A DNA stretch of 29,093 nt from Alphaproteobacteria bacterium (lineage in GTDB: Bacteria > Pseudomonadota > Alphaproteobacteria > UBA6615). The stretch lies in assembly GCA_965261975.1 (NCBI GenBank), contig CBDHEC010000029.1, positions 1 to 29,093 on the forward strand, given 5' to 3'. The notes under the pieces are model-generated. The model was given only the letters and a program-made list of their open reading frames with translations. It was not told where the DNA came from and did not search any database. The position numbers were made by a program, and so were the translations under genes. Below are positions 1-29,093 of this stretch, piece after piece (the first letter of the stretch is position 1; each line of letters starts with the position of its first letter).

Positions 1-1677
1 GTGCCTTCTCGATCACCTTCTCCGATGCGTAGTAGAGAGCCGAGCCGCCAATGACGGTCGAGCGTGAGCCCATGGTGCCGATGCCGAAGGCGACCCCTGT
101 CCGTGTCGCCGTCGATGACCCGAACATCGCTTGGGTCCATACCCAGCCGTTCACCGACGATCTGCTTGTACATGGTCTCATGGCCCCTGACCCTGGCTCT
201 TGGTGCCCATCAGGACCGTGGCGCTGCCGTCGGTGTTGAAGCGCACTTCCGCGAAGTCCGGCGAGGGCGATCCTGCCCGTTCGATCGGATTGGAAATTCC
301 GATGCCGCGCAGCTTGCCGCGGGTGCCTGATTCTTCCCGGCGTGCGGCGAAGCCCGGATAATCGGCCATCTCCAGGGCCTTGGCCTGGTTCTCGGTGAAG
401 GCGCCGCAATCGTAGGACAGGCCGAGCGCGGTTTTCACGGGCATGGCATCCGACGCGATCATGTTCCGGGCGCGAAGCTCTGCAGGGTCCACGCCCAGCT
501 CGCGCGCCGACTCGTCGAACATGCGTTCGATCACATAGGTCGCCTCGGGCCGCCCCGCGCCCCGGTAGGGCGCGGTCGGGTTGGTGTTCGAGTGCACCGT
601 GCGCACCGTCACATGAGCGGCCGGGATGTCGTAGACGCCGATCAATGTTCCGACATTGGCGAACACCGAAAGCAGGTTGCGGATCGCCGACAGGTAGGCC
701 CCGATATTCGCAATCGTGTTGACCCGCAGGCCAATCACGTTGTTGTCGGCATCGAACGCAAGCTCGGCCTCGGTGACGTTGTCGCGGCCATGCTCGTCGG
801 CCATGACCCGCCTCGCTGCGCTCACAATTCCATTTCACCGGCAGGCCGATCTTCCGCGATGCCCACAGGACTAGCCGATGCTCGGCATATTGCCAGCCCT
901 TGGTGCCGAAACCGCCGCCGACGTCGCGGGCGACGACCCGCATCGCCTGCTCTGGAATGCCGAAGATCTTCTCGGACAGGAGTTGACGGACCCGGTGGGG
1001 GTACTGGACATCGGCGTGGAGGGTGTAGCGGTCCTCGCGTTCGTCGTAAGCGCCGATCGCGCCACGCGGTTCCATATACTGGGCGAAGACGCGGCTGATG
1101 ACGAAGCGGCGTTTTGACAATTCTGGCAGCATTGGCGAAGGCCGCTTCGACTGCATCCGCGTCACCGGCCTGGTACTGGCCGGAGATGTTGTCGGGCGAA
1201 TCGTCCCATACCAGTGCGGCGTCGGCGTCGACGGTGTGTTCCGTATTCGTGATCGAGGGCAGGTCCCGATAATCCACCTCTATCAGCTCTGCGGCGTCGC
1301 GGGCCTGGTCGAGGGTGTCGGCGACCACGAGCGCCACCGGGTCTCCGACATAGCGAACACGGCCCAGCGCCAGAGGCGGCTGCGGCCGGTATTGCATGGG
1401 CTCACCGTCGGGGCGTTTTCCACTTGGCGGGCATGCCGGGCACGCCCAGATTGTCGGCGGCGACGTCGTCGCCGGTAAACACGCCGTGCACGCCCGGTGC
1501 GGCCTTCGCCGCGGTCGTGTCGATGGAGGTAATTTCGGCATGGGCATAGGGAGACCGCAATACGATCGCGTAAGTCTGCTGGGGCAGGTTCACATCATTG
1601 GTAAACAATCCGCGCCCGCGTAACAGCCGCGGGTCTTCCTCGCGGCGCACACCCTGGCCAACACCGAACTTTTCCAT
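1..1677 (-). pseudogene. Xanthine dehydrogenase/CoxL-family molybdopterin-binding large subunit. Interrupted by 5 +1 frameshifts (probably sequencing errors, so likely an intact CDS) and runs off the window's left edge
   Basis: N-terminus MEKFGVGQGVRREEDPRLLRGRG...LRSPYAHA, followed by VRYVGDPVALVVA, QYMEPRG, DVGGGFGTKG, the active-site loop PYRGAGRPEA, SQGQGHET and GTMGSRS. The frame is restored by removing one base from runs at 1416-1419, 1112-1115, 807-809, 184-187 and 94-97. Confidence 0.9.
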
Positions 1678-1877
1678 TTCTCACTCCGAAACTGCTGCAC
1701 ACTGTCCGGCGGATACCGGGTTTTGATGGCGTTTGTCCCGATACCTTATCAAGGATCGGTCAGCGAGCAAGGCCGCCAGGCTGATCCTGGTCGCCGACCG
1801 CTCGTTGTCAAAACGAAGATGGACCATTGTATGCGTCCCGGGCATAGTCCGCGGACGTTTCCAGCACATTATTGCGA

Positions 1878-2300
1878 ATGTCGATGTTTCGAGCCTCCGC
1901 GATCGTTTCCCTGTTTTGCCTGGCGGCCTGCGCCGGGTCTGTGACGGACCGCAGTCATAAGGTGACCGTGGTCACGGAACCGCCGAATGCGTCCTGCACG
2001 CTGGAGCGCGGCGGTGTGCGCTCGCGTTTGATTGGCGGCACACCGGTCACCTTCGTGGCAATGCGTGACGGCGGCGACATCGAGGTCGAATGTAAACTTG
2101 CGGGGCACGAGACGACCAGCGGCCACCCTGTATTCAGGGTTGGAGCCGATGTTGATCGGAAAATGTTTGTCGTTGGTGGTTTGATCGGCGGCTTGGTCGG
2201 GGTCGTTCGGGATGTCGGAACCGGCTTCGTCCATCGGTATCCGGGACGAATCACCATTGTCCCGCCGCCGCTTCCGGCAACGACGGCCGCACAACGCTAG
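1878..2300 (+). CDS. Hypothetical lipoprotein with a PEGA-like beta domain
   Basis: Hydrophobic N-terminus ending in the lipobox LAAC, a VTVVTEPPNASCTL..TP segment, and a C-terminal GGLIGGLVG..D..TG...YP glycine-rich segment. Alternative starts are TTG 1872 and ATG 1878. Confidence 0.7.
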   Translation: MSMFRASAIVSLFCLAACAGSVTDRSHKVTVVTEPPNASCTLERGGVRSRLIGGTPVTFVAMRDGGDIEVECKLAGHETTSGHPVFRVGADVDRKMFVVGGLIGGLVGVVRDVGTGFVHRYPGRITIVPPPLPATTAAQR

Positions 2301-2316
2301 GCCGGTTGCGAGACGG

Positions 2317-3147
2317 CTAGCGCACGATCCGGTTGGTCAGGGTGCCGATGCCCTCGATCGTGACGGTGACGACGTCCCCGTCGTCGAGCGACGAGGTGCG
2401 GCCCGGTGTCCCCATGAAGATCATGTCCCCCGGATTGAGGGTGAAATACCGGCTGAGATAGCTCACGACCTTGGCCGGTTTTGTGGATCATGTTCCGGGT
2501 GTTCTCCTGTTGCACGATCTCGCCATTGAGACGGGTTGTGAGCAGTACATTGTTCGCATCTAGTCCCGTCACCAGCGCCGGGCCCACGGGGCCGAACCCG
2601 TCGGCGGCCTTGGCGCGCATCCATTGCAGATCGCGGCCCTGCCAGCTGCGCTCGGTCAGGTCGTTGCCGGCGGTCAGGCCGAAGACATAGTCCATCGCGT
2701 CTGCCTCCGAGACATTTCCTGGCTCGCTTGCCGATGATCAGCACCAGCTCGCCCTCGAAATGCACGTTGTTGGCGTCGGGAATCAGTTCGATGTCGCTAC
2801 CACTGCCGGTCAGGGAGGTCGGCAGCTTCAGGAACAGCGGCGGCGGGCGGTCGGACGCCGAAGACATATGGCTGGCAAAATTCATCCCGACGGCGAAAAA
2901 CCTTGCCCGCGTCGGACGGTGGCAGCAGTTCGACGCTGTCGAGCGCAACGGTCTTCCCGGTGGTCTTCGCGCCCTTGATCGGATCGCCGTCAAGCATGGC
3001 AATCGTCGCCCCGTCGAGGATGCCAAAACCTGTCTGGCCGTTCTGGACGAAGCGGACATATTTGGTGGTCGCGTCCTGTGCCAGGGCCATGGGCCCGGCG
3101 GCCATGAGGCCGAGGACGAGAAATCCGGATACCAGGAACGAGCGCAT
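2317..3147 (-). pseudogene. Fumarylacetoacetate hydrolase (FAH) family protein with an N-terminal signal peptide. Contains 3 +1 frameshifts, probably sequencing errors
   Basis: The reconstruction gives KVFAVGMNF, PPLFLK, HFEGELVLIIGK, GNDLTER, WMRAKAADGFGPVGP and LNPGDMIFMGTPG...IEGIGTLTNRIVR* (TAG 2319-2317). Extra bases lie in runs at 2896-2900, 2715-2717 and 2479-2482. A GGAGG RBS precedes ATG 3147. Confidence 0.88.
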
Positions 3148-3247
3148 CACCGCGCCTCCATTGTTGACGTGAAATCTTCTTTTCGGTGACGGAAACTAGC
3201 ACGCGCGCGATGTTGCGCCAGACCGCCAAGCGCGGCAGGATCGGCCC

Positions 3248-4114
3248 ATGAAATTCGAGCTGAAACTTGTTGCGCGGTTCCTGTTGGCGGGGGCCGCGCT
3301 CGCCATTTTTCCTTCCCTCGTGCAGGGGGATGAGCCCATCCCGGTCTTCGATGGACATGTCCACTACAACGAGGATGCGACCGTCGCCTACAGTCCGGCC
3401 CAGATCATCGCAAAGATGAGCAAGGCAGGCGTGCCCCGCGCACTGGTGTCGAGCACCTCGGACGACAACACGTTGGCGCTGTTGGATGAAGGTGGGACGG
3501 GACAGGTGGTGCCGTTTCTGCGGCCTTATGGGGGCCAATTCCATCGAGGCAACTGGTTTGAACATCCCGATATGCTGGCCTACTTGCGATCCCGCTGGGA
3601 TCCGGCGCGCTATGCGGGCATCGGCGAATTCCATGTGCACCGACCGGGCAGTGCGGATACCGAGATCGTGCGGGCGGTGGCGCGGATGACGACTGATTCT
3701 GGACGCATGCTGCATGTGGATGGCAACTCCGAGGCCGTTGAAACAATCTTCGCCCACACGCCGGATGCGCTGATCCGCTGGGCCCATGCCGGGCTCGTGG
3801 ATCCGCCGGAGGTGATCAATCGGACGCTGGCGCGCCACGAGAATCTCTGGGCGGAAATTTCGATCCGCGGCTTTGAAATTGCGCCGGGTGGCCGCCTCGA
3901 CCCGGAATGGCCCGCGCTCTTCGAGCGTTTCCCCGATCGAATCATGACCGGGTCCGACACCTATGTGACCTCACAGTGGGATGGGTATGGGGACATCATT
4001 AACCGTCACCGGGGCTGGCTCGCCCAGTTACCGGCGGATGTCCGACGTGCCATCGCGTATGGGAATGCCGTACGGCTTTTCGGCTCGGGAGGGATCGCGG
4101 CACTCGAAGAATAG
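3248..4114 (+). CDS. Amidohydrolase-family (TIM barrel) metal-dependent hydrolase, probably exported
   Basis: Motifs DGHVHY, GIGEFH, WAHAG and MTGSD, with a C-terminal IAYGNAVRLF. The N-terminus is hydrophobic and signal-like. Confidence 0.85.
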   Translation: MKFELKLVARFLLAGAALAIFPSLVQGDEPIPVFDGHVHYNEDATVAYSPAQIIAKMSKAGVPRALVSSTSDDNTLALLDEGGTGQVVPFLRPYGGQFHRGNWFEHPDMLAYLRSRWDPARYAGIGEFHVHRPGSADTEIVRAVARMTTDSGRMLHVDGNSEAVETIFAHTPDALIRWAHAGLVDPPEVINRTLARHENLWAEISIRGFEIAPGGRLDPEWPALFERFPDRIMTGSDTYVTSQWDGYGDIINRHRGWLAQLPADVRRAIAYGNAVRLFGSGGIAALEE

Positions 4115-4354
4115 AAACATGCAGGACCACCGGATCTACCGGCAAGTCTGTGGGTTTCTGATGATGCCGATGTCGCGAAGACCTCGGAGTCCTTGCGCGG
4201 CTAGGGCACTTTCACCGGCGGCACCGGAGTTTTGCCCGTTCGACGTCTCGCATCTGACGTCCGGCGTGGCTATGCTGCCGCCATGTTTATGCCGGACCGG
4301 GTCCGGGACCAATAATTTTGCCCCGTCGGGGCGAACCAAGGGGGAGTGAAGTCC

Positions 4355-5374
4355 ATGACCGATATCAGCAATGCAGCGAAACGCCAGATTGGTGGCAGTG
4401 ACCTGAAATGTGCGCCGGTGGGACTGGGCTGTATGTCCCTTTCCGGGGTGTATGGTGCTGCCGACGACGACGAGAATGTGAAATTCGTCCGTTACGCGAT
4501 CGACCAGGGCGCCGATTTCCTGGATTCCTCCGACATGTATGGCTGGGGTCATAACGAAGAGGTGCTCGCGCGGGTGCTCGCCGACGGCTACCGGGACAAG
4601 GTCGTGCTGGCGACCAAGTTCGGCCAGACCCAGCTCGAGGGCGGCGGCATGGGCGTGAACGGGCGCCCGGAATATGTCGCGGAAGCCTGCGATAAGAGCC
4701 TGCAGCGCCTCGGGATCGATGTGATCGATCTCTACTATCAGCACCGCGTCGATCAGGAGGTCCCCATCGAGGACACGGTCGGTGCCATGGCGAAGCTGGT
4801 CGAGGCCGGCAAGGTGCGTGCGATCGGCATTTGCGAAGCCAAGCCCGACACGATCCGGCGTGCACATGCGACACATCCGCTGGCTGCGGTGCAGAGCGAA
4901 TTCTCGATCCTCTATCGTGAGGAGGCCGAACAGATTCGCGCCGCGACCAGCGAGCTCGGCATCTCCTTCGTCGCCTACTCGCCGCTCGGTCGTGGTCTGC
5001 TGACAGACAACTTCATCAACGCCGAGACGGTGCCGGAGGATGATCCGCATTATCGTCACCCGCGTTTCGCCCAGGGCAACTTCCAGCAGAATCGCGAACT
5101 CGCGCTTCGTGTCGCCGAATTCGCAGCTCAGAAGAACTGCACGCCGGCGCAGGTGGTGCTGGCCTGGCTGCTGGGGCAGGGCGACGACGTGATCGCCATT
5201 CCGGGCACCAAGCGGGCCGAGCGGTTCGATGAGAATATGGGCGCGCTGAATGTCACCTTGTCGGCGGACGAGCTGGCGGCGATGTCCGACGCGGTGCCGG
5301 TCGGCGCGGCCGCGGGCACGCGCTATCCGGAGCCGCAGATGAAGAAGGTGTTTGTGGACTCCGCCGCCAACTAG
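4355..5374 (+). CDS. Aldo/keto reductase
   Basis: Motifs GLGCMSLS, DSSDMYG, LATKFG, IDLYYQHRVD, AYSPLGRG and IPGTK. ATG 4355 follows a GGGGAG RBS; GTG 4346 is an alternative start. Confidence 0.95.
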   Translation: MTDISNAAKRQIGGSDLKCAPVGLGCMSLSGVYGAADDDENVKFVRYAIDQGADFLDSSDMYGWGHNEEVLARVLADGYRDKVVLATKFGQTQLEGGGMGVNGRPEYVAEACDKSLQRLGIDVIDLYYQHRVDQEVPIEDTVGAMAKLVEAGKVRAIGICEAKPDTIRRAHATHPLAAVQSEFSILYREEAEQIRAATSELGISFVAYSPLGRGLLTDNFINAETVPEDDPHYRHPRFAQGNFQQNRELALRVAEFAAQKNCTPAQVVLAWLLGQGDDVIAIPGTKRAERFDENMGALNVTLSADELAAMSDAVPVGAAAGTRYPEPQMKKVFVDSAAN

Positions 5375-6651
5375 CGCTCGTCACGCCGCGCTTCGGCGGA
5401 TGGCGGTACGTCCGCGACCCGGCGATAGGCGAGGAGTGCCAGCAGCAGGGTGATCACCAGCGCACCGAACATGGTGCGGTAGGCGATCGCCGGGCTGCGG
5501 CCCAGTTCGTCGACCGGGAAGGCGTCGAGGATCGCGCCGGTTCCCATTTGCATGATGAAGACACCCGACCATGTGCAGAGGTTGATCGCGGTGAAGACCC
5601 GTCCTGAGTGAGTGTCGGGGAACAGGCTGCGGGCGTGGGCGAAGATGGGCGGCGCCATCGGGGCAAAGAGCGCGAACCCGCACAATAATATTGCGACGAT
5701 CAGTACGGATTCGCTGCTGTTGATCGCGAGTGCGGCGGTCATGGTGGTGAAGGCCAGCATGCCGCAGGTGACGACGCCGCGCCGGGTATCGAACTTGCGG
5801 TCGAGCGGCCCATAGAGCACTGCGGCGATGATCCAGGCCAAGGACACCGCGAAAATGACATTGCCGCGGGCGACTATGTCGAGCTCGAACACATCGTTCA
5901 GGTAGGGGCCGATCCAGAGGTTGCGTACGGTCACTAGGGCCCCGACCGATGCGGCCGTGATTGCGGCAAACGAATAGATACGTTTGTCGCGCAGGATGTG
6001 ACGCACGCCGATGATGGTCTCGAGCAGGGTCTCGCTGCTGGCTGGCGGGGGGACGTCGTCCGGTCTATCCCGCACCATCACCAGGAGCGCGACCGCCACC
6101 GCGAGTGAAAACAGGCCGACGACCAGCAGGCTTACCCGCCATCCGTAAAGCTCGACGGCGGCGGCGAAGGGGGAGGCGGAGAGCAGCATGCCCGCGCCGC
6201 CAACCGCGATCGAGATGGCCGTACCCGTCGCCAGCCGGTCGCGGGCGATCCAGCGCGACAACAGCACGATCACGCCCATGAACACCGGTGCCGCCCCGCA
6301 GCCGATCAGGAACAGACCGAGGGCCAGCGTGAGTACACCCTGTGCCGCCGAGAATACGATCGAGCCCAGGGCGGCCAACGAGAAGAGGGCGGCCATGGTG
6401 CGTCGTGGGCCGAACTTGTCGAGAAAAACACCGACCGGGAGCTGCATCAATGCTGCACCCAGGAATATCGCGGCCGGCAGGCTGGAAAGTTCACCCGGCG
6501 TCAGCCCGAGCTCGGTACGCAGGTTCGGCGCGATGACCGCCGGGGCCGAGCGTAGAAAGTGAGCCAGAATGAAGGTGACGGCCAGCACCGGTGCCATGCG
6601 GATGATCGCCGCGCGACGGCTATACGGTGCGGGCCTTGTGTCGTTGGGCAT
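5371..6651 (-). CDS. MFS transporter
   Basis: About 12 hydrophobic segments, with MFS motif A-like GVFLDKFGPRR and its repeat GPLDRKFDTRR. Its stop overlaps the AKR stop (CTAG 5371-5374). Confidence 0.92.
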   Translation of the reverse strand: MPNDTRPAPYSRRAAIIRMAPVLAVTFILAHFLRSAPAVIAPNLRTELGLTPGELSSLPAAIFLGAALMQLPVGVFLDKFGPRRTMAALFSLAALGSIVFSAAQGVLTLALGLFLIGCGAAPVFMGVIVLLSRWIARDRLATGTAISIAVGGAGMLLSASPFAAAVELYGWRVSLLVVGLFSLAVAVALLVMVRDRPDDVPPPASSETLLETIIGVRHILRDKRIYSFAAITAASVGALVTVRNLWIGPYLNDVFELDIVARGNVIFAVSLAWIIAAVLYGPLDRKFDTRRGVVTCGMLAFTTMTAALAINSSESVLIVAILLCGFALFAPMAPPIFAHARSLFPDTHSGRVFTAINLCTWSGVFIMQMGTGAILDAFPVDELGRSPAIAYRTMFGALVITLLLALLAYRRVADVPPSAEARRDER

Positions 6652-6694
6652 CGGACCATTCTGGGCGCTTGCGTGACGGCGGAAGGAGGCGATT

Positions 6695-6720
6695 CGGCCG
6701 GGCGTTTCACCGCCCGGCCG
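6695..6720 (-). terminator. Perfect 10-bp GC hairpin between hydantoinase B and the MFS gene (terminator-like or RNA-stabilising)
   Basis: CGGCCGGGCG-tttcac-CGCCCGGCCG, about 25 nt past the 6745 stop. There is no U-tract, so it is not a canonical intrinsic terminator. Confidence 0.45.
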
Positions 6721-6744
6721 CTACGACATCATCCGCGATATGCG

Positions 6745-8544
6745 TCAGGTCGCGCGGGCTTCGCGCAGTTCCTTGCGGCGCGCTTCCGTGGCGGCTTCGT
6801 CGACCTCCAGAGATTCATCGTCGATTTCGCCGGTGAAGATGACCCCGTAGATGTCGTTCGCCTTCTCCAGGGTCTCCCAGCCCTCCAGCACATCCACGAT
6901 GACCCGCTCGGTCTCGCGTTCGAGCGGATCGCCATAGCCGCCGCCGGCGGAGTCCCGGCCGCGGACGCGCTGGCCCGGATTTATGGTGAGCTGGACGACG
7001 TTCGGCATCCGCTGCGGTTGGGCTTCGTCCTCGATGAGCCAGGTCTCTCCCGATGTGCCCGGCAGGCCGCCGAGCACCCCGCGCGGCTGCGCGTGCTGGC
7101 CGTCGCAGGAGATCACGGCCATCATCGGCGCGTGGGTCGGCCCATACTCGATCTGCTGGGCCGGGGCGCCGCGGCGTCGACCCGCACCGGCGGAATCCGT
7201 GACGAGTTGGAGCGATTCTACCCGGATCGGATGCTTGAGTTCATCCACCTCGACCGAATCCCGGTACATTAGCCCGGCGATCACCGGGATCGCATAGTTG
7301 ACCCAGCCGTCGGCCTCGGCACTGGCCGGGCCGCCGTTGGTCGACAGCATGAGCCGGTTCACATAAGGCTCGGGCTCGCGCCGCAAATCCTGGCCCGAGA
7401 TCACGGCCATGCCGGCACCGAGCCCTGCGCCGCCCTCTGACAGGCCCATGCCGTCCCCCAGCTGCGCGAAGGCGGACTGGGTGATGTTGACCAGCCGCTC
7501 GGAGACGTTGGTGGTCGACACCGAGCAGGAGTGGGGGAAGGTCGGTGCGGCGACGACGCTGTCCTCGGCATACTGGAACTCCAGCCGCCGGAAGGCGCCC
7601 TCGTTGCGCGGCAAATCCTTGTCGAGCGCATTGAAGATGGCGCCCACCACGGCCGAGGTGGCCGACCCGAGCGACGTGTTCAGGCCGGCGTCGACCGACG
7701 GCGGGTTGTCGCGCAGGTCGACGTTGATTTTGCCCTCGTCCGGGTCGATGTCGATCTTGACCGTCAGCTCAAGGCCGTCGGGCAGCATGCCCTCGAGGGG
7801 GTCGGAGCGTCCCTTGTTGACGAGGCTCGCCTTGGGCAGCTTGCGGATGTTGTCGATCATGCGGCGCTCGGAATAGTCGAACCATTCGCGCATGAAGGTC
7901 TTGACCGTCTCCTTGCCGTATTTCTCGCAGAACGCCTCGAGCCTGCGCTCGGCGACCCGCGCCGAGCCCAGCCCGGCGAGATAGTCGCCATACCATTGGT
8001 CGGGCACCCGGATTCGCGCCCGGCACATGCGCATGATGTCCTCGACATTCTCGAAGTCACGCTGGATGCGCACGCCGGGGAAGACGAGCGCACCCTCCTC
8101 ATAGACGTCGCGGGCGCGCACGAAATAGCTCGACGGGATCGAGTTGCCGATATCCGCCATGTGGCATTTCGAGACGGCGGTGAAGAGATGTTCGCCTTCG
8201 AAGAAGACCGGCACCATGAAGGTGTGATCGGCCGGATGGGTGTTGCCGCCATAGGGGTCGTTGTCGAGATAGGCGTCGCCGCGCTGGATATCACCTTCGT
8301 GATATTTGCGCATGTTCGCCGTCTGGATGTGACAGCCGAAGATGTGCACCGGCAGGCCTTCGGCGGGTGCGAGCAGTTCGTCCTGGCCGGTGACAAGGCA
8401 ACAGGAGAAGTCGCGCGCCGACGAGATCACGGCGGATCGCGCCGAGCGCAGCAGGGTGTTGGTCATCTCGCGAACGATCCCGTCGAGGCGGTTCGCCATT
8501 ACCGAGATCAGGACGGGGTCGAGTGTGGTCTTTGGTTCGGACAT
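6745..8544 (-). CDS. Hydantoinase B/oxoprolinase family subunit (HyuB-like)
   Basis: MSEPKTTLDPVLISV, ARDFSC, GLPVH, NDPYGGNTHPAD, HMADIG and GAGRRRG...GGGYGDPLER. ATG 8544 follows a GGAGG RBS; the ORF-track start at 8844 is over-extended. Confidence 0.93.
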   Translation of the reverse strand: MSEPKTTLDPVLISVMANRLDGIVREMTNTLLRSARSAVISSARDFSCCLVTGQDELLAPAEGLPVHIFGCHIQTANMRKYHEGDIQRGDAYLDNDPYGGNTHPADHTFMVPVFFEGEHLFTAVSKCHMADIGNSIPSSYFVRARDVYEEGALVFPGVRIQRDFENVEDIMRMCRARIRVPDQWYGDYLAGLGSARVAERRLEAFCEKYGKETVKTFMREWFDYSERRMIDNIRKLPKASLVNKGRSDPLEGMLPDGLELTVKIDIDPDEGKINVDLRDNPPSVDAGLNTSLGSATSAVVGAIFNALDKDLPRNEGAFRRLEFQYAEDSVVAAPTFPHSCSVSTTNVSERLVNITQSAFAQLGDGMGLSEGGAGLGAGMAVISGQDLRREPEPYVNRLMLSTNGGPASAEADGWVNYAIPVIAGLMYRDSVEVDELKHPIRVESLQLVTDSAGAGRRRGAPAQQIEYGPTHAPMMAVISCDGQHAQPRGVLGGLPGTSGETWLIEDEAQPQRMPNVVQLTINPGQRVRGRDSAGGGYGDPLERETERVIVDVLEGWETLEKANDIYGVIFTGEIDDESLEVDEAATEARRKELREARAT

Positions 8545-8558
8545 GTCGTCCTCCCTTA

Positions 8559-10634
8559 TCAGCGGCAGTCGAGGATGTAGCTGTCGGCGGCGCTCAGTCG
8601 CGCGGACATCCCCGGATAGACGACGATGGTCGTGGTGGGTTCCTCGATGATGGCCGGTCCCGTGACCGTGTCGCCGGCCTGGAGATCGGGCCCCCTGAAG
8701 ATCGGTGTCGCGACGGGGCTGTCGCCGCCGAAGAAACATTCCCGCGTGGTTGCGGAGTCGGACGCGTTGCTGTCCGTTGTCGGTTCCGGTGCGGCCGGCG
8801 GGTCGAAAGGCTGGATCGAGATGCGTCCCTTCCAGTTCACGCATTCGACCGGGCTGCCCTCGTCGCGCACCGCGTAGATGCGTTCATGGGTCTTGTGGAA
8901 TGTCTCCACCAGCTCGGCGACGTCCGCGTCGTTTTCGAGGCGGGGTTTCGGGAGCGCGGTGTCGAGCTCCCAGACCTGCGCGCGGTAGCGTGCCTCGACG
9001 AAGAACTCGATGCTGACCTGGGCATCTTTCGACGTGCCGAGGCTGTCGCGGAATTCCATCAGTTCGGCCTCGATCTCGTCGAGGGAGCGGTTGGCACCCT
9101 CCCGGTCGAACCCGTTCGAATCCGTAAACCGCGAGCGTGTCGCCTCGAACACGATGGACGAGAATTGCATCCCGCAGGCCGACAGGGCCGAGGCGGTGCG
9201 GGGCAGGATCACCGTGTCGCAGCCCAGCTCCTGGGCGATCGGCATGATGTTGAAGCCCGCCGCTCCGCCGCCGGCGACGATGACGCTCTCGCGCGGGTTC
9301 AGCCCGTCATTGACGGTGATCTCGCCGATCGCCTTGATCATCAGTTCGTTGGCGATGACCATGATCGAGTGCGCCGTCTCGTCGACGCCCTTGCCCATGC
9401 TTTCCGCCAGTTTCGAGATCACCGCGACGGCGGCGTCGCGGTCGAGTGACAGGCGCCCGCCGTTGAAATAACCGGGGTCGATATAACCGAGCACCAGGGC
9501 TGCATCGGTGACCGTGGGTTCCGTGCCGCCGGCACCATAACAGGCCGGGCCCGGGACGGAGCCCGCCGACTGGGGGCCGACCCGCAGCAATCCGCCCGGG
9601 TCCACCCAGGCGATGGAGCCGCCGCCCGCGCCCACCGAACGGACGTCGACGGTGGAGGTGCCCATGATGTCGCCGGTCCACAGGGGGCCGAGCCAGGAAT
9701 CGCGGGAATAGATCAGGTTGCCGTCGCGCACCAGGCCGACGTCGAAGGTCGTGCCGCCGGTGTCGCAGACGATCACGTCGCCGCCCATCCGTTCCAGCGC
9801 GGAATAGGCGCGTGCCGCGACCGGGGCCATGGCCGGCCCCGACTTGAGCGTGTTGATCGGGCGCTCGACGAGGGATTCGACCTCCTGGCAGCCGCCGACG
9901 GCCGTGGAGACCAGCAAATCGCCGGCAAACCCGCTGTCGGCGAGATCCGTGCGCATCTGGCGCAGATGCGCCTGCATGAGAGGTTTCAGCGAGGCATCGA
10001 TCGCCGTCGCCGAGGCGCGGCGATATTCGCGCAGGATTGGCGCGAGCCGGTGCGACAGGGTGTAGGGCACCCCTGGCATGATCTCCTCGATCAGCTCGCC
10101 GAGCCGGGCCTCGTGGGCCTCGTTGGCGATCGACCAGAGCAGGGACACCGCGATGGCCTCGAAGCCGCGGGCCTTCAGGGTCTCGATGACTTCGCGGGCC
10201 TGGGCCTCGTCGAGCGCCCGGACGACTTCGCCCGAGGCGCCGATGCGCTCATTGATTTCGAAGGTGCGCCTGCGGGGAATATAGGGTTGCGGGTAGTCGT
10301 AGCTGTAGTCATGGGGGCCGTGCTTGCCGCCCTCCTTGAACACCAGGATATCGCGGAAGCCGGCGGTGGTCAGGAATGCCGTGCGCGCGGTCTGCTTGGT
10401 GACGATCGCGTTGGTGGCCCGCGTGGTGCCGTAGATCAGCAGGTCCGTCGCGGCAAGCATGTCCTTCGGGGTTGTCTCGAAGGTTTCGGCGACGACCTCG
10501 AGGGCGTTGAACATGCCCTCCGATATCCGGTCCGGGGTCGTCAGCGCCTTGCCGACGTGAAACTCGCCATCTTCACTGAGCACGACCATGTCCGTGAACG
10601 TGCCGCCGGTGTCGACGGAAATACGGTAACCCAT
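8559..10634 (-). CDS. Hydantoinase A/oxoprolinase family ATP-binding subunit (HyuA-like)
   Basis: Motifs VDTGGTFTD, GTTRATNA, SGPA, DTGGTTFDV, GAGGGSIA and SAGSVPGPACY. Start taken as ATG 10634. Confidence 0.94.
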   Translation of the reverse strand: MGYRISVDTGGTFTDMVVLSEDGEFHVGKALTTPDRISEGMFNALEVVAETFETTPKDMLAATDLLIYGTTRATNAIVTKQTARTAFLTTAGFRDILVFKEGGKHGPHDYSYDYPQPYIPRRRTFEINERIGASGEVVRALDEAQAREVIETLKARGFEAIAVSLLWSIANEAHEARLGELIEEIMPGVPYTLSHRLAPILREYRRASATAIDASLKPLMQAHLRQMRTDLADSGFAGDLLVSTAVGGCQEVESLVERPINTLKSGPAMAPVAARAYSALERMGGDVIVCDTGGTTFDVGLVRDGNLIYSRDSWLGPLWTGDIMGTSTVDVRSVGAGGGSIAWVDPGGLLRVGPQSAGSVPGPACYGAGGTEPTVTDAALVLGYIDPGYFNGGRLSLDRDAAVAVISKLAESMGKGVDETAHSIMVIANELMIKAIGEITVNDGLNPRESVIVAGGGAAGFNIMPIAQELGCDTVILPRTASALSACGMQFSSIVFEATRSRFTDSNGFDREGANRSLDEIEAELMEFRDSLGTSKDAQVSIEFFVEARYRAQVWELDTALPKPRLENDADVAELVETFHKTHERIYAVRDEGSPVECVNWKGRISIQPFDPPAAPEPTTDSNASDSATTRECFFGGDSPVATPIFRGPDLQAGDTVTGPAIIEEPTTTIVVYPGMSARLSAADSYILDCR

Positions 10635-10756
10635 TAACTCTTCCCCCTGATGAAACACCGTGGCTTTTGCTTCATGTTTGCCTGCGGCGAGACGCGCCTG
10701 ATGCGCCATGCTTTAATACTCCAACACACGGGCTTATGACGCAACGGAGAACAAGA

Positions 10757-11383
10757 ATGGATTACGCCGAACGGGGCTATGGCGACGGCGAGGTGGGCTG
10801 GGGCGAGCGCCCCGGCGTGGTGGTCGTCGACTTTCAGCGCGGCTTCACCGATCCGGAGTTCCGGATGGGCGGCGCGCCGATGATCGATGCTGCGGTGGAG
10901 CGCACGGTGGACGTGATCCGGGCGGCCAAGGATTGCGGGTTTCCTGTCGCCGCTTGTGTGATGGGCTACCACTCCCAGGCGGCGATGCCCCACTGGAAGA
11001 TCGCGCCGCTGCGCGAAGAGTTGGTCGAGGGGCATCCGTCAGTCGAGCTTGACCCGCGAATCGCCGCGGCAGAACCGGACCTCGTCGTCACGAAGGGCGC
11101 GCCGTCGATCTTCTTCAACACCCAGGTATCACCGTTCCTGATCAAGCACGGGGTCGACACGGTCGTCGTCACCGGCTGCATTACCTCGGGTTGCGTGCGC
11201 GCCTCGGTGATCGACGCCTTCAGCCTCGGGTTTCGCACGATTGTGCCGGAAGATTGTGTCGGCGATCATGACGAGGAACCCCACCAGGCGAACCTGCGTG
11301 ATGTGGACCGGCGATACGCCGATGTCGTCGACGCGGAAACGGTGCTCTCGAACTTCGAACGGTTGCGCGGCCGAAACAGCTAG
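10757..11383 (+). CDS. Isochorismatase-family cysteine hydrolase (N-carbamoylsarcosine amidase/maleamate amidohydrolase-like)
   Basis: Asp-Lys-Cys triad in VVDFQ, VTKGAPSIF and GCITSGCVRASVIDA. ATG 10757 follows a GGAGA RBS. Confidence 0.92.
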   Translation: MDYAERGYGDGEVGWGERPGVVVVDFQRGFTDPEFRMGGAPMIDAAVERTVDVIRAAKDCGFPVAACVMGYHSQAAMPHWKIAPLREELVEGHPSVELDPRIAAAEPDLVVTKGAPSIFFNTQVSPFLIKHGVDTVVVTGCITSGCVRASVIDAFSLGFRTIVPEDCVGDHDEEPHQANLRDVDRRYADVVDAETVLSNFERLRGRNS

Positions 11384-12192
11384 TCCAGGTCGCGGAAGGG
11401 CGCCTCGCGCTCGGCCAGCACGTCTTTCAGAGGTTCATCGCGCATCTTGCGCATCCAGGCGCGTCCCTCCGGTGATGCGTGCAGGGACGAGATCGCCTCG
11501 ACATTGTAGAGCCACGAACTGGTGAGGCCCGCGCTCTCCTGCTGGTGGTTGATCGAGGCCTTCGCGAACTTGATCGCGGGCCCGGGGATGCGCGCGAGCT
11601 TGCGCGCAAGGCGCCGCGCCTCGTCCATAAGCTGATCTCCCGGCACGGCCCGGTTCACAAGATGGATTCGCTCGGCCTCCCGGCCGTCCACCATGTCGCC
11701 GGTGTACATTAGCCAGCGCACATGCCGGATCGGCATGGTCCAGGGCATCATCAGCGAGGGTGGGCCGGACGCATGACGCACTTCCGGCTCGCCGAGCATC
11801 GCGTCGTCGGCCGCCAGCGCCAGGTCGCAGCACATGGCGAGTTCGAGACCGCCGGCCAGCGCGAAGCCGTTGATGGCCGCGATGACCGGCACGTCCGAAC
11901 TCCAGATGGTGCGCAGACGCTCGCAATTCGCCGACATGTCTTCACGCCACGCTTCGGTGTCCATCTCGAAATCATCGCTGATCAGGTCGAACCCCGTCGT
12001 AAAGGCGCGGCCCGCGCCGGTCAGGATGATCGCGCGAATGTCGGGATCTTTTTGCGCGTCGCGTACGGCGTCGTCGATGGCGTCGAGAAGTTCGAGATCG
12101 AGCGCGTTCAGCTTGTCGGGCCGGTTCATTGTCAGCGTCACGAAGGCGTCGTCGGGGTCGCGTTCGATGAGGAGTACGGGGGCGTCGGTCAT
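11380..12192 (-). CDS. Enoyl-CoA hydratase/isomerase (crotonase) family protein
   Basis: Motifs LTMNRPDKLNAL, LTGAGRAFTTGFDL, AAINGFALAGGLEL and GEPEV, so both crotonase Glu positions are present. Confidence 0.93.
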   Translation of the reverse strand: MTDAPVLLIERDPDDAFVTLTMNRPDKLNALDLELLDAIDDAVRDAQKDPDIRAIILTGAGRAFTTGFDLISDDFEMDTEAWREDMSANCERLRTIWSSDVPVIAAINGFALAGGLELAMCCDLALAADDAMLGEPEVRHASGPPSLMMPWTMPIRHVRWLMYTGDMVDGREAERIHLVNRAVPGDQLMDEARRLARKLARIPGPAIKFAKASINHQQESAGLTSSWLYNVEAISSLHASPEGRAWMRKMRDEPLKDVLAEREAPFRDLD

Positions 12193-12225
12193 TATCCGGG
12201 TTCCTTGGGTTGGACGTTGCCGGGA

Positions 12226-13980
12226 TCAGATGTTGTCGGGGCAGATAATGCCCGGGTCAGGGGTGTCACCATAGAGCCGCTCGACCAGTTCGGCACGATT
12301 GCGCAGGCAGGTCTTCTGGACGAGGTGGCCCTTGTCGTTGATCTCGCCGGCCGAACGGTCGGGCGGACCGTCCGCGATCGCGGCGCGAAAGACAGAAGTT
12401 GAGCTGCCCGGCATGGCGGCGTTGTGGGCGCTCAGTGCCTGGGCCATGCGTGCCTGTAAATCGTCATCATGTTCCGCCATGGCCGCTTCCGTCGGGAACA
12501 GGATGGCCGCAATTCGAGCTTGTCCGGCCCCGGCAATGGCGACGTCCTGCAGGTCGGGGGCACAGGCCGCGAGCAGCGCATGACGCAGGGCGCCGACCTT
12601 GACCCGCGATCCCGTGGTCAGCTTGAAGTCCTCGGCAAGTCGGCCGTCGAAGCAAAGCCCGTGCTCGGGTGCATCGTCATGCAAGGCAAGGGCGAGATCG
12701 CCGGTCCGCAGGAACCCGTCGTCGTCGAGGGACAGGCTCTCAAGCCCGCCCGGTCCGACATAACCCGGCGACACATTCGGCCCGCGAAACCGAACCTCCA
12801 GCGCACCGTCGACCGGCGCCAGGCGCAAGGCGTGGCCCGGCAGGGGGAGGCCGATTTCGTCTGTACGCCCGGCCGGTTCATGTCCGAGGCACATGGTCGA
12901 GCCGGCCTCCGTGGCACCGTATCCCGACAGAACCAGCGGCGGGCTGCCGGGCCCATGGGGTCCCGCCGCGACGGCATCCCGCAGGCGTTGCCATGTCGGC
13001 GCGCCCATGCCCGCACCAGCGAAGAAAATCAGGTCAAGGCGCTCGAACAGCGCCGCGCGGGTTTTTGCATCGTCGGCCAGATGGTCGAGCAGCAGGTCGA
13101 TGCCATAGGGCACGTTGATGTGGATCGTCGGTCGGACGTCGCGGATGCGCTGGGCGAATGCGTCCATGTTGTCGGGCCCCGGCGGCGCCTCGACATGGTA
13201 GGCGCCACCGAACCAGATCATCTTGTGGAAATTATCGAGCCCGCCGAAAACATGGTGCCAGGGCAGCCAGTCGATCAGCACGGGTCGCCGGGCCGCGAGA
13301 AACGGCCAGTGCACGCCATAGGCACATTGGCAGGACGCAATCATGCGCCGGGTGATCGACACCCCCTTGGGGACCCCGGTGGAGCCGGACGTGAAATAGA
13401 TCGCGGCGCGGTCGTCCGGGGCGGTGACGGCGCGCGAGAACGGGGATTCGGGGGCTTCCTGCAGTTCGTTCGGGTCGACGACCGTACCGCATAGAGTGGT
13501 CAACTCCGCGTTGATTTCCTGTGGCGACGCGACGGTGACGCTTGGCGCGGCGGCGGCAAGGAGGCCCGCCAGTCGCTTGCGCCCGTGGTGCGATGTCAGA
13601 AGCAGCGGCGACAGCGGGACATGCACCAGCCCCGCCTTGAGGCAGGCGAGTTTCAGCGCCGCATGCAGCGCACCGGCTCCCGCGATGACCGCGACCGCTG
13701 CGCCGGGCGCGAGGCCGCGTGTGACCAGATCATCCGCCAGCGCGTCGGAGCGGCGATCGATTTCGCCATAGGTCGTCGTGAGTATGTCGCCGTTCTTGCG
13801 CTCGCTGATGAAAGTCGCGTCACGGTCCGATTCCACCCAATGGTCGAACCGGGCCAGTATGTCGGGCAACGGGTCGGGCAAAACGGCGCGGTTGTGCAGC
13901 AGGACCGAGCCATCGGGCCAATCCTCGCGCTCGATTTGGTTGGGTGCCAGTCTGACGTCGGACCTGGGGGCGGCGGGCAT
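12226..13980 (-). CDS. AMP-binding acyl-CoA ligase, feruloyl-CoA synthetase-like
   Basis: Motifs YFTSGSTGVPKG, DWLPWHHVFGG, GYGATE, RGPNVSPGY, TGD, DGRLAEDFKLTTG and GEINDKG. Start is uncertain (ATG 13980 or TTG 14001). Confidence 0.87.
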   Translation of the reverse strand: MPAAPRSDVRLAPNQIEREDWPDGSVLLHNRAVLPDPLPDILARFDHWVESDRDATFISERKNGDILTTTYGEIDRRSDALADDLVTRGLAPGAAVAVIAGAGALHAALKLACLKAGLVHVPLSPLLLTSHHGRKRLAGLLAAAAPSVTVASPQEINAELTTLCGTVVDPNELQEAPESPFSRAVTAPDDRAAIYFTSGSTGVPKGVSITRRMIASCQCAYGVHWPFLAARRPVLIDWLPWHHVFGGLDNFHKMIWFGGAYHVEAPPGPDNMDAFAQRIRDVRPTIHINVPYGIDLLLDHLADDAKTRAALFERLDLIFFAGAGMGAPTWQRLRDAVAAGPHGPGSPPLVLSGYGATEAGSTMCLGHEPAGRTDEIGLPLPGHALRLAPVDGALEVRFRGPNVSPGYVGPGGLESLSLDDDGFLRTGDLALALHDDAPEHGLCFDGRLAEDFKLTTGSRVKVGALRHALLAACAPDLQDVAIAGAGQARIAAILFPTEAAMAEHDDDLQARMAQALSAHNAAMPGSSTSVFRAAIADGPPDRSAGEINDKGHLVQKTCLRNRAELVERLYGDTPDPGIICPDNI

Positions 13981-14131
13981 GGCGTGTGTTCGGTTGTGCA
14001 AAGTCTCTTCGGGAGTTCGAACAATGGCAGAGCCGATCTTGCCTCTGCAACCGGCGGCGAAAACCTGCCTCTCGCATTCCGGCGCCGGGTCGGGCTAAAT
14101 CTGTTCGCGAAGATATGTTGAGGAAAGTTCC

Positions 14132-14761
14132 ATGACGTCCAGCCCAACCGTGATCGACCACCCGTTGCTGCAGCACAAGATTTCGTTGCTACGTGACAAG
14201 AATACGCCGTCGATCATTTTTCGGCTGCTGGTGCGTGAGATTGCCCAGCTCATGATGTTTGAGGCGACCCGCGATCTGGCGCTGACCGAACGGGAAATCG
14301 AAACGCCCCTGTCGAAGATGACGGCACCTGTCTTGGCCGAACCCGGGCCGGTGCTGGCATCGATCATGCGGGCGGGAAATGTGATGCTGGACGCCGGATT
14401 GGAGATCATCCCGTCCGCGAGTGTCTGCCATATCGGAATCTATCGGGACCACGATACCCTCGAGGCAGTCGAGTATTATTTCAATGGCCCACCGGACATC
14501 GCGGAACGTGCACTCTTGATCGTCGATCCCATGCTCGCGACCGCCAACTCGTCGGTCGATGCGATCTCCCAGCTCAAGGCGCGCGGCGTGACCGACATGC
14601 GCCTGATCTGCATCCTGGCCGCGCCCGAGGGGCTGGCCGCCCTGGCCGCGGAACATCCCGACGTGCCGGTCTTCGTCGGGACGGTCGACAACCATCTCAA
14701 CGAGAAGGGCTACATCGTTCCGGGACTGGGCGATGCCGGCGACCGCAGCTACGCCACCTGA
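14132..14761 (+). CDS. upp: Uracil phosphoribosyltransferase
   Basis: HPLLQHKISLLRDK, IMRAG, the PRPP loop IVDPMLATANS, and the C-terminal YIVPGLGDAGDR. Length is 209 aa. Confidence 0.95.
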   Translation: MTSSPTVIDHPLLQHKISLLRDKNTPSIIFRLLVREIAQLMMFEATRDLALTEREIETPLSKMTAPVLAEPGPVLASIMRAGNVMLDAGLEIIPSASVCHIGIYRDHDTLEAVEYYFNGPPDIAERALLIVDPMLATANSSVDAISQLKARGVTDMRLICILAAPEGLAALAAEHPDVPVFVGTVDNHLNEKGYIVPGLGDAGDRSYAT

Positions 14762-14781
14762 CCGCGGGCCTTCCGGGCTTC

Positions 14782-15693
14782 TCAGAGATACTTCTTGAAC
14801 CACGCCGCGGTTTCCCGCGCGACGGTCTCGAAATGTTCCGAGTTCGAGAACTCGTAGACCTGATTGTGGCGCGCCTCCGGCAACTCGACCAGCTTCTTCG
14901 GCTCACCGCATTTCTCGAAAGTCAGTCGCGCTTCCTCGGGCGGGACCATCACATCGTAGCCGGCGGCGAAGAACAGCACCGGTCGCGGTGATATGCGGTC
15001 GACCACCCAGTCGGGCTTATAGCGGAACGCGGCCTCCGCGCTCTCCATGTCCACATAAGGATCGTCCGCGGCACCATGTTCCTCGACCGTCATCGTCGGC
15101 TTGTCGGCGGCGTCGGGGTCGAGCGGGTAGATGTCGTAGCGATAGATGTCCTGCGTCTCTCCGGTGACCACCCGGTGGCGCGCTTCGGCGCGCACGCTGT
15201 CGCGGAACTTGTACCAGTCATACGCCGAGCGAACGGAGCGCAGCCAGCGTTCGCCGTCATGCACGCCCACGGCCGATACGACAACCTTCAGGCGCGGGTC
15301 GAAGGCCGCGGCCCAGACAGCGTTGGCGGCGCCGAAGCTTGAGCCGTAGACCCCGATGCGGTCGGAATCGACGCCCTCGACCGTTTCCAGGTAGGTCGCG
15401 GCGTCATAGACATTCTGCGCCTGTTCGAGTGGCCGGTGGCGGCGGCGCGGGCCTTCGGCGTCGCCATAGCCGACATAATCGGGCGCCAAAGCCATGAACC
15501 CTTCCCGGGCCATGCGGCGCGGGATATCCACGGTCGCGATGTTCTTTCGGCCGGAATAACCCGTCAGGCTGATGACCGTCGGCAGTGCCGGGTCGCCGGG
15601 CTTCCAGCTCGCGGGGCGATAGAGGTGGGCGGCAATCTTGTGCCCGTCGCTGTAGTAGACGATGTCCTCGCGGCTGTAATCTTCTGTCGTCAT
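14782..15693 (-). CDS. Alpha/beta-fold serine hydrolase
   Basis: APDYVGYGDAEG, the nucleophile elbow GVYGSSFGA, a candidate Asp in GYDVMVP and a candidate His in ARHNQVY. Confidence 0.88.
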   Translation of the reverse strand: MTTEDYSREDIVYYSDGHKIAAHLYRPASWKPGDPALPTVISLTGYSGRKNIATVDIPRRMAREGFMALAPDYVGYGDAEGPRRRHRPLEQAQNVYDAATYLETVEGVDSDRIGVYGSSFGAANAVWAAAFDPRLKVVVSAVGVHDGERWLRSVRSAYDWYKFRDSVRAEARHRVVTGETQDIYRYDIYPLDPDAADKPTMTVEEHGAADDPYVDMESAEAAFRYKPDWVVDRISPRPVLFFAAGYDVMVPPEEARLTFEKCGEPKKLVELPEARHNQVYEFSNSEHFETVARETAAWFKKYL

Positions 15694-15774
15694 CGCCCGT
15701 TATCCTCTGTCGCTCGCCACGTCAGTACGCCGTGTTCGCGTGTACGATACCGACACGGCCCGCCGACAGAAAGA

Positions 15775-16677
15775 TCACGCGCGTATGGAGTCGATTTCCT
15801 CGACGAGGAAGTCGATGAAGGCGCGTGTCTTCAGCGCCAGGGTGCGCTGCGCGGGATAGAGAACGAACACCGCTCCCTCGACCCTCTCGAAGTCGGGCAG
15901 GAGGCGAACGAGGCGGCCGTCGGCGATGTCGGCCGCGACCACATGATAGGGCACGCGCGCGATCCCCGCGCCGGCCAACGCGGCTTCGCGTGCGACCGAC
16001 AGGTTGGAACTGCTGATGGGGCCGTCGACGCGGACCGTGTGATCGACACCATCGATGTCGAAGACCCAGTCCGTTGCCATGATCGCGGCGGTGAGCGGCA
16101 GGCAGGCATGGTCGACCAGCTGCTTGGGATGTGACGGCGTTCCCCGGCGCGCGATGTAGTCCGGGCTGGCGCAGACGACGTGCGGGGTTTCCATGATCTT
16201 TCGCGCGACGAGGGAGGAGTCCGGCAAACTCGCGGCGGCGCGAATGACGATGTCGAAGCCGTCGCCGACCGGGTCGGCATAGTTGTCGGAGAGCACGGCA
16301 TCGACGCGCACCTCGGGGTAGCGCGCAACAAATCGCGGCAGCATCGGCGATATGAACATATGCCCGAACGAAACCGGCATGGTGACACGCACCAGGCCGC
16401 GCGGTGATGCCGTCACGGCGTGCACCATCTCTGCGCCCTCGCCAAGCGCGTCGAGGGCCGTGGCGACGCTGGCCTGGTAGGCCAGCCCCGCTTCGGTAAG
16501 CGCGAGGTGCCGCGTTGTACGTGCGATCAGGCGCGTGCCGAGACGGGCCTCCAGCTCGGCGATAGCCTTGCTGACGGTCGAGGGAGATAGCCCGAGCTGC
16601 TCGGCGGCGCCTCGAAAGCTGCCGGTCTCCGATACGGCGTTGAACATCTCCAGCGAGCGGGTGGAGGGCAATGTCAT
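15775..16677 (-). CDS. LysR-family transcriptional regulator (CrgA/DmlR-like)
   Basis: HTH GSFRGAAEQLGLSPSTVSKAIAELEARLGTRLIARTTR, plus PRGLVRVTMP and CASPDY..RRGTP.HP. Confidence 0.96.
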   Translation of the reverse strand: MTLPSTRSLEMFNAVSETGSFRGAAEQLGLSPSTVSKAIAELEARLGTRLIARTTRHLALTEAGLAYQASVATALDALGEGAEMVHAVTASPRGLVRVTMPVSFGHMFISPMLPRFVARYPEVRVDAVLSDNYADPVGDGFDIVIRAAASLPDSSLVARKIMETPHVVCASPDYIARRGTPSHPKQLVDHACLPLTAAIMATDWVFDIDGVDHTVRVDGPISSSNLSVAREAALAGAGIARVPYHVVAADIADGRLVRLLPDFERVEGAVFVLYPAQRTLALKTRAFIDFLVEEIDSIRA

Positions 16678-16691
16678 GAACGTGAAGTTAC

Positions 16692-16734
16692 TTCACCAAT
16701 AAAATGAAATCTATTGGATTGCTGAATTTATTGG
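16692..16734. promoter_or_regulatory. AT-rich inverted repeats in the LysR/OYE divergent promoter; candidate LysR operator
   Basis: TTCA-N9-TGAA (16692-16708), CCAATA-N10-TATTGG (16696-16717) and CCAATAAA...TTTATTGG (16696-16734), all immediately upstream of the LysR start. Confidence 0.5.
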
Positions 16735-16890
16735 AAATTGCGATGGTCGGCTCCAGATCGAATGCGCGGTCTTTTCTGATCGGGTGTAGGGTGTATCCGC
16801 GCCTGTGATTTGGCTTGGTGGGTCGCTTATCTGCGCTCAACTGCCGATCGAACCGAACGCGTCCGAAATAGAACTTGAGGGGAATCTTCG

Positions 16891-17976
16891 ATGTCCGAGT
16901 ACAGCAATTTGTTTCAGAGCTACGATATGCGCGGCTTGGCGCTGCCCCATCGCGTTGTAATGGCGCCGATGACGCGCAGCCGCGCGGGCGAGGGCGATGT
17001 TCAGGGTGAGATGAATGCAGAATATTACGCGCAGCGCGCGTCTGCGGCGCTGATCGTGACGGAAGGTGTGCAACCGAGCCTCGACGGCAAGGGCTATTGC
17101 CGGACCCCGGGCATTCACACGGACGAGCAGGTCGCGGGTTGGAAAGCAATCACCGACGGGGTGCATGCGAAGGGCGGACGGATCGTGTGCCAGTTGATGC
17201 ATGCGGGCCGGATCGCGCATCCGCTCAACAAGAGCGGCGGAAATATTGTGTCGGCGTCGGCGGTGCAGGCCGGTGGCCAGATGTTCACGGTGCAGGAAGG
17301 GCCGCAGGATCACCCGGTTCCCCACGCGCTGACGACGGACGAGGTGAAGGTAACGATTGGAGAGTTTCGGCACGCGGCCGAATGCATCCAGCGCGCCGGT
17401 TTTGACGGTGTCGAGCTGCATGCCGGCCAGGGGTATCTGCCGATGCAGTTCATGTCTCCCAATGTGAACCAGCGCGATGACGAGTATGGCGGGTCGGTCG
17501 CCAACCGCGTGCGGTTCCCGATCGAGATCATGGAACAGCTGGTCGACGTGATGGGGGCCGACAAGGTGGGCATCCGCATCGCACCGGGTAACACCTTCAA
17601 CGACGTGAAGGATGACCATCCTGAGGAGACCTATACGGCGCTGTTGCAGGGTATTCGTCCGCTGAACCCGGTCTATCTGCATGTGGTCACGCCGTTCCCG
17701 CATATGAGCCACGCCGTGCCGGAGAATGTGACGGAGCTGTGTCGCAGCAACTTCGACGGCACCCTGATCCGCAACGGCGGTTACACCGCGGAAAGCGCGG
17801 ATGCCGCGATCGCGTCCGGCGAGGCGGACCTCGTGGCGTTCGGAAAGATGTTCCTGGCGAACCCGGATCTGCCGAAGCGATTCGAGGTGGGCGCGGAGCT
17901 GAACGAGTGGGACATGGACACGTTCTACGCACCGGGGCCCAAGGGGTACATCGACTACCCGACCCTGGAAGGATGA
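16891..17976 (+). CDS. Old Yellow Enzyme-family alkene reductase (NemA-like)
   Basis: RVVMAPMTRSRA, YYAQRASAALIVTEG, QLMHAGR, GFDGVELHAGQGY, RDDEYGGS, NPDLPKRF and FY...KGYIDYP. Confidence 0.95.
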   Translation: MSEYSNLFQSYDMRGLALPHRVVMAPMTRSRAGEGDVQGEMNAEYYAQRASAALIVTEGVQPSLDGKGYCRTPGIHTDEQVAGWKAITDGVHAKGGRIVCQLMHAGRIAHPLNKSGGNIVSASAVQAGGQMFTVQEGPQDHPVPHALTTDEVKVTIGEFRHAAECIQRAGFDGVELHAGQGYLPMQFMSPNVNQRDDEYGGSVANRVRFPIEIMEQLVDVMGADKVGIRIAPGNTFNDVKDDHPEETYTALLQGIRPLNPVYLHVVTPFPHMSHAVPENVTELCRSNFDGTLIRNGGYTAESADAAIASGEADLVAFGKMFLANPDLPKRFEVGAELNEWDMDTFYAPGPKGYIDYPTLEG

Positions 17977-18126
17977 GGTGACGTCACGGATGGTGGCCGG
18001 CGCTGGTGGCCGGGCCATTCGGCCCCGGTCGGCCGTTGTTCGGATGACGTTTACCGGGGTGCCGACTGAGGATAAGAATAGATAAACGCCGGGCCCACCC
18101 GGCTGTGACATTCAGGGAGATGCAGC

Positions 18127-19380
18127 ATGCATTACAATCAACCTCGTTCCACCGCGACCTGGGGCACGATGGCCAAGGACTGGGAGATCGGTGTCGATTT
18201 CCAGCGGCTTAACCGGGAACGCCCGGCGCGTGCCAAGGCGGCGATCAAGGAAGCCGGTCTCGCAGCCGTGCTGTGTTTCACCTTCGACAATATCCGCTAC
18301 GTCACGGGCACCCATATCGGTGAATGGGGGCGGGATAAATTCGACCGCTACGCGATCTGCCCGGCCGAAGGCGACTACTATCTTTGGGATCCGGCCCCGC
18401 CGGCCAAGCGCAAGAGCGCGCCCTGGCTCGACGGGCGCGTCGATGCGCCGATAAGCACGCTGCAAGGGGCGCTGCCGCCCAAGCACGGCATCCAGGATGA
18501 TTTCGCCAAGCAGATCAAGAAGGCTTTGGTCGATATGGGGATCGATGGCAAACCCCTGGGCATTGATCTGATGGAACTCCCGATGTTGCGGGCGCTTGAG
18601 GCAGAAGGCATCGAGGTCGTCGACGGTCAGCAGGCCATGCTGAATGCGCGCGAGGTCAAAACCCAGGACGAGATCGAGTTGCTCAAGCAGGCGGCTGCGA
18701 TGGTCGACGGCACTTACTACGACATCGCCGCTGCGATCCGCCCCGGCGCGCGCGAAAGCGATCTCGTCGCGATCGCGCATGACCGGCTCTACAGCATGGG
18801 GTCGGAGCGGGTCGAGTGCATCAACTCCGTCGCCGGTCCGCGTGGCGCGCCCCATTCGCACACCTTCTCGGACCGGATCATCCAGCCGGGTGACATGATC
18901 TTCCTGGACATCATGCATTCGTTCAACGGCTACCGGACCTGTTACTACCGCACCTTCATTTGCGGCGTTCCCAACGAGGCCCAGATCGAAGCCTATGAGC
19001 AGTGCTCGAAATGGGTGAGCGCTGCGATCGATGCCATCAAGCCGGGCGTCACGGTCGATGAGATCGCGCTGGTCTGGCCCAAGGCCGAGGAATTCGGCTA
19101 CGCCAACGAAGAAGAAGCCTTCCTGTTGCAGTTCGGGCATGGGATCGGCCTCAGCCTGTGGGAGCGTCCGATCATTTCGCGGCGTTATCTCGGCCAGGAC
19201 ACGGTCCTGAAAGAGGGCATGGTCTTCGCGGTTGAGTGCTGGAAGGGCGCCGAAGACGGATCCGGCGCGGCGCGCATCGAAGAAGAGGTCGTTGTCACCA
19301 AGGATGGCTGTGAGATCATCACCAACTATCCGAGCGACCATCTGATTTCTTGCGGCCTGCCAGGCTGCGAAATCCTCTAG
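18127..19380 (+). CDS. M24 (pita-bread fold) Xaa-Pro peptidase/creatinase-like enzyme with an atypical metal site
   Basis: Creatinase/prolidase N-domain (NIRYVTG), REVKTQDEIELL, GDMIFLD, FGHGIG, GMVFAVE and ARIEEEVVVT. A GGGAGA RBS precedes the start. Confidence 0.9.
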   Translation: MHYNQPRSTATWGTMAKDWEIGVDFQRLNRERPARAKAAIKEAGLAAVLCFTFDNIRYVTGTHIGEWGRDKFDRYAICPAEGDYYLWDPAPPAKRKSAPWLDGRVDAPISTLQGALPPKHGIQDDFAKQIKKALVDMGIDGKPLGIDLMELPMLRALEAEGIEVVDGQQAMLNAREVKTQDEIELLKQAAAMVDGTYYDIAAAIRPGARESDLVAIAHDRLYSMGSERVECINSVAGPRGAPHSHTFSDRIIQPGDMIFLDIMHSFNGYRTCYYRTFICGVPNEAQIEAYEQCSKWVSAAIDAIKPGVTVDEIALVWPKAEEFGYANEEEAFLLQFGHGIGLSLWERPIISRRYLGQDTVLKEGMVFAVECWKGAEDGSGAARIEEEVVVTKDGCEIITNYPSDHLISCGLPGCEIL

Positions 19381-19408
19381 ATCGGTTTCGGCCGGGGACA
19401 TTCTGATC

Positions 19409-20311
19409 ATGGCGCATGACACGAAAGTCGGTTGGATCGGCGTGGGCATGATGGGGGAACCCATGGCCCGCAACGTGATGAACGCCGGATTCCCTCTCCG
19501 GGTCTACAACCGGACGCGCGACAAGGTCCGCGATCTGGAGAAGGATGGCGCCGGTGTCGCAGACAGTGTTGCCGACCTGGCATCCGGCTGTGATGTCCTC
19601 ATCTCCATGATTTCCGCTGATGCGGCGCTCGAGGCTGTTTCCATTGCCGAGGGTGGTGCCTTCGCAGCCATGATGCCCGGCAGCATATTCATCGACATGA
19701 GCACGGTCTCGCCGGCGATGTCGGCACGTGTTGCCGAAGTGGCCGAGGCGAAGGGGATCCACTATCTGCGGGCCCCGGTGTCCGGCAGCATTGGTCTTGC
19801 GGCGGCGGGGACCCTCACGATTTTCGCGTCGGGGCCGGAGAACATCTTCGAGGATTGCCGCGGCCTGTTCGAGGCGATGGGCGGCAAGGTGTTTCATGTG
19901 GGCGCCGCCGAGGAATCTCGTTTCCTCAAACTGTCGATCAACATGATGGTGGGCATCACGGCCGGCATGATGGCCGAGGCGTTGACCCTCAGCGAAAAAG
20001 GCGGCGTGGACTGGGACCAGATGATCGACATCATCGGCAGCAGTGCGGTTGCCTCACCCCTGGTCGGCTACAAGGTCGATGCCCTGAAGAACCGCGATTT
20101 CACACCCGCCTTTCCGGCCTGGATGATGTCGAAGGATTTCGACCTCGCGCTGGATGCGGCCCGGGATGAGAGTATCCCGCTGCCGATCACATCGCTGGTG
20201 CGCCAGCACTGGAGTGCCATGGAGGCCACCGGTCGCGGCGAGATGGATTTCTTCGCCTATGTGACCCTGATGGAGCATCTGTCGGGTCTCGGGGACGATT
20301 CGAACGACTGA
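19409..20311 (+). CDS. NAD(P)-dependent beta-hydroxyacid dehydrogenase (3-hydroxyisobutyrate dehydrogenase/tartronate semialdehyde reductase family)
   Basis: GWIGVGMMG, YNRT, IDMSTVSP, RAPVSGS, the catalytic Lys in LKLSINMM, and KDFDLA. Confidence 0.93.
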   Translation: MAHDTKVGWIGVGMMGEPMARNVMNAGFPLRVYNRTRDKVRDLEKDGAGVADSVADLASGCDVLISMISADAALEAVSIAEGGAFAAMMPGSIFIDMSTVSPAMSARVAEVAEAKGIHYLRAPVSGSIGLAAAGTLTIFASGPENIFEDCRGLFEAMGGKVFHVGAAEESRFLKLSINMMVGITAGMMAEALTLSEKGGVDWDQMIDIIGSSAVASPLVGYKVDALKNRDFTPAFPAWMMSKDFDLALDAARDESIPLPITSLVRQHWSAMEATGRGEMDFFAYVTLMEHLSGLGDDSND

Positions 20312-20409
20312 CGGTCGCGCTTGTTTCCGGGCGTCGGGGAAGATTTACCGTATCGGGTTTCGTGTTGCGGTGGTTTTGGCCGCGAAAGCAAGAAGAGGAA
20401 AAGACATTC

Positions 20410-21609
20410 ATGGCGCGTATTCAGGTCACCCTGATCACCGGCTTTCTCGGTAGCGGCAAGACGACCCTCCTCAACGCGTTGCTGCAGCACCCGGACATGT
20501 CGCAGGCCGCAGTGATCGTGAATGAGTTCGGCGAGATCGGCCTCGACTACGACCTGGTCGAGCGCAGCGATGAATCGGTCGTGCAACTGGAAAACGGATG
20601 CCTGTGCTGCACGGTCAAGAGTGACCTGATCGATACCTTCCGGGACCTGCATCTTCTGCGTCTCAGTGGGAAGTTTCCGAAGTTCGACCGGGTGGCGATC
20701 GAGACGACTGGCATTGCCGACCCCGGGCCTGTCCTGCAGATCATTCTCACCGATCCGCTCGTGAGCAATGTGTATTCGCTGGATGGCGTGGTCACGACGA
20801 TCGACGCGATCAATGGCGAGGATTCGCTCGACCGGTTCGCCGAATGCGTCAAGCAGGCCGCCATCGCGGACCGGATTTTCATCACCAAGAGCGACTTGCT
20901 GGCCGACGATGAGCGTGACGCGAAGCTTGCCGCAATCGAAGCACGACTGAAGGCCATGAACCCGGGTGCGAATATCGTTCAGGCCGATGCCCGGGACATC
21001 AAGCCGTCCGATCTGTTCGGGCACGGTCTTCTGGACCCGCGGAGCAACACGGTCGATGTCGAGGCATGGTTGCGGGCGGAAGCCTATGTCACGCCCGATG
21101 GCACGCCGGTGTCCAATGCCGGGGTTCGTTTGCCGCGCAGCGGTCAGGCGGAGGGCGACACGAAGGCATACTACGAAAGCTACGGCCACCAGCCGGCCGA
21201 CATGCACGATGTGCACGATGACGACCATGACCATGACCATGACCATGACCATGCGCATGATCCGCTGATCAATTCCTTCTGCCTGGTGCGTGAAGAGCCG
21301 ATCGCGATGGACACGCTGCGGATGTTCCTGGAAGCGCTGGCCAATGAGGCGGGGCCGGACCTGCTGCGGGTCAAGGGCATCGTCAATGTTGCCGAACGCC
21401 CCGAGAATCCTGCGGTGATCCAGGGTGCCCAACAGATATTCCATTCCCTGGAATGGCTGCCGAATTGGCCGACCGATGACCTTCGCACGCGGATCGTGTT
21501 CATTACCCGTGGGCTCGATCAGGCCTATATCGAGGATTCGTTCGAACTGATCGAGCGGGTCGCTGCCCGCACCATTGCGGCGGGCGCCGGCATGCCGGCG
21601 CAGATCTGA
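20410..21609 (+). CDS. COG0523/CobW-family G3E GTPase metallochaperone
   Basis: Walker A GFLGSGKTT, NEFGE, GCLCC (CxCC), ETTG, TKSD, a His/Asp tract, and the CobW_C motif LLRVKG...IVFI. ATG 20410 follows a GAGG RBS. Confidence 0.95.
   Translation: MARIQVTLITGFLGSGKTTLLNALLQHPDMSQAAVIVNEFGEIGLDYDLVERSDESVVQLENGCLCCTVKSDLIDTFRDLHLLRLSGKFPKFDRVAIETTGIADPGPVLQIILTDPLVSNVYSLDGVVTTIDAINGEDSLDRFAECVKQAAIADRIFITKSDLLADDERDAKLAAIEARLKAMNPGANIVQADARDIKPSDLFGHGLLDPRSNTVDVEAWLRAEAYVTPDGTPVSNAGVRLPRSGQAEGDTKAYYESYGHQPADMHDVHDDDHDHDHDHDHAHDPLINSFCLVREEPIAMDTLRMFLEALANEAGPDLLRVKGIVNVAERPENPAVIQGAQQIFHSLEWLPNWPTDDLRTRIVFITRGLDQAYIEDSFELIERVAARTIAAGAGMPAQI
21223..21252 (+). repeat. (GACCAT)5 perfect hexamer repeat encoding (Asp-His)5 in the CobW-family linker
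   Basis: gaccat x5 read directly from the sequence and in frame. Confidence 0.95.
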
Positions 21610-21714
21610 GACCCGTATGAAACCGTCATTCGTTCAATATTCGATTCATATCCCGACCCCGGCCCTGATGGGGCCGGTGGCCCGTGCGGCGATGGATCAA
21701 TGCAGGAGCCGATC

Positions 21715-23910
21715 ATGGTAAAGCACATCAATCTGAGCCCCGAGGCGCCGTGGCAGGAAATTCGTTCCACCGCAAAGGACTGGGACAACGTCGGCGAGGA
21801 TGAGGTGATCCGGATGCTGCAGCATCTGCATCTGGTCCGCGCGTTCGAGGAGACGGTGCTGGAGCTGGACGGCGAGGGCCTGATCCATGGTCCGGCCCAT
21901 TCGAGCATCGGACAGGATGGTGGAGCGGTTGGCGCTATCGCGGCGATGCGCGGCAGCGACCAGATCACCGGCTCGCACCGCGGTCATCACCAGTTTCTTG
22001 CCAAGGCGCTGCGTTATGTGGATGAAGGTGCCCCCGATCCCCGCGAGACCCCGCCGTCGGGCGAGGTCGAGACGCTGCTGAGGCGGAGCCTGGCGGAGAT
22101 CCTGGGTCTGTCCGAGGGTTACTGCAAGGGACGCGGTGGCTCGATGCATTTGCGATGGGAAGAGGCCGGGGCGCTTGGGACCAACGCGATTGTCGGCGGC
22201 GGTGTGCCCCTGGCGAATGGCGTCGCCTGGGCGCGCAAGCGCAAAGGGGAGGGCGATGTTGTGTTCACCTTCTTCGGCGATGGCGCGGTCAATATCGGCT
22301 CGATCCCCGAGTCCCTGAATCTTGCCGCGCTCTGGGACCTGCCGATCTGTTTCTTCATCGAGAATAACGGCTATGCCGTCTCTACCACCCTGGAAGAAGA
22401 AACGCGCGAAACCCGATTGTCTTCACGCGGGCTCGCCTACGGAATTACCTCCTTCAGGGTCGATGGCATGGACCCGATCGCGGTTCGCGTTGCGGCTCAG
22501 GAGGCCGTCGATCTGATGCGCGCCGGCAAGGGCCCGGTCATCATCGAGGCCAATGTCTATCGTTACTTCCATCATGGTGGTGGCATCGCGGGCAGCGCGT
22601 TCGGCTATCGCGACAAGGAAGAAGAGGCCGAGTGGCGCACGCGCGATCCCCTGATGAAGATCGCCAAGGAAGCGATCAAGCGCAACTGGATCGACGCGGA
22701 TGGCGATGCGGCGATGCGTGCCGGTGCCCAGGAGATCATGCAGCGTGCCGCAGAACAGTTGACGGAGCAGGACGGCAACCAGCGTCAGATCATTCCGGCC
22801 CTGTGGCCCGATACAGCGTTCCGGGACGAGGGACTGCGCGGCGACATGTCCGAGTTCGACGGTGTTCGCTACGAGGAGCTGGAAACCTTCTCGGGCGAGA
22901 TCACCGAGATGAAGTATGTCGAGGCCTGTTCCGGCGTCATGAACCGGCGGATGGAAACCGACGAGCGGATATTCTGCATCGGTGAGGACATTCACCGCCT
23001 GCGCGGCGGCACCAATGGCGCCACGAAAGGCTTGGCCGACCGGTGGCCCGACCGGACGGTCGGCACCCCGATCGCCGAACTCGGCTTCACCGGCCTGGCG
23101 GGTGGCGCGGCCATGGAGGGCACCTATCGCCCCGTGGTCGAGCTCATGTATCCCGACTTTGCGCTGGTGGCGGCCGACCAGCTGTTCAACCAGATCGGCA
23201 AGGCGCGTCACATGTTCGGCGGCGAGACCAACATGCCGGTCGTGGTGCGTACCAAGATCGCGTTGGGGTCGGGCTATGGATCCCAGCATTCCATGGACCC
23301 GGCCGGGCTTTATGCCCAGTGGCCGGGCTGGCGGATCGTCGCGCCGTCGACGCCGTTTGACTATGTCGGGTTGATGAACAGCGCCTTGCAATGCGAGGAC
23401 CCGGTGCTCGTGATCGAGCATGTCGAGCTTTACAACGCGGACGGGCCGGGGCCGGCCGAATACCTCGATTATTACATCCCGCTGGGCAAGGCCAAGGTGG
23501 TGCGCCCGGGCGAGACCTTTACGGTACTGACCTATTCCGCGATGACGGCCAAGGCGATCAACAGCGCCGAGCAGATGGGACTGGATGCGGAGATCATCGA
23601 TCTACGCTCCCTTGACCGGGCCGGGATCGACTGGGATTGCATCGGCGACAGTATCCGCAAGACCAATAACGTCGTGGTTGTCGAGCAGGGCCCACTGACA
23701 GTCTCGTACGGGGCGATGCTCACCGATGAGCTGCAGCGGCGCTTCTTTGACTATCTCGACCAGCCGGTGAAGCGAATCCATGGCGGCGAATCCTCGCCGA
23801 GCGTGTCGAAGATCCTGGAGCGTTCCTCGATGGTCGGGGAAGAGGAAATCCGTGCAGGCTTTGCCGAGATCATGGCCGATATGGGCCTCGGCCAGATGGC
23901 CACGCAGTAG
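21715..23910 (+). CDS. Fused E1 alpha/beta TPP-dependent 2-oxoacid dehydrogenase-family enzyme
   Basis: Alpha domain: HSSIGQ, SHRGH, GRGGSMH and the TPP motif GDGAVN..ENNGY. Beta domain: IGEDI, TPIAE, DQLFNQ, SQHS and IDLRSL. The AGGAG RBS favours ATG 21715 over 21700. Confidence 0.93.
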   Translation: MVKHINLSPEAPWQEIRSTAKDWDNVGEDEVIRMLQHLHLVRAFEETVLELDGEGLIHGPAHSSIGQDGGAVGAIAAMRGSDQITGSHRGHHQFLAKALRYVDEGAPDPRETPPSGEVETLLRRSLAEILGLSEGYCKGRGGSMHLRWEEAGALGTNAIVGGGVPLANGVAWARKRKGEGDVVFTFFGDGAVNIGSIPESLNLAALWDLPICFFIENNGYAVSTTLEEETRETRLSSRGLAYGITSFRVDGMDPIAVRVAAQEAVDLMRAGKGPVIIEANVYRYFHHGGGIAGSAFGYRDKEEEAEWRTRDPLMKIAKEAIKRNWIDADGDAAMRAGAQEIMQRAAEQLTEQDGNQRQIIPALWPDTAFRDEGLRGDMSEFDGVRYEELETFSGEITEMKYVEACSGVMNRRMETDERIFCIGEDIHRLRGGTNGATKGLADRWPDRTVGTPIAELGFTGLAGGAAMEGTYRPVVELMYPDFALVAADQLFNQIGKARHMFGGETNMPVVVRTKIALGSGYGSQHSMDPAGLYAQWPGWRIVAPSTPFDYVGLMNSALQCEDPVLVIEHVELYNADGPGPAEYLDYYIPLGKAKVVRPGETFTVLTYSAMTAKAINSAEQMGLDAEIIDLRSLDRAGIDWDCIGDSIRKTNNVVVVEQGPLTVSYGAMLTDELQRRFFDYLDQPVKRIHGGESSPSVSKILERSSMVGEEEIRAGFAEIMADMGLGQMATQ

Positions 23911-23924
23911 GACGGGGGCGACAG

Positions 23925-24467
23925 ATGACGGCAGAGTCAAAAGGTATTCCCGGCCTCCGGGGTACCGATCATATCGGGATCACCGTGCCGAACCTGGAGG
24001 AAGCGGTCGCGTTTTTCATCGACGTGATCGGTTGCGAGCCGTTCTACGAAATCGGCCCGTTCGAGTTCGACGATGACTGGATGAAGGAACGTCTGAACGT
24101 TCATCCGCGCACGGTGATGCGGAAGCTCAAATTTCTGCGCTGCGGGAATGGCTCCAATTATGAGCTGTTCGAGTATGAGGCGCCGGACCAGAACACGAAA
24201 CCGCCGCTGAACAGCGATATCGGCGGCCATCATCTGGCGCTTTACGTCGATGACATGGACGCGGCGCTCGATCATCTGCGCGCCCATGGGGTGCAGATCC
24301 TGGGCGAACCCACGGTTCGCACCGACGGGCCGAGCGCGGGCCAGAGCTGGGTCTATTTCCTGGCGCCCTGGGGGCTGCAGTTCGAGCTGGTCTGCTTCCC
24401 CGACGGCAAGGGGTATGAACGCGAGACCGACCGGCGGCTCTGGCACCCGGCCTTTCCCGACCAGTAG
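23925..24467 (+). CDS. VOC (glyoxalase) family metalloprotein, epimerase-like
   Basis: Four metal-ligand positions are visible in DHIGITVP, YELFEY, HHLALYVDD and PWGLQFEL. The gene starts 14 nt after the E1 stop. Confidence 0.9.
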   Translation: MTAESKGIPGLRGTDHIGITVPNLEEAVAFFIDVIGCEPFYEIGPFEFDDDWMKERLNVHPRTVMRKLKFLRCGNGSNYELFEYEAPDQNTKPPLNSDIGGHHLALYVDDMDAALDHLRAHGVQILGEPTVRTDGPSAGQSWVYFLAPWGLQFELVCFPDGKGYERETDRRLWHPAFPDQ

Positions 24468-24485
24468 GCCATCGGCTTTCCGGCC

Positions 24486-25565
24486 CTAGTCCACCGTGTA
24501 GCGTTTTACTGCGTCCGCACTGAAAATCATGCCGTGACCGGGTCGGTCGGGCGGCGCCATATGTCCGTCTGTAATCACCGGCGGATGTTCCCACAGATCG
24601 TCCGGTGATCCCGCGAGCACCTCGACGAGTGCGGCGTTGGGGATGGCCGCCAGGACCTGGATGGACAATTCCGGCACCAGATGCGGCGCGATCTTCACGT
24701 CATAGGCGGCCGCGAGATGGGAAATCTTCATCATCTCGCTGAACCCGCCGCAGCGGTGAATGTCCGGGTTGAGAAACTGCGCTGCGCGCGCCTCGATCAG
24801 GTCGCGAAAGCCGTAGCGTGTGTACTCATTCTCTCCCGTCGCGACCGGTATTGGGATCCCGGCGGCCACGTCGGCGCATTGCTGGATGTTGTCGGCCAGC
24901 ACCGGTTCCTCGTACCAGTACAGTCCGAACTCCTCGAGCATGCGGCCCACACGAATGTTGGTGGCGACGTCCCAGCGCTGATTGGCGTCGACCAGGATCT
25001 CCATGTCGAAGCCGAGCGCCTCGCGGACACGCCGGACACGGTCGATATTCTCGGCCACGTTGGGCAGGCCCAGTTTGAATTTGTAGTGACGACAGCCTTG
25101 TGCGCGAAAGGCCTCGGCTTCGGCGATGATTTCGTCGACCGAGTAGGACAGAAATCCGCCGCTGCCATAGACCGGCACATGTTCGTTATGTGCGCCGAGC
25201 AGGTGCCAAACGGGGCGGTCTAGCGACTTGCCGAGGATATCCCACAGGCCGATATCGATCGCGCTCATGGCGTAGACGGGGATGCCCTTCTTGCGCAGGC
25301 CGCGGTCATTCTCGTACATGGCCTGCCAGATGGCGCCGATCTGCAGCGGGTCGGCGCCGATCACCAGCGGCAGGATGCTGTCTTCCAGATAGGCCCTGAC
25401 CGCGCTCGCCCCCATGCCGCCGACAAGCATCGTGTAGCCCAGGCCTTCGATGCCCTCATCGGTTTCGATGCGCGTGACGACGTAGGTGTTGGCCGCATAA
25501 TAGGTGTTAACCGGCGGCCCGTTCGGGACCGCCATCGTCGAAATGGTCACGTTTGTAATTTTCAT
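24486..25565 (-). CDS. Mandelate racemase/muconate lactonizing enzyme family (enolase superfamily, MR subgroup)
   Basis: SAIDIGLWDILGK, the KxK motif YKFK, metal ligands in VDAN/WYEEP/TGEN, the Asp-His dyad in NPD...APH, and RPGHG. ATG 25565 follows a GGAG RBS; the ORF-track start at 25808 is over-extended. Confidence 0.93.
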   Translation of the reverse strand: MKITNVTISTMAVPNGPPVNTYYAANTYVVTRIETDEGIEGLGYTMLVGGMGASAVRAYLEDSILPLVIGADPLQIGAIWQAMYENDRGLRKKGIPVYAMSAIDIGLWDILGKSLDRPVWHLLGAHNEHVPVYGSGGFLSYSVDEIIAEAEAFRAQGCRHYKFKLGLPNVAENIDRVRRVREALGFDMEILVDANQRWDVATNIRVGRMLEEFGLYWYEEPVLADNIQQCADVAAGIPIPVATGENEYTRYGFRDLIEARAAQFLNPDIHRCGGFSEMMKISHLAAAYDVKIAPHLVPELSIQVLAAIPNAALVEVLAGSPDDLWEHPPVITDGHMAPPDRPGHGMIFSADAVKRYTVD

Positions 25566-25708
25566 CTGGTGATCTCCCCGGCCGGATATACTGCCTTTTC
25601 TGCGACGATAGCTGGCGATGTGGGTGACACCAAGATCATCTTGTGGCGATGTTGTATAGGATAGAGAACACCGGCAAGGGTTACGGCTGATCGAGGGGTA
25701 GAACCATA

Positions 25709-25912
25709 ATGACCAAGGCACGGGCCCGGCAGCGGGCGAAAGCAAAAGCGGGCCAGAAGGCCAAGAAACGCGCGGCGCAGGCCGAGCAGCCGAACACGAA
25801 CACCCCACCGGGCCGGTTCGATCCGGGGACGAGTTCGATCACCAAGCCGGGTGGCGGCACGAACAATTCGAACTTTGCCGAAGCGCGGCGCGGTGCCGCC
25901 CGGTCTCGCTAG
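25709..25912 (+). CDS. Small basic hypothetical protein (67 aa)
   Basis: Fills an otherwise empty gap, has GAGGGG about 10 nt upstream of the ATG and mostly G/C third codon positions. It has a Lys/Arg/Ala-rich N-terminus and a RRGAARSR tail. Confidence 0.65.
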   Translation: MTKARARQRAKAKAGQKAKKRAAQAEQPNTNTPPGRFDPGTSSITKPGGGTNNSNFAEARRGAARSR

Positions 25913-26026
25913 CGCGCCACCCGACAGTCACGACGCGTTGAAGCCCGCATCGTTTTCCTTCCGGTCGGGAATGCCCATATGAAGGGCGTGTTTTCGCTTC
26001 GCCCTTGATTTCCAGAGGACCGACCC

Positions 26027-28105
26027 ATGTCCGCGACCCCGACATCCGACATCAACTCCGCGCTCATCGATTGGGAGGGCCCGATGGGGCTGCCCGAATT
26101 TGCGCGTATCGAGGATCATGATTTCAAGGCTGCTTTTGCTGCGGCCTTGCCGGCGCATCTGGCCGAGATCGATGGGATCGCGAATGATCCGGCCAGGCCG
26201 ACATTCGCGAACACGATCGTGGCGCTCGAGCGCGCGGGCGAGATGTACAGCCGCGTGTCGGGCGTGTTCTGGAATCTGTCCGGCGCGAACACCAACGAAA
26301 CGCTGCAGGCGCTGGAACGCGAATTGTCGCCCGAGCTGTCGCGGCATCAGTCCAGGGTCATGATGAATACCGCGTTGTTTGCGCGCATCGATGCGCTTTA
26401 TCAGGATCGCGAAAGCCTCGACCTCGATGCCGAGGCCGCCCGTGTGCTGGAGCTGACATGGAAATCCTTCGTCCGCTCCGGTGCAAAACTCGACCCGGCG
26501 GACCAGAAGCGTCTCGCAGAGATCAACGAGCGGCTCGCGGGGCTGGGAACAGCCTTTGCGCAAAACGTACTGGCCGATGAGCGCGACTATGCGCTGGTGC
26601 TGGAGGCCGGTGACGATCTCGCGGGCTTGCCGGACTTCCTTATCTCCGGCATGGCCGCCGCGGCCGAGGAACGCGGATATGACGGCAAGTATGCGGTGAC
26701 CCTGTCCCGCTCGATCATCGAACCGTTCCTGACGTTCTCGACCCGTCGGGATTTGCGCGAGCAGGCCTTCCGGGCCTGGGGTGCACGCGGTGAAGGGCCG
26801 GGAGAACGGGACAACCGTCCCATCGTCGCCGAAATGGTCAGGTTGCGGGCCGAGAAGGCGGCGCTTCTGGGCTATGCCACCTTCGCGCATTTCAAGCTCG
26901 ACAACACGATGGCCAAGACCCCCGAGGCTGTGCGCGAGCTGCTCGAGACGGTTTGGGAGAAGGCACGCGTCCGCGCGTCCGAGGAGGCCGATGATCTGTC
27001 GGCCCTGATCGCGGGGGAGGGCCACAATCATGGCGTGGCCCCTTGGGATTGGCGGCACTATGCCGAGAAGCAACGCGCGGCGCGGTTCGATCTCAACGAG
27101 GCGGAGATCAAACCCTATCTCCAGCTTGAGCGGATGATCGAGGCAGCGTTCGATACGGCGAACAAACTGTTCGGAATAAGCTTTCGCCAGCACCCGGAAA
27201 TCGAGGCCTATCATCCCGACGTTCGGGTTTTCGAGGTGCTCGACGCAGATGGCGCGCGGATCGCGGTGTTTCTCGCCGACTATTTCGCCCGCCCGTCCAA
27301 GCGTTCGGGTGCCTGGATGACGTCATTTCAGGATCAACATCGGCTTGCCGGTGAATCCGGCGATCGCGACCAGATTCCGATCGTCGTTAATGTAATGAAT
27401 TTCGCAAAGGCGGCGGCTGGTGCACCGGTCTTGATCACAATGGATGATGCGCGGACGCTGTTTCACGAGTTCGGGCACGCCCTGCATGGCATGCTGTCCA
27501 ACGTCACCTACCCCTCGATCTCCGGCACGTCGGTGAGCCGCGATTTCGTGGAGTTGCCGTCCCAGCTTTACGAGCATTGGCTGACCGTGTCCGATGTGCT
27601 GCAACGCTTCGCGGTGCATCACGAGACCGGTGAACCCATGCCCACAGCGCTGCTGGATAAGCTGCGCGCCGCCGAGAAGTTCAACAAGGGCTTCGCCAAT
27701 GTTGAGTTCACCTCGTCGGCATTGGTCGATATGGCGTTCCATGCCCTCGACCCGACGCAGGCCACGGATGTCGACCCGGTCGCGTTCCAGGCCGAGATCC
27801 TGGCCGGCCTCGACATGCCCGAGGCGATCGTCATGCGTCACGCGACACCCCACTTCGCCCATGTGTTCTCCGGCGACGGCTATTCCGCCGGCTACTATTC
27901 CTACATGTGGTCGGGTGTTCTCGACGCCGATGCTTTCGAAGCCTTCACCGAGGCCGGCGATGCGTTCGATCCGGCGACGGCCCGCAAGCTCCATGAGCAT
28001 ATCTACGCGTCGGGCGGATCGATGGACCCCGAGGACGCCTATCTGGCCTTCCGTGGCAGGCTGCCGACGGCCGATGCTTTGCTGGCGAAGGAAGGCCTCG
28101 CCTAG
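26027..28105 (+). CDS. dcp: M3-family metallopeptidase, peptidyl-dipeptidase Dcp-like
   Basis: KRSGAWM, the zinc motif FHEFGHALH, RDFVELPSQ, HVFSGDGYSAGYYSYMW and FRGRLP. Length is 692 aa. Confidence 0.9.
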   Translation: MSATPTSDINSALIDWEGPMGLPEFARIEDHDFKAAFAAALPAHLAEIDGIANDPARPTFANTIVALERAGEMYSRVSGVFWNLSGANTNETLQALERELSPELSRHQSRVMMNTALFARIDALYQDRESLDLDAEAARVLELTWKSFVRSGAKLDPADQKRLAEINERLAGLGTAFAQNVLADERDYALVLEAGDDLAGLPDFLISGMAAAAEERGYDGKYAVTLSRSIIEPFLTFSTRRDLREQAFRAWGARGEGPGERDNRPIVAEMVRLRAEKAALLGYATFAHFKLDNTMAKTPEAVRELLETVWEKARVRASEEADDLSALIAGEGHNHGVAPWDWRHYAEKQRAARFDLNEAEIKPYLQLERMIEAAFDTANKLFGISFRQHPEIEAYHPDVRVFEVLDADGARIAVFLADYFARPSKRSGAWMTSFQDQHRLAGESGDRDQIPIVVNVMNFAKAAAGAPVLITMDDARTLFHEFGHALHGMLSNVTYPSISGTSVSRDFVELPSQLYEHWLTVSDVLQRFAVHHETGEPMPTALLDKLRAAEKFNKGFANVEFTSSALVDMAFHALDPTQATDVDPVAFQAEILAGLDMPEAIVMRHATPHFAHVFSGDGYSAGYYSYMWSGVLDADAFEAFTEAGDAFDPATARKLHEHIYASGGSMDPEDAYLAFRGRLPTADALLAKEGLA

Positions 28106-28213
28106 GCAGTTTCCGTTAAGGGGTAGCCGATCCATATGCGCGGGCGTTGCCGCACGCCGCCGCATGGTGAATATTCATGCCATTGCACAGAGGATGTGAA
28201 CGGGGGACGCGAC

Positions 28214-29093
28214 GTGGCGAAGAGCTATTCAATTTGCATGCTGCCCGGGGATGGTATCGGGCCCGAGGTCGTCGATTGCGCACGCAGGGTGCTCGATGCG
28301 CTGACGGCGGCTGGCGGTCCGGCTTTCGCGTATGACGTCCAACCGGCCGGTCATGGCACTTATCTCGACTGTGGCAACTCGATCCCGGCTGCTTCGATCG
28401 CGGCGGCGAAGGCGGCTGATGCCGTGTTTCTAGGCGCCATGGATGTCGCAGAGATTCCGCCTGGTGTCGGCGACCCGCTGCTGGATCTTCGCGGCGAACT
28501 GGAAGTGGAAGCCAGCGTCCGGCCGTCGCGAACGCTCGCCGGCATCCCCTCTCCGGCCGCCGATATCGACTGTGTTGTCGTCCGCGAGATGACGGAGGGG
28601 CTTTATTCCCAGATCGAGTATCAGGTCGGTGCCGACACGGCCTGCGCGGTTCGCGTGATCACGCGCGGCGCCTCCACGAAAACCGCACGCATGGCCTTCG
28701 AGCAAGCAGCCGCGCGTCAGCGCACACGCGCTGCCGACGGGTCCGACAAACCGGCGAGGGTGACGGCGGTGCACAAGGTGGGCGTCCTCAAACTCACGGA
28801 TGGCCTGTTCCTGGAGGCCTGCGCCGAAGTGGCGAAGGACTATCCGGATATTGAATACGAAAGCAGGAATATCGATGCCTGCGCCATGGAGATGGTGCGC
28901 GAACCGGACCATTTCGACGTTATCCTGGCGACCAATGCCTTTGGCGACATCCTGTCCGATATTGCGGCGGGCCTGGCCGCGGGCCTCGGCCTTGCGGCCT
29001 CGGCATGCATCGGCGCGCGCTGGGCCTACTTCGAGCCGGTCCATGGCACCGCGCCGGATATCGCGGGCCAGGGGATCGCCAACCCCTGTGCGA
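28214..29093 (+). CDS. Isocitrate/isopropylmalate (beta-decarboxylating) dehydrogenase family protein, 3'-truncated by the window edge
   Basis: Absent from the ORF track because it has no stop in the window. Manual translation from GTG 28214 gives LPGDGIGPEV, VRP, VREMTEGLY, VHK, NAFGDILSD and FEPVHGTAPDIAGQGIANP. Confidence 0.92.
   Translation, partial: MAKSYSICMLPGDGIGPEVVDCARRVLDALTAAGGPAFAYDVQPAGHGTYLDCGNSIPAASIAAAKAADAVFLGAMDVAEIPPGVGDPLLDLRGELEVEASVRPSRTLAGIPSPAADIDCVVVREMTEGLYSQIEYQVGADTACAVRVITRGASTKTARMAFEQAAARQRTRAADGSDKPARVTAVHKVGVLKLTDGLFLEACAEVAKDYPDIEYESRNIDACAMEMVREPDHFDVILATNAFGDILSDIAAGLAAGLGLAASACIGARWAYFEPVHGTAPDIAGQGIANPCA

Follow-up and report, generated by a model that had tools for sequence, protein, structure and literature searches.

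Gene content of the locus

The window, meaning the whole stretch of 29,093 nucleotides that was analysed, comes from an alphaproteobacterial genome assembly that is 94.6% complete. It contains five consecutive genes that encode an M24 protein, a dehydrogenase, a metallochaperone GTPase, a fused E1 enzyme and a VOC protein (Table 1). The five genes are co-directional, and the gaps of 28, 98, 105 and 14 bp given in a preliminary description of this DNA were all reproduced when revised starts of the COG0523 and E1 genes were used. The start of the fused E1 was revised because its homologues align from residue 6. Pfam and NCBIfam scans also bore out the family assignments made earlier for these five proteins and for the MR-subgroup enolase downstream.

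Table 1. Coordinates of the genes in and around the fused E1 cluster
Feature	Position	Strand	Basis
LysR	15775-16677	-	Pfam + NCBIfam
NemA-type OYE	16891-17976	+	Pfam + NCBIfam
M24 protein with Creatinase_N, 417 aa	18127-19380	+	ORF + Pfam + NCBIfam scans
HIBADH-family dehydrogenase, NAD_binding_2 + NAD_binding_11, 300 aa	19409-20311	+	ORF + Pfam + NCBIfam
COG0523 metallochaperone GTPase, cobW + CobW_C	20362-21609 (ORF); likely start Met17 at 20410	+	Pfam
Fused E1 alpha-beta TPP enzyme, BqdL-type by similarity, E1_dh + Transket_pyr + Transketolase_C, single chain	21700-23910 (ORF); likely start 21715	+	Pfam
VOC (glyoxalase-fold) metalloprotein, 180 aa	23925-24467	+	Pfam
MR-subgroup enolase-superfamily protein, MR_MLE_N + MR_MLE_C, 359 aa from MKITNV start	24486-25565	-	Pfam

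The ORF map places the MR gene in convergent orientation 18 bp past the VOC gene. The five genes had been described as converging on this enzyme within one cluster; the convergent position stands but the membership does not, since an MR gene is near only 2 of 80 surveyed loci holding homologues of the fused E1. One of these is the near-identical relative L001, in which the MR gene stays with dcp and a nitrile hydratase operon parts it from VOC; the other contains a 28% match. The MR enolase is a convergent neighbour outside the cluster. Its assignment as an L-talarate/galactarate dehydratase was rejected, the TalrD/GalrD model NF047820 giving 232.9 against a cut-off of 500 bits.

On the other side, the divergent LysR-OYE pair is probably a separate upstream unit. 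It is absent from L001, where an alpha/beta hydrolase gene lies directly before M24 instead. Identity between the OYE and the YqjM/NamA-type OYE of clusters of the hydroxyhydroquinone (HHQ) type discussed below is only 30%. The LysR matches the LysR linked to the cluster in locus L003 at 33% identity, in the HTH alone. A long hairpin is located 3' of the OYE stop.

Features of the encoded proteins

The fused E1 can be assigned to the BqdL type on the basis of its sequence. Over 724 aa it shares 69% identity with P0255, a protein that NCBI lists as 'alpha-ketoacid dehydrogenase subunit alpha/beta [Aromatoleum anaerobium]', and it is about 70% identical to the E1 of a cluster in G207, a related genome described below. 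The TPP motif GDG-X(25-30)-NN is kept, and G193, D194, G195, N222 and N223 show complete or almost complete conservation in alignment A1. The same three domains and the GDG...NN motif are found in the E1 of acetoin and pyruvate dehydrogenases (PDB 1ni4, 1w85 and 2bp7 families), and E1 subunits of PDH and BCKDH match the window E1 with E-values of 1e-54 to 1e-16. Acetoin and pyruvate dehydrogenases have E1 alpha and beta together with E2 and E3. Here alpha and beta are fused in a chain of 736 aa, and all NCBIfam PDH E1 models fall below their cut-offs. Another difference from PDH and acetoin dehydrogenase E1 is the VOC partner, which lies beside E1 in 53 of the 80 loci and is even joined to it in P0242, a natural E1-VOC fusion of 911 aa. 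The substrate would also differ, being a cyclic hydroxyquinone instead of pyruvate or acetoin.

No E2 or E3 gene was found near E1 in the window. The E1 had been called an orphan, which holds for the window and the genome assembly, where the best E2 matches (55% identical on contig C19 and 35% on contig C17) lie outside the cluster contig. It does not hold for the family, as E2 is present in 63 of the 80 loci.

Metalloenzymes of the VOC superfamily have paired beta-alpha-beta-beta-beta modules with His/Glu metal ligands. In the window VOC protein, for which the Glyoxalase_4 and Glyoxalase models of Pfam are above their cut-offs, H16, E80, H102/H103 and E154 do not vary among 16 sequences and may, from their pattern, be the metal ligands.

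The alignment of the M24 protein with Pyrococcus prolidase 1pv9 gives a site made up of D261, C272, H338, E370 and E385. The metal ligands of prolidase are presumably Asp, Asp, His, Glu and Glu; C272 occupies the position of the second Asp, and the other four of the five positions are retained. A canonical M24 metallopeptidase (prolidase or aminopeptidase P) was therefore rejected, as Cys272 breaks the five-ligand set. The Cys-for-second-Asp pattern is present in all 35 cluster-linked M24 sequences examined, and the GYRTCYYRT motif that contains C272 is invariant in the same number. Of the two members once described as having non-canonical active sites, this is the one that could be confirmed; no second was found in E1, VOC or COG0523. 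The Creatinase_N and M24 fold is shared with DddP (4s00, 4b28), prolidase (1pv9), creatinase (7yto) and the ectoine hydrolase DoeA (6twk), and the window M24 aligns with DddP over the full length (E about 1e-25). DMSP lyase DddP was discarded as an identity, since NF043017, although the best NCBIfam match, scored 113.1 bits against a cut-off of 600. The partners of the window M24, unlike those of other M24 pita-bread enzymes, are genes of TPP-dependent E1 enzymes and not peptide or osmolyte genes.

The dehydrogenase belongs by Pfam to the beta-hydroxyacid or semialdehyde reductase type and is tartronate-semialdehyde-reductase-like. Every NCBIfam equivalog was below its cut-off, the best being tartronate semialdehyde reductase (217.9 against 340.75). 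The GTPase contains the Walker A, CxCC and His-rich linker features of COG0523 proteins, retaining GSGKTT, CLCC and a His/Asp-rich HDVHDDDHDHDHDHDHAHD linker; cobW and CobW_C are both above their cut-offs, and the specific NCBIfam equivalogs (YjiA-like GTPase, CobW and ZigA) are all below theirs.

Related loci and the hydroxyhydroquinone pathway

Homologues of the five genes accompany the fused E1 in three proteobacterial classes (Alpha-, Beta- and Gammaproteobacteria) and also in Actinobacteria. Besides E2 and VOC, the 80 loci of the co-occurrence survey contained M24 (33), ALDH (28), HIBADH (24), COG0523 (11), E3 (10), MoL (4) and DoxX (4). Among the 27 loci with an E1 at least 65% identical, VOC was found in 24 and M24 in 20, and the order M24-HIBADH-COG0523-E1 is also present in L001 and L007. 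The neighbourhood survey, in which homologues of the five genes repeatedly cluster with the fused E1, thus supports the functional linkage that had been proposed for them. The M24, VOC and HIBADH-like proteins are conserved companions of the BqdL-type E1, and the genes from M24 to VOC are a conserved catabolic unit rather than chance neighbours. COG0523 is distributed more narrowly. Among the 11 loci with an M24 of 76% identity or more, tblastn found it in 9, and Pfam identified one more in L013; the 22 loci with an M24 of 58% identity or less have none. It is restricted to loci with the 76-90% M24 subgroup, or lies directly upstream of E1 in two contigs that end on the M24 side.

In the nitrate-reducing bacterium A. 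anaerobium, resorcinol is converted to HHQ and then to 2-hydroxy-1,4-benzoquinone (HBQ), the ring of which is opened without oxygen. A related cluster for 3,5-dihydroxybenzoate exists in Thauera aromatica AR-1. The HHQ pathway cluster of A. anaerobium was reportedly described by Darley et al. in 2007, with HBQ said to be cleaved to acetate and malate. This cluster of Aromatoleum (Azoarcus) anaerobium (GenBank EF078692.1) contains rehLS, btdLS, bqdLMS and redR1/redR2. As published, it spans 25 kb and includes rehLS, btdLS and bqdLMS; BtdS is a DoxX protein of 135 aa, two almost identical bEBPs are encoded, the promoters P_rehL1 and P_bqdL are divergent, and a third operon starts from P_orf14 (PMC10084136).

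A similar arrangement was found in G207, which belongs to the same family as a Sterolibacterium MAG and as the genome holding L006, and whose E1 is 87% identical to P0255. Its E1 lies in a cluster of about 23 kb that also encodes two sigma-54 activators with 94% mutual identity. The genes for E1-E2-E3 are divergent from MoL-MoS-VOC, and a third operon contains OYE, M24, cupin, DoxX (129 aa), HIBADH and ALDH. These features match those of the published reh/btd/bqd cluster. The synteny in G207 also suggests that P0255 is the published BqdL of EF078692.1.

The window shares with the A. anaerobium cluster the BqdL-type fused E1, and with the G207 cluster the companions VOC (71% identical), M24 (78%) and the HIBADH-like dehydrogenase (54.7%, to the one located after DoxX). 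A RehLS-like Mo hydroxylase is encoded in the window genome but is not linked to the cluster. In three alphaproteobacterial loci (L002, L003 and L053) a Mo hydroxylase is located directly upstream of HIBADH-E1-VOC, whereas the RehL/RehS-like pair of the window genome lies away from the cluster, on contig C8, beside a sulfatase and an SDR. Comparison with L002 and L003 gave identities of 63-65% for its large subunit (65% to L002) and 57% for its small subunit, and about 55% was obtained with the G207 subunits; overall, the small subunit gave 55-57%. In contrast to A. anaerobium, the window cluster has no adjoining E2/E3 of the BqdS/BqdM type, no dedicated copy of which was found in the assembly, and no sigma-54 activators. 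DoxX (BtdS) does not adjoin the cluster either, and a single query with the DoxX of L018 found none in the window or in the 94.6% complete assembly. A COG0523 GTPase gene is inserted before E1, and the host is a marine-type alphaproteobacterium instead of a denitrifying betaproteobacterium.

Taken by similarity, the M24-VOC genes (18127-24467) appear rather probably to be a marine alphaproteobacterial variant of the lower oxidative HHQ pathway. The preliminary description had regarded the combination as undescribed and had named a match with an already characterised pathway as what would speak against it. The gene set matches that of the oxidative HHQ pathway (reh/btd/bqd) as described in PMC10084136, and the HHQ cluster largely provides such a match. 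If the HHQ reading is true, the window cluster belongs to a partly characterised, oxygen-independent ring opening of hydroxylated aromatics.

Proposed ring opening and other explanations

In the HHQ pathway of this organism, HHQ could be supplied by the RehLS-like Mo hydroxylase on contig C8. The target of the TPP-dependent E1 would be a carbonyl, either in HBQ itself or in a tautomerised or hydrated cyclic dione that arises from HBQ, and the enzyme would break a ring C-C bond. The acyl group may then pass to a lipoyl-E2, possibly that of a housekeeping PDH-type E2/E3, which is proposed because no E2 is encoded near E1; alternatively, the product may be released as an aldehyde or acid. The roles of the other proteins in ring cleavage are purely conjectural. 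The VOC metal may bind the vicinal hydroxy-keto group and prepare or tautomerise the substrate for E1. The Cys-site M24 protein, into which COG0523 might load metal, may perform a non-peptidase step, either hydration/dehydration or hydrolysis of a C-C bond, with a ring or ring-opened intermediate as its substrate. The HIBADH-like enzyme would catalyse an NAD(P)-linked reaction, which could be redox at the level of HHQ/HBQ or the reduction of a semialdehyde.

The preliminary description suggested that the genes form a new pathway whose substrate is a sugar acid or a hydroxy- or keto-acid that contains N. In it, M24 would hydrolyse or lyse a C-N bond, VOC would epimerise, MR would racemise or dehydrate, and C-C cleavage would fall to E1. 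Its family assignments were right, and since the window M24 only distantly resembles DddP, creatinase and ectoine hydrolase, the substrate could plausibly be something other than a peptide. There is, however, no sign of C-N hydrolysis or of a substrate that contains N; no aminotransferase, deaminase or amine oxidase is conserved across the examined loci, and the MR gene, rare near E1, is parted from VOC in the closest relative. The conserved partners, E2/E3, SSADH-type ALDH, DoxX and Mo hydroxylases, fit the known aromatic pathway instead. This model, largely refuted already by the co-occurrence counts, is very improbable. A division of the genes into two or three unconnected units that lie side by side (M24 and HIBADH; COG0523; E1 and VOC) is also improbable, if less extremely so. 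The two wide gaps (98 and 105 bp), a GC-rich hairpin between COG0523 and E1, a weak terminator-like site at 20305-20317 and the variable gene order among loci would agree with such units. Yet the hairpins are without U-tracts and their folding is not better than that of shuffled sequence (z-scores +1.4 and +0.4), the five families are found together in different classes and phyla, and COG0523 is confined to the loci given above. Separate promoters, moreover, would leave the functional linkage intact.

The Cys-type M24 family extends beyond the HHQ pathway. In 400 other sampled Alphaproteobacteria, M24 (at least 47% identical) occurs in 17 and the fused E1 in 10, with both in 3. Five M24 loci were inspected in genomes picked from this survey, and in three (L096, L097 and L098) a Cys-motif M24 directly adjoins a split E1 alpha/beta. 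In another reading, the HHQ pathway would be just one use of a general ring-opening module of Cys-type M24 and TPP-dependent E1, and the module in the window would act not on HBQ but on a six-membered carbocycle that is not aromatic (for example a cyclohexanedione derived from an inosose), or on another alpha-hydroxyketone or 1,2-dione. The order in L096 is sugar-type ABC transporter, SDR, M24, E1 alpha, E1 beta, ALDH, IolG-like, IolC, IolB and class II aldolase, with IolE about 1 kb upstream, and its ALDH shares 64.6% identity with the ALDH of the HHQ-type locus L002. The window cluster, for its part, does not contain Mo hydroxylase, DoxX or E2. In the myo-inositol pathway, IolE and IolD open the ring through TPP-dependent cleavage of a cyclohexane-1,2-dione. 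The common logic is a TPP enzyme that opens a six-membered cyclic dione, although IolD is of the acetolactate-synthase type and the window enzyme is of the E1 type. Several observations speak against such a substrate. Identity between the split E1s and the window E1 is just 29-37%, nothing in the window genome matched IolE, no match to IolD exceeded the family cut-off, and no sugar transporter lies within the window cluster. The window M24 (76-90% group) and E1 (at least 65% group) fall into the subgroups found at the same loci as RehLS-type hydroxylases, DoxX and the A. anaerobium-like cluster. A substrate other than HBQ, as one further use of the module, is unlikely, though less so than the two explanations above.

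Neither the Cys substitution of M24 nor its position beside a split E1 is covered in the available part of PMC10084136. A Cys-motif M24 with split E1 lies inside the iol locus of genome G434, and the cyclitol mentioned in the preliminary description is relevant in this respect to the wider M24 family.

Gene content and conservation of the cluster

Genes of the cluster region in the window
Product and domains	Position (nt)	Strand	Length (aa)	Models
M24 protein with Creatinase_N domain	18127-19380	+	417	Pfam, NCBIfam
HIBADH-like dehydrogenase, NAD_binding_2 + NAD_binding_11	19409-20311	+	300	Pfam, NCBIfam
COG0523 protein, cobW + CobW_C	20362-21609	+	415	Pfam, NCBIfam
Fused E1, E1_dh + Transket_pyr + Transketolase_C in a single chain	21700-23910	+	736	Pfam, NCBIfam
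VOC protein	23925-24467	+	180	Pfam, NCBIfam
MR enzyme, MR_MLE_N + MR_MLE_C	24486-25565	-	359	Pfam, NCBIfam

All six genes of the preliminary description proved to be real by their Pfam and NCBIfam matches, and its gaps of 28, 98, 105 and 14 bp between the five co-directional genes were reproduced with starts at 20410 and 21715. The former is the likely start of the COG0523 gene; the latter corresponds to residue 6 of the E1, where its homologues begin. The cut-off of a specific NCBIfam equivalog model was reached by none of the six proteins. The window is a complete 29-kb contig from an assembly of 3.03 Mb (94.6% complete). A promoter and terminator scan returned 4 promoter-like sites against 2.7 expected, which is not above chance, and hairpins in the intergenic gaps folded no better than shuffled sequence.

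Loci were retrieved with an alignment of 13 fused E1 homologues, one genome being taken per species. An E1 relative is encoded in 560 stretches, of which the best 80 were analysed. Partners were counted by tblastn with window and locus proteins as queries and at least half of the query covered; some of the 80 loci end at contig ends, so that the counts are lower bounds. E2 was found in at least 63 of the 80 E1 loci, VOC in at least 53, SDR in at least 38, M24 in at least 33, ALDH in at least 28, HIBADH in at least 24, a shikimate-DH-like protein in at least 13, COG0523 in at least 11, E3 in at least 10, OYE in at least 7, DoxX and a molybdenum hydroxylase large subunit in at least 4 each, and MR in at least 2. 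In the 27 loci with an E1 of 65% or higher identity to the window protein, VOC is present in 24, M24 in 20 and E2 in 16; E2 is absent despite sufficient contig in 8 of the 27 (L001, L003, L004, L005, L008, L009, L024 and L053). The order M24-HIBADH-COG0523-E1 also occurs in L001 and L007. Moreover, a natural fusion of a BqdL-type E1 with VOC exists (P0242, 911 aa), and its protein cluster has 11 member sequences.

One of the two MR matches lies in L001, the near-identical closest relative (E1 identity with the window 94%), and the other, at 28% identity, in L041. In L001 the MR gene keeps its place beside dcp, with a nitrile hydratase operon between it and VOC. Because the same families recur around E1, and MR is scarce and detached from VOC in L001, the five co-directional genes form a conserved set to which the neighbouring MR gene is unrelated. 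The preliminary description was thus right to treat the five genes as one catabolic unit; its inclusion of the MR enzyme in the pathway does not stand. The intervening genes at L001:12659-14362 encode nitrile hydratase alpha and beta and a small accessory protein; VOC and MR are 18 bp apart in the window.

The module reaches past denitrifying Betaproteobacteria and includes marine Alphaproteobacteria and Actinobacteria. A second E1 subgroup, 57-63% identical, was observed in L026-L041, L051, L060 and L073 (Paracoccus, rhizobia, Brucella anthropi, Acinetobacter). Its layout is SDR, E1 and E2, followed by a shikimate-DH-like gene, an ALDH gene or both, with VOC and M24 mostly missing, and it probably acts on a different substrate.

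Probable correspondence to the oxidative hydroxyhydroquinone pathway

Annotation of 12 proteobacterial loci showed that a lipoyl-E2 and E3 directly after E1-VOC, together with DoxX membrane proteins, recur. In L002, L003 and L053 a molybdenum hydroxylase, with a pyrogallol-hydroxytransferase-like first domain, and its Fe-S subunit lie immediately upstream of HIBADH-E1-VOC. PMC10084136 describes a resorcinol cluster of Aromatoleum anaerobium in which rehLS encode the hydroxylase forming hydroxyhydroquinone (HHQ), btdLS the HHQ dehydrogenase forming 2-hydroxy-1,4-benzoquinone (HBQ), with BtdS a 135-aa DoxX protein, and bqdLMS the ring-cleaving "HBQ dehydrogenase". The cluster also contains a nearly identical pair of sigma-54 activators, its rehL and bqdL promoters diverge, a third operon begins at orf14, and the remaining genes are of unknown function (PMC10084136).

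Starting from the E1 homologue of Thauera aromatica, a search retrieved P0255, a 740-aa protein of A. anaerobium, and the window E1 is 69% identical to it across 724 residues. A. anaerobium itself is not among the 401 genomes sampled from the family of G001, the genome with the Sterolibacterium MAG locus L006 (best match 88%), and the published cluster was therefore approached through a relative of that family, G207. The fused E1 is carried by 8 of these 401 genomes, and that of G207 is 87% identical to P0255. The order in G207 is activator 1; OYE, M24, cupin, DoxX (129 aa), HIBADH and ALDH; an MFS transporter and a DsbA-like protein; activator 2, with 94% identity to activator 1; then E3-E2-E1, encoded on the minus strand, and MoL-MoS-VOC, running divergently from them. 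These surroundings reproduce the published description of the cluster, and from this synteny in G207 we infer that P0255 is the published BqdL.

The window proteins are 78% (M24), 71% (VOC), 70% (E1) and 54.7% (HIBADH) identical to those of the G207 cluster. On the basis of these matches we take the window E1 to be of the BqdL type and count the five genes among those of the oxidative HHQ pathway. This correspondence removes the claim of the preliminary description that the pathway is undescribed, and its proposal of a nitrogen-containing substrate is judged wrong; the cluster is best taken as a new version of a known, incompletely understood pathway. The published BtdL could be either the M24 protein or the HIBADH-like enzyme, each of which adjoins DoxX in different loci (M24-DoxX in L018; DoxX-HIBADH in L033 and G207). 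In the literature consulted, a function assigned to the fused E1, the Cys-type M24 or the VOC was not found; Molina-Fuentes 2015 and Pacheco-Sanchez 2019 may give one.

Compared with the HHQ cluster of G207 and A. anaerobium, the window is without E2, E3 and DoxX genes. The best E2 matches in its own genome lie on contig C19 (55% identity, preceded closely by a lipoyl-domain match) and on contig C17 (35% identity); both probably belong to housekeeping complexes. A single DoxX query gave no match in this assembly, which is 94.6% complete. A RehL/RehS-like pair (996 and 283 aa), 55-65% identical to the cluster-linked proteins, is encoded on contig C8:73855-80172 (L087:9855-16172). The pair is strung together with SDR and sulfatase genes, and an IclR regulator gene runs divergently from them; this string might represent an aryl-sulfate or phenolic hydroxylation unit.

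The window, by contrast with G207, carries a COG0523 GTPase with all family hallmarks ahead of E1; the G207 stretch examined has none despite its 78% identical M24. An M24 with 76% or higher identity to the window protein occurs in 11 loci, and tblastn finds COG0523 in 9 of these; it finds none in the 22 loci whose M24 is at most 58% identical. L013 carries one according to Pfam. COG0523 also occurs in L004 and L005, both of which end early on the M24 side. A role as nitrile hydratase activator was considered for this protein and rejected, since nitrile hydratase follows VOC in L001 only and is absent from the window and five other annotated COG0523 loci.

The cysteine-type M24 protein and the proposed mechanism

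The M24 protein had been called atypical, and the alignments agree. Its best NCBIfam match is DddP, at 113 bits against a cut-off of 600 bits, and its full-length PDB alignments are to DddP structures (E ~1e-25). Aligned to Pyrococcus prolidase, whose ligand numbering is assumed here, the metal-ligand positions are D261, C272, H338, E370 and E385. The D-C-H-E-E pattern and the motif GYRTCYYRT (with one His variant) were found in all 35 sequences compared, namely those of the window, 33 loci and G207, which share 47-90% identity and include Actinobacteria. Exact GYRTCYYRT occurs in 5 further homologues from other Alphaproteobacteria, one of them from a 1.4-Mb genome of 36% GC. Distant paralogues of 35-37% identity retain the Cys in the motif GYKSCYYRT, and in a 34% paralogue on contig C54 the position is occupied by the canonical Asp. 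The Cys-type M24 is, as judged from its sequences, a distinct and strongly constrained clade with a putative thiolate in the metal site. A paralogue of 35% identity, with GYKSCYYRT and Cys at the metal site, lies in the window organism's own genome at contig C8:42514-43746 (L105:8488-9747), beside genes for a PPDK_N/PEP-utilizer protein, a fumarate-reductase-like flavoprotein, UPF0261 and an HpcH aldolase.

Acetoin-cleaving E1 enzymes and TPP enzymes that open cyclic 1,2-diones offer parallels for the E1 step. In the mechanism proposed, which beyond the homologies is conjectural, TPP of E1 would attack a carbonyl of HBQ, its tautomer or its hydrate, and a ring C-C bond would be broken. The acyl group would pass to a lipoyl-E2, here possibly a housekeeping one, or the product would be released as an aldehyde or acid. 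The His/Glu site of VOC is intact in the alignment; together with its adjacency to E1 and occasional fusion, this is consistent with a metal-assisted action on the vicinal hydroxy-keto group, which might precede or follow the E1 step. The M24 protein with its Cys could carry out a hydration, dehydration or hydrolytic step with metal supplied by COG0523, and the HIBADH-like enzyme an NAD(P)-linked step. Prediction of an E1-VOC complex scored 0.00 in both runs, which were made without controls, and counts neither way.

Oxygen-independent oxidative cleavage of the HHQ ring is among the least understood routes of aromatic breakdown, and genes are assigned for its first steps only. The E1 of this route travels with a VOC protein, sometimes fused to it, and with a strongly conserved Cys-type M24-fold protein, and one subgroup adds a dedicated metallochaperone. 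These conserved companions are concrete candidates for the missing ring-opening chemistry. To our knowledge few COG0523 clients are known, and M24 is a candidate client. The enzymology of the Cys-type M24, VOC and COG0523 chaperone is the potentially valuable part.

A possible wider module and the neighbouring genes

Among 400 other sampled Alphaproteobacteria, the fused E1 at 47-64% identity was found in 10, M24 at 47% identity or more in 17 (one of these genomes being flagged unpublished) and both in only 3. Inspection of five M24 loci revealed split E1 alpha and beta genes adjoining M24 in three, a HIBADH-like gene in one and neither in one, so that a fused-E1 query undercounts the M24-E1 partnership. 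The split E1s are 29-37% identical to the window E1. The ALDH accompanying them and its counterpart in the HHQ-type locus L002 share 64.6% identity, and these ALDHs score as succinate-semialdehyde dehydrogenases.

One such module, in the 1.4-Mb, 36% GC alphaproteobacterial genome G434 (locus L096, C1:619000-636000), comprises a sugar-type ABC transporter, SDR, Cys-motif M24, E1 alpha, E1 beta and ALDH, and is embedded in an inositol locus with IolE about 1 kb upstream and IolG-like, IolC, IolB and class II aldolase genes downstream. The idea that E1 and M24 replace IolD and IolE there meets an adjacent IolE and an IolD encoded elsewhere in the genome. IolD above cut-off was not found in the sister genome G743 (94% complete); in the window organism's own genome neither an IolE match nor IolD above cut-off was found. 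A tentative, rather doubtful generalization is that Cys-type M24, VOC and a TPP-dependent E1, fused or split, might form a general and so far undescribed module for opening six-membered carbocyclic hydroxy-diones, both HBQ and inosose-type compounds from cyclitols. M24 would then be a hydratase, tautomerase or C-C hydrolase rather than a peptidase, its thiolate metal site would be loaded by the dedicated COG0523, and in versions lacking E2 the E1 would borrow the housekeeping lipoyl-E2/E3 or work alone. By formula arithmetic, a calculation and not an experimental result, HBQ (C6H4O3) equals trihydroxycyclohexane-1,2-dione (C6H8O5) minus two waters, which makes a ring-opening module shared by aromatic- and cyclitol-derived diones chemically conceivable.

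Upstream of the cluster, the LysR-OYE pair was rejected as a cluster part, being non-orthologous and missing from L001, and is probably a separate unit. The window OYE is of the NemA type and shares only 30% identity with NamA/YqjM-type OYEs from related clusters; the resemblance of the LysR of the pair to a cluster-linked LysR is confined to the HTH. A long, almost perfect GC-rich hairpin lies directly 3' of the OYE stop (window:17977-18060), and the 150-nt gap after OYE has an MFE of -64.6 kcal/mol (z = -1.2 against shuffles). Genes for hydantoinase B and A (oxoprolinase/carboxylase type), an isochorismatase, an enoyl-CoA hydratase and an AMP-binding ligase, at window:6745-14001, may form another catabolic unit, and an MFS transporter, an aldo-keto reductase and an amidohydrolase_2 are encoded still further left. 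Several NCBI records label the fused E1 "MFS transporter", which looks like a propagated misannotation.
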